Positions 1 to 64,000 of a stretch of DNA of 64,000 nt are shown here, piece after piece. Made by a program: the position numbers and the translations under genes. Within the stretch, counting starts at the first letter, position 1, and each line of letters starts with the position of its first letter. The notes beneath the pieces are model-generated. The model saw nothing but the letters and a program-made list of their open reading frames with translations, did no database searches and was not told where the DNA came from. Source of the DNA: Mobula hypostoma (lineage: Eukaryota); NCBI RefSeq assembly GCF_963921235.1, contig NC_086097.1, positions 51,896,001 to 51,960,000 on the forward strand, in the 5' to 3' direction.

Positions 1-50
1 GCCGAGATGGCCTGTCTCTGTGCTGTAATTGTTATATGGTTATATGGTTA
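1..50 (+). mobile_element. 3' end and (GTTATATG)n tail of a CR1 LINE, cut by the window edge
   Basis: Nearly identical to the 3' end of the CR1 at 47277-47325 (gccgagatggcctgt.tctgtgctgtaattgttatatggttatatgg). Confidence 0.85.
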
Positions 51-504
51 AGTAAAATCAATTTCCTTCTGTAATTCTAACCATGGCTTTAACTAAATTA
101 CTGACTGCAGGAATCTTATAGCTTATTTCCTCCTTTAAGGAGCTTTTTCTGTAACCAGAACAAGAGCTTCTCCAAGTGAAATGAGAGCTTCAACATAAGC
201 TAAATTATCATCATATTTATATATCTTAAAAAAAGACGGCCGTCTTTTTTAAGATTTATAAATAAGATGATAAACCACAAGTATTAAGTTGACTAAGTGA
301 GACCAAAGATGTTTGTCTTATTGTTGCTTTAAAATACACTATTAAATTTTCATTTGAGAATGGTAGCAATTTTGACATTATTAAAATGAACATTCAAGGA
401 ATATTTAATACTAGATGTAATGTTATGTTTTTCCTAATTATGTAAATTATATTCTATTCCAGTGCAAAGTATCTTTGATAGTCTTTATATTTCATTAACA
501 TCGT

Positions 505-1838
505 TCACTACCCATGGCGCGGCTTACAAAGAGAAGGTGAAAGTGCTCAATGCCTGATGCCAGTCAAATAATCTCTTCCTCAATGTCAAACAGACAAGGG
601 AGATAGTTACCGACTTCAGGACAACTGACAGCACTCACAGACCCCTCTACGTCAGCAGCACAGCAGGGGAAACTGCAAACAGTTTCAAACTCCTGGGAGT
701 GCACATCTTACACTAGCTCTCATGGCTGCAGAACACATCCTACATAATCAGGAAAGCTCACCAACACCCCTACATTCAGAGGAGGTTTCAGAGAGCTGGA
801 CTATGCACATTAATACTCATGACCTTCTACAGATATGCAGTAGAAAGCATCCTAACATGCTGCATCGCTGCATGGTATGGAACCTGCACTACAGTGGACA
901 GGAAGGCTCTACAACAGGTAGTCAAAACGTCCCAATGCATCATCAGAACCAGCCTACCCTGCATCAAGGACATATATACAGAAAGGTGCTGGGAAAAGGC
1001 CAGCAAAACCGTAAAGGATCTGACCCACCCTCCTCATGGACTGTTTGTCCCACTCCCATCAGGGGTGAGGCTACGTAACAGGACCACCAGACTCAAAAAC
1101 TGTTACTTTCCCCAAGCAGTAAGGCTGATCAACACCTCCACCCACTAACCCACCCCACCACCACAGCTTTATCATTTCCTGTCAGAGTCACTTTATGTAT
1201 AGACACTCCTGTACCTAGCATCGCCTTGTATACATACAATAAATCTATGTATATAAGCTATCTTATATATTTATATTTATTGTTTTTTATTATTTGGTTC
1301 TTTATCTTATTATGTTTTTGGTGCTGCATCATATATGGAGTAACAATTATTGCTTTCTCCTTTACACCTGTGTACTGGAAATGACCCTCCACCTTGTTGT
1401 GGGGTTTGGAGGCTTATGTGCTTCAATGACCTGGAGAGCTATGCTGGCTGGAATCAGAACTTTATGCTTCAACTCTTGGTAGGGTCACCCATGCCATACA
1501 GGTCAAAGGATAGAGGCCAAACTAAGTGTCCTCTGGTCCTCCAGGTTTGGGGGTTCAGATCAGGGCTAACGACGCTGTCTGGTAAAACAAAACTGTTACG
1601 GAAACAGCAATGAAGAATATTTCTATATCTGTGTGTGACGGTATTCCTGAGTCTCCAGTCGGGACTTGCACGGCTGACAGTAGTGGAAACCAAGAGGAAG
1701 CTACTGACGTGATGAAGGAAGGCCTGAACATCGCCAGAGATGGACGACCTTCCTGTCTAATATCATTTCCAGTACTTACTGCCCATTATGCCAGGCAGTA
1801 AATATCGGAAATAAGATTATACAATCTTGAATCTTGAA
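505..1838 (+). mobile_element. Rex1/Babar-type LINE 3' fragment (degenerate RT C-terminus), interrupted at ~1386-1802
   Basis: ORF 819-1148 TFYRYAVESILTCCIAAWYG...DLTHPPHGLFVPLPSG...RLKNCYFPQAVRLIN resembles the RT C-terminus at 13536-14340; (aatcttg)n tail at ~1823-1838. Confidence 0.8.
1386..1802 (+). mobile_element. RTE-clade 5'UTR-derived non-autonomous retroelement
   Basis: ccaccttgttgtgg...gagagctatgctgg...ggtcctccaggtttggggg...gggctaac resembles RTE/Expander 5' ends (recalled); splits the Rex1-like 3'UTR; degenerate flanking duplication tactggaaatgac / tatcggaaataag. Confidence 0.6.
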
Positions 1839-3989
1839 TTTACTAGTTCAGCTTTTTCATTGTGCTTCCTCAAGTAATGTTAAGAAGCCACGGTATATTA
1901 TAATTGCAATTTAGCAGTGAAGTAAACCCAAATTCTGTGACTTAACTGTCAACAGCGATATCTGCTTTGACTTTCGTACTGTAAGCTGTAAATCAATCTC
2001 CTTCTGTTGTCAATTCATTGAGCCACTTAGTATAACAAAGCTCTCTGATCTACACCATTTTCTTTGAATTGTGCTCTCCATTCTCAATCTATATACATTG
2101 AAATATCTTTCAGCTAAATGGGTAAGAGTTCTAAGGAACTAACACTGATGTACTAACCACCTGGTCTGCACTGCTCAGTGATTCTATTTCAATATGGTCA
2201 GGATGGAATCAACCTTCACGGCTTTATTGTCATCTTGACTTCATCAAGTTCCTGAGCCACTCTTCAACCCTCTGCAGATGTGCCAACTAGAGCAAGGCAA
2301 TCTTGCTATAACCTTGCATCCTTAATCTGATTTCCCTCTCCACATTGGGCTCATTGCTGTCAAAGCACTGGTAGTAGAAGGCCCAGGAGAATTTAACACA
2401 TGCAGTTCATCTACATCAATCAGTTCTGCCCAATCTCCTGTTCAATCTCAAATTGACTAGGCAGAATAATAGTTTGGCATGGGCTAGATGGGCCGAAAGG
2501 CATGTTTCCGTACTGTACGGCTTTATGACTCTGTCTTTGGACTCCCTAATTCTCTCCTATTTTGAATCTATAATCTTCAACAGTACAGTGATCTCAGAAT
2601 CTCATCCTTGCTGAGCACAGTCCTCTCCAAGCAGCACCTGAGTTTGCCTGTTTCTTTATGTGCCAAAGCTCATGAAAATGGAAATATGAATTAATGGTGG
2701 AGTTGAAATAAACAGTTATTGTTTATGGTGTCGTCTGACTGCAGTTCACTGTTCCATGGCCAAGAATTATTCAGCCCTCGCAACACATTCTTTGTGTTTG
2801 GTGACCTTGGTTCTACTGTGATCAAACAAAGCTTGAGATAAGTTCAACATATTTCTGGTCTGATATACCTAATTAAATACAATATGAAGACAGATTTAAG
2901 TTTCTTTCTGCATTTTTATCAGGAGATTAAATACCAAAGGAAATGATTAAAACATGAGCCTCTGGCATTACTTCTGTCAGGTAGATACATAAAAATTGTG
3001 CAGTTTAACCTTTGCAACTTGCTTATTCACAGACAGGCAGGTTACGATATTGCCTTTATCTCAATTGGTTAGTTAAGAAAATGACAGAAAGCCACATGTC
3101 TTGCGTTTGACAGCTTTATGATGATCATTTTGCCGATGGTATAAAGTAATTCAGGCAGTAAACCAAATGAATCCTTTGTTCTTTAAGTCTTTGTAAACCG
3201 CAAAGCTCTAAAGAATTCTTGGTCCTCAAAGAATTAAATAGCTTCAAAGTTGTAGATTAACAATGATTGGCATCATGAATGTTTGCTAAGAAAGGGTAGC
3301 AATTGACTGTATTAAGTATGTAAGTACCTCTGTTAGATATTAAATTTATTTCAGATTCTTCCAGGCCATGTAATTGGCACTGATGCATATCAAATTTCAT
3401 CAAGACCACAACATCAAAAGAGGCTATTATGCACAATTGTTTATTTTCCACAAGATCTTTCTCTCACCAAATATTCTTTCAGTACCTCCTACAGTTTTCT
3501 AGCTTGAATCTTTATTAAATTTCCTTTTAAATGTATCTGAACTATATGCCTCAGTTAGCACTACATTGCACATCCTAAATTCAATATCAATGTTAATTAT
3601 TGGATTTATGATTTCTATTTATGGAATCCCCACAAGTAGAAGCATTTTCTCCATATTTATTCTATCAAGCCCTTAAAGACCTCTAACAAGCCACTAGAGA
3701 AAAGAGCCTGAATCTGTTCCAGTTTCGCTTTATACCTTCTTGGCACTAATACCAGGCTTATGAATTATTTTATACCTTCTCCAATATACCTTTATGATAT
3801 GAGGAACAAAGCTGTGCAAAATTATCCAAGTGTGGTCCAACCAAGATCCAACACATGTCAAACATTACAACTTAGGGACTCTCTGCATTATGAATTGTAT
3901 TTGCAAGTGTGATCAGATTTGATTTCATTGGATTTGATTTACTGTCTTGATTTAAAATTGTGATGGGAACAGGTGGGAAGCTATTCTGA

Positions 3990-4295
3990 GCAACACCCCC
4001 ACTGTGAACAACCCCACTGTGAATGTAAGCTGAGTGTGTGCACTGATCTGCAGTGCAATGAGTTTGCACTGTCTCTGGCTGGACAAGCAGTCAGTGTGAA
4101 ATGCCCGGGGCTGTGCATGCACTATTAACAGGAACTCAGCAGGCCAGGCAGCATCTATGGAAAAGGGTACAGTTGCCACCTTGGCCTGAAATGATGACTG
4201 TACTCTTTTCCATTGATGCTGTCTGGCCTGCTGAGTTCCTCCAGCATTTTGTGTGTGTTGCTTGGATTTCCATCATCTGCAGATTTTCTGTTGTT
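3990..4295. mobile_element. Penelope-like pLTR-derived inverted-repeat element with 16-bp TSD
   Basis: Inverted arms ggaactcagcaggccaggcagcatctatggaaaag... / ...cttttccattgatgctgtctggcctgctgagttcc; exact direct repeat tgggaagctattctga at 3974-3989 and 4296-4311. Confidence 0.7.
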
Positions 4296-4536
4296 TGGGA
4301 AGCTATTCTGACCCAGTCAACAGGAAACCAAAGTTATTTTCACCAGATAACAAGAGTTTGATAACTAAAGCTGGCTGTCGGAAGTCTACTTGGGATTAAC
4401 TGAAGGAGACATTGCAAATTATTATTCATTTTGATGCATACTGACTTCATCTTATTCAACATGATCCCTGTTGTATATCATTGATATTAGAAATTCAACA
4501 GAACAGGAAACCTTTTATTTGTTTTCAGATTACACA

Positions 4537-5757
4537 TTTTGAGGATGTGACTAAACACATTGATGAAGGAAGAGCAGTAGGTGTAGTGTATATGGATTTC
4601 AGCAAGGCATTTGATAAGGTACCCCATGCAAGGCTTATTCAGAAAGTAAGGAGGCATGGGATCCAAAGGGACATTGCTTTGTGGATCCAGAACTGGCTTG
4701 CCCACAGAAGGCAAAGAGTGGTTGTAGACCGGTCATATTCTGCATGGAGGTCAGTGACCAGTGGTGTGCCTCAGGGATCTGTTCTGGGACCCTTACTCTT
4801 CGTGATTTTTATAAATGACCTGGATGAGGAAGTGGAGGGATGGGTTAGTAATTTTGCTGATGACACAAAGGTTGGGGGTATTGTGGATGGTGTGGAGGGA
4901 TGTTATAGTTTACAGTGGGACATTGATAGGATGCAAAACTGAGCTGAGAAGTGGCAGATGGAGCTCAACCCAGATAAGTGTGAGGTGGTTCATTTTGGTA
5001 GGTGAAATATGATGGCAGAATATAGTATTCATGGTAAGACTCTTGGCATTGTGGAGAATCAGAGGGATCTTGGGGTCTGAGTCCATAGGATGCTCAAGGC
5101 AGCTGCGCAGGTTGACTCTGTGGTTAAGAAGGCATATGGTGTATTGGCCTTCATGAATCGTGGAACTGAATTTAGGAGCCAAGAGGTAATGTTGCAGCTA
5201 TATAGGATCCTGGTCAGACACCACTTGGAGTATTGTGCTCAGTTCTGGTTGCCTCACTACAGGAAGGATGTGGAAACCATAGAAAGGGTGCAGATGAGAC
5301 TTACAAGGATGTTGCCTGGATTGGGGAGCATGCCTTATGAGAACAGGTTGAGTGACCTCGGCCTTTTCTCCTTGGAGCGACGCAAGATGAGAGGTGACCT
5401 GATAGATGTGTATAAGATGATGAGAGGCATTGATCGTGTGGATAGTCAGAGGCTTTTTCCCTGGGCTGAAATGGCTGCCACAAGAGGGCACAGGTTTAAG
5501 GTGCTGGGGAGTAGGTACAGAGGAGATGTCAGGGGTAAGTTTTTTACGCAGAGCGGTGAGTGCGTGAAATGGGCTGCTGGCAACGGTGGTGGAGGCAGAT
5601 ATGATAGGGTCTTTTAAGAGACTTTTGGGTAGGTACATAGAACTTAAAAAATATGAGGGCTATGGGTAACCCTAGTAATTTCTAAGGTAGGTACATGTTC
5701 GGCACAACTTTGTGGGCCAAAGGGCCTGTATTGTGTTGTAGGTTTTCTATGTTTCTA
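4537..5757 (+). mobile_element. 5'-truncated CR1 LINE (RT domain, premature stops)
   Basis: YMDFSKAFDKVPH, SGVPQGSVLGP and FADD motifs; LERRKMRGDLI C-terminus; ttctatgtttcta tail. Confidence 0.95.
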
Positions 5758-6384
5758 TTAGTTCACTTTATTATTGGTAAGGCATGTTTAGGCTTGAAGT
5801 TGGTTGCTGTTCTTGACCTTCAATTGCTTCATCGCAATGATTCTGGTTAAGGTGATAAATTAGGCCCAAGTAACCTCATTAGATATTCCATTTAAAAGAA
5901 GGACCCCACTATCATCTGGTGGTTAGATCTGCTCAGAGAAGATTAAGTTTACAACCCATGAGAGAGCACTTGATCTGTGCTAATAAGTGCCATAGGTAAT
6001 TTTAATTGCTTGCTGTCAGATAGGCAGTGTTAAAACAAGCTCTTTTATTTCTAAAATGTTTGTGTTAAAGAAAATGACAACTTACTTGTTGACAAGCTTT
6101 GAAAGGATCTACCACACGCAAGGTTTTCCAAGGAATCATAGTATAAATGTCCTGATGTGAAAGCCACACTGGAGTTTGATAATTCCACACTTCTGCAGCA
6201 GGTTTGACTGAAGAAGACCTGACAATGTTTAGATGTCACTGTCCCTGGTCTCAGAACAAATTAACGTTTGATCACCAATCCCACGAATAGCCCTGGACCA
6301 ACTGTATATTCATATGCAATTTTGTTATGTTGTGGCACCTTGGGGGAAGTAGAATGCAGTGTTGTTATACTAACATCTTCAAAA

Positions 6385-6680
6385 GCCAGTTCTTCAAGAA
6401 AATGGCATCTATCATTTTGGACCCTCAACAGCCAGGACATGGCTGCTTCTTAATGGCAACATTAGAGAGGAGGTACAGGAGATTGAATTACCACATTCAA
6501 CATTTTAGTAACAACTGCCTTCCCTCTTTCTTCAGATTTCTGAAGTCTACGAAGACTTCCTCCTTTTTCTTCTTTTGTACTATTTATTTATTATAATTTT
6601 TATGTCTTTCTCTGTACTGTTACAGCAAAATGACTAATTACACAACACATCATTGATAATAAACCAGATTCTGATTCTGA
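6385..6680 (+). mobile_element. Degraded Rex1-type LINE 3' end
   Basis: ASIILDPQQPGH...RRYRRL motif; aataaa followed by (gattct)n tail. Confidence 0.6.
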
Positions 6681-7031
6681 TTTTGGATTGTGGTGGGCAG
6701 AAGGTTAGTCCATATTCCCATGTGTTGATAAAGATATTGAATGTCTTACATCTACCTGTGATGGCCCTTGTAAATGCTCAGTTCTTTTATGTGACCTTTT
6801 CACTTTACTTTTAGTACTTCTGTCATAAGGATCCATTTTGAAACTGTATCATATAAGAGTTTACAAATAATCATCATGCAGGAGACGACAAAGTATTAAA
6901 TAATTTATGACAATAGCATTTTTTAATTGAGTAAATAACCTGCATGCTCATTTTTCTGAAAGCTAATGAGATTATTCATCCTTTATGGTAATATTTGACC
7001 TTCCTTTATGGTACATGCTGGCAAGTAATCG

Positions 7032-7492
7032 CTCCCCCTCTCTCCCCTTTCTCTCTCCCCCCCTTTCTCTCCCCCCCTTTCTCTCCCCCCTTTCTCTCCC
7101 CCCTTTCTCTCCCCTTTCTCCCCCCTTTCTCCCCCCCTTTCTCCCCCCCTTTCTCCCCCCTTCTCTCCCCCCTTCTCTCCCCCCTTCTCTCCCCCCTTTT
7201 CTCCCCTTCCTCTTCCTCTCCCCCTCCCCTTCTCTCTCTTCCCCTTCTCTCTCTCTCCCTACCCACCTCTCTCTCCCTCTCCCACCTCTCTCTCCCTCCC
7301 CCACCTCTCTCTCCCTCCCCCACCTCTCCCTCCCCCACCTCTCTCTCCCCCCACCTCTCTCTCCCCCCACCTCTCTCTCTCCCCCCACCTCTCTCTCTCC
7401 CCATCTCTCTCTCTCCCCATCTCTCTCTCCCCCATCTCTCTCTCTCCCCTCCTACCTCTCTCTCTCTCCCCCCTCCCCCCTTCTTCCTCCCC
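7032..7492. repeat. ~460-bp polypyrimidine (CT-rich) low-complexity tandem tract
   Basis: Almost purely C/T, built from ctccccccctttct and ccccacctctctct variants; explains the spurious Pro/Ser/Leu and Gly/Glu/Arg ORFs. Confidence 0.95.
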
Positions 7493-9284
7493 TGAAACCT
7501 GATTGTATAATGTAGCTAGTTAGATGCCAAAATCGACTCCTTGGAAGCCCTACGTTCTTTCTTGATGTGCGTGGTTCAGTATCAGTGAAGATACACTGAT
7601 AAGGATGTTGGTACCGAAGAGCTTGTGGTCATCTCTGTGGTGAGAAGATTCTGGATCAGTTCAGTAATTGCTTCAGTCATTTCAGGATGCCTGCTTTTAG
7701 TGACCAATGAATTCCCCAGTGGGGTGAGGTTGCAATCCAATTGATCTCCATTTCCAGATAAAGAACCAATGCATTTAAAACAAGGAAATGCGAAAATAAT
7801 GGTTTTGACTACTTTGGAAAACAAAATGGGAGAATTGTTAAAATGCCATGATAATTTGCTGAATAGTAATTTATTGCTGGCAAAGGCTAAATTGCAATTA
7901 CCTTTGTATTTTAAGTGCAGAGCAGCCCGTATTAATCAAAACGTGTTTTACAGAATTGCAACAAAATTTCACAAACTTTTGTACAGGCAGTAGTTCAGCA
8001 GTTTAAAAATATTGCTTGTGTATTATATATAAAGATCCATACCATAAATCATTAACTTATCCTTTCTACGGTATATGAATTTCTATTAATTATTATGACT
8101 TCACAATGATCTATAGTTTGCTAAAATTTTGGTTGTGTGGGGAGCAGCAAGACATAATACAAATCTGCCTGCAGTGAACTATCAAATTGTGTGAGACAAC
8201 TGCCAGTCTTGTGGGTGTATTCAGTAGTTAACTGCATTTGAAAGTCTTTGATGTCCTTGAAATGTTACATGCATGCTAAATTTGTAGATTATTGCTGAAT
8301 GCTCAGGTAAGTCTCCTAAAGAATTTTATATCTAAGCCAAAACAGAGTTTGGAAATCACCAAATATAACATTTAGTATTCTGTACACTCCAACGCATCAC
8401 AAAGAATTATCCCCTCCAAAATGAGCTGTAGTTGAATTGGCGATCGTTGCATCATTCGGTTCTGGAGAGGCAAGTCAGTGACTTGCAAGATTGTTCACCT
8501 CAAATTTCAATGTCCATATAATACTAGTGGAGGCCTAATTTTCTAGGGAAATTCTACCTGGGGAATCTAAATGGAGGGGAGGCTAATTGATCTACCAGTT
8601 AGTGTTTCCTCCAGCTTTACTTATCAGCCAATAAGAGTTTGGATGCCAGCTCTTGCCCCTCATTGGCTCAAGCAAATCAATTACTCATATCTTTTCAATT
8701 CAATTCAATTCAATTCACTTTATTTTCTGTGAGGAACTTTGTGCAGTGGTAAGGAAAACATCACAGAGCTTAAGATGCACAACACCACACTACATACAGT
8801 TAAACACAATATAAAATACTCACATTAGATAATAAATACTAAGATTTAATGCATGCGATTTAAAATACAAATACACATAATAAAAACACATCTTCCCTGT
8901 AATCCTCTGCTCATGGAATTCCCCACAATCTTGACAATTTCTCTCCAACAATTTTAACTCTTTTCATCTACAGTCCTGAGTCTGCAATCTCAGTTCACAC
9001 TCTATTTTCCTGTTTCTTCTCCTCCTCATGTCTCACATATCCCCTGTTCTCCACACTCCCTGTGGTCATACCTCTCCACAACCTCCCCACCCTGTGATGT
9101 TGCCTCACCCTCTCACCATCCTGTCATGGTCTTGATTCTTACACCCGCCCCACCCTATTCCATGATCCAGTCTTTACCCACCCCAACTCAAGGACATTTT
9201 TCTCTAAACACTCCTGTGGTTCCATCTGCCTTGTCCCACGCCACAATCCCACCTCCCTCCTCTGAGCAAATTTAGTTTTTTTGC

Positions 9285-9695
9285 TATAAGAAAGCAGCAA
9301 CCATCATCAAAGACCCACACTATCCAGCCCATGTCCTTCCCTCACTACTACCATAGGTATAGACGTCTTAGATCCCACACTAACAGGTTCAGGAACTGTT
9401 ATTACAATTCAACCATCAGACTCTGATGTGGTGTGAATAACTAATCACCACTGATTCTATAATCTAGAAACTCACGTTCAAGGACTCTTTACAACTCACA
9501 TTCTCAGTATTAATTATTTGCACAGTCTGTCATCTTTTCCAAATCGTTTGTCAGTCTTTGTGTTTGTGTATAGGGTTTTTGTAAATTTTATTGTTCTTCC
9601 TTTTTTTCCTGTAAATGCCTGCAAGAAAATGAATCTCAAGATACTATGGTAACAGATACGTACTTTGATAATACATTTACTTTAAACTTTAAACT
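9285..9695 (+). mobile_element. Degraded Rex1-type LINE 3' end
   Basis: aaagcagcaaccatcatcaaagacccacactatccag (KAATIIKDPHYP); shared 3'UTR ...gcaagaaaatgaatctcaag...tactttgataatacatttactttaaacttt. Confidence 0.65.
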
Positions 9696-9970
9696 TTTTA
9701 CACCCTCCAGTGTGGTCTTTCAACAATCCCATCTTTCAGCACCCTTCAGGAAGTGTGTTTCTTTGTGGCTCCTGCAATCCAGTCTCTCTTTTCCTCATCC
9801 TGCGATTGTTCCCTCTCGCTGTCCTCACCATATTCCCATCTTTACTCCTGCAGTAACCCATCACTCAACTCTGCAATCCAGTTACTTATTCCACCTGTTG
9901 TGATCCTGTCAATTCCCATTGCAGTTCCTTTCTTGAGCAACACACACAAAATGCTGGAGGAATTGAGCAT

Positions 9971-12900
9971 GAAATAAACAAGCTAATTAATTAGGTGCCG
10001 CCCGGCACGTAAATGTCGGCCCAGATCAGAGGCGACGCAATCGGCAATTGCTTCTGATCTGGGCAGACATTTACGTGCCAGGCGGCACCTAATTAATTAG
10101 CTTGTTTATTTCGGCTTTTTTCTTAAAGCCGTGCTGGGTGCCTCCTGGCTACCGCTGCATTCTCCATGAATTGGTATCTGTCCACGGCCCGGGGGTTGGG
10201 GTGGTGGGACACTGGGGTGTCATCTCATTGTTGATCAGGGCAGGCAGGTCATCTTCTTCTATGTCTGCCTGCCTCGATGTCGAAGGTCGAGGTTCGTCGT
10301 CTGCTGTGGCTGATGTGGAAGGCCTGAACAACGACAGTATGCTTGACTGCTAGCCTCGCGCATTTTTCTATCATATAGTTCTTTGTAAACCATCTTGCAA
10401 ATATGCCCGAAACTGATGTACCCTTTCAAAATTAAAGTCGTACTTTATCATTGCAGTGAAAATCTCAAGCAGTTGCTTCACATTCAGTTCCTGGACGACT
10501 TCACTTTCTACTGCATTCGGTTTTAGAAACATAGAAACATAGAAAATAGGTGCAGGAGTAGGCCATTCGGCCCTTTGAGCCTGCACCGCCATTCAGTATG
10601 ATCATGGCTTATCATCCAACTCAGAACCCTGTACCAGCCTTCCTTCCATACCCCTGATCCCTTTAGCCACAAGGGCCATATCTAACTCCCTCTTTAATAT
10701 AGCCAGTGAACTGGCCTCAACTGTTTCCTGTGGCAGAGAATTCCACAGACTCTGCACTCTCTGTGTGAAGAAGTTTTTCCTAATCTTGGTCCTGAAAGGC
10801 TTCCCCTTTATCCTCAAACTGTGACCCCTTGTTCTGGATTTCCCCAACATCGGGAACAATCTTCCTGCATCTAGCCTGTCCAATCCCTTTAGGATTTTAT
10901 ATGTTTCAATAAGATCCCCCTTCAATCTTCTAAATTCCAATGAGTATAAGCCTAGTCAATCCAGTCTTTCATCATATGAAAGTCCTGCCATCCCAGGAAT
11001 CAATCTGGTGAACCTTCTTTGTACTCCGTCTATGGCAAGGATGTCTTTCCTCAGATTAGGGGACCAAAACTGCACACAATACTCCAGGTATGGTCTCACC
11101 AAGGCCTTGTACAGCTGCAGTAGTACCTCCCTGCTCCTGTACTCGAATCCTCTTGCTATGAATACTAGCATACCATTCGCCTTTTTCACCGCCTGCTGTA
11201 CCTGCATGCCCACTTTCAATGACTGGTGTATAATGACTCCCAGGTCTCGTTGCACCTCTCCTTTTCCTAATCGGCCACCATTCAGATAATAATCTGTTTT
11301 CCTGTTTTTGCCACCAAAGTGGATAACCTCACATTTATCCACAATAAATTGCATCTGCCATGAATTTGCCCACTCACCTAACCTATCCAAGTCACCCTGC
11401 ATCCTCTTAGCCTCCTCCTCACAGCTAACACTGTCGCCCAGCTTCGTGTCATCCGCAAACTTGGAGATGCTGCATTTAATTCCCTCATCTAAGTCATTAA
11501 TGTATATTGTAATCAACTGGGGTCCCAGCACTGAGCCTTGCGGTACCCCACTAGTCACTGCCTGCCGTTCTGAAAAGGTCCCGTTTATTCCCACACTTTG
11601 CTTCCTGTCTGCCAACCAATTCTCTATACACATCAATACCTTACCCCCAATACCGTGTGCTTTAAGTTTGCACACTAATCTCCTGTGTGGGACCTTGTCA
11701 AAAGCCTTTTGAAAATCCAAATATACCACATCCACTGGTTCTCCCCTATCCACTCTACTAGTTACATCCTCAAAAAATTCTATGAGATTCATCAGACATG
11801 ATTTTCCTTTCATAAATCCATGCTGACCTTGTCCGATGATTTCACCACTTTCCAAATGTGCTGTTATCACATCTTTGATAACTGATTCTAGCATTTTCCC
11901 CACCACCGAAGTTAGGCTAACCGGTCTATAATTCCCCGATTTCTCTCTCCCTCCTTTTTTTAAAAGGTGGGGTTACATTAGCCACCCTCCAATCCTCAGG
12001 AACTCGTCCAGAATCTAAAGAGTTTTGAAAAATTATCACTAATGCATCCATTATTTCTTGGGCTACTTCCTTAAGCACTCTGGGATGCAGACCATCTGGC
12101 CCTGGGGATTTATCTGCCTTTATCCCTTCAATTTACCTAACACTACTTCCCTACTAACATGTATTTCCCCCAGTTCCTCCATCTCACTGGACCCTCTGTC
12201 CCCTACTATTTCCAGAAGATTATTTATGTCCTCCTTAGCGAAGACAGAACCAAAGTAGTTATTCAATTGGTCTGCCATGTCCTTGCTCCCCATAATCAAT
12301 TCACCTGTTTCTGTCTGTAGGGGACCTACATTTGCCTTAACCAATCTTTTTCTTTTCACAAATCTATAAAAGCTTTTACAGTCAGTTTTTATGTTCCCTG
12401 CCAGTTTTCTCTCATAATCTTTTTTCCCTTTCCTAATTAAGCCCTTTGTCCTCCTCTGCTGGACTCTGAATTTCTCCCAGTCCTCAGGTGAGCCACTTTT
12501 TTCTGGCTAATTTGTATGCTTCTTCTTTGGAATTGATACTATCCCTAATTTCCCTTGTCAGCCACGGGTGCACTACCTTCACTGATTTATTCTTTTGTCA
12601 AACTGATTGTTATCCTTTCCTCTTCCAATTGCATCAGCTCTTCATCTATTAGTTCTTGGTCATGGGGATGCCAAAACCTCTTCAACATTATCTTCGTCAA
12701 CTTCCACAAGCCAAACTCACGTTGTCCTTACTTCGTTCACCACGATTGAAACGCTTAATTGTGTCTAGTTTTATGCTAAGTGTAACACCCTTACGAGCTC
12801 TTTTCAGGTTTTCCGATACCTTAAACTCCTCTTGCTAACGGCTGCTCACAGGCACGTGTTTAAGCAATGCTGGCTAGAATGTCATTCTGAATCCGGGGGG

Positions 12901-13057
12901 AGGAGTGGCTGCTTGGGGCGCGCGCTGCCTTTTATTGCGTGCTGCTATTTTCGTAACAGTGAAAACACCTTCTGTTAGCGAAAAAAGGTAACTAATGTAG
13001 GTCGTTCATAACAGTGAGGTTTTGTAAAGCGAACTTTCGAAAGGCGGGGGACACCTG
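9971..13057 (-). mobile_element. Internally deleted Tigger/pogo DNA transposon, split by a CR1 insertion
   Basis: Minus-strand end TA-CAGGTGTCCCCCGCCTTTCGAAAGTTCGC; N-terminal HTH-like LKRARKGVTLSIKLDTIKRFNRGERSK joined directly to acidic C-terminus EVDEDNVEEVLA..QELIDEELMQLEEERITI, continuing EVVQELNVKQLLEIF after the CR1; no DDE domain; second TIR not found. Confidence 0.75.
10524..12604 (-). mobile_element. 5'-truncated CR1 LINE (RT)
   Basis: ORFs 10956-11906 (YLDFQKAFDKVPH, GVPQGSVLGP, FADD) and 10602-10940; (tctatgtt)n tail. Confidence 0.95.
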
Positions 13058-13344
13058 TATCCGAATTTCATTAGTTTCATTTCATTCTGGTTCTACAGAT
13101 CACTCGCCTTAAATCAATGATTGTGTTTTCTGGTGGAGGGTCTAAACATGTGATATTATGTTATCTTTTCCTCTACAGTCTTCTGCCTGTATGGTCCAAT
13201 CTCTTCCTTCTGCACAAACCCCTGCAATCCCTAGTTGCAGCCTTCCATCTCTCAGTCTAGTGCTGCTATGTGGGAATTTGACATAATGAAAAGGAATTTA
13301 AAGAGTTTTACCCTCCCAATAATTCAGTGTTCCCTACCTGCTGA

Positions 13345-14500
13345 TGTATTCTCACTGCCTCTCAATACACATCTGGAGAAGAAAGATACTTATATGAGAA
13401 TGCTGTTCTTGGACTACAGTTCAGCATTCAACACCATAGTTCCATCTTGACAAGAAGCTCAGAGACCTCAGCCTTTACCCTGCCTTGCGCAGCTGGATCC
13501 TGGACTTCCTGTCAGATCGCTAGCAGGTTGTAAGAGTGGGCTCCCTCACCTCCAACCTTCTGACTCTCAATACAGGAGCCCCTCAGGGCTGCGTACTGAG
13601 TCCCCTCCTTTACTCTCTGTATACCCATGACTGTGTTGCCACCCACAGCTCCAATCTGCTAATTAAATTTGCTGACGACACTACATTGATTGGCCTTATC
13701 TCAAACAATAACGAGGTGGCCTACAGGGAAGATGTTGTCTCTCTGATACAGTGGTGTCAAGAAAACAACCTCTCCCTCAATGTCGCAAAAACAAAGGAGC
13801 TGGCTGTGGATTACAGGAGAAATGGAGACAGGCTAACCCCTATTGACATCAATGGATCTGGGGTTGAAAGGGTAAACAGCTTCAAGTTCCTCGGCATCCA
13901 CTTCACTGAGGACCTCATGTGGTCTGTACACATCAGCTGTGTGATGAAAAAGGCACAACAGCACCCTTTTCACCTCAGATGGTTGAGGAAGTTTGGTAAG
14001 GGCCCCCAAATCCTAAGAACTTTCTATAGGGGCACAACTGAGAGCATCCTGACTGGCTGCATCACTGCCTGGTATAGGAACTGTACCTCCCTTAAATGCA
14101 GGGTTCTGCAGAGAGTGGTGTGGACAGCCCAGCACATCTGTAGATGTGAACTTCCCATGATTCACGACATTTACAAAGACAGGTCTGTAAAAAGGGTCTG
14201 AAGGATCATTGGGGACCCAAGTCATCTCAATCACTATCTATTCCAGCTGCTACCATCCGGGAAACGGTACTGCAGCATAAAAGCCAGAAGCAACAGGCTC
14301 CGTGACAGCTTCTTCCACCAGGCCTTCAGACTGATGAACTCACGCTGATCTGAGTGTATTCTATATTACATTGACTGTTCTATTTGTTATAAATTACTAT
14401 AAATGACTATGATTGCACATGGGCACATTTAGCTGGAGACGTAACAAAGATTTTTGCTCATGTATGTGAAGGTGTAAGAAATAAATTCAATTCAATTCAA
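13345..14500 (+). mobile_element. Rex1/Babar-type LINE, RT and 3' end
   Basis: [48 protein letters not shown]; (aattc)n tail. Confidence 0.9.
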
Positions 14501-15882
14501 TAAATAAAACGGATAATAGAAGGATATAATTCCCAAAACTGTTGGTAGGAAATTTTAAAAATTAAAAGTCTGGAATGGATTATTAATAGAAGCAGTTTGG
14601 TGGCGGGGATAGGTAACACAGGTACTCACAAGAGCAGATTGCTCAGTTAAATATATAATGATGCCTTTTTAAAATTTAATTTATTTTTGCTGTTGTTCGA
14701 AGCCAGCCGGGTTTTCCAGACCATTGAGATACCAGGCAGGTGATTGACGGGATCCCGTACTTCTAGCTGGCAGGAGCCATGTTGTTCCTTGTAGGGCCAG
14801 TAATCAATCCAATAAATCATGCCCACCACAATTCACCTGCTCTCCACACCTTCCACCACATTTGCACCCTGAATGCACTTGTCACTTGTCTATCCCATGC
14901 CTTCCGTCACATGACTGGTTAGGCAGCTGGGCAGGTACATTTATGAAAATTCTGAACTTTTAAGTTATTGGCCTGAAAACAGCTCAAACTACAATACCCT
15001 CAACTTGCATACTTTTCAACTCTGAGCAAAAACTGTTCCAGTTATTTTTGTCGATTCTAATTGGAAAGAGCTGTTTTGATCTGGACACAATTAAAACGAT
15101 TTTGCCTACACTTAGATTATAAATCCTACAACAGCTCATCAAGACTGTAGATGTACTGTTCCTATTGTTCCCAGTCTTCCTTGTCTCATTATCTTGCAGG
15201 AATTAGAGATGAGTGTATGTTTTGTTCATCAGTCTTGAGATAAAATGTTCAGAAAATTTAGGTTTGTTATTTTGTTATGATTCAAAATATTTCGTAAACC
15301 AGGCATTTACAAGCAGGTTTTGTACATTGCAGGGGATAGCAAGGGATACTGAAGCAGAAGCAGGAAAAAATGGGTTAATATGGAAATCAGCTGCTACCTA
15401 ATTGACTTGCAGAACAGACTTGAAGTGTTAAAGGGCCTCCAGTTTCTACTGTCCCTTTGTTCCAGTCTAACTATAACCTCTATAAATAATTCAGCCTTTA
15501 ACTTTATTCTCAATGATATAATTTGACAGTACGGTTTTTATTTAACCTTGTTGGTTGGTCCATGCCATTTACAGAGTAAAAATGCATTGATAGATACTGA
15601 ATGTTAATACATTAAGTTGTAAATTCCATTTGATTAAAATTGCAGAATTCACAGAACACAATGAGAGGAGCAAACTGATTGCATAAATTGTAACAATCTG
15701 TTCATTGTTGAAAATTGACAGAATGACTACTATATTTAGAGCAACTTAAAATTTTTACAATCATTTAACAGTTACTAACTAAAATATTTAAATTGCTGGT
15801 TATGTTCATGGCAATGGCATGCTATACAAAATTAAACAGTGCCATTCTTGGAGGAAGCATATCATTTTCTTGTGATATCATA

Positions 15883-16002
15883 ATCACAAGAAAATCTGCA
15901 GATGCTGGAAATCCAAAGCGACACACACACAGCAGGGCAAGCAGCAACCATAGAGTTCAATATACCGTCAACGTTTCCGGCCGAGACCCTTCTTCCGGAC
16001 CT
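15883..16002 (-). mobile_element. Penelope-like pLTR fragment with decayed hammerhead motif
   Basis: Same family as 61295-61752; minus strand GGTC-CGGAAGA-AGGGTCTCGGCCG-GAAACGTT-GACGG. Confidence 0.6.
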
Positions 16003-16571
16003 CTTTGAGGTAGGTTGTGAAGTGGGCAGAATACCTGCTATTGGGAGAAGTGGAGAGCAAGGTATTTTAACTTGTTGGGCCTGGATTTATTTAAATAGTA
16101 GGAATGGAATTAGTCACCTTGCTATCTTGATAGGTGTTGGGAATGGTGGGAGAAATTTAGAACACAGCCTCTTTGACTAAATTAGAATTTGTGGGAGTAT
16201 CCACTGCCAATGATCACGTCCCTCCAGTTAGGACAGAACTGAAGATGTCCTGCTTGATTAAGATTGAAATTATTTCTTTTTCTTCTCAGCTCTGCACAAA
16301 AGTAATCAGAGCCGTTATTGCTCTTATGACCCCCACCCCCTCCACGGTTTCTACTCTGCCCCCAGCTACTGGTTGGTGTTGACCTAAAACGCCAGGCTCT
16401 AGAAGTCTGCCTTGAGCTGGTGCCACATTAACCTGGTACTAGGACTGCAGTTCCCAAACAAGTGAAGAGGGTACATTGGCTAAAGGGACACATGACACCA
16501 GTACCTTGCAGATTCTGCAGGACTCTTGGACTCAGGGCAAAGATTCACAGCTGGGTCCCAACATAGCAGTA

Positions 16572-17254
16572 TTAGATTAGATTATGAGAACACTCAGTCC
16601 TCTTTCATTGTCATTTTATTACATGCATTAAGAAATGATACAATGTTTCTCCAGAGTGATATCACAGAAAACAAGACAGACCAAAGACTAACACTGACAG
16701 AATCACATAATTATAACATATAGTTACAGCAGTGCAAAGCAATGCCATAATTTGATAAAGAACAGACCATAGGTACAGTTAAAAAAAGTCTCAAAGTCCG
16801 GAGTCGATCGACTCCCGAGTCCCCGATAGCAGGCGGCAAAAGGGAGAAACTCCCTGCCGTAGACCTCCAGGCACCGTCAACTTGCCGATGCCTTGGAAGC
16901 AGCCGACCACAACCGACACTGAGTCCATCTGTCCGAAAACTTTGAGCAGCCTCTCCGATACAGCCTCCCGAGCGCCATCCTCTGCCGAGCACCTTCGACC
17001 TCTCGCCGGCCGCTGAAACACGCAAAGCCGAGGATTTCGGGGCCTTCAGCTCTGGAGATTCCGGTTACCACACAGTAGCAGCCGCAGCAAAGCAGGCATT
17101 TCAGAAGCTTTCCGGATGTTCCGCTGTGCCCTCACGTCTCTCTCCATCAAATCAGGTTTATGCACGGTCCCCTACTTGACAGATAACAGATATTCATCAC
17201 CGAAGTGGCTGTGCGCGCTGTTGTCGCGCCGCCATCTTCTCCCCCCCTCCCAGG
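16572..17254 (-). mobile_element. CpG-rich non-autonomous retroelement (LINE 5'UTR + 3'UTR type)
   Basis: Near its 5' end gagaagatggcggcgcg; ends in a (tctaa)n tail; agtatt at 16568-16573 and 17255-17260 is a possible TSD; no recognisable ORF. Confidence 0.6.
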
Positions 17255-17269
17255 AGTATTGCAGGTTTT

Positions 17270-17780
17270 TAAAAAAATTAAAAATAAACTTCATTCATTA
17301 AAATTTGTATAAGAGATACAAAAGCAGTTTGTGTCTTGCTCTGCATTCAGAGTTATTCAGTGCATTATTGGGTCCACATATTTGTAGTGTCAGCACATTC
17401 TATGTACAGGACACCATTGCCACTCCGATGGCCCTTCTGGATGATACAATCTGCAAGTATTTTGAGGGGTTGTTCGCCAGGGCTTAGCCCCTCAATGTCT
17501 CATGGCAGAAAGACCTTAGACTGTAATCTTTTTCCCCAGAAAGCTACATTGGCAGCACCAAGGTTCAGTGTGTCCTTAGCACGTTCTCCTGCAGCCTGGA
17601 ATGTGACGGGTGGTAACACCCGCTTGTGAACGTCACACCTCATTCTATGGCAAAAGCAGCAAGCTTTGTGAAGCTTTGTGAAGACCAATGTGCATCTTTC
17701 ACTGAGCCGATGAGGAAGTGACAGGTCTCCATGTGTAGAGTACCTGTTCCATTAGGATCCCTGATTCAGGGAATGCAATG
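17270..17780 (-). mobile_element. Tx1/L1-clade LINE 3' fragment
   Basis: Frameshifted GSVKDAHWSS...HSRLQENVLR/DTLNLGAANVAFWG matches the recalled Tx1 ORF2 C-terminus. Confidence 0.65.
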
Positions 17781-19329
17781 TATTAGTGCAATTTTAGCTC
17801 ACTGACATAAGTTAGGGTTAATGATTTCGATGAAATGTTAATACATGGCTGTGCTTTAGCTTCTTACACATTTTTTTGATTATTTAAATTTTAATTTTTT
17901 TATACATCTTGAGTGTTACTGGATTTTTAAATAAATATCAAAGACATTTGCGTATATTCATTGGCTGAGAGGAATTTGCAGCTTTTGCATCGGCTGCCTG
18001 TAGGAGCTGGGGCTGACGGTTCGGGTGGTGTGTGGTACACTGATCCTACAGCTGGGTGCCCCAGGGGTCATGCCAGATCAAGGGTCATGCGGCCAGCAAT
18101 TTTAGAACAAGGAAAAATCTGTCCAAAGTTTAACTGGGGGGAAAATGTTTGGGCATGTACAGGGTGGGCCAAAGTCCCAGTTTCCCTGCTGTGTGGCTCT
18201 TTGACTGTATGACCAAGTTTGTAGTAAACTTGGTAATCTGTCATATGAAATGCTGGTTGAAAACATCAAGGTCAAATGTGTCTGATTAGAAATTCCTGAG
18301 TAACTGTCAGGCATTGGATTATTTTTGCACATCATGACTTTCGTATATCAATCAAGCTTGACTGCTTTTTCTGTGTAAATACTGTATGGAAGAGATGTAA
18401 AAAATAAGAATTACTGGCAGGGACTGTGTGACCCATTGAGCCTCCAGTTCACTCCATAATCCCATCATAACAAATATAAAGGATTTATAATTGTCTTAGC
18501 ACAGGCTGTCTGAACATGTGCATTTTTCTAAAATCATGGTGGCAACAGTCGTTTCATTGGTAACTCAGTTATGAATGAAACTTTAAACCTACTTATTATT
18601 TTCTGTGGGAGTTGCTGGGGCTGGGAACATGTTTTCAGTCTGGGTATGAAATGTTAACCTCAGGTGATCCAAGATCAGCTATAGCACAGGCAGGCATACC
18701 AGGTCTTACCCCTCAGTTCTGTTTGAGTCAGGCAGACCAGAGAGAACACGGTGCACACTCTCAGCAGGACCTATGAAAAGATACAGAAATTGACAGACCT
18801 TAAGGAAGCTGGCAAGAGCACCCCTAGTGAGAGTTCACTGTGCTGTAAAATACGGTCTGTTATTTTCCCAGTATCCATGTCACAAACTGTTTCTCATCAG
18901 CTTCTTCATGTTCACTCCCCGACCATGCTGTGACCTCACACTACTCTACTGACACTTAATTGCATTCTCTGCGTTCCCAGTCTCTGAGAGGGCATCCTTT
19001 GACACTGCAGCCTACGACACATCAGCTTCATTAATTCAATTTTGCATCAATACAGGTAATCCTTTATAGAATGAGAAGCAGTTTTTAGTTAAAACTATTA
19101 CCATCTTTTTTTATAACTTGTTATTCTGACAAGGACATTGGCTGTGGTGCTGATGATAAACCCATACTGATTTTGAGTAAATATGTCTTGGATATTGAGG
19201 GAATGGAAATTAACGTCCACAATGGGGTGGTGCCCGATCACGATAAAACTGATCATATGGTGGAGCTGCAGCACCCTGAGTTGCTACTGCCATTCTAACA
19301 CATCACAGCAACATTATCACAAAGAAGGA

Positions 19330-19447
19330 GCAACAGGGACTACAGATGTTGGAAATCTGGGGCAGCACAAAACTGCTGGAGAAACTCAGCATCTATAGAA
19401 GGAATTGGATAGTCAACGTTTCGGGTTGGGACCCTCTATCTGGACTG
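19330..19447 (-). mobile_element. Penelope-like pLTR fragment with decayed hammerhead motif
   Basis: Minus strand CAGTC-CAGATAG-AGGGTCCCAACCC-GAAACGTT-GACTA. Confidence 0.6.
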
Positions 19448-19857
19448 CTGGGTTGTCCATAACCAGGAATCACTGCCATTTAGAACTGAGATTAGGATAA
19501 ATTTCTTCAATAAGGAGGATCACCTATAGAATTCTCTACCATAGAAAGCAATAGAGGGAACGTTAATGAATGTGTTCAGGAAGGAAGATGTATTTATTAA
19601 TGGTGAAAATGTTATGTATTCACGTGTATTTTGACAGTTATGAGTTGCTATCAAGCTTCCCTGTGTGTTACATACCAACATCATGTGAGAGGGCATTCTG
19701 GGTAGAAGACTTTCAAGCACAATAAATAGCAGTGCGTTTGGTCCTCACCTTTCTGTCTCCCGTGTGTGTTATTCATGGCCATATGGCTTTACAGAACCAC
19801 AAACAGCACTGGCAATGAGGTGACAAGTCTTCATGTGATATTTATTGTTTTCAAGCA

Positions 19858-21165
19858 GTTCCTCCTCATCTCCATCTTAAATCTACTCCCCCGAATCTTG
19901 AGGCTATGTCCGCCTAGTTCTAGTCTCACCTACTAGTGGAAACAACTTTCCTGTCTCCATCTTATCTATTCCTTTCATAATTTTAAATGTTTCTGTAAGA
20001 TCTCCTCTCATTCTTATGAACTCCAGTGAGTACAGTCCCAGGTGACTCGAATCTCTCCTCATAGTCTAACCCCCTCATCTCTGGAATCAACCTGGTGAAC
20101 GTCCTCTGCTCTGCCTCCAAAGCCTTCCTCAAGTAAGGAGACCAGATCTGCACACAGTACACCAGGTGCAGCCACACCACTACCCTGTACAGTTGCAGCA
20201 TAACCTCCTTGCTCTTAAATTCAATCCCTCTAGCAATGAAGGCCAACATTCCTTTTGGCTTCTTGATAGCCTGCTCCACCTGCAGAGCAATCTTTTGCAA
20301 TTCATGCCAAGTCCCTCTGCAGAGCAGCATGCTGTAATCTTTTACCATTTAAATAATTATCTGCTCTTCCATTTTTCTTTACCAACATTGTACTCCATCT
20401 GCCAGACCCTTGCTCATTCACTTAACCTGTCTATATCTCTGTGCAGACTGTCTGTATCTTAAGACCATAAGATATAGGAGCAGATGTAGGCCATTTGGCC
20501 TATTGTGTCTGCTCCACCATTCAATCATGGGCTGATCCAATTCTTCCAGTCATCTCCACTCCCCTGCCTTCTCCCCATACCCTTTGATGCCCTGGCTAAT
20601 CAAGAACCTATTTACAGCTGCCTTAAATGCACCCAATGACTTGGCTCTTGGCAACAAATTCCACAGACTTACCACCAGTAATTTCTCTGCATCTCTGTTC
20701 TAAATGGACGTTCTTCAATCCTGAAGTTGTGTCTCTTGTCCTGGACTCCTCTACCATGGGAAGTAACTTTGCCATATCTAATCTGTTCAGGCCTTCTGCA
20801 CAATTTGCTTTCCACTCAATTTACTATTATCAGCAAACCTAGATACACTACACTCGGTCCCCTCTTCCAGATTGTTAATGTATACCGTGAACAATTGCGG
20901 ACCTGGCACCGACCCCTGCGACACACTCCTCACCACAGATTGCCAACCAGAGTAACTCCCATGTATCCCAACTCTGTGCTTTCTATTAGTTAACCAATCC
21001 TCTATCCATGCTAATACATCACCCCCAACTCTATGCATCCTTATCTTATGGATAAGTCTCTTATGTGGCACCTTATTGAATGCCTTCTGGAAATCCAAGT
21101 AAATTACGTCCATCTGATCCCCTCTATCCACTGTGCTCATTACATCCTCAAAGAACTCCAGTAAT
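19858..21165 (-). mobile_element. CR1 LINE fragments, with a second CR1 3' end nested at ~20462-20790
   Basis: YLDFQKAFNKVPH, SQGSVPGP, FADN; MLAFIARGIEFKSKEVMLQLY. Confidence 0.9.
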
Positions 21166-21169
21166 TTTG

Positions 21170-21520
21170 TGGTTGCCATCATCAAGAGCTACATCAGAAA
21201 AATACATTGAGGAGCTACATTTCATCTTCAGTTGCTTTGGGTTTCCTCAACAGCTTGTAAGTGACAATGGCCCACAAATCCTGTCTGAAGAGTTCAAGGC
21301 ATTTATGGAAGCAAATGGTATTCAGCACCTCAGGTGAACACCATATCATCTAGCCACTAATGTCCTTGCTGAATGATTCATACAACAATGAAGACTCAAG
21401 ACTTCAGTGGGAAGTTATCCCTCAAGCAGCATCTTAGCACTTCCTGCTGACACACCTCATGCCACCATCAAAATGGCTCCAGCTACTGCACTGATGAAAA
21501 GGCTTGATCTGCTTGGATCT
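21170..21520 (+). mobile_element. Gypsy integrase core fragment
   Basis: FGFPQQLVSDNGPQ..SEEFKAFMEANGIQHLR*TPYHLATN (rve SDNG and PYHP-N-like motifs). Confidence 0.8.
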
Positions 21521-21539
21521 CTCCCCCCCCCCCAAACAC

Positions 21540-23105
21540 AAAACAGATTGCGCTAAATGAACAGAAAACCTAAGTTAAGTAATGGAAGAGTATGACACTC
21601 CAAGGGAGACATCCTCACGATCTGAGCAGACTAGATGTTGACAAGGAAGCATGAAACACTTGGCTCAGTGTTGGAGACCTCTTCATAGAAACAGAGGGAT
21701 TCAAATGCTTTAATTTAATATCAGATAATGTATACAGTATACTACCCACAATTCTTACTCTTAGCTGACATCCACGGAACAGAAAAATAAACCCCAAAGA
21801 ATGAATGACAGAAACATTGGCACTCTAATGTCCCCCCTCCCACATACAGTCATCAGCAAAACATCTACACTCCACCTGTGCAGAACCATAGTTTGAGCAG
21901 CAGGACCCCAGTCTGATAGGACCCCAGCCATCTTGCTAAGAAAAGAAAGACATGAAGAAAAAAAGAAGAAACTTCTTCACGGGTGAATTGGAAGAAGTTG
22001 CCTGGATCTGCAAAAACCTCTGGCACCATCTTTAGCTCCTCCCATTCCTTGTGCCAATACAGGACCAGGTGGTTAACACAAAAAGATATCAAGAATACAT
22101 AATAAAAGTCCAGCAAAATCATGACGTTAGATGCAAAAAATGACAAGAGAAACCAGAAACAATCCAACACACTACAGGATCCCGCGGCAGTTTAACTCAA
22201 TCTGCTTACTTACACAAGCACTACCGAGTGGCAAATATCATTAACCAAAACCTTGTTTTGAAATACAAACTTGTAAAAGAAACCATACCTTTATTATTAT
22301 TATTATTATTACTACTTTATTGTTGCCAAACAATTGATACTAGAGCGTACAATCATCACAGCGATATTTGATTCTGCGCTTTGTGCTCCCTGGAGTACAA
22401 ATCGATAGAAAATATAATAAAAATTTAAATTATAGATCATAAATAGAAAATAGAAAAGGGAAAGTAAGGTAGTGCAAAAAAACCGAGAGGCAGGTCTGGA
22501 TATTTGGAGGGTATGACCCAGATCCGGGTCAGGATCCATTCAGCAGTCTTATCACAGTTGGAAAGAAGCTGTTCCCAAATCTGGCTGTACGAGTCTTCAA
22601 GCTCCTGAGCCTTACCATACCATAAGTACAAGCCTGTTCAAGTTTTAGAGCCAGATTTTACAAATTATATTATAACTGATCCATTATTACAGATAGAACA
22701 ATCCAAAATAACCATCCAGGTATAATATTACAGGATAAACGAGCAAGAACAACTTACTCAATAGATACAGCCATGCCAAACACACTTCACATACAGAAAT
22801 CAGTAAGTGGAAAACACCAGAAATATGCTGAATGAAAAGAGGAAATTGAAAGACTATGGAACATGAACAGAGTATACATTGTCCCAACAGTAATATCTAC
22901 AACTGGTATCACCCTAAAGTCACTACACGATAGCATCAATCAATTAAGCCTACACAGCAATATTTATGTAAATCTCCAGAAAGCCACAATGCTAAACACC
23001 ACTAGAATAGTCCAAAAGTTCCTATCATTTTAGAAATGAGTGTGATTGGCTTTGTCTGTACCTCAGGTTTTACCAGCCTAAGCTGCGAAAAAATAAAGTT
23101 AATAA
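21540..23105 (+). mobile_element. R4/Dong-type RLE non-LTR retrotransposon 3' fragment, with insertions at ~21703-22044 and 22291-22613
   Basis: WKSMTLQGRH...ETEGF|LVPIQDQV, decayed CCHC knuckle (RCKK*QEKPETIQH), remnants of the PD-(D/E)xK RLE region; ends in an aataataa-like tail. Confidence 0.8.
22291..22613 (-). mobile_element. Rex1-type LINE 3' end nested in the R4/Dong element
   Basis: RLRSLKTRTARFGNSFFPTVIRLLNG-type sequence on the minus strand; (TAA)n tail; accatacc repeated on both sides. Confidence 0.7.
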
Positions 23106-23174
23106 TAAATAAGCAATAAATAGCTGGAACACAAGTCGTAGAGTCTTCAACCATCCCATCTGACACCAACATTT

Positions 23175-23944
23175 AAAGTTCAAAGTAAATTTATTATCAA
23201 AGTACATATACAATACGGGAGAACACAGAGATTCATTTTCTTGTGGGCATACTCAATAAATCCATAATAGGATAATAACTATAATAGGATCAATAAAAGA
23301 CCACACCAACTTGGGCGTTCAACCAGTGAGCAAAAGACAACAAACTGTGCAAATACAAAAAAGGAAATAATAATAATAAATAAATAAATGATAAATATCG
23401 AGAACATGGGATGAAGAATCCTTGAAATTGAGTCTACAGGTAGTGGGAACATTTCAATGATGGGTTAAGTGTGAAGTTATCTCCTTCGGTTCAAAAGCTT
23501 GATGGTTGAGAAGTAATAACTGTCCCTGAACCTGGTGGTATGAGTCCTGAGGCTCCTGTACCATCTTTCTGATGGCAGAAGAGAGCATCTCCTGGGTGGT
23601 GGGATTCCCTGATGATGAATGCTGATTTCCTGCAACAGCATTTCATGTAGATGAGCTCAATGGTGGGGAGGGCTTTACCTGTGATGGACTGGGCTATATC
23701 CACTACTTTTGTATGATTTTCCATTCAAAGGTATTGGTATTTCCATATGAGGCTAAGATACAGCCAGTCAATATACTCTCCAGTATGCATCTATAGAAGT
23801 TTCTCAAAGTCTTAGATGGCATATCAAAACTTCGTATACACCTAAGGAAACAGGAGTTTGTGAAGATTTGTCTCTCTTCGTAATTTCACTTATGTACTGG
23901 GCCCTGGGTGGGTCTTCCAGATTAATAACACTGGTGAACTTAAA
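23175..23944 (-). mobile_element. Rex1-type LINE 3' fragment
   Basis: KVVDIAQSITGKALPTIELIYMKCCCRKSAFIIRESHHPG; actttgaacttt tail. Confidence 0.75.
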
Positions 23945-24131
23945 GTCCAATGGTCAAAGTCACTTAGATTACAATTCTTCCCCATTCTGATGTTTGGTCT
24001 GAATGACAACTGAGGCTCTTGACCCTGTCGGCATGCTTTTATACATTACGTTGCTCTCACATGACTGGTTGATTAGCTATTTGCATTAATGACAGGTGCA
24101 CAGGTGTGCCTAATAAAGTGGCCACTGAATG
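23945..24131 (-). mobile_element. Tc1-like transposon 5' end (TIR and start of transposase)
   Basis: TA-CATTCAGTGGCCACTTTATTAGGCACACC terminus followed by frameshifted MG/KNCNLSDFD. Confidence 0.7.
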
Positions 24132-26044
24132 TATGTTTGTTCCTATTTGCCACCATCCTGAGTATAGGAGGATTGGAATTGTGGTGGTTCTGAGGAGTGA
24201 GGAGTGAGAGGTAGGTGATGTAGCTAAATGAGCATCATGTGTGAGGGTAGGTTGCAGGGAAATGAGTGAGGATGAGGAGTAATCGGGCTGCTCTGTGAGC
24301 TGGCATACCATTGATGCAATGAAAGCTTCCTTACACATCTTACGCAAATTTTCAATGTATCAGCACTTGTTTGGTAAGGTAGTGAGAAATAGGCCAATGG
24401 GAAGGAGTGACTAAAACCTTACATTGCATCATCATCCTCTCAGGGATTTTGTCCCAGAGATTTGGATCCTAACACTGTTCTTATGAAATCATATACTTAA
24501 TGAGGATCTAAATTTGTCTTAAATTTTGTATAAAATTTTGTTTCAAGTTCATAATGATACTTGTGCTATATCATATTGTGAAATATGAAGGTAATACTTT
24601 TTAATTTTTCAGCAAGCAAGTTTAGTCTAATGCTTTCCCTTAAATCTAAGTGAGTGATGCCCTGCTAAGCATGTCCCTCATTTTGTCAGTCATGTAGTCA
24701 TCTATCTTACTAAATACACAACCATTTAGCATTTCATTCACAGTCAGTTGCCTTTAGATGATTCTGATTTATATTAATCAACATTATTAACCATAATTAT
24801 AATGGCTTCAATTACATTGCAAAAAGGTAACAATCCTGTGAAGATTAACTTTCCCCTCAATCTAAATTTCATTGCTTTTACCCTTTGCTGTTTCTTTCTT
24901 TCTCCAGTAATTTAACAAAAAGGACAAGATACTGCTGATTTTCTGTCTTTTCTGGGAAACATCTAGTTCTCTGTGTCCTGTAGTGAGAGAATCTGATTGG
25001 GCTGTAGACTCACTGTGTGGTGAATTGAAGACACAGGCCTTGCTTCTATACTCTGTGTTGTGACAGTTAACACAGCAGAGAGAGTGAAAAGTAGGAAGTC
25101 AGTTTTACCTTGGCTTGCTGACTGGTTTTCCAGTGGATTGCTTAGCTTGCCCACATTTTGATTTATACCTCATTAATTCCAAAGCATGCCCCTCTGAGCC
25201 ACATATTTTCAAAGTGTAGTTGTTTGGACATCTGTTCTTTGATGTTTAACTCACTAAATTCACCCAGCAAGCAAAATTGCAAGGTTTTTTACTCTAGTTA
25301 CTAATTAAAATCTCAATGGGGGCCAAATTACATTATCCATCACCAACTTGCATATCTAGGGGATGGTGCTGATTTCAGGTGTGTGGTCTCTTCAGCCCTC
25401 GAATGAGAGATTAAAATGGAAGACTGTGTGAATGGGGGAAGTTTGTCAGCCTGGCTTATAATTATTTGGCCACCTGATTTGCATTGCTAAAATCTCATTT
25501 TATCGTAGTGGTATACAATTGTGGTGTTGGGTATGGTGATCTTGTGATCCAGGGGTTCTTTGGAAGTTAAGAATGAGACATAAAACTTCATGGTTATAGC
25601 AAAGTATTAGGTGTTACGGGAGCAAAGAATGAACAAAGACGTGAAAAGGACAAAGAACAAATATGTCATGATTGTCTTATGTGAGAACTAATTTAGACTA
25701 GGAGAGACAATGAGACATCCCAATGAGCTATGAAATGTAACCTATGAAATAATTAGGTTTAATGGCATGATGCAGGCTGCGGAGAAACTTCTAGAAGAAT
25801 ATAGAATTAGCAATACTAAATTACTGAAAATTCAATGAATAATTACATAAATGCAGGTGATTATATAAAAATTATAAGCAATCATAGGAAAGTAAAACTA
25901 GAAGAAAAATGTTAATTCTACACCCTAATCCAATAGTAGGTAAATTATTGGAACTCCTGCATATTCAATTCACCATTCTAAGGCAAGGGTTAAATTGGGA
26001 GTTGTTGGGCAGTGCAGCTCAAAGGGCCTATTCCGTGCTGTGTC

Positions 26045-26395
26045 ATAGAAACATAGAAACATAGAAAACCTACAGCACAATACAGGCCCTTTGGCCCACA
26101 GAGTTGTGCCGAACATGTCCCTACCTTAGAAATTACTAGGGTTACCCATAGCCCTCTATTTTTCTAAGCTCCATGTACCTATCAAAAGTCTCTTAAAATA
26201 CCCTACCGTATCCGTGTCCACCACCGCCACCGTCGGCAGCCCATTCCATGCACTCACCACTCTCTGGGTAAAAAAAACTTACCCTAACATCTCCCCTGTA
26301 CCTACTCCCAAGCACCTTAAACCTGTGCCATTTCAGCCCTGGGGAAAAACTTTCTGACTGTCCACATGATCAATGCCTCAGATCATCTTATACAC
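26045..26395 (-). mobile_element. Short CR1 3' end inserted in a SINE tail
   Basis: (tctatgtt)n tail; same subfamily as the 3' ends at 5500-5757 and 29243-29600. Confidence 0.85.
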
Positions 26396-27023
26396 AATAA
26401 GTAAATAAATCATCACAATAAGTAAATAAATAGATAAAATAAAATAAAATAAAATTACTCATGTCAGCGCAAAGTGATAGGTTATATAACAGCTTACTTT
26501 TAAGTAGCACTGTAAAACATTGACCCAAAGTTAACTGAAAAAGCGAACTGTTCTACATAGTGCTGCTGACATTTATCTGCATACACATTGAGAGTTTGGA
26601 GCTCCTACATAAGAATACATGGAAGTAAATTTCCCAAAGGACTTTATAGCTGATCGTGATCTCATTCTCACTGTGTACTGATAGTGGAATTCTTATAGAG
26701 TCCAGTGGAACACCAGCTTCCTGCACTTTTCTATTAAAAATGCAATCTGACCAGGAGCATATTCCCTGATGCCATAGATTGTGAGTTGCAGGTTTCATCT
26801 AGTTGCATTTTCGATTCAATTGAATTAACTTAAATTAATTAAATTAATTGGAAAGTACAAATACTATAGTTTGCCAGTGTGTATTCCATTTTTAATTGGA
26901 ATTGGAATTTGTTTATTATTATCATGTGCACTGAGTTTGCTTTGCATACTGTTCATACAAATCAGTTCATTGCACAGTGCCTCGAGGTAAAACAAGGTAA
27001 AGCAATAACAATGCAAAATTAAG

Positions 27024-27877
27024 CACAGCCCACTCACTGGGCTCGTATGGAAACTTGGCTTCTTGTCGGCCCCACAAACGGCCAAGGGAACCAACGGTGA
27101 GAAGGCCACCTTTCATAAACAACATGTGTCTAGGGTCAGTATGATTTGCGGTTCTATCAAACAGGAATGTTGTGAAGTTCTGATTTAAGAAACCTTGATT
27201 TGCGCGAATACTGCATAAATACTGCCCATACGCATTTGTCAATTGGCAAGAAATAACAAATCGTACACCACATAAAATTATAAAGGAAGTATATTTATGA
27301 ATTTCAGCTTTATCAAATGGTTAGCAGGGAAAAGAAATGGGTAAAAAATAAAAGAGCCCATTACAGTTTAACCAGTCCAAATGTGCACATAAAGTTGTAG
27401 CTCATCTTGAAGTTGTCTTTTTACTCACGTGCTGGACCACCAGTCTGCGTGAAAGCACACACCACATTCCGAACTTCGCACGAAATCCATCTCAAACAAA
27501 TGGGCTCTCTCTTGGGAGTATCGGCCCTTCCTTCTTGGAGCCATTCATCTGCACAAAGCGCCTTGTGCAACAGGGACACTCCTCCCACGGCATCATCAGC
27601 CATCTTCCCTCCTGTCCATAGCTCCCACCAAAAAGACCATGACCCCCACCAGTGTCTGTCACAAATCTCTCTCCACCCAGCTTTCTGTAGAACCTTCTCC
27701 CAATTCCACCATCCCGATTGGCAGACACAACATCCCTAAGTTGAACATCATAGCCCCTTATCGAAACCCAAACGTGCCATCAGCAGGACACATTGCTTCT
27801 CCAGAAAGCTAGTAAATGAAATACCCTACAGCATTAGCAGTAAAAATTACAAAAGGGCATTACAAAAGGGCATAACA
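27024..27877. mobile_element. LTR-like insertion inside a Rex1-type 3' fragment (~26895-28160)
   Basis: Interrupts a LINE 3'UTR; right end ...gggcataaca; left TG terminus not evident. Confidence 0.35.
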
Positions 27878-28799
27878 AAAGTGTAACAGCTAAAGACAAA
27901 ATGCAGTGCAGGTAAACAATAAAATGCAAGATCATAACTAGGTAGATAATGAAGTCAAGAATCTAATATCTTATACTAGAAATCTATTTAATAGCCATAT
28001 AACAATGGAGTAGAAGCCTGGTGGCATTTGCCCCCTGGCTTTTGTATTTCTGCCTGATTGGAGAGGGCAGAAATGAGAATGACCAGGTTGGGTAGCTACT
28101 TCACTGATGCTGCAAAAAGTATAGATAGAGTACATGGAGGAGAAGTTTGTTACTGTGACCTGCTGCCTTCATTGTTTTTTAGAATGTCACTCTCAAATAG
28201 TCAAGCTGTTTGACAGCCAGTACTGCCTAGGGATATGACTTTACCATGTGCCAATATATTTGCTTGGAATTTATAATCAGAGACCCTTGGAATGAAGGGA
28301 TTCAAGGGAAATGGGGAAGTGCAAGGAAGTGGTATTGAAGGAGAAGATCAGCCATGACATTAGTAAATGACGAAACTTCCTGAAGAAGCCGAATAGTCTC
28401 GTCCTGATTATATTTCTTGTAGTCACTGAACAGGGCATCATCAACTAGATTGAGACAGGATTCATCCAGGAAATTTGATCTCAGTAAGGAAGCATTAGGA
28501 AAAAGTAACTTGAAGAGGGAAAGGGAGTTTTAAAATGAAGGTACAGTTTAAATGAGAGCCAATGTTAGTCAACAAACATGAGGTTGATGGGTTCCTGTTA
28601 TCATGTTATCATATAGAACAGCTAACAGAGATCAGTTGTTAACTGAATTCAAATACACAATTGGTTGTCTTCCACGAGCAAATTGTGCTGATCTATTAAG
28701 AGTTATTGACCTGAAGATTTGGCTCTGATTCCTCTTTTAAGAATACTGCTTGATCTGCTGAGCATTTCCAATTCTTATTATCAAAACATCAAAAACTAC

Positions 28800-28905
28800 A
28801 GAAACACAAGAGATTCTGCAAATACTGGAAATCCAGAGCAACACACGCAATGCTGGAGGAACTCAGCAGGTCAGGCAGCATCTATGGAAAAGAGTAAACA
28901 GACTG
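28800..28905 (-). mobile_element. Penelope-like pLTR fragment
   Basis: aacacaagagattctgcaaatactggaaatccagagcaacacacgcaatgctggaggaactcagcaggtcaggcagcatctatgg is shared with the other copies. Confidence 0.65.
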
Positions 28906-29242
28906 AAAAGGAGAGTGTGAAAACCAGAATAAATAGAGACTGGATCCCTAATATTGAGACTTGAATCTGGAGCAACTAACAATGGTTGGAGCAGCTCGGT
29001 CACCGTCTCCTTTTATTTCTGTGATCTGGCAGTGACAGTATCAGCCATCTTAAACCATCCATGCAGATTGTAGTTATTGGCAGATTATAGTTAATGGTAG
29101 ATGGCATGTCAGTTATTCTCTCTCTGCTAACTCATAACCTCCTAAATCTGTTCTTTATTCTTCCACAAAAAACCTTTCTGGGATAGTCTACCATAAATGG
29201 TTGATCTGAATAAACTACTTTAAGAACTGCTTTCCCCATTCT

Positions 29243-32200
29243 AGAACATAGAAATAGAACATGGAAAACCTACAGCACAATACAGGCCCTTCGGCCCACA
29301 ATGCTGTGCTGAACATATACTTACTTTAGAAAATTGCCTTGGGTTACCCATAGCCCTCTATTTTTCTAAACTCCATGTACCTATCCAGGAGTCTCTTAAA
29401 AGACCCTATCATATCTGCCTCCACCACCATCACTGGCAGCCCATTCCACGCCCTCACAACCCTCTTGCCCCGACATCTCCTCTGTGCCTACTTCCAAGCA
29501 CCTTAAAACTGTGCCCTCTCGTGTTGGCCATTTCAGCCCTGGGAAAAAGCCTCTGACTATCCACACGATCAATGCCTCTCATTATCTTATACACCGCTAT
29601 CAGGTCACCTCTCATCCTCTGTCGCTCCAAGGAGAAAAGGCCAAGTTCACTCAACCTATTCTCATAAGGCATTCTCCCCAATCCAGGCAACATCCTTGTA
29701 AATCTGCACCCTTTCTATAGTTTCCACATCCTTCCTGTAGTGAGGTGACCAGAACTGAGCACAGTACTCCAAGTGGGGTCTGACCAGGGTCCTATATAGC
29801 TGTACCTTTATCTCTCAGCTCTTAAATTCAGTCCCATGGTTGATGAAGGCCAGTGCACTGTATGCCTTCTTATCCACATAATCAACCTGTGCAGCAGCTT
29901 TGAGTGTCCTATTGGCTCGGACCCCAAGATACCTCTGATCCTCCACACTGACAAGAGTCTTACCATTAATTCTATATTCTACCATCATATTTGACCTACC
30001 GAAATGAACCACCTCACACTTATCTGGGTTGAACTCCATCTGCCACTTCTCAGCCCAGTTTTGCATCCTATCAATGTCCCGCTGTAACCTCTGACAGCCC
30101 TCCACACTATCCACAACACCCCCAACCTTTGTGTCATCAGCAAACTTAATAACCCATCCCTCCACTTCCTCATCCAGGTCATTCATGAAAATTACGAAGA
30201 GTAGGAGTCCCAGAACAGATCCCTGAGGCACACCGCTGGTCACCAACCTCCATGCAGAATATGACCCTACAATATGACAGTCTACAACTGTCTTCGCCTT
30301 CTGTGAGCAAACCAGTTCTGGATCCACAAAGCAATGTCTCCTTGGATCCCATGCCTCCTTACTTTCTGAATAAGCCTTGCATGGGGTACCTTGTCAAATG
30401 CCTTGCTGAAATCCATATGGACTACATCTTCTGCTCTACCTTCATCAATATGTTTAGTCACATCCTCAAAAAATTCACTCAGGTTCGCAAGGCACGACCT
30501 GCCTTTGACAAAGCCATGCTGACTATTCCTAATCATATTATGCCTCTCCAAATGTTCACGAATCCTGCCTCTCAGAATCTTCTCCATCAATTTACCAACC
30601 ACTGAAGTAAGACCTACTGGTCTATAATTTCCTGGGATATCTCTACTCCCTTTCCTGAATAAGGGAACAACATCTGCAACCCTCCGGTCTGCTCTCGTCC
30701 CCATTGAGGATGCAAGTATTCTCTCATATCTTATCCTCTTGCTCTTCACATACTTGTAGAATGCCTTGGGGTTTTCTTCAATCCTACTCGCCAAGGCCTT
30801 CTCATGGCCCTTTCTGGCTCTCCTAATTTAATTCTTAAACTCCCCCGCTAGCCTTACAATTTTCTAGATCTCTATCATTACCTAGTTTTTTTGAACCTTT
30901 CATAAGCTTTTCTTTTCTTCTTGACTAGATTTTCAATGGCCTTTGTACACCACCATCCTGTTCCTGTACCCTGCTCCTGTACCCTACCATCCTTTCCCTG
31001 TCTCATTGGAACGTACCTATGCAGATCATCCCCTGAACATTTGCCAAATTTCTGCTGTACATTTCCCTGAGAACATCTGTTCCCAATTTATACTTCCAAG
31101 TTCCTGCCTGATAGCTTCGTATTTCCCCTTACTCCAATTAAATGCTTTCCTAACTGGTCTGTTTCTATCCCTCTCCAATGCTGTGGTAAAAGAGATAGAA
31201 TTATGATCACTATCTCCAAAATGTTCTCCCACTGAGAGATCTGACATCTGACCAGGTTCATTTCCCAATACCAGATCAAGTACAGCCTCTCCTCTTGTAG
31301 GCTTATCTACATATTGTGTCAGGGTACCTTCCTGAACACACCTAACAAACTCCACCCCATCAGAACCCCGTGCTCTAGGAAGATGCCATCAATATTAGGG
31401 AAGTTAAAATCTCCCACCATGACATCCCTGTACAGGTCACGTCTGCCCCAAAAGTGGTCCCAATGATTCAGAAATCTGTATCCCTGCTTCCTGCTCCAAT
31501 CCCTCAGCCACGCATTTATCCTTCACCTCACTCTATTCCTATACTCACTGTTGCGTGGCACAGGTAGTAATCCAGAGATTACTACCTTTGAGGTCCTGCT
31601 TCTCAACTTCCTCCCTAACTCCCTGTAGTCTGTTTTCAGGACCTCGTCCCTTTTCCTACCTATGTCATTGGTATCAATATGCACCACGACCTCTGGCTGT
31701 TCACCTTCCCACTTCAGGATATCGTGGACGCGATCAGAAACATCCCGGACCCTGGCACCTGGGAGGCAAACTGTGGTAAACCATATATATATAGGTTCTA
31801 ACTGGGTTACCTGTCTGGACATGTCTGGACACGCTTTCTGCTGACTGCTCCTGTGGCTCCTCCCACAGACCCCTGAATAAAGGTGATTTGTCACTGCTCC
31901 TCCCTCAGTCCAGGACAGACACTCAGCATGGACGTTGATCCATTTACTGTTAATAAAAGCCTTTCAGTATTTACTCTACTTCCAGTCCTTTGGAGTAATT
32001 GATAGTGCATTACAAACTCCGTGTTTCTATCTGGTGTCCACAGAATCACCTGTTTGCCCTCCTAACTATAGAGTCCCCTATCACTGCTGCCATCCTCGTC
32101 ATTTCCCTACCCTTCTGAGCCACAGGACCAGACTCTGTGCCAGAGGCAAGGGCACTGCTGTTTCCCAAGATAGGTCGTCCCCCCAACAGTACTCAAACAG

Positions 32201-32380
32201 GAGTACTTATTGTCAAGGGGTACAGCCACTGGGGTGCTCTATAGTATCTGACTCCTGCCCTTCCCTCTCCTGACTGTGACCCACTTATCTGTCTCCCAAG
32301 GCCCTGGTGTGACTACTTGCCTATAGCTCCTCTCTATCACCTCCTCACTCTTCCTGACCAGACGAAGGTCATTGAGCTGG
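29243..32380 (-). mobile_element. CR1 LINE with several internal deletions (ORF1 esterase, APE and RT remnants)
   Basis: CLPGARVRDVSDRV...VVVHIDTNDIG (ORF1 SGNH-like); GEHFGDSDHNSI (APE); GNYRPV, FADD (RT). Confidence 0.92.
31772..32014 (+). mobile_element. Solo LTR inserted in CR1 ORF1
   Basis: TGTGG...TACA termini, internal AATAAA, short aac/aaac duplication; splits the CR1 ORF1 sequence. Confidence 0.7.
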
Positions 32381-33077
32381 TCATTCTATTTCTATTCTTG
32401 CTGTTATTTATCTTCTGTTGGCTGCATGCAATTTTGATTAATCAAATGTGGCTGTGAAATATCGGGATCTGGTATGCCAAATTGGTTCCTTTTAAAATCA
32501 TCTTAAAAGCTCTTTGAAACAGCTGGGTATACAGAAAGAATGTCACAGTTGTGCTGTTTGATTAATAATTGATTTATAATACATTACTTTATGTTAACTT
32601 CCATTATCCTTATACAACTCACCATGTATGGGGTCATATGTTTTTATTTTGCACCTTGTTAAAAGATGCTTTATTTATAATGTACCTGAAAGAGTAGCAA
32701 ATCTTAGCAAAATATGTTTGAACCTACTTGTTAACTGTAGCACAGTTTAACTGAGACAGCTGTAATGTTTTCTTTCCTATATTACTGTCAGGAATGACTT
32801 AGAATTGCCAGAATATGATGCAGCAAAGGCCAGGTAACTGAAGGTGGGACTTGGAGATGGAAGTCAGAAAATGGGATGATTGTAATCCTTCTGAATTTCC
32901 TTCCACCAGAGCCAATATTACTTTTGACTATCCCTTCTCTGCCTCTTGTGAAGATGGAATGGGACCAATTAACCTATGTAGAATGGGAGTGAGTGAGCTT
33001 TGACCCTATAACTCGCATTTTATCCTCCTTGTACCTCAGCAGTGGTATAACATCAGTAATAGAAACTTAATCACTTG

Positions 33078-33340
33078 GGTAGTGTAGTGGTTAGCACAAT
33101 GCTTTATACAACGACGTGGGTTCGATTCCTGCCACTGCCTGTAAGGAGTTTGTACATTCTCTCTGTGACTGTGTGGGTTTTCTCAGGATGCCATTGTTTC
33201 CTCTCACAGTCCAAAGGTGAACCCATTGGTAGGTTAGTTGGTTGATGTAAATTGATTAGCCTAGTATTAAATTTGGGGGATTGCTGGACGTGCGGCTGGA
33301 AGGGCCTATTCCATGCTGTATCTCAATGAATAAATAAAAA
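33078..33340 (+). mobile_element. tRNA-derived V-SINE (HE1-like)
   Basis: A box tagtgtagtgg, B box ggttcgattcc, V-domain ggagtttgtacattctc...gtgggttttctc...tttcctctcacagtccaaag, A-rich tail. Confidence 0.8.
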
Positions 33341-34785
33341 AAATTAAAATTCTCTTACTATGAGTAATTCTAGGTCTTGCAAAGCCAATCTTGCTGATCC
33401 ACCAATGGCATTACTTACAAGATGACTGGCAGTGTCCCATCTAGTGGGAGCCACTAGGTAATGCCCATGATCAATGAAATTAGTCTGGAGACATTGTAGA
33501 TCAGGGTGGAAGGTAGAGATCTAGTGCTGATCCTGGAAAGGTAATCAATGCTGAATTGATGCGAAGTATGATCAGTGTCCAATCAGGACAACGTTGCTTA
33601 ACACAGTGTTGTGATTGTCATCACTACCTGGGCAAGTTTGCAGTCACATCAAATATGTACTGTGATTCTTTTATTCCTGAATGTTTCGAACTAATTAAAC
33701 TTGCAACCTTAGAAATTGCGTTTTATCTATTTTGTGCTAGGAAATAATGCTCTGATCTTCTATGCTAGGAAAGGACGCCATTGGTTTTCAAAGAAAATTT
33801 TTAGAGGGCTTGGTGAAAAGAGTTATGGACTCACTGTTTCCTGTTTTACTGTTTAATTACACTTTATGATCATAAAGGGAGCCCTTATAGAAATGGAAGT
33901 TAGTAATTCCTAGATATTTCATTAGAGACTTGGTTAAAACTTTCTGGAGGGTATTAGATGTTTTTGGATAATAGTAAGTAATCACTACTTGTAATATTTT
34001 ATCCATTCCAATTACTGGATAAAAGAGGAGCATTGTGCACCCTGGTGTGAAAGAACCGCAGAAACTCAACTATTTATACTCTTAGTTTAATGTAATCAGT
34101 TTAAAAATTGGCAATTTTCAAACTGATAATTGTCTGACTCTCTTGTGACTACAACTATCTTTATCTCCTTTTAACATAAATTACTATTCTCATTAATTAA
34201 GATTCAAATAAACTATCTGTGCTGTGGACAGGGGGCTAAGGAATGCAACTGATAAAATGCAGGTTAGGGAATGTTTTGAGGGTCTGGGAACTGTAATGAA
34301 TCCATGATAGGCATTGTTTCTAGTTCATTGTTTGTTTTGATTTGTTACATAGGCATGGGTAGAATAGATCTGCTGCTCATTAAAGAACTTCAAAGTTAGA
34401 AGTTAATCCCTGTATCTGGTAGTGAAATGAATCATATTGTGTTGAGAAAAGACTCTTCCATTATAGCTAGATATGTTTATTACATAGATCAACATTGATT
34501 GAGTATAATCAGTTATAAGGTCAGAAGACCATATTGTGCATCCATGAGTCAGTACTCGTTGAGGGATCAGAGGTGCAGGGAGTCAGCAACTTTAAATTCC
34601 TTGTGTCATCATTTGAGAGGACCTGTCCTGGGCCTAGCATGTAAGTGTAATTATGTAAAAAGCACAATAGTGCCTCTACTTCCTTTGAAGGTTGTAAAGG
34701 TTCAGCATGACATCTAAAACTTTGACTAAGTTCAATAGATGTATGGTGGAGAATATATTGATTGGCTGCATCACAGCCTGGTATG

Positions 34786-37700
34786 CAGTGGCATATCTAA
34801 GATATGCCAGGTATGGCACGTGCCCTGGGCGCCACTTGAAGCGGGGTGGTGGGGGTCGCCACTGAGCAGTTTCTATTAAAGTCAGACAAGCCGTCCTCGG
34901 ATAGTGAAAAAAGAATTTTCTTCAGATGTATGATTTGTCTTTGATTATCATGGGTAAGAAACACTCGGATGGCTTTATTTCAGAGCATTGTGTAAGAAGA
35001 TCATGAAACGTTTCTTCACAAAGAAGAAGGAAAGTGGAGCTGAGGGACAGAAGAGAAGGAAATTGGAGGCGGAAGAAGCCAAGGAGTTGAGTAAGTTCTT
35101 CATGCCCTTCCTTGAAAAGCCCGGAACAAGTAGTTTGACACGTTTCGAGGAGTCACCTGCACCTGCTACAAGTTTGTTAGAATCCGAGGGTGGATCAAGT
35201 ACAAATGTGTCACAAGCTGAGAAGGAAGTCAAGTCAGATAAATCTGAGTATGACGAGTTTAAGAGTGAGGCTGCCACAGAGAACATAGACATGACAGGAG
35301 GGAAGACGATGGTGGTGGTGGTGATGCTGAGTTTACTGACGAGATCTTACCTGACGAGATTGAACCTGACGACACTGAACCTAATGACACCGAACCTAGT
35401 GAACTGGATGGTGTCAAAGAGCCTTGAACCGTCATACCAGAAGTGATTGAACAGCCTGACGTTGGACTTCTGAAGTTCAACAAGGGTACTGGGAAAGCAA
35501 TTCTGCCTGATGCATTGAGAACAGAAATAATAAAGCTGGGTTTGAAGTATTTGCAGAACAGTGAGGGGCCTTTCCTACCAACAAATATCCACTCAATGGA
35601 CAAAACTTGGTTCAAGAGGAAATTGGGAAATGGCCATGGTGAGGAAGCGACTCGCTCATGGCTGGTCTATTCCCCTTCTAAAAAGTCTTTCGTATCTGTT
35701 GTCTTCTCTATTCCCGGTCAGACCATCAATCTTCATTAGAGCAGGAAAGTGGATTCAACCAGTGGAAAGCACCTGAAAGGATTAGTGTTCATGAAAATGC
35801 CAAGAATCATTGGGAATGCTTCACATAGTGGAAAGAAATAGAAAGAGATTTAGCTGGAAACAGAGGAGTTATTGATGCGGTATTTCAGTCACAGATTGAG
35901 AAGGAAAAGCAAAAGTGGCGTGGTATCTTGACGAGAATTCTTCACTGCATAAAATTCCTTGCGACTCAGAACCTGGCTTTGCGAGGACACGGAGTCACAT
36001 CAGCTAGATGATGACTCCAATATGGGAAATTTCCTTGGCTTACTGAGGCTACTGGCCATCTTTGACCCTGTCATAAAAGAACACCTCACTGATTTGGAAA
36101 GTCATCCTGGATCCACGTCTTACCTTTCACCGGGTGTCCAGAACGAATTCATCCACCTGATGGCATCCACTGTTCGCCAGAGTTTACTGAGAAGCATTCG
36201 TAAAACCAAGTACTATGGTCTCATGTTCAACACAACTCCTGATCAGGCACACTGTGTGCAGATATTGGAAGTAGTGAGGTTTGTGGAAGTTGGTTTTGAG
36301 AGGAAAACAGTCCGTGTTAGAGAGTCCTTCCTTGGTTTTATCCAGATAAGACAGAAGGATGCTGAGAGCTTGGTTGAAGACCTCTTAAAACAGCTAGAGA
36401 AGGATGAAATGGAGCTACGAGATTGTCAGTGACAGTGCTATGACAACGCTGCTGTGATGGCTGGACACAGAAGTGGTGTTCATCAAAGAATAAGTGAGAT
36501 AAACAACCTGGCAGTGTTTGTGAATTGCGACAATCACTCACTCAACTTGATGGGTGATGGTCACGTTTTTTGGAACCATCGAAGCTCTCTATGTGTTTTT
36601 CTCTTGTTCAACACAGCACTGGGAAAAACTCAAAAACGCCGTGCCTATGGTTGTTAAATCGGAGTCCAAAACCAGGTGGAGTGCAAGGACAGAAGCAGTG
36701 AAGCCCATCAACAAGTACCTTGAAGAGATACTTCAAGTTCTCCAGGACATGACAGACAATGAAACCAAAACCAGTGAAACAAGAAGTGATGCAAGGCAGT
36801 TGTACAACCGCATGTGGAGTTACAATTTTCTGATTTTGCTAGGATTTTGGAACAAAGTACACATTCGCATTGACCGTATTCAAAAGAGGCTGCAGAATCC
36901 TAGCATGAACTTCCACGATGCTGCCCTGGATTTGAAAGCCCTCCGAGATCATTTTTATGATGAAAGAGAAGTGTTGGTCAGTGAGTCACTCGAAGAAGGA
37001 GTCAGTCTCTGTCAAGAATGGAATATTGAAGTTGAAAGACGTCAGAGACGAAAGAAATGAATGGCTGATGAGAACTTGAGAGACGCTGGGTTAACAGCTA
37101 AGGAGGAAATGGAAAGAGTCATGAAGGGAACACTCGATCATCTTCACAGAGAAATGGATGAAAGGTTCACTCGTTTGCACGACACTGACACCAAGTTTGG
37201 GTTCCTTCTCAATGTCAAGGGACTGTATTACGGCGCCGATAGTAACGACCTAAAGAAGTGCAAAAATTTGGGTAAATTGTACAGCTCTGATGCTGATGGA
37301 CAGCAGCTATATGAAGAAATTTTGGATTGCAGAATGTTGCTATCAAGGCAGGTCAACATGAAAATATCAAGACCTGAAGAGCTTCTTGAATTTATTGTTC
37401 AGTATGGAGATGAGAGCGTCTTCCGCAATCTTCGCATTGCTATTCAGATAACGCTAACCATCGCAGCTTCCATCGCCGGCTGTGAGAGATCATTCAGCAA
37501 GTTAAAGCTAATGCTTTTGTATTTGAGAGCCTCCATGGATCAAGGCAGACTCTGTGATCTTGCTCTGCTGAGTGTAGAAAGAGAAGAAACTGAAAAAAAC
37601 TGATTTTGATCACATCATAGACCAATGTGCATCAGTGAAAGCAAGGAAGGTGCAGTTATAATTTTCATGTAGTGCCATAATTTGTTAATTAAAAGATTAA

Positions 37701-37827
37701 CGAGCTTGACTTGTATTTTTGAGCTGGTATTATGGTAGAGTTACCTAAAAGATGGGTGTCAGATGTTTGGACAGGGGCGCAATTTCAGTACTTGCCATAG
37801 GCGCTATTTTCTGTAGATATGCCCCTG
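34786..37827 (+). mobile_element. Full-length hAT DNA transposon (Tip100/ZMYM1-like group), inactivated
   Basis: TIRs cagtggcatatcta (34786-34799) and tagatatgcccctg (37814-37827), 13 of 14 matching; perfect 8-bp TSD ctggtatg (34778-34785, 37828-37835). Confidence 0.95.
35003..37661 (+). pseudogene. hAT transposase, frameshifted and with stops
   Basis: LATQNLALRGH, NMGNFLGLL, YLSPGVQNEFI, CYDNAAVMAG, VNCDNHSLNL, TRWSAR and the CERSFSKLKL dimerisation domain, spread over several frames. Confidence 0.9.
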
Positions 37828-38129
37828 CTGGTATGGAAACACCAATGCCCTTGAATGGAAATCCTACAAAATGAGAGCTGTCTCAGGGAAGCAGCATCGA
37901 TCATTGGGGATCCCCACCTTCCAGGTCATGTTCTCTTTTCACTTCTACTATCAGGAAGAAGGTACAGGAGTCTCAGGACTTGCACCCCTTAACCATCAAG
38001 CTCTTGAACCAAAGGGGATAACTTTACTTGCCTCATCAATCAACTGTTCCCCCCACCAATGGACTCACTTTCAAGGACTCTTCATCACACGTTCTTGATA
38101 CTTATTACTTACTTACTATTATTATTATT

Positions 38130-38793
38130 CCTTTTTTTCAGCTCAAGCTGGTAAAATATGAGGGGTGGACATAGTCAATCACACTCATTTCTTAAATGCT
38201 AGTAACTTTCAGACTATTCTAGTGGTGGTTAGTATTGTGGCTTCGTGAAGATTTACATAGATATTGCTGTGTAGCCCTAATTGGTTAATGTTATTGTGTA
38301 GTGACTTTGGAATGACAACAGTTGTAGATATTACTATTGGGACAATGTATACCCTGTTCATGTGCCAAAGTTTTTCAAGTTCCTCTTTTAATTCAGCATA
38401 CTTCTGGTGTTTTCCACTTATTGATTTCTGTAAGTTATATATGTTTGGAATGGCAATATATATTAAATAAGTCTGTCCTTATTTATCCTGCATTATTATA
38501 TCTGAATGGTTATTACAGATTGTCCAATCTACAATATCTGAGCAGTCATATAATTTGTGGTATTCTGACTCTAAAGCAGGAAGGTATGATTTTTTAATGA
38601 GTTTGTATCTTAAAGCAAGATTTTGATGAATGATGTTTGCCACTTGATTGTGCCTGTGTAAGTAATCAGATTGAGTCAAACTGCTGCAGGATCCTGTAAT
38701 GTGTTGGATTGTTTCTGTTTTTTTCCAGCATTTTCTACATTTATCATCTTGAATTTGTTGGTCTTTTATGATGTATTTTTGATATGTTTTGGA
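38130..38793 (-). mobile_element. R4/Dong-type RLE retrotransposon 3' fragment inserted in an (ATT)n tract
   Basis: TQSDYLHRHNQVANIIHQNLAL...CNNHSDIIMQDK (RLE region); homologous to 22060-23100; tattattatt runs on both sides. Confidence 0.85.
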
Positions 38794-39957
38794 TTATTAT
38801 TATTATTTCTTCTTTCTTTTTGTATTTGCACAGTGTTGCCTTTTTACAGACTGGTTGGTCTTTCGTTGATTCTCTTATAGTTATTGGATTTATTGAATAT
38901 GTAGGCAAGAAACCGAACCTTAGGGTTGTATATGGTGACGTTTATGTAATTTGATAATAGATTTACTTTGAACTTTGATATCCCTTCAGCTTTGACCAAG
39001 TGCTCTGGGCCTCTTTTCACCATAATTTTAGATCAGAATAATTGAGTCATTCCCTTAGCAGGGAACATTTTATAGCAATTAAACCAAGTAATAATGTTAA
39101 TGTTTATAGAGAGCATTTGTCTCTATAACTATCACAAGTACATGGACTTAAGTGTAGTTTGGGTATTTAATAATTAGCTCACTACCAAAAATAAACTCCT
39201 CCTGGCAGCTCATTACAAAGCAGATTGTTTATGATAGCTGCTCTCAGTTGGGTGGTAGTTCCCTGACAAGGATGTGCAGAAATGACCAAAGTGCGGGAGC
39301 GGGATGCAGGGGGGAGGGACGGGGAGGGGAGAGGGAGGGGGTTGCGGGAGAGGGAGACCAAGCCACAGTTCAGTGATTTTTAGTAGGAGTTGTGCATAAA
39401 TGAAGGAAAAACAATAAACGCTAGGCCAACATTGCCATTAACTAGATCTTTCAAACTAATGCTGACACCAGGGCAGTGGCTCAGCAGTAGTGACTTAATT
39501 CTAAGTAAGTATCGTACCTTAACAGCGTCAGTCTAAATGGTAGTCTTCTTCCCTGGAACCAGGGCAACAGTATGCAGGGAGCATTGACATTGCACTGCTT
39601 TTGGGCAAGTCTTGACAAGACTGATATGAGAGGAAGGGAGTTAAATACCACCACAAGGAAACACTAATTGTCTGGAACGTGCATACTCCAGAGTGTGATT
39701 GCCGACCCCATTCCACAGCCCGCCTGCGAGGGCACACAGACCCTGTGGCAGAATCCATGTTTGTGAGAGTTCCCATTTACTTCAGGGTCAGCTATAAATC
39801 TGTCCTCCACTCTTATCTCAGAAAAAGAACTGAGCGCCAGGAGCCCACTTGACAAGAATAAGTGGTTCAAGGTCCCACCTGGGATGTTAATCTCAAACTC
39901 CATCTATCCTGTCAGATGGGTCTTAAAGGCCCCACGCTAGAAATATGATTGCGTGCC

Positions 39958-40083
39958 GAATGTGAAAGGTCTCGACCTGAAATGTCGATGGCCTATTTCC
40001 CTCCAGAGATGCTGCCTGACCTGTTGAATTCCTCCAGCACTTTGTGTGTTGCTCCAGATTTCCAGCATCTGCAGTCTTTCGTG
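39958..40083 (+). mobile_element. Penelope-like pLTR fragment
   Basis: tgtgaaaggtctcgacctgaaatgtcga (decayed hammerhead) then gatgctgcctgacctgttgaattcctccagcactttgtgtgttgc. Confidence 0.6.
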
Positions 40084-40184
40084 GATCTTGATTGCATACT
40101 TTGGTGTTGTTGTGTACACCACTGCAAAATTTCAAAGGAAACTCATTCGTGAAGTGAAATGGTGGATTTGCTGTCTGTTTCAAA

Positions 40185-40892
40185 TATCCTGAGGTCATGC
40201 TTCTGATTCTTAAAAATACTTGACATGGAAGGGTATCGTTAGATTTTGCGCTTTGGGAGGGCAAAACACGATAGGACATACACAGTGAGCGGTAGGGCAC
40301 TGAGGAGTCTGGTAAAACAAAGGGATTTGAGAATAGAGATCCATAATTCCTTGAAAGTGGCATCTTGGGTAGATAGAGGGAGCTTTGGTCACATTTCCCA
40401 TCAATAACCAGAGCATTGAGTATGGAAGTTGTGAGGTTATGTTGAAGTTGTATATGATGTTGGTGAGGCCGTATCTGCAGTTCTGGCCACCTACCTGCAG
40501 GAAAGATATCAATCAGATGGAAAGAGTACAGTGAAAATTTACAAGAATGTTGCCAAGACTTGAGGGCATGAGTTATAGGGAAAAGTTGACTAGGTTAGGA
40601 TTTTGTTCCCTGGAGTGCAGGAGACTGGGGGTGGGGGGGGGGGGAAGATCTGATAGAGGGATACAAAATTATGAGGGGTATAGTTAGGGTAAATGGAATG
40701 AGCTGCCAATGGAAGCGTGAATGTGGATTCCACTGCAACATTTAAGAGGATTTTGGATTAGTACTTGGATAGGATGTGTATGGAGAGCTGAGGTTGAGGT
40801 GTGCTGATGGGACTAGGCAGAATAACAGTTCGCCATGGAGTAGCTGGGACAAATGATCTGTTACTGTGCTGCAGTGCTCTATGACTCTATGG
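40185..40892 (+). mobile_element. Degraded CR1 3' fragment
   Basis: EVMLKLYMMLVRPYLQFWPPTCRKDI-like sequence; (ctatgact)n tail. Confidence 0.75.
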
Positions 40893-43315
40893 TTAATTTA
40901 TGTCAAAAACTGCTGAAGCAGCAGGACTTTCAAGCTCATGGAAAGTTAATAACAGCTCAGTGACATAGAATCTGAGTCAGAAATTCAGAGGGACATAACT
41001 ACAGTTATTTCACAAACATTTATGTAAGTCCATAAGAATACAAGAAAACAGAAGCAAGAGTAGGCCACTCAAGCCTGGTCTGCCTTTCAGTATGATCTTA
41101 GCTGACCATACTGAAAGGCAGATCTACGCTGTGCTAGTTCCCCAAAACTCTCAGTTCCTTGAGCTTTTTGATATTTATCTATCTCTGTTTTAAATATTTC
41201 TAATGATCTGGCCTTTACCAGCACCTGAGGCAGAGAATTCCAAAGATGTTCAACCCTCAGACAGAAGAAATTCGAAGATACAAAGTACATTTATTATCAA
41301 AGAATATACGGTAAAAATTATTATACTCAGTTTAAAAGACTGGTTTCTCGTATCAATGTCCCTTGTTCTTGACTCTACCACCAATAAAGCCTATTTATTA
41401 TTGAAAATTGCACATATTTTTGAACGATTTGCAGTATTTTGCGAATTTCTTTCCATGCCAGTGAAAGATAGGTGGACTTTTAGTCAAGGATATGGACTAT
41501 AGGAAGAATCGTCTGGTGTACTGTGTGGCATGCCATCAAGCACCCTTTTCCTACCCACTTCATCCAAGTTAGTTTTTGAAGCACTTGATGTACCATGCCA
41601 ATACCTCATTGGGTAGCCCAATTTGGGTACTAATTGGCATCGTGAAGATGTCACTCGTATCTGAGAACATAAAAATTACTATTTCCTGTAAAGATTCTAA
41701 GCATTCAATACTCTACAGATTCATTCTATATATAAGATTTAAAAGACTATGGAGTAGTATCTATTGATTGTAGAGCATTTTACTGTGTTTCGTGGCACAT
41801 CTGTTTTCCGAACATCTCAGTTCTTTTTGACTCCTATTCAGTTATAAATCTGAGGTTACTATTCAGCGTCATTTTGGGTCAATTATATAGTTCATCTTTA
41901 TGTTCTTGTCAGCTCGACCAAATACAACTGCATGTATCTCCCTGCAATCAAGCAGTGTAACTTTGCACAGATTTTCAATTGTAATTGCATCTAAAACACT
42001 GAATTCCATGGGGCATTCATTCCTTATTTTGTATATTTCTGTTATGAAAACTCATATGTATAATTTTTAGAGTGCAAAGTTTAAAATTTGCTGAAAGAAA
42101 ATTCTGTTCATAGTCAGGTAATGAGCAGTGACAATCTGCTGGAAATTTGCTTTGTAATTATTCAGTTATGATGAGGACAACTAGTTTGCACATTCACATT
42201 CTCAGTCCTATCTTGGAAAAATTTATTCTTAGACAACAAATGCACCAATTATGACAAAGCTCGATATTTGGCAATAAATACACCTCTTAATTTAAGTAGC
42301 CTAATTTTCCTCCCACCTTTTTCTGTTGAGCTCCAACACAAATGTTGAAATAGGCATGAACCTTCTGTCCTCAATCAGTTTTATTGAAAGTGTAGTTACG
42401 TTACTCAACTCCCCCTCTCCCATTATCATAAGATTGTGTGCAATTTCAGGACAGCTAGATACAGAACATTGAATTATATCCTCCCAGGCTGTGAACCCAA
42501 CAGCATAACAATTGTCAATCTGAAATATTAATATTTCCTTTGATTATTAACAAGGATTTTTGTACTTCTGGTTCACAGAGCAACTGCTGCTTAAAGCATC
42601 AATTATAATTGGGCATCCTCCTGGGTCTCAAGGCAATAGTAAACTTCTGTGAGGTCAGGAAAAGGACATGGCGATGTAGATTTCTTTTGAAATTTCAGAA
42701 CTTCTGGAATTTCTTGTTTCTTTCTTTTGGCATAAATTATCCTGACCTTTGACTGCTGTCTCAGGTGGTTGTAAAAGATATTGACATTTGATGGATGTAA
42801 ACAGATAGAAAAGATGAAATTATTTTGAAGAACAGCAGGGGAGTAATTCTTGGTATTCTAGCCAATATTTACCTTTCACCAAAAATTATTGAAACAGTTT
42901 AGATGTAGTAATCATATTAGATAATATTTAGTTTGTGGGTGCTTTCTTGGTACTAATTGTCCATTAGGCTTTCTACACTTCAAGAATGACTACTTTAAAA
43001 GGCGTTCCTTCCTTCGGATAAGGAAGTCTGAGAATCGGGCGGGAGTGCGGCGGGAGCCATTTTGATGTTTTCTTCTTATCATCGGAGTTAAGAGAGGCGG
43101 GACTACGCAGGCCTGTGATGTCGGGCAGTGAAGCGTGGAAGATTTAAAAGGAACACAGCCTTATACAGCGGGCAGCGTCGTTTTGCGGGCAGTGGAGTGA
43201 GCCGGGAGCAGAGTGAAGGTCTAAGGGCTTTGGTTCAACAGGCTTAGGTGGAACCGGGTGAGGCAAAGTAGGTTTGGTTTTCAATTTTTCCTGTTATTTG
43301 AGGAAAGGGGGAAGT

Positions 43316-44243
43316 ATGAGTGTGAGTGTGAGGGCAGCCTGTTGTTCTCGGTGTCAGATGTGGGAGGTCCTGGAGTCTCCTAGCCTCCCGGACGTCCACA
43401 TCTGCACCAGGTGCGCCGAGCTGCAGCTCGTAAGGGACCGTGTTAGGGAACTGGAGCTGCAGCTCGATGACTTCCATCTGGTCAGGGAGAGTGAGGAGTT
43501 GGTAGAGAGGAGTTGCAGGCAGGTGGTCACACCAAGGCCACGGGAGGCAGACAAGTGTGTCACGGTTAGGAGGGGGAAGGGGAAGTGTCAGGTACTAGAG
43601 AGTACCCCAGTGGTTGTGCCCCTTGACAATAAGTACTGCTGTTTGAGTACTATTGGGGGGGACAGCTTACCTGGGGGAAGCAATAGTGGCCGTGCCTCTG
43701 GCACAGAGTCCGGCCCTGTAGCTATGAAGTGTAGAGAAGAGGAGGGCAGTAGTAATAGGGAACTCGATAGTTAGGGGGTCAGATAGGCGATTCTGTGGAC
43801 ACAGTCGGGAGACCGGGATCATAGTTTGCCTCCCTGGTGCCAGGGCCCGAGATGTTTCTGATCGCGTCCAAGATATCCTGAAGTGGGAGGGTGAGGAGCC
43901 AGAGGTCGTAGTACATACAGGTACCAGTGACATAGGTAGGAAAAGGGAAGAGGTCCTGAAAGAAGAATATAGGGAGTTAGGAAGGGAGTTGAGAAGAAGG
44001 ATTGCATAGGTAGTAATCTCGGGATTACTGCCTGTGCCACGCGACAGTGAGATTAGGAATGGAATGAGGTGGAGGATAAATGCGTGGCTGCGGGATTGGA
44101 GCAGGGGGCAGGGATTCAAGTTTCTGGATCATTGGGACCTCTCTTGGTGCAGGTGTGACCTGTACGAAAAGGACGGGTTGCACTTGAATCCTAGGGGAAA
44201 CAATATCCTGGCGGGGAGATTTGCGAAGGCTACTTTAACCTAG
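43316..44243 (+). pseudogene. CR1 ORF1 (zinc finger/coiled coil plus SGNH-type esterase), disrupted
   Basis: CSRCQMW...HICTRCAELQLVRDRVRELE; CLPGARA..VVVHTGTSDIG; DGLHLN; frameshift near 43740 and a stop near 44007. Confidence 0.85.
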
Positions 44244-44244
44244 A

Positions 44245-47244
44245 ATGGTTGGGGGGTGGAATCAAATTGAAGAGACTAGGAGAGAGGAGGTTAGTTCACA
44301 AATAGAGAAAGCTAGTAGACAGTGTGTGAGGGAGGATGGGCAAGGGACAGAGAACAGGAGTACACAGACCGAAGATGTAGGGGAGAAGGAAGAAAAAAAT
44401 AACAAAGTTGTTTGCACCATTAGGGATAAACAGAGAGTAAGAGGTGGAGAGTATCTTAAATGCATCTATTTTAAAGTAAGAAAGGTGGATGAGCTTAGAG
44501 CATGGATTAATACCTGGAAATACGATGTTGTAGCTATTAGTGAAACATGGTTGCAGGAGGGGTTTGATTGGCATCTAAATATTCCAGGATTTCGTTGCTT
44601 CAGGTGTGATAGAATTGAAGGGGCAAGAGGGGGAGGTGTTGCATTACTTGTCAGAGAAAATATTACAGCGGTGCTTTGGCAGAATAGATTAGAGGGCTCG
44701 TCTAGGGAGGCTACTTGGGTGGAATTGAGGAATGGGAAAGGTGTAGTAACGCTTATAGGGGTGTATTATAGACCACCTAATGGGGAGCGAGAATTGGAAG
44801 AGCAAATTTGTAAGGAGATAGCAGATATTTGTATTAAGCACAAGGTTGTGATTGTGGGAGATTTTAATTTTCCACACATAGACTGGGAATCCCATTCTGT
44901 AAAAGGGCTGGATGGATTGGAGTTTGTAAAATGTGTGCAAGATAGTTTTTTGCAGCAATACATAGAGGTACCAACTAGAAAAGGGGCAGTGTTGGATCTC
45001 CTGTTAGGGAATGAGATAGATCAGGTGACAGAGGTATGTGTTGGGGAGCACTTCTAGTCCAGTGATCACAATGCCATTAGTTTCAATATAATTATGAAGG
45101 ATAGGACTGGACTCAGGGTTGAGATTTTTGATTGGAGAAAGGCTAACTTTGAGGAGATGCAAAAGGAATTAGGAGTAGATAGAGACAATTTGTTTTATGG
45201 GAAGGATGTAATAGAGAAATGGAAGTCATTTAAAGGTGAAATTTTGAGGGTACAGAATCTTTATGTTCCTGTTAGGTCGAAAGGAAAGGTTAAAAGTTTG
45301 AGAGAGCCATGGTTTTCAAGGGATATTGGAAACTTGGTTCGGAAAAAGATAGAGATTTACAATAAATATAGGCAGCTTGGAGTAAATGAGGTGCTCGAGG
45401 AATATAAAGAACATAAAAAGAATCTTAAGAAAGAAATTGGAAAAGCTAAAAGAAGATATGAGGTTGCTTTGGCAAGTAAGGTGAAAATAATTCCAAAGGG
45501 TTTCTACAGTTATATTAATAGCAAAAGGACAGTGAGGGATAAAATTGGTCCCTTAGAAAATCAGAGTGGATGGCTATGTGCAAAGCCAAAAGAGATGGGG
45601 GAGATTTTGAACAATTTCTTTTCTTCGGTATTCACTAAGGAGAAGGATATTGAATTGTGTAAGGTAAGGGAAACAACTAGGGTAGTTATGGAAACTACTA
45701 TGATTAAAGAAGAGAAAGCACTGGTGCTTTTAAGGAATATAAAAGTGGATAAGTCTCCAGGTCCTGACAGGATATTCCCTAGGACCTTGAGGGAAGTTAG
45801 TGTAGAAATAGCAGGGGCTCTGACAGAAATATTTCAAATCTCATTAGAAACAGGGATGGTGCCAGAGGATTTGTGTATTGCTCATGTTGTTCCATTTTTT
45901 AAAAAGGGTTCTAATAGTAAACCTAGCAATTATTGGCCTGTGAGTTTGATGTCAGTGGTGGGTAAATTGATGGAAAGTATTCCTAAAGATGGTATGTATA
46001 ATTATCTGGATAGACAGGGTCTGATTAAGAACAGTCAACATGGATTTGTGTGTGGAAAGTCATGTTTGACAAATCTTATTGAATTTTTTGAAGAGGTTGC
46101 TAGGAAAGTTGACGAGGGTAAAGCGATGGATGTTGTCTATATGGACTTCAGTAAGGCCTTTGACAAGGCTCCACATGGAAGGTTAGTTAGGAAGGTTCAA
46201 TTGTTAGGTATTAATATTGAAATAGTAAAATGGATTCAGCAGTGGCTGGATGGGAGATGCCACAGAGTAGTGGTGGATAACTGTTTGTCAGATTGGAGGC
46301 CGGCGACTAGTGGTGTGCCTCAGGGATCTGTACTGGGTCCAATGTTGTTTGTCAAATACATTAATGATCTGGATGATGGGGTGGTAAATTGGATGAGTAA
46401 GTATGCAGATGATACTAAAATAGGTGGAGTTGCAGATAATGAAGTAGGTTTTCAAAACTTGCAGAGAGATTTAGGCCAGTTAGAAGAGTGGGCTGAAAGA
46501 TGGCAGATGGAGTTTAATGCTGATAAATGTGAGGTGCTACATTTTGGTAGGACTAATCAAAATAGGACATACATGGTAAATGGTAGGGCATTGAAGAATG
46601 CAGTAGAACAGAGGGATCTAGGAATAATGGTGCATAGTTCCCTGAAGGTGGAATCTCATGTGGATAGGGTGGTGAAGAAAGCTTTTGGTATGCTGGCCTT
46701 TATTAATCAGAGCATTGAGTGTAGGAGTTGGGATGCAATGTTGAAATTGTACAAGGCATTGGTAAGGCCAAATTTGGAGTATTGTGTACAGTTTTGGACA
46801 CCGAATTATAGGAAAGATGTTAACAAAATTGAGACAGTACACAGAAGATTTACTAGAATGTTACCTGGGTTTCATCTCCTAAGTTACAAAGAAAGGTTGA
46901 ACAAGTTGGTTCTTTATTCTTTGGAACGTAGAAGGTTGAGGGGGGACTTGATAAAGGTATTTAAAATTATGAGGGGGATAGATATAGTTGACCTGGATAG
47001 GCTTTTTCTATTGAGAGTGGGGGAGATTCAAACAAGAGGACATGAGTTGAGATTTAAAGGGCCAAAGTTTAGGAGTAACATGAGGGGGAACTTCTTTGCT
47101 CAGAGAGTGGTAGCTGTATGGAATGAGCTTCCAGCAGAAGTGGTTGAGTCAAGTTCGATGTTGTCATTTAAAGTTAAATTGGACAGCTATATGGACAGAA
47201 AAGGAATGGAGGGTCATGGGCTGAGTGCAGGTCAGTGGGACTAG
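44245..47244 (+). pseudogene. CR1 ORF2 (APE endonuclease + RT) with one in-frame stop
   Basis: ORFs 44245-45057 and 45094-47244 share a frame and are separated only by TAG (HF*SSDH); ISETW, GDFN, QGSVLGP, YADD. Confidence 0.92.
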
Positions 47245-49069
47245 GTAAGAGTAAGAGTTCGACACGGACTAGAAGGGCCGAGATGGCCTGTTTCTGTGCT
47301 GTAATTGTTATATGGTTATATGGTACTTAACTGCAAAACACTTTAGGACAAACTGAAAGACATTATATAAGGATAAGTTTTTCTTATTTCTTTTTGTGGC
47401 AATCGGTATAAAATATATTTTTCCATCATTGACATTTAATGGACATACATTAAATATGGAACCTATTAATTTGGCAGGCGGATCACAGGGCATGATATTA
47501 TGAAATGTATATGCTTTGTTCTTGCTCCTACCTGACGTTTTTATTCCAAGTGATTTTAATCTATAGTTCTCTGAATGTGCAATTATAGTTTCATAAAGAT
47601 GTAAGCAAAGAACTTAAATCCAGAAGTAAAAGAATGTTATTACCAAAAGAGAACTGTCCTCTGCTTTCCTCTCTGCAAATGCTGTTTGACCCGCTGTGTA
47701 TTTCCAGCTGATGGTATTTTACTTCAAAGAAAATAGGAGCTAGCTCTGGACACAATTACGCTATGATGAATAAAAGATAGGATTTAATGGTCTGTTATCT
47801 ACATGAATATCATAGTTAAAGGTCAAAATCACAAGTTATCTAGATCATTAATCTGTCTTCTATAGAAACAGTTGCTATGGATACCTTAACTGTCTGGTTT
47901 GGCTATACTTTGAATTACACCATGCAAAAAAAAGAGCTAATCAAAAAAATAAACTGACAGAAGTTCTAAAAACAAAATGTGACCTTTTACATATCTGCCA
48001 ATTTGTCAGTAACTGTGTAATTCTGACTAAACAGCAGGATTCTAGAAATGGAGTGGCAAGTGCATATGCATAGTGTTAATGTGACCTTGCAGTAGTTCTG
48101 GTAACATCAGTGCCACTCCTGACTGTGTTTTGAAATTCTGGATCCCATTTACCTCAAACTGACTCCCTTAGAACCAATGAAACAAAGGATAGGTGCTACT
48201 TCTTGTCAACTTCTGGCAATGTTACATCAATTATATTTCCTTGGCAACCTTTCATGTCGTGAGAGATGCTGTTTACTAAAGAGGCCTATGAGCACATTCT
48301 GCACAGCCGATGCACCCTACACTGCAGGGTTCCACGCACAGAGGATTTAGTCTGGAGATGTGTGGACTTAATGTGTTAGAATTTGCACATGTTTATCTAA
48401 TTACTGATGTTTTAAACAATGCTGATAGTAAATTTAAAAAGGTTTCACTTTTTTTTGTATCAAAGCTGAGGTCCTTTGAACTTCCAAAAATCGGAGTGAT
48501 TTTTAGAATTATGACAAAAGAATAACTTACAAAAAAAGTATTGTACAGTTCCCTGGGTCAATATCAATGCCTTCTTTTGCATGAAAAAAGGAATAACATT
48601 TTCTTTATCTTTTCAATAGTTCTTTAGAAGCAAAACTTCTACCTTATAAACACTTATTTATTAAATTGCCAATGGCATGCTTATTAAAAAATAAAGTTTA
48701 TATTGTTAATGTCCTGCACAGGACTATTGTAAAAAGTTCTAAGAACACAGATAGCTAATGGAGGTTGAGTAAACATTGGCTGATAAAACTGATGCATTTC
48801 ACACATTCTGAAAGATTGATTAAAAGTAAAGCACCGGGTAACCTAAACTGTATTTCATACACATTTTATTTGGAATTGCAGTTGGTTTATCTTTGTGTTT
48901 GCGTTAACACTAAATGACTGGATATCTAATCTATAGGAGGACAGATCAAAACAAAATGCAGTTTGAAAACATCAGTGAAATATTAAGATTAGAATTATCC
49001 AACTATTTCAGGAGTTCCACTCTGAAGAAAATGAACCACAATGATGCAGGGAAACACATACAACACATC

Positions 49070-51930
49070 CACACAGTCTGCTCCATCATTTGACCATGGA
49101 TGATTTATTATCCCTAACGACACTAATCTCCTTTCTTTTCCCTATAACTTTTGATACCCATACTAATCAAGAACCTATCAACATCGACTTTGATTATACC
49201 CAATGACATGGCCTCCACAGCCATTGGTGGCAATGAATTCCACAGGTTCTCCATGCTCTGGGTGAAGAAATTCCTCCTCACCTCTGTTCTAAAGGGACGT
49301 ACTTCTATTCTGAGACTGTGCCCTCAGGTCTCAACCTCTCCTACTATTAGAAACATTCTCTCCACATCCACTCTATCACAGCCCTACAATATTCAGGAGG
49401 TTTCAATGAAATCCCCCCCACCCCCCCATTCTTCTAAATTCCAGTGAATGCAGACCCGGAACAATCAAACTGTCCATTAAATCTTTAATTCCTGTGATTG
49501 TACTCATGAAATTCCTCTGGACCCTCTCTAATGCCAGCACATCCTTTTTAGATCATGGTCCCAAAACTGTACTCAATACTCCAAATGCAGTCTAACCAAA
49601 GTCTTATAAAGCCTTAACATTACATCCTTGCTTTTATATTCTAGTCTCTCAAAATGAATGTGGTGACTGAGGAGACTGAGGTCCTTTGGATTATGCACGC
49701 CTCTCTACCACATGTTCTATTAGTCTGTTGTCACTTGTACAATTTTCTATGTGGTGGTGTACTAGGGCAATGGCATCAACCCAGGTAATGCAACAGGCTC
49801 AATAAACTGATTAAAAAGGCTGGCTCTGTTATAGGAGTCAAACTGGGCTGTGGCTGAACTAAGGACCCTCCAGCTGAACAAAATCCTGAAAATCCTGGCA
49901 GTTCTGGACAATGTTTCTCATCCTCTGCATGCCACCTTGGCTGAACAGAGGAACACCTTTAGTAATAGACTAAGACAACTGTGCTGCTCCAAAGAGCGCT
50001 ATATGAGGTCATTCTTACCCTCGGCCATTAGGCTTTATAATGAGTCAATCTACGGCCGGGGTCGTGATGACACCCTCATGTTATGAGGGTGCTTGAGGGT
50101 GCTTAACCTCATGCTTGAGGTAACTTATTTTTTATTCTTTCCTACTTCTCTTCTAACGTTTGTATATTTGTATGTGCACTTCTAATGCTACTGTGACACT
50201 GTAATTTCCTTTGGGATCAATAAAGTATCTATCTATTGCATTTGCCTTACTTTCTACTGACAACCTACAAGTTACCTTTAAGGAATCCCACACGAGGACT
50301 CCCAAATCTCTTTGCACTGAATCTTCTCCCCACATAGAAAATAGTCCATGCCTTTATTCCTTCTACCAAAGTGCATGACCATGCACTTCCCTGCATTGTA
50401 TTCCATTGTCACTTCTTTGCACAGTCTCCTAATCTGGCCATGCCCTTCTGCCGACTCCCTACTTGCTCAGCACTACCTGCCCCTCCACCTATCTTTGTAG
50501 CAGCCACAAACATAACCAGAAAGCCATCAATGCCATCATCATCCAGATCATTAACATATAACGTGAAAATTGGTGGGTCCAAGACCAGCCCTCATGAAAC
50601 ACCACTAATCACAGACAGCCAACCAGAAAAAGCCCCTTTTACCCCTATTTATGTTCTGTTCTGCCAGTCAGCCAGTCTTCTGCCCATGGTAGTATCTTCC
50701 CTGTAGTATCATAGGCTGTTGTTTAGTAGTCTCATCTGCAGCATCTTGTCAAAGTCCTTCAACATGCATTGACTCTCCTTTGTCTATCCTGCCTATTATT
50801 TCTTCTAACAATTCCAACAGATTTGTGAGGCAAGATTTTCCCTTCACAAAGCCATGCTGACTTCAGCCTACACTATTTTGTGCCTCCAGGTAACACTCTA
50901 GTATGGAAACACCAATGCCCAAGAACTTAAATCTGCAAAAAAAATGGTGAAATGTAGCCCAGCCCATCACAGGGAAAACCCCTACCCAGCAAAGAATGCT
51001 ATCACAAGGAAGAAACATCCATCATCAAGGACCACCACCATCCAGTCCATGCTCTCTTCTCACTGCTGTCATCAAGAAGGAGGTACAGGAGCCATAGTTC
51101 CTGCTCCACCAAGTTTAGGACAATTTGTTACCCATCAACAATCCAGTTCCTGAACTAGCATGGATAACCTCACTTACCTCAACACTGAACTGATTCCACA
51201 GCCTACAGACTCCCTTTCAGGAACCCTACAACTTGTATTCTCAGTATTATTTATTTATGTGCCTACCTATCTATTTATCTATATATTTTTGTATTTGCAC
51301 AGTGTGTGTTCTTTTGCACATTGGTGTTTGTCGATCTTTGTTCATGTGTAGTTTTTAATTGATTCTATTGTATTTCTTTTTTGTACTGGGAATACCTGCA
51401 AAAAAGTGAATCTCAGGGTAATATATGGTGTCATTTATGTACTTTGATATTAAATTTACGTTGAACTTTGAAGTAGCTTGAAATCTCATCCTTAATAAGG
51501 GATTCTATCATCTTCCTAGCCACTGAAGGCTAACTGGCCTCTAATTTCCTATCTTTTGCCTCCCTTCCTTCTTAAAGAGTGGATTGACATCTGTGACATT
51601 CCTGTCCTCCAGAACCTAGTGATTCTTGAAAGGTAACTACTAATGTCTCTACAGTCTCTTTAGCTACCGCTTTCAGAACCCTGGGGTGTAGTCTATTTGC
51701 TTAGTAATAGTGACTACACTCACTTCTGCCCCCTGACACTCAAATTTCTAGCATACTGCTTCTATCTTCCACAATGAAGACTGACACAAAATACTTACTC
51801 AGTTCGTCTGTAATTTCATTGTTCCCTGTTGCTACCTCCCCAGTGTTATTTTCCAGTAGTCTGATGTCTACTCTTGCCTCTCCTTTACTTATATGTCTGG
51901 AAACCTTTTGGTATCCTCTTTTATTTTGGT
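49070..51930 (-). mobile_element. Old fragmented CR1 with nested Rex1-type 3' ends at ~49660-50235 and ~50900-51470 (both +)
   Basis: CR1 RT-like minus-strand text resumes after each insert; ORF 49850-50086 LDNVSHPLH...RSFLPSAIRLYN. Confidence 0.7.
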
Positions 51931-52180
51931 ACCATCTTTAAGATTTAAGGGACAGGACGCTGGATCCATCTGGGTAGAGGCTAGGAATAGCAAAGAAAAA
52001 ATAATCTGGTGGAAGTTGTCTGCAGCCCACCAAATGATATTCCAGAGATACGGACAATTAAACGAAGAAGTATCTGATGAACGTAGGAGTGGAACAGCAA
52101 TCGTCATGAGGACTTTAACTTGCATGTATCAGATTGGTTAAAACAGTCATGAGGGTGAATTCAAAGAATGCATTCATGAT

Positions 52181-52375
52181 AAACACACATAAAATGCTGG
52201 AGGAACTCAGCAGGTCAGGCAGCATCTATAAAAAAAATAAACAGTTGACATTTAAGGTCGAAACTTTATTGAGTGCTTATTTATTTTCACAGATGCTGCC
52301 TGACTTGCTGAGTTCCACCAGCATTTTGTTCATATTGCTCTTGATTTCCAGCATCTGCAGACTCTCTTGTGTTTA
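52181..52375. mobile_element. Penelope-like inverted pLTR pair
   Basis: aaaatgctggaggaactcagcaggtcaggcagcatct ... agatgctgcctgacttgctgagttccaccagcatttt; flanked by cattcatgat / cactcatgat. Confidence 0.7.
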
Positions 52376-52816
52376 TCCACTCATGATAGTTATCTTGAAT
52401 GGCATGTTCGTGAGCCTCCAAAAGGAACATACTATCTTGGATCTTGTCCTGTGCAATGAGACAGGCAAAGAGACTGATCTTGTAGTTGGGGATATTCTAG
52501 GAAAATGTGATCACAGTATGACTGAATTTCTCATATAAATGGAGGGTGCAATAGTTTGATGTGAAACAGTGCATTAGCCTGAACAAGGGAGATTGGAATG
52601 GGATGAGAAAGAAGGTGGAAAGCACAGGAGAGTTCACAGTGCTCAACAAAATATTCCAGTCAAAAGTAAGGGAAGTAAGAATGGGGAGAGCCAATTAATA
52701 ATTTGAAAAGGGGAAGAGAGGATGGCGTATCTAAGTTTGCTGATGGCACTAAATTGAGTGGAAAAGCAAATAGTGCAGAGGACATGGAGAGTCTGCAAAG
52801 AGATATAGCTAGGTTA

Positions 52817-53496
52817 GTCATAGTCATAGTCATACTTTATTGATCCGGAGGAAATTGGTTTTCGTTACAGTTGCACCATAAATAATTAAATAGTAATAAA
52901 ACCATAAATAATTAAATAGTAATATATATTATTATGTCAGGAAATAAGTCCAGGACCAGCCTATTGGCTCAGGGTGTCTGACCCTCCAAGGAGTTGTAAA
53001 GTTTGATGACTACAGGCAGGAATGACTTCCTATGATGCTCTGTGTTGCATCTTGGAGGAATGAGTCTCTGGCTGAATGTACTCCTGTGCCCAACTAGTAC
53101 ATTATGTAGTGGATGGGAGACAGTGTCCAAGATGGCATGCAACTTGGACAGCATCCTCTTTTCAGACGCCACCGTCAGAGAGTCCAGTTCCATCCCCACA
53201 ACGTCACTGGCCTTACGAATGAGTTTGTTGACTCTCTTGGTGTCTGCTACCCTCAGCCTGCTGCCCCAGCACACAACAGCAAACATGATCGCACTGGCCA
53301 CCACAGACTCATAGAACATCCTCAGCATCGTCCAGCAGATGTTAAAGTACCTCAGCCTCCTCAGGAAATAGAGACGGTTCTGACCCTTCTTGTAGACAGC
53401 CTCAGTGTTCTTTGACCAGTCCAGTTTATTGTCAATTCGTATCCCCAGGTATTTGTAATCCTCCAGCATAACCACACTGACCCCCTGGATAGAAAC
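52817..53496 (-). mobile_element. Rex1/Babar-type LINE 3' fragment with an uninterrupted ORF
   Basis: ORF 52969-53475 YKYLG...RLYFLRRLR...FYESVVASAIMFAVVCWG; (atgact)n tail; TSD aggtta at 52811-52816 and 53497-53502. Confidence 0.88.
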
Positions 53497-56402
53497 AGGT
53501 TAAGTAATGGTCTGGTAGATGGAGTACAATGTGGGTGAAAGCAAGATCATCCACTTTGGAAGTGAACATAGAAGATCAATTTATTATTAAAATAATGAAA
53601 GATTGCAGCATGCTGTCGTGCAAAGGGACTTTGGAGTACTTCTGCATGTCTATAAGGAGAGAATGAGTCATCTGGAACTTTACTCACTGGAATTCAGAGA
53701 AACAAGAGAGAATCTTACAAATTATAAAAAGGGATAGAAAAGATAGAGGCAGGAAAGGATTTTTCCCCACTGGTAGATGAGACTAGAACTAGGGGACATA
53801 GCTTCAAGATTCAGGGGAATAGATTTAGGAGAGAGATGAGGAGGAATTGCCTTTCCCAGAAGAGGAATGAATCAATGCAACTCTCTGTTCAGGGAAGCAG
53901 TGAGACTGCCTCAGTAACTTTATTCTCAATATTATTTTCCATATAATAAAAATAGAGTTCTCAATATTGTTTATTTATTATTATTTCTTTCTCTGTAATT
54001 GCACAGTTAATCTTGTTTTTTGTCTGCCTTTGTTTGTTTCTGTGTAACTTTTCATTGACTTTATCGTGTTTCTGTGTATCTACTGTGAATACCTGCAAGA
54101 AAATGAATCTCAGGCTAGTATATGGTGACATAAACGTACTTTGATAATAAATTTACTTTCAACTTTGAACTATTGAAAATAGATTTTAGATAGATTTTTG
54201 CATTGTAGGGAATTAAGGGTTGGGGGGGGGTGGGGGAGGTGGCTGAAAATGAGTCCACAGCCAGGTGGGACATGATTTTATTGAATGACAAACAGGTTAG
54301 ATGGACTGCATGGCCTACTCCTGATCCTATTTCTTGTGTTCTCATGTTAAAAGAAAAATGTGTAATCGATTGCAATCAAATGGCGTTATGTTGTTTTACT
54401 TTTAAAGTAATCTCCTCAACTTTGACCTCTTTTTCATCCTTACTTCTTTGAGCAACCTTTTGATTATCATCCATAATATCTTTATTGGTGTTGATATTAA
54501 ATCTTGTTTGATAACTGTTGTGTATTATGCTTCAGGTTGTTTTACTATATTAAAAGAACTATACAAATGACAAGTTTTTATGTACAGTAATTTCTATTAT
54601 AGTTTGATTATTTTTCTATTTGAAAGCCAATTCAATTATTATACAGGTAACCCTCTTTGTACTTGATCTCATTGTCTTTTGAACTGACTGAAATCTGACA
54701 CAGAAGTAGATGATCACTGATTGAACCATCCCCACCAAATCCATCCCCCAAACACTAGCCAGTAGCTATAAGCCAGGGTTTTTATCCTGCCGGTTCGGAT
54801 GAAGATCAGGTGCCCTAATCAAGGAGCCCGGTGGAACACAGGGAAAAGGAGATTAACTGAAATGAGTAGTTAATGGACCGGACTGTGACATTTTGACTGA
54901 ATGGTAATGTAATTGAACTCAATTTTGTATTTTGGTTTTCATTATCAAACAAGTTTTGTTTCATGTCTAATTACCTAGGCAATAATGTACTTATTTTTTT
55001 TCATGAACTGTGTAACAAAAGGCAAAGGCTTTGATGAGGAAAACAATTCTCTACAAAGTGCAATTTATCAATGTGCCTCACAAAGCACTGAAGTTAAAAC
55101 ATATTTGCTGACATTTTCACTGATTGCTTAGTTCAGAAAAAAATGTATGTATATTTACATTGTTCTAAAATGATTATGAATGCGATGAATAGCAATCAAT
55201 TTTAACATTTTAGAGACTTTGTATTATTACAAAGCTGTCCAGATTTATTATTCTAGCTGTACACCATAACATTTTGATGGCAAAAATCGTCATAGTTCAC
55301 TTGGCTTACGATCCGGCAGCCTGGCATCCTCTAATCAGTAGGAAAGGTCACACAGTGTTGATGTTCCTTAGCTAAAGAGGAGAACATGGTTTATTCATAC
55401 TTCCTCAAATTTATCAGGCCTTCCAAAATTCCTCCATCAAACTCGACTTGTGCAGTTCACATTTCTCAGCTCTATATGACTATGGCTGTGCTTGGTTGTC
55501 TCAAAATTATGTCCTTGTGGATTAAAGCACTTGAAGGCAAACTAGATCAATAAAAGGTGGAAAACATGGCTGATTTCAGAACTGGTGCATATCATCATCT
55601 CTTTATGTTTGACCCGAATGATTGGAAAGAAAAGTAAACCATGATAAAACCAGACAGAATACATTTTTCAGATACTTTTAGTATTATTTAGTACTTCTAG
55701 TACTTTAGTAATCCCAGAGGACAGGACAGTAGCAAATGTACCTTTGTTCAAGAAAGGAAATAGGGGTAATCCAGGTAATTCTGGTTAAGATGGTGCTACT
55801 GAGCACGTTCAACAGCTCCCTGGTAGTTCAAAAGAAAAGGAATTCAACTAAACATTACTAATAGCACCTTTTTGTAAGTAAATTGTGTTAAATGATCACC
55901 TCAAACAATGAAGAGGCGAGTGAAGGTGAAGCGAGTTCGGGGGACGAGCTTGCAAGTGTTGTAGAATTGACACAGATGGAGTGAGCCGTTTGGAGAGAAG
56001 TCGGGCCAGAGGAGTTCTGATGCCCGTACTGGTCTGGGTGGGAGGGTGGATCGCTCTGGATGCTGTGCTGACTTGAAGAGTTTGAGAGTGGTGAATCTGG
56101 GCTCAGAGTGAGTCACTGGGTGGCTGGGAGCCTTTCGCAGCAGTGGTTCCCGGGTGCAATCCACTGATTAGACAATTTAAACACCAGCCCAGACGGAGGA
56201 GAGAGCCGATCTTGCTCGCTTTCCCGTGTTGTTCACTGCTCTCTCCATGGTGCCAGAGCCTTTTGCTGCAGTGGTTCCTGGCTCCTACTGTGAGGTATGA
56301 GCCACTGTTTGCACAAGTCAAGCGCTGGCCCAGATAGACTGCAAAGACAAGGTGTCAGGATTGCAGACGAGAGCTGATTTCACTCGCTCTCCGCAATGGT
56401 GA

Positions 56403-56887
56403 TGTTGCAACGAATGAGGCGAACTCAAGCACAGGACATGGGGCACAGAGATTTAGTTACGATTCAGATGCAGGCGTGAGTGTTGAATGGCAAACAGGAG
56501 GGAGAGCAGGAAGGCAGGAGACAGGCAGAATTTATCTTGACATGGAGAGACTGGTTTTCACAGGTAAACCTCGGAACTGGAGTAGAACTTAGAAAACTGA
56601 TCTTGACACGGAGAGACTGAGTTTCAGAGATAAATCTCAGTACTGAAGCAAAACTTAGGGCACACAATCCTAAGTGGCCGCGAAGCGTTAATTATCACAC
56701 TGGCAGAACCAACGATCTGGCAACTAGTGGGTGCAAAGCCAGGGTTCTTATGCTGCAGGTCTTGATGAAAACCAGGTGTGCCGTCATCAAAGGGAATTAG
56801 GAGAAACTGGGGAATTAACAGTTGAAACCATGGCACAATCAAAGGGAATTAGGAGAAAATAGGGAATTAACGATCAGGACTGTGATA
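56403..56887. mobile_element. Solo LTR with 5-bp TSD
   Basis: TGTTGC...GTGATA termini (terminal CA decayed); ggtga at 56398-56402 and 56888-56892. Confidence 0.75.
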
Positions 56888-57272
56888 GGTGACTCCTCTC
56901 TCAATGGCACTGAAGCTATGAAGACTGCCCTGGCTGTTGTAAGCAAACACATTTCATGGTTGTATAATTTATCCTTTCTTTACAATACTATTTACGCTAT
57001 TACTCAAATATTACTGAAATATTGAACACTCCTTTCTGCTTAGCTATAAAGTCCAACTCAATATAGAATGCATTTCAACTATATACACGGTATTCTATAT
57101 AATACAACTACTATACACGGATATCCACAGCATAGGGAATTTAAAATTGTCCCATTCAGGCCTAAAGATTTAATTGTTGTGGAGTATTTCTTACTCTTCT
57201 GGAATAATGTCTTTCCTGACAAGGCCAAGTCTCTACTTGGCAGGTGAGATCTGTGGTAGTGTAAACAATCTC

Positions 57273-57690
57273 GCTGGAAATTAGAAGATTGAGGGGGGAT
57301 CTTATTGAAATGTATAAAATCCTAAAAGAATTGGACAGGCTAGAGGCAGGAAGATTGTTCCCGATGTTGGGGAAGTCCAGAATGAGGGGTCACAGTTTAA
57401 GGATAAAGGGGAAGCCTTTTAGGACCGAGATGAGGAAAAGCTTCTTCACACAGAGAGTGGTGAATCTGTGGAATTGTCTGCCACAGGAAACGGTTGAGGC
57501 CAGTTCATTGGCTATATTTAAGAGGAAGTTAGATATGGCCCTTGTGGCTAAAGGGATCAGGGGTTATGGAGGGAAGACTGGTACAGGGTTCTGAGTTGGA
57601 TGATCAGCCATGATCATACTGAATGGCGGTGCAGGCCCGAAAGGCTGAATGGCCTACTCCTGCACCTATTTTCTATGTTTCTATGTTTCT
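57273..57690 (+). mobile_element. Short CR1 3' end with 6-bp TSD
   Basis: Near-identical to the reverse complement of 10524-10945; aatctc at 57267-57272 and 57691-57696. Confidence 0.92.
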
Positions 57691-57780
57691 AATCTCAGGT
57701 CTGGGGCCTCCTCTATGGTGGTTGTAGGAGCTGACTCTGAGACTGCAAGAAGTGGTCTGACTGCTCTGAATACTTTTCTA

Positions 57781-58383
57781 CCTTTCTTCTCCTTTCCTTG
57801 GCTCTTCCCTCTGGATCTACTTTGATCCTTGTTTCTCTCCCGGACCCGGCTTCTTTCTCTCTCAGTACCGCTCTTTCTTCTTTCTAGGATGTGTATCTTG
57901 ATCTTGGGAAGGTGCACTTAGTTCACTGGAGTATTCTCTTATTAATCCTTCTATTGTGTCCTTTACAATCTGATATCTCCTCTTGGTTTACTCATCCACA
58001 ACATCATCTGATGTATCCTCAGTTTTCATATGTCCATTGACTCCTTTCTTTTTGATCTTCCATTCATCCAGCTGGGTGTTGGTCCTTGCATCTAAGCAAC
58101 ATTTTTGTCTCCCACTTGAAGTTCATGCAATAACTTTAATGCATGCAGAGTAGATTCTGGTTCTTTATACTTACAGGAGTCAACTGCTTGCAACTTTCCT
58201 GAGGCTCCTTGAAGTCGCTTCCAGCTTAAAACCAAGCTACATTTCACAAGTAACTACCTGATTAACATATCAGAAGCTTTCTCTGATATGTTGCCTACAA
58301 AAACTGTTGTAGTCGGACCACTGCTGTCTTCAATTTCATGATTCCACTGAGCATCATGGTCTTTCCTTGGTTGGCACCAACAC
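57781..58383 (-). pseudogene. RBM25: Partial processed pseudogene of RNA-binding motif protein 25 (RRM and start of the RE/RD-rich region)
   Basis: Manual translation VLVPT/PRKDH..EDSSGPTTTVFVGNISEKASDMLIR*LLVKCSLVLSWKRLQGASGKLQAVDSCKYKEPESTLHALKLLHELQVGDK/DARTNTQLDEWKIKKK..DE*TKRRYQIVKDTIEGLIREYSSELSAPSQDQDTHPRKKKE matches recalled vertebrate RBM25; contiguous with no intron; has stops and frameshifts. Confidence 0.9.
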
Positions 58384-58709
58384 CTGTTTGTCCTTTGTTG
58401 GGCAACGGTTCATGGTGTTCAGCATGGAGCCAGTTTCAGCATCATCTTAATTCACTTCCAGTTGACTCTACTGCAAATGATGGATGGATCTCCAACCAAG
58501 TTGTAGTTGTCTCAGCCTTTTAGGTCCCCACAAGGCTGGCCCTTCTGCTTTTTATCACATAAAGGCCCAATGTGGCTTGTTGGTTATTGTATTCCACTGT
58601 TGTGAATGTCATTTCCACAGGGTTATCTTTTCTCCAATATAAGTTGGATACCTGCAGGCTTCAGTTCTGTATCTTTGAAATGATGTTCAAACTCATTTTG
58701 TGGAATGAC

Positions 58710-61700
58710 CATAGAAACCATAGAAACATTACAGCACAGAAACAGGCCTTTTGGCCCTTCTTGGCTGTGCCGAACCATCTTCCTGCCTAGTCCCACTGAC
58801 CTGCACCTGGACCATATCCCTCCATACACCTCTCATCCATGTACCTGTCCAAGTTTTTCTTAAATGTTAAAAGTGAGTCTGCATTTACCACTTTATCTGG
58901 CAGCTCATTCCACACTCCCACCACTCTCCGTGTGAAGAAGTCTCCCCCTAATGTTCCCTTTAAACTTTCCCTCCTTCACCCTCAACCCATGTCCTCTGGT
59001 TTTTTTCTCCCCTTGCCTCAGTGGAAAAAGCCTGCTTGCATTCACTCTATCTATACCCATCATAATTTTATATACCCCTGTCAAATCTCTCCTCATTCTT
59101 CTATGCTCCAGGGAATAAAGTCCTAACCTATTCAACCTTTCTCTGTAACTCAGTTTCTCAAGTCCCGGCAACATCCTTGTAAACCTTCTCTGCACTCTTT
59201 CAACCTTATTAATATCCTTCCTGTAATTAGGTGACCAAAACTGCACACAATACTCCAAATTCAGCCTCACCAATGTCTTATACAACCTCACCATAACATT
59301 CCAATTCTTATACTCTGTACTTTGATTTATAAAGGTCAATGTACCAAAAGCTCTCTTTACGACCCTATCTACCTGTAACGCCGCTCTTAGGGAATTTTGC
59401 ATCTGTATTCCCAGATCCCCATGTTCTACTGCACTCCTCAGTGCCTTACCATTTACCCTGTATGTTCTACCTTGGTTTGTCCTTCCAAAGTGTGATACCT
59501 CACTCTTGTCTGTATTAAACTCCATCTCCCATTTTTCAGCCCATTTTTCCAGCTGGTCCAAATCCCTCTGCAAGCTTTGAAAACCTTCCTCACTGTCCAC
59601 TACTCCTCCAATCTTTGTATCATCAGCAAATTTGCTGATCCAATTTACCACATTATCATCCAGATCATTGATATAGATGACAAATAACAATGGACCCAGC
59701 ACTGATCCCTGTGGCACACCACTAGTCACAGGCCTCCACTCAGAGAAGCAATCCTCCACTACCACTCTCTGGCTTATCCAATTGAGCCAATGTCTAATCC
59801 AATTCACCACCTCTCTATATATAACTGGTGACTGAATCGTCCTAACTAACCTCCTATGTGGGACCTTGTCAAAGGCCTGACTGAAGTCCATGAAGTCAAC
59901 ATCTACTGCCTTTCCTACATACATTTTCCTGGTAACCTCCTCAAAAAACTCTAATAGGTTTGTTAAACATGACCTATCACGCACAAAGCCATGTTGACTC
60001 TCCCTAATAAGTCCCTGTCCATCCAAATACTTGTAGATCCTATCTCTTAGTACTCCTTGCAATAATTTACCTACTACCGATTTCAAACTTACCGGCTTAC
60101 AATTTCCCGGATTACTTTATGAGCCTTTTTTAAACAAGGGAACAACATGAGCCCCTCTCCAATCCTTCGGCACTTCACCCGTGGATACCGACATTTTAAA
60201 TATATCTGCCAGGGCCCCTGCAATTTCAACACTAGTCTCCTTCGAGGTCCGAGGAAATACCCTGTCAGGTCCCGGGGATTTATCTACTCTGATTTGCCTC
60301 AAGATAGCAAGCACCTCCCCCTCTTCAATTTGTATAGGTTCCATGACCTCACTACTTGTTTGTCTTATTTCTGTTGACTCCATGCCAGTTTCCTCAGTAA
60401 ATACAGACACAAAAAAACTATTTAAGATCTCCCCCATTTCTTTTGGTTCCATACATAGCCGACCACTCTGATCTTCAAGAGGACCAATTTTATCCCTTAT
60501 GATCCTTTCGCTCTTAATATACCTGTAGAAGCTCTTTGGATTATCCTTCACCTTGACTGTCAAAGCAACCTCATGTCTTCTTTTAGCCCTCCTTATTTCT
60601 TTCTTAAGTATTTTTTGCACTTTTTATATTCCTCAAGCACCTTATTTGCTCCCTGTTTCCTATACATGTTATACATCTCTCTTCTTCTTTATCAGAGTTA
60701 CAATATCCCTCGAGAACCAAGGTTCCTTATTCTTACTCACTTTGCCTTTAATCCTGACAGGAACATACAAACTCTGCTCTCTCAAAATTTATCCTTTGAA
60801 GGCCTCCCACTTACCAATCACATCCTTGCCAGAGAACAACCTGTCCCAATCTACGCTTTTTAGATCCTTTCTCATTTCTTCAAATTTGGCGTTTTTCCAG
60901 TTTAGAACCTCAGCCCGAGGACCAGATCTATCTTTATCCATGATCAAGTTGAAACTAATAGTGTTATGATCACTGGAACCAAAGTGTTCCCCTACACGCA
61001 CTTCCGTCACCTGTCCTAACTCGTTTCCTAGTAGGAAATCTAATACTGCATCCTCTCTAGTTGATACCTCTATATACTGATTTAGAAAACTTTCCTGAAC
61101 ACATTTTACAAACTCTAACCCGTCTAGACCTTTAACAGTATGGGAGTCCCAATCAATATGTGGAAAATTAAAATCCCCTACTATCACAACTTTATGTTTC
61201 CTGCAGTTGTCTGCTATCTCTCTGCAGATTTGCTCATCTAATTCTTGCTGACTATTGGGTGGTCTATAATACAACCCCATTAATGTGGTCATATGCAAAC
61301 ACGAGGAAATCTGCAGATGCTGGAATTTCAAACAACACACATAAAAGTTGCTAGTGAACACAGCACGCCAATCAGCATCTCTAGGATGAAGCACAGTCAA
61401 CGTTTTGGGCCGAGACCCTTCGTCAAGACTAACTGAAAGGAGGGCTAGTAAGAGATTTGAAAGTGGGAGGGGGAGGGGGAGATCCAAAATGATAGGAGAA
61501 GACAGGAGGGGGAGGACTGGAGCCAAGAGCTGGACAGTTGATTAGCAAAAGGGATATGAGAGGATCATGGGACATGAGGCCTAGGGAGAAAGAAAAGGGG
61601 AAGGGGGGAAGCCCTGAGAATGGGCAAGAGGTATAGTGAGAGGGACAAAGGAGAGAGAGAAAAAGAATATGTGTATATAAATAAATAAATAATGGATGGG

Positions 61701-63070
61701 GTATGAGGGGGAGGTGGGGGATTAGCGGAAGTTTGAGGAGTCAATGTTCATGATACTTCCTGTTTCTCAGCTCCACCCATATGGCCTCAGTAGACAAGCC
61801 CTCTAATCTGTCCTGCCTGAGCACTGCTGTAATATTTTCCCTGACTAGCAATGCCACCCCCCCCCCACCCTTTATTCCTCTGCCTCTATCACATCTGAAA
61901 CATCGGAACCCTGGAACATTAAGCTGCCAGTCCAGCCCCTCCTGTAGCCAAGTTTCACTAATGGCTATAATGTCATAACTCCATGTGTCAATCCACGCCC
62001 TCAGCTCGTCAACCTTCCCCACAATACTCCTCGCATTGAAATAGACATGCTTCAGAAGATTATTACCACCACACACAATCCTTCTGTTTGTGACTTTGCA
62101 TGAACTTTTAACATCATTTATTTTCGCCCCTGCTCCACTATCTGCTCTGGCACTCTGGTTCTCAACCCCCTGCAAATCTAGTTTAAACCCTTCCCAATAG
62201 CACTAACAAACTTCCCTGCAAGGATATTGGTCCCCTTGTAGTTCAGGTATATCCTGTCTCTTTTGTACAGGTCCCACCTGCCCCAGAAGAAGTCCCAATG
62301 ATCTTGAAATCTGAAACCCTGCCCCCTACACCAGTTCCTCAGCCATGTGTTCATCTGCCAGAGCATCCTATTCTTACCCTCACTGGCACGTGGCACAGGT
62401 AGCAATCCTGAGATTACCACCCTCGAGGTCCTGCTTTTTAACTTCCTATCAAGCTCTATATACTCAATCTTCAGGACCTCCTCACTCTTTCTTCCTACGT
62501 CATTGGTACAGATGTGTACCATGACATCTGGCTGATCACCCTCCCACTTCAGAATGCTGTGCATGCGATCAGAGACATCCCTGACCCTGGCACCCAGGAG
62601 GCAACAAACCATACGGGAGTCACTGTCACGACCACAGAACCTGCTCCAGTTCCCTAACGCGGTTTCTTAGGAGCTGCAGCTGGATGCACTTCTTGCTGGT
62701 GTCGTTGTCAGGGACACTGGGGGTCTCCCTGACTTCCCACATCCTGCAAGAGGAGCATTCCAACATCCTGCCTGGTATTCTCTCTACTCTGAACAAACAG
62801 AACAAAACAACAACTTACCGGAACCTCCCCTCGCCTCTGCCTCTGTACGCTGAAGCCTGTTGAGCCAAAGCCATCCCACCCAGACTCAGTCCACTCCGAC
62901 GATGGCCGCTTTGCTAGACGAAACTTCGTTTATAGTGCGCTAGCTGACCGGCTGTCTTCAGCTCCTCCGCTCCCAATTGGTTAGCTGTTTAAAAATCTGA
63001 AAAAGCCCACAAATCCTCTCCTTCTTAGCTCTGACAATGGCCTGTTTGCTAGACGAAACTGCTTTTATAT
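58710..63070 (-). mobile_element. Near full-length CR1 LINE inserted in the Gypsy protease region
   Basis: ORF1 esterase 62178-62612; APE 61741-62175 (YFNARS, ISETW); RT 58905-60086 (FADD); TSD atgac at 58705-58709 and 63071-63075. Confidence 0.95.
61295..61752 (-). mobile_element. Penelope-like element 3' end/pLTR nested in the CR1 APE domain
   Basis: Splits WVELRNRK|MTTLMGLYYRPPN; carries a hammerhead-like motif at 61394-61431. Confidence 0.75.
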
Positions 63071-64000
63071 ATGACTGAAACAGCCTAGCCAGGGTACAAT
63101 TATATTTTAATTAATTTGCCGTTCACTTCTGGTGTAAGCCATATTGCTGGTCTCTTGTTAGTTTTCACTTTGTAAATCTTAAGGCTACCCAATCCTGTGT
63201 CACTCTAATCATTATCAATTTTTTCATCAACAGAAAGCAGATTACTGCTCTGTTAGGAACTGCAACTTGATTATTTAATCTTCTTCTCCTTCCTGTGCAG
63301 TCATTTATTTTTCTGTCCGACATTCCCATTGTTGCATTTTCTGCAAGTTTTGTCTCTAAAGCTGCAGTGGTCTGGTGTATGTGAGCCCGTGACACATCAG
63401 CAACACAATTTGTTCATCCAGGCAGGTTTCTGTTCCTGACTACAACTCAGTTGCATCTCTGTCTGCTGTTTCCATTGATACAGCAATTTTAATTGTCCCT
63501 TTAAATAGAAGTTGTGCTTCAGTTAGGAGCCATTTTTGAATGTTTTCTTGTAAGATTCCACAAACTAAACAATTCTCAGTGCATCATTAAACCTATTACT
63601 GAAAAAAAATATTGCTCAGACAATCTCTTCAATTCAGTCACATACGCTGAAGTGGACTCTCCTTCCTTTTGATTCCACTTATGAAACCTAAAGTGTTCTG
63701 CAATCAACAGCGGCTTTGGTTCTAACTGGTCCTGCATTACTTGCATTATATCAGCAAAGCTCTTTTCGGCTGATTTGGTTGGAGCAGATAAATCTCTAAG
63801 CAGACTGTATGCCTTTAGATCTAATGCACTCTGCAAAACTGGTAATAGCTTCTCATTGGCTATTTCACTTGCATCAAAATAATACTCAATCCATTCAGTA
63901 TACAAAATCCAGTTATCTGTTGTGGAATTAAACATGTCAGTCTTTCCCATGTAGCCACCTACTTCTGCTAATTTTTAATGATTATTATCACCCGGTATTC

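Follow-up and report, generated by a model that had tools for sequence, protein, structure and literature searches.

How did a spliced piece of a host mRNA come to lie inside an LTR retrotransposon, and did it matter to the element that carried it? The question is raised by a locus in the window analysed here (the whole stretch of 64,000 nt, G000:C1:51896001-51960000, from a host genome of 3.48 Gb), in which spliced RBM25 sequence lies within a copy, now dead, of a non-autonomous Gypsy family present in high numbers.

Anatomy of the element copy in the window

On the minus strand the copy runs from gag into protease, where a CR1 of 4.4 kb intervenes before the remaining part of protease, and then through RBM25, a pol tail interrupted by a 418-nt fragment of CR1, a polypurine tract (PPT) and the start of an LTR, which confirms the order gag, protease, RBM25, pol tail, PPT and LTR given in the original prediction. 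The features are listed below in the 5′ to 3′ direction of the element; exon labels (e2-e9, eX and eY) are our own numbering.

~64423-64186 (window-equivalent, beyond the window; G000:C1, locus L034): 5′ LTR of ~240 nt
~64185-64175 (window-equivalent, beyond the window; G000:C1, locus L034): PBS-like site
63180-63975 (limits approximate), minus strand: gag remnant with stops and frameshifts; weak Retrotrans_gag match (E=0.059), best matches Gypsy polyproteins
63071-63170, minus strand: 5′ part of protease, aligning to the protease region of P0123
58710-63070, minus strand: large CR1 LINE (RVT_1, E=1.6e-28), a later insertion with TSD ATGAC, not in other copies
58442-58709, minus strand: 3′ part of protease and linker as far as the RT start
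58435-58441, minus strand: 5′ switch point, where parent pol and host exon 2 have a 7-nt microhomology (decayed in the window copy)
58384-58431, minus strand: RBM25 48-nt in-frame cassette exon (eX), joined straight to exon 2; spliced in host contigs
57875-58383, minus strand: RBM25 e3 (58383-58245), e4 (58244-58187), e5 (58186-58033) and e6 (58032-57875), intronless, with the RRM inside
57783-57874, minus strand: RBM25, following an internal deletion of 372 nt: end of e8 (57874-57811), then start of e9 (57810-57783)
57791-57783, minus strand: 3′ switch point, a 9-nt microhomology
57691-57782, minus strand: first part of the parental pol C-terminal tail
57273-57690, plus strand: 5′-truncated CR1 fragment, a later insertion with TSD AATCTC, not in other copies
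57042-57272, minus strand: second part of the pol tail, pol stop and 3′ UTR
57029-57041, minus strand: PPT
56982-57028, minus strand: first 47 nt of the 3′ LTR, matching family LTRs; the rest is lost

Both CR1 insertions had been described as flanked by target site duplications (TSDs), and both are real: ATGAC lies at 58705-58709 and 63071-63075 around the large one, AATCTC at 57267-57272 and 57691-57696 around the small one, and other copies of the family align straight across both sites without an insert. ORF2 of the large CR1 is interrupted at window 61295-61752 by an unrelated repeat of ~460 nt, which matches many other loci and around which no TSD of at least 7 nt was found, and the 5′ end of the same CR1 contains a 41-nt direct repeat (85%; window 62894-62934 and 63029-63069).

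An LTR remnant running from TGTT to AACA had also been proposed. Its beginning, 57028-56982, matches family LTRs, but the AACA end is not borne out, as 56981-56926 compares with those LTRs no better than shuffled sequence (12/100 shuffles reach its score), and a search elsewhere in the window for the rest of this LTR gave nothing convincing. Extension beyond position 64000 did recover the 5′ LTR, which begins 188 nt past the window edge, but not a TSD matching the 3′ flank, with AACCC before the 5′ LTR and GCCAG after the supposed 3′ end. A repeat-like stretch adjoins the shortened 3′ LTR (window 56400-56930 and 54770-54888), with internal tandem units of 34 nt and 64 nt; the part at 56400-56930 has a 78% match ~2 kb away, and possibly represents LTRs of another element. 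That the copy is dead, as first stated, is seen in its stops, frameshifts and decay: the protease catalytic motif, which reads ..ELDTG.. in relatives, has decayed, and the captured mRNA has lost 372 nt (the end of e6, all of e7 and most of e8) as well as 32 nt of e3.

The captured mRNA and the host RBM25 gene

The C-terminus of a fish RBM25 led to the host RBM25 gene on the same contig as the window element, near 99.8 Mb; all nine host exons examined have AG/GT ends. A search by PWI family reached other PWI loci, presumably SRRM1-like and PRPF3-like, and was set aside. Positions 58441-57783 of the minus strand match, in order, the end of e2, eX, e3, e4, e5, e6, the end of e8 and the start of e9, at 84-94% identity per exon where blastn reported them. 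The piece had been called intronless, and the comparison with the host gene bears this out, since the window copy crosses six intact junctions between exons that are separate in the host and spread over ~29 kb. The stretch of ~55 nt left unassigned in the original prediction (58441-58384) proved to be RBM25 too: the 48-nt cassette exon follows there on the final 10 nt of coding exon 2.

Other copies, such as L007, L013, L029 and L030, retain e7 and much of e8, so that the captured piece was ~1.07 kb long with eight junctions, the number crossed across the family. Its 3′ limit lies ~28 nt into e9, leaving an internal piece of the mRNA without a 3′ end, and at neither cargo junction did the sequence contain a poly(A) or a TSD belonging to the cargo, in agreement with the first reading. 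The closest RBM25 protein to the cargo was that of a shark (P0002), so that the host is likely a cartilaginous fish; a PDB search with the RRM piece gave 0 matches. Host RBM25 also has two apparent solo LTRs of the element family 36-66 kb upstream of its first coding exon (G000:C1:99876650-99876890 and 99906400-99906640, in the L045-L049 region), probably by chance given the abundance of the family.

The cargo also records a splice form. Two in-frame cassette exons lie in the host gene between coding exons 2 and 3:

L254:3687-3734 (G000:C1, minus strand): eX, 48 nt
L254:8577-8606 (G000:C1, minus strand): eY, 30 nt

Across 14 residues a shark protein has the same peptide as eX, and neither exon was present in the fish, frog and cattle RBM25 proteins viewed. 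Both are alternatively spliced in contigs of the host organism and its relatives. According to contigs of four runs on the host gene, which we presumed to be RNA and which contain intron-skipping joints, e2 is joined to eY in 4/4 runs, eY to eX in 2, eY to e3 in 3 and eX to e3 in 3. In the element, e2 is joined straight to eX, and eY was found in 0/30 copies. This e2-eX joint was absent among the 15 of 57 joints listed for the host gene, and it may thus be either minor today or lost.

Parent family and switch points

A family bearing RT, RNase H and integrase, and having LTRs, gag, protease and tail in common with the chimera, is present in the same genome. It was located by a junction pattern. 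A generic RT query led instead to a different, younger Gypsy family (L055-L084), abundant in the genome and with long open pol frames, which was rejected as the parent. The 20-mer just upstream of the 5′ junction has 699 exact matches, and among the first 30 of these loci it runs into RT in 18, into RBM25 in 11 and into other sequence in 1. The 3′ junction gave 332 matches; upstream of the first 30 lay RBM25 in 7, a purine-rich remnant in 1, the parental integrase tail in 20 and other sequence in 2. Of eleven RT-type loci examined at length, all have the protease region in common with a chimeric copy and several also the LTRs, gag and tail; for most, there was an alignment to a Gypsy polyprotein in RT, RNase H or integrase.

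By tblastn, the parent loci are colinear with P0123, one of the "K02A2.6-like" single-ORF Gypsy polyproteins that we take to be of the Mag/SURL type, in which Pfam places protease at 293, RT at 485, RNase H at 707 and integrase at 946-1105. The parent thus shows the Ty3/Gypsy domain order protease-RT-RNase H-integrase, preceded by gag, together with short LTRs and a 5-bp TSD, whereas the chimera lacks everything from the RT start to the integrase tail. In the least deleted parental copies the two junction sites lie 3.0-3.5 kb apart, and the cargo, ~1.07 kb of spliced mRNA, takes the place of the parental RT, RNase H and integrase (~3-3.5 kb). Some RT-type copies (L145, L150 and L154) are internally deleted, with 1.6-2.4 kb between these sites instead of ~3.3 kb, and parental junction counts therefore include non-autonomous or later-deleted copies.

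Comparison with the parental relatives allowed both switch points to be mapped, and microhomologies mark the two ends of the RBM25 piece. TGCCACA (7 nt; 13/17 nt when extended) is common to parent and host at the 5′ switch, where pol is joined to RBM25 in frame. At the 3′ switch they share GAGAAGAAA (9 nt), and RBM25 continues into a shifted frame of the pol tail. At random switch points, microhomologies of at least 7 nt occur at a rate of 7e-4 and those of at least 9 nt at 6e-5. The LTR-mediated retrocopy proposed at the outset is thereby supported, in that the piece is spliced and both of its flanks come from one Gypsy family with RT-bearing members.

Copy number, mobility and age

The possibility of a once-mobile non-autonomous family, also raised in the original prediction, is strengthened by copy number and by 5-bp TSDs around full-length copies. 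The 27-mer across the chimeric junction has 1,054 matches in the genome, compared to 2,600 for its parental counterpart and 0 for both controls (up to three mismatches), so that chimeras make up ~29% of the junction-bearing members of the family. This junction filter was passed by 14/40 copies sampled by other queries, from which we estimate ~3,000 chimeric copies (2,000-5,100). The RBM25 core was present at 30/30 sampled family loci. Both LTRs were found in 11 chimeric copies, which are without RT and integrase. Among 59 further copies, both ends were detected in 13, of which 12 could be scored, and in 8/12 a 5-bp TSD matched at no fewer than 4 of 5 bases. Amplification implies past transcription, and a candidate partner family for trans-mobilisation is present, of the same age as the chimera.

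The family is old. LTR pairs have diverged by K2P 0.21 (n=11), and copies differ from the column majority by 10%, equally at all three codon positions (43 copies). A gag-protease tree of 50 chimeric and 22 parental segments was star-like, with similar branch lengths for the two types, indicating that chimeric and parental copies amplified in one old burst. Clustering by type was weak (15 label changes, compared to 19.1 when shuffled). Chimeric and parental gag-protease segments are thus interleaved, and a single origin is supported by the shared junctions rather than by monophyly, later recombination or poor resolution being assumed. Two shared variants of the cargo are linked (P=0.0015), yet all four combinations occur, which probably reflects recombination during the burst. 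In 168 nt of e3, a relative that has diverged by ~5% in introns differs from the host genome by one base and the family by five, so the capture is older than the split from that relative. Diverged spliced RBM25 ends in contigs of another relative hint that the family may occur there as well.

Probable origin of the chimera and tests of selection on its cargo

We believe that these observations are very probably explained by a dead non-autonomous Gypsy copy whose family arose by a double template switch at the microhomologies, likely a single event, and spread to more than 1,000 loci, likely by means of the parent's enzymes acting in trans. RBM25 mRNA would have been packaged together with RNA of the parent element in a particle of the latter; both this co-packaging and the trans-mobilisation are what we infer from the structure of the copies. 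Reverse transcriptase would have switched, within the integrase tail, from the element RNA to the host mRNA, proceeded along the latter from exon 9 to exon 2, and switched back to the element at the RT start. With LTRs, PBS and PPT retained and the gag-protease-RBM25 frame open, the product would have undergone transcription, packaging and integration like its parent. Amplification would have been quick after capture, alongside the parent's own burst, with RBM25 as a passenger that shortened the genome of the element. Later master copies lost parts of the purine-rich region of the cargo, after which every copy decayed neutrally; in the window copy, the two CR1 insertions and the loss of most of the 3′ LTR came afterwards.

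A useful cargo is the first alternative to be weighed, and we regard it as unlikely. In this case a Gag-protease-RBM25 fusion, with its RRM and Arg/Glu-rich region, would have aided RNA export or packaging and driven the amplification. The whole RRM is indeed included, the 5′ fusion is in frame, and in 66 segments of chimeric copies there were 0 codon columns with a stop as the commonest codon from an ATG 414 codons upstream to the junction, which makes it likely that the founder encoded such a fusion. However, the prior for an in-frame join is 1 in 3, and the microhomology accounts for it. Fixed differences between family and host in the core of the cargo (mRNA 63-625, 96 copies) were 19 synonymous and 0 non-synonymous, which would fit a constrained cargo, but the simplest reading is that the host gene kept evolving under purifying selection and the family amplified soon after capture, since quick amplification also yields no fixed non-synonymous change. 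Just past this interval there is one amino-acid difference between family and host, and it is a host change, as the shark keeps the family's residue. Variants that arose after capture also argue against a useful cargo: both of the shared non-CpG variants are non-synonymous, and there is in addition a two-base change near the end of e6.

Deletions in the cargo point the same way. The purine-rich part was deleted repeatedly, with lengths that were multiples of three in 17/30 measurable copies (43 examined) and 13/28 (59 examined). The dominant class of 66-70 nt (66-69 nt segment) keeps the net frame, as a useful cargo would lead one to expect, but outside this class only 6/18 deletions were in frame, equal to chance, and we rejected frame preservation as a sign of selection. 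Chimeras are also outnumbered by parental elements at the junctions. Shared variants in gag-protease, synonymous to non-synonymous, stood at 19:25 in chimeric and 15:26 in parental copies, which speaks neither for nor against selection. No preserved copy was found among the best 150 of 5,555 protein-level candidates, which were 64-85% identical to shark RBM25 and mostly contained stops. At the level of sequence, we thus found no sign that the RBM25 part mattered to the element, and its decay appears neutral.

A more far-reaching proposal is a transducing retrotransposon that was spread by its cargo and preserves an older isoform skipping the 30-nt exon. Its founder would have expressed the in-frame fusion and given rise to thousands of RBM25 copies, and the silencing directed at these would have driven changes in the synonymous sites and the splicing of host RBM25, an essential gene; we consider the probability of this to be similarly low. 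We give less credence still to camouflage or conflict, in which the host sequence would have protected the element against silencing, or host RBM25 would have come under pressure from small RNAs made by thousands of element copies. Precedents are found in available passages on gene capture and epigenetic conflict in maize (10.1101/777037) and on Masc retrocopies that make silencing RNAs in a moth (10.1101/2022.04.04.486979), and the captured isoform is unlike the modern joints listed. The synonymous distance between family and host, 19/123 sites and unpolarised, slightly exceeds the 13 expected from copy age, but this excess is not significant (P=0.07). In the comparison of the host gene with contigs of relatives, the 40 of 264 matches listed were all intronic. 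CpG decay in gag-protease did not differ between chimeric copies (0.86) and parental ones (0.84; P=0.37), and methylation camouflage was rejected accordingly; in the cargo it was 0.79, at sites ascertained separately.

It is very improbable that a CR1-made processed pseudogene of RBM25 was put into a Gypsy element with a target deletion, the composite then multiplying. CR1 is abundant here and made both insertions in the window copy, but LINE-made processed pseudogenes are marked by the mRNA 3′ end, a poly(A) and a TSD of their own, which this internal piece does not have, and ~3 kb of the parent was replaced rather than interrupted; the microhomologies at both ends largely refute this origin. 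Segmental duplication of one chimeric locus has nothing in its favour beyond the shared structure of the copies and is practically refuted, as similarity among copies stops at the LTRs, copies are bracketed by distinct 5-bp TSDs, and the CR1 inserts are private to the window copy.

Comparison with known systems

With a capture by template switching as the preferred origin, the closest described cases are the LTR-mediated retrocopies of animals, for which the passages available of Tan et al. (2016, PMC5131818) give a median of 6 bp of microsimilarity at switch points and, as secondary spread, 18 insertion sites for nine fly retrocopies. The RBM25 element resembles them in that a partial mRNA replaces part of an element ORF, in sense orientation, with microsimilarity at the switch points (7 and 9 here), without poly(A) or a TSD of its own, and with secondary non-autonomous retroposition. 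It thus appears, in its sequence, to agree with them in every respect compared, secondary spread included. It differs from the cases in those passages in scale, with few insertion sites there compared to more than 1,000 here and ~29% of junction-bearing members, and in the persistence of both the parent and the host donor in the genome despite the age of the event (10% diverged).

According to the same passages (PMC5131818), maize Bs1 and human HERV-K/FAM8A1 are likewise LTR elements with spliced host mRNA and with switch points common to their copies. Bs1 differs in having 1-5 copies and three donor genes, whereas here there is one donor, thousands of copies and no sign of retained function. 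The Pxyfem retrocopies of Masc in the diamondback moth, in the part of the report available (10.1101/2022.04.04.486979), also consist of partial spliced host cDNA between LTR-element sequence in multiple copies, but as eleven tandem copies with a silencing function, in contrast to the dispersed integrase-type insertions found here, for which no function is shown. The mechanism itself is already known (Tan et al. 2016, PMC5131818), and the scale is far beyond the examples described in those passages. A literature search, with subscription journals, Repbase and Dfam outside its scope, found no matching case of a retrotransposon family bearing RBM25.

This family provides a fully mapped capture of a vertebrate mRNA by an LTR element, for which a single genome contains the donor gene, the parent family and the two switch points; the chimera accounts for close to a third of the family. 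Host exons, once captured, are here seen to amplify a thousandfold without sign of function. For the host genome, RBM25 copies of this kind inflate pseudogene counts, and can mislead RBM25 annotation and read mapping. At the same time, the element copies are a fossil of an ancestral RBM25 mRNA, including a splice form that is not among the strongest modern joints.
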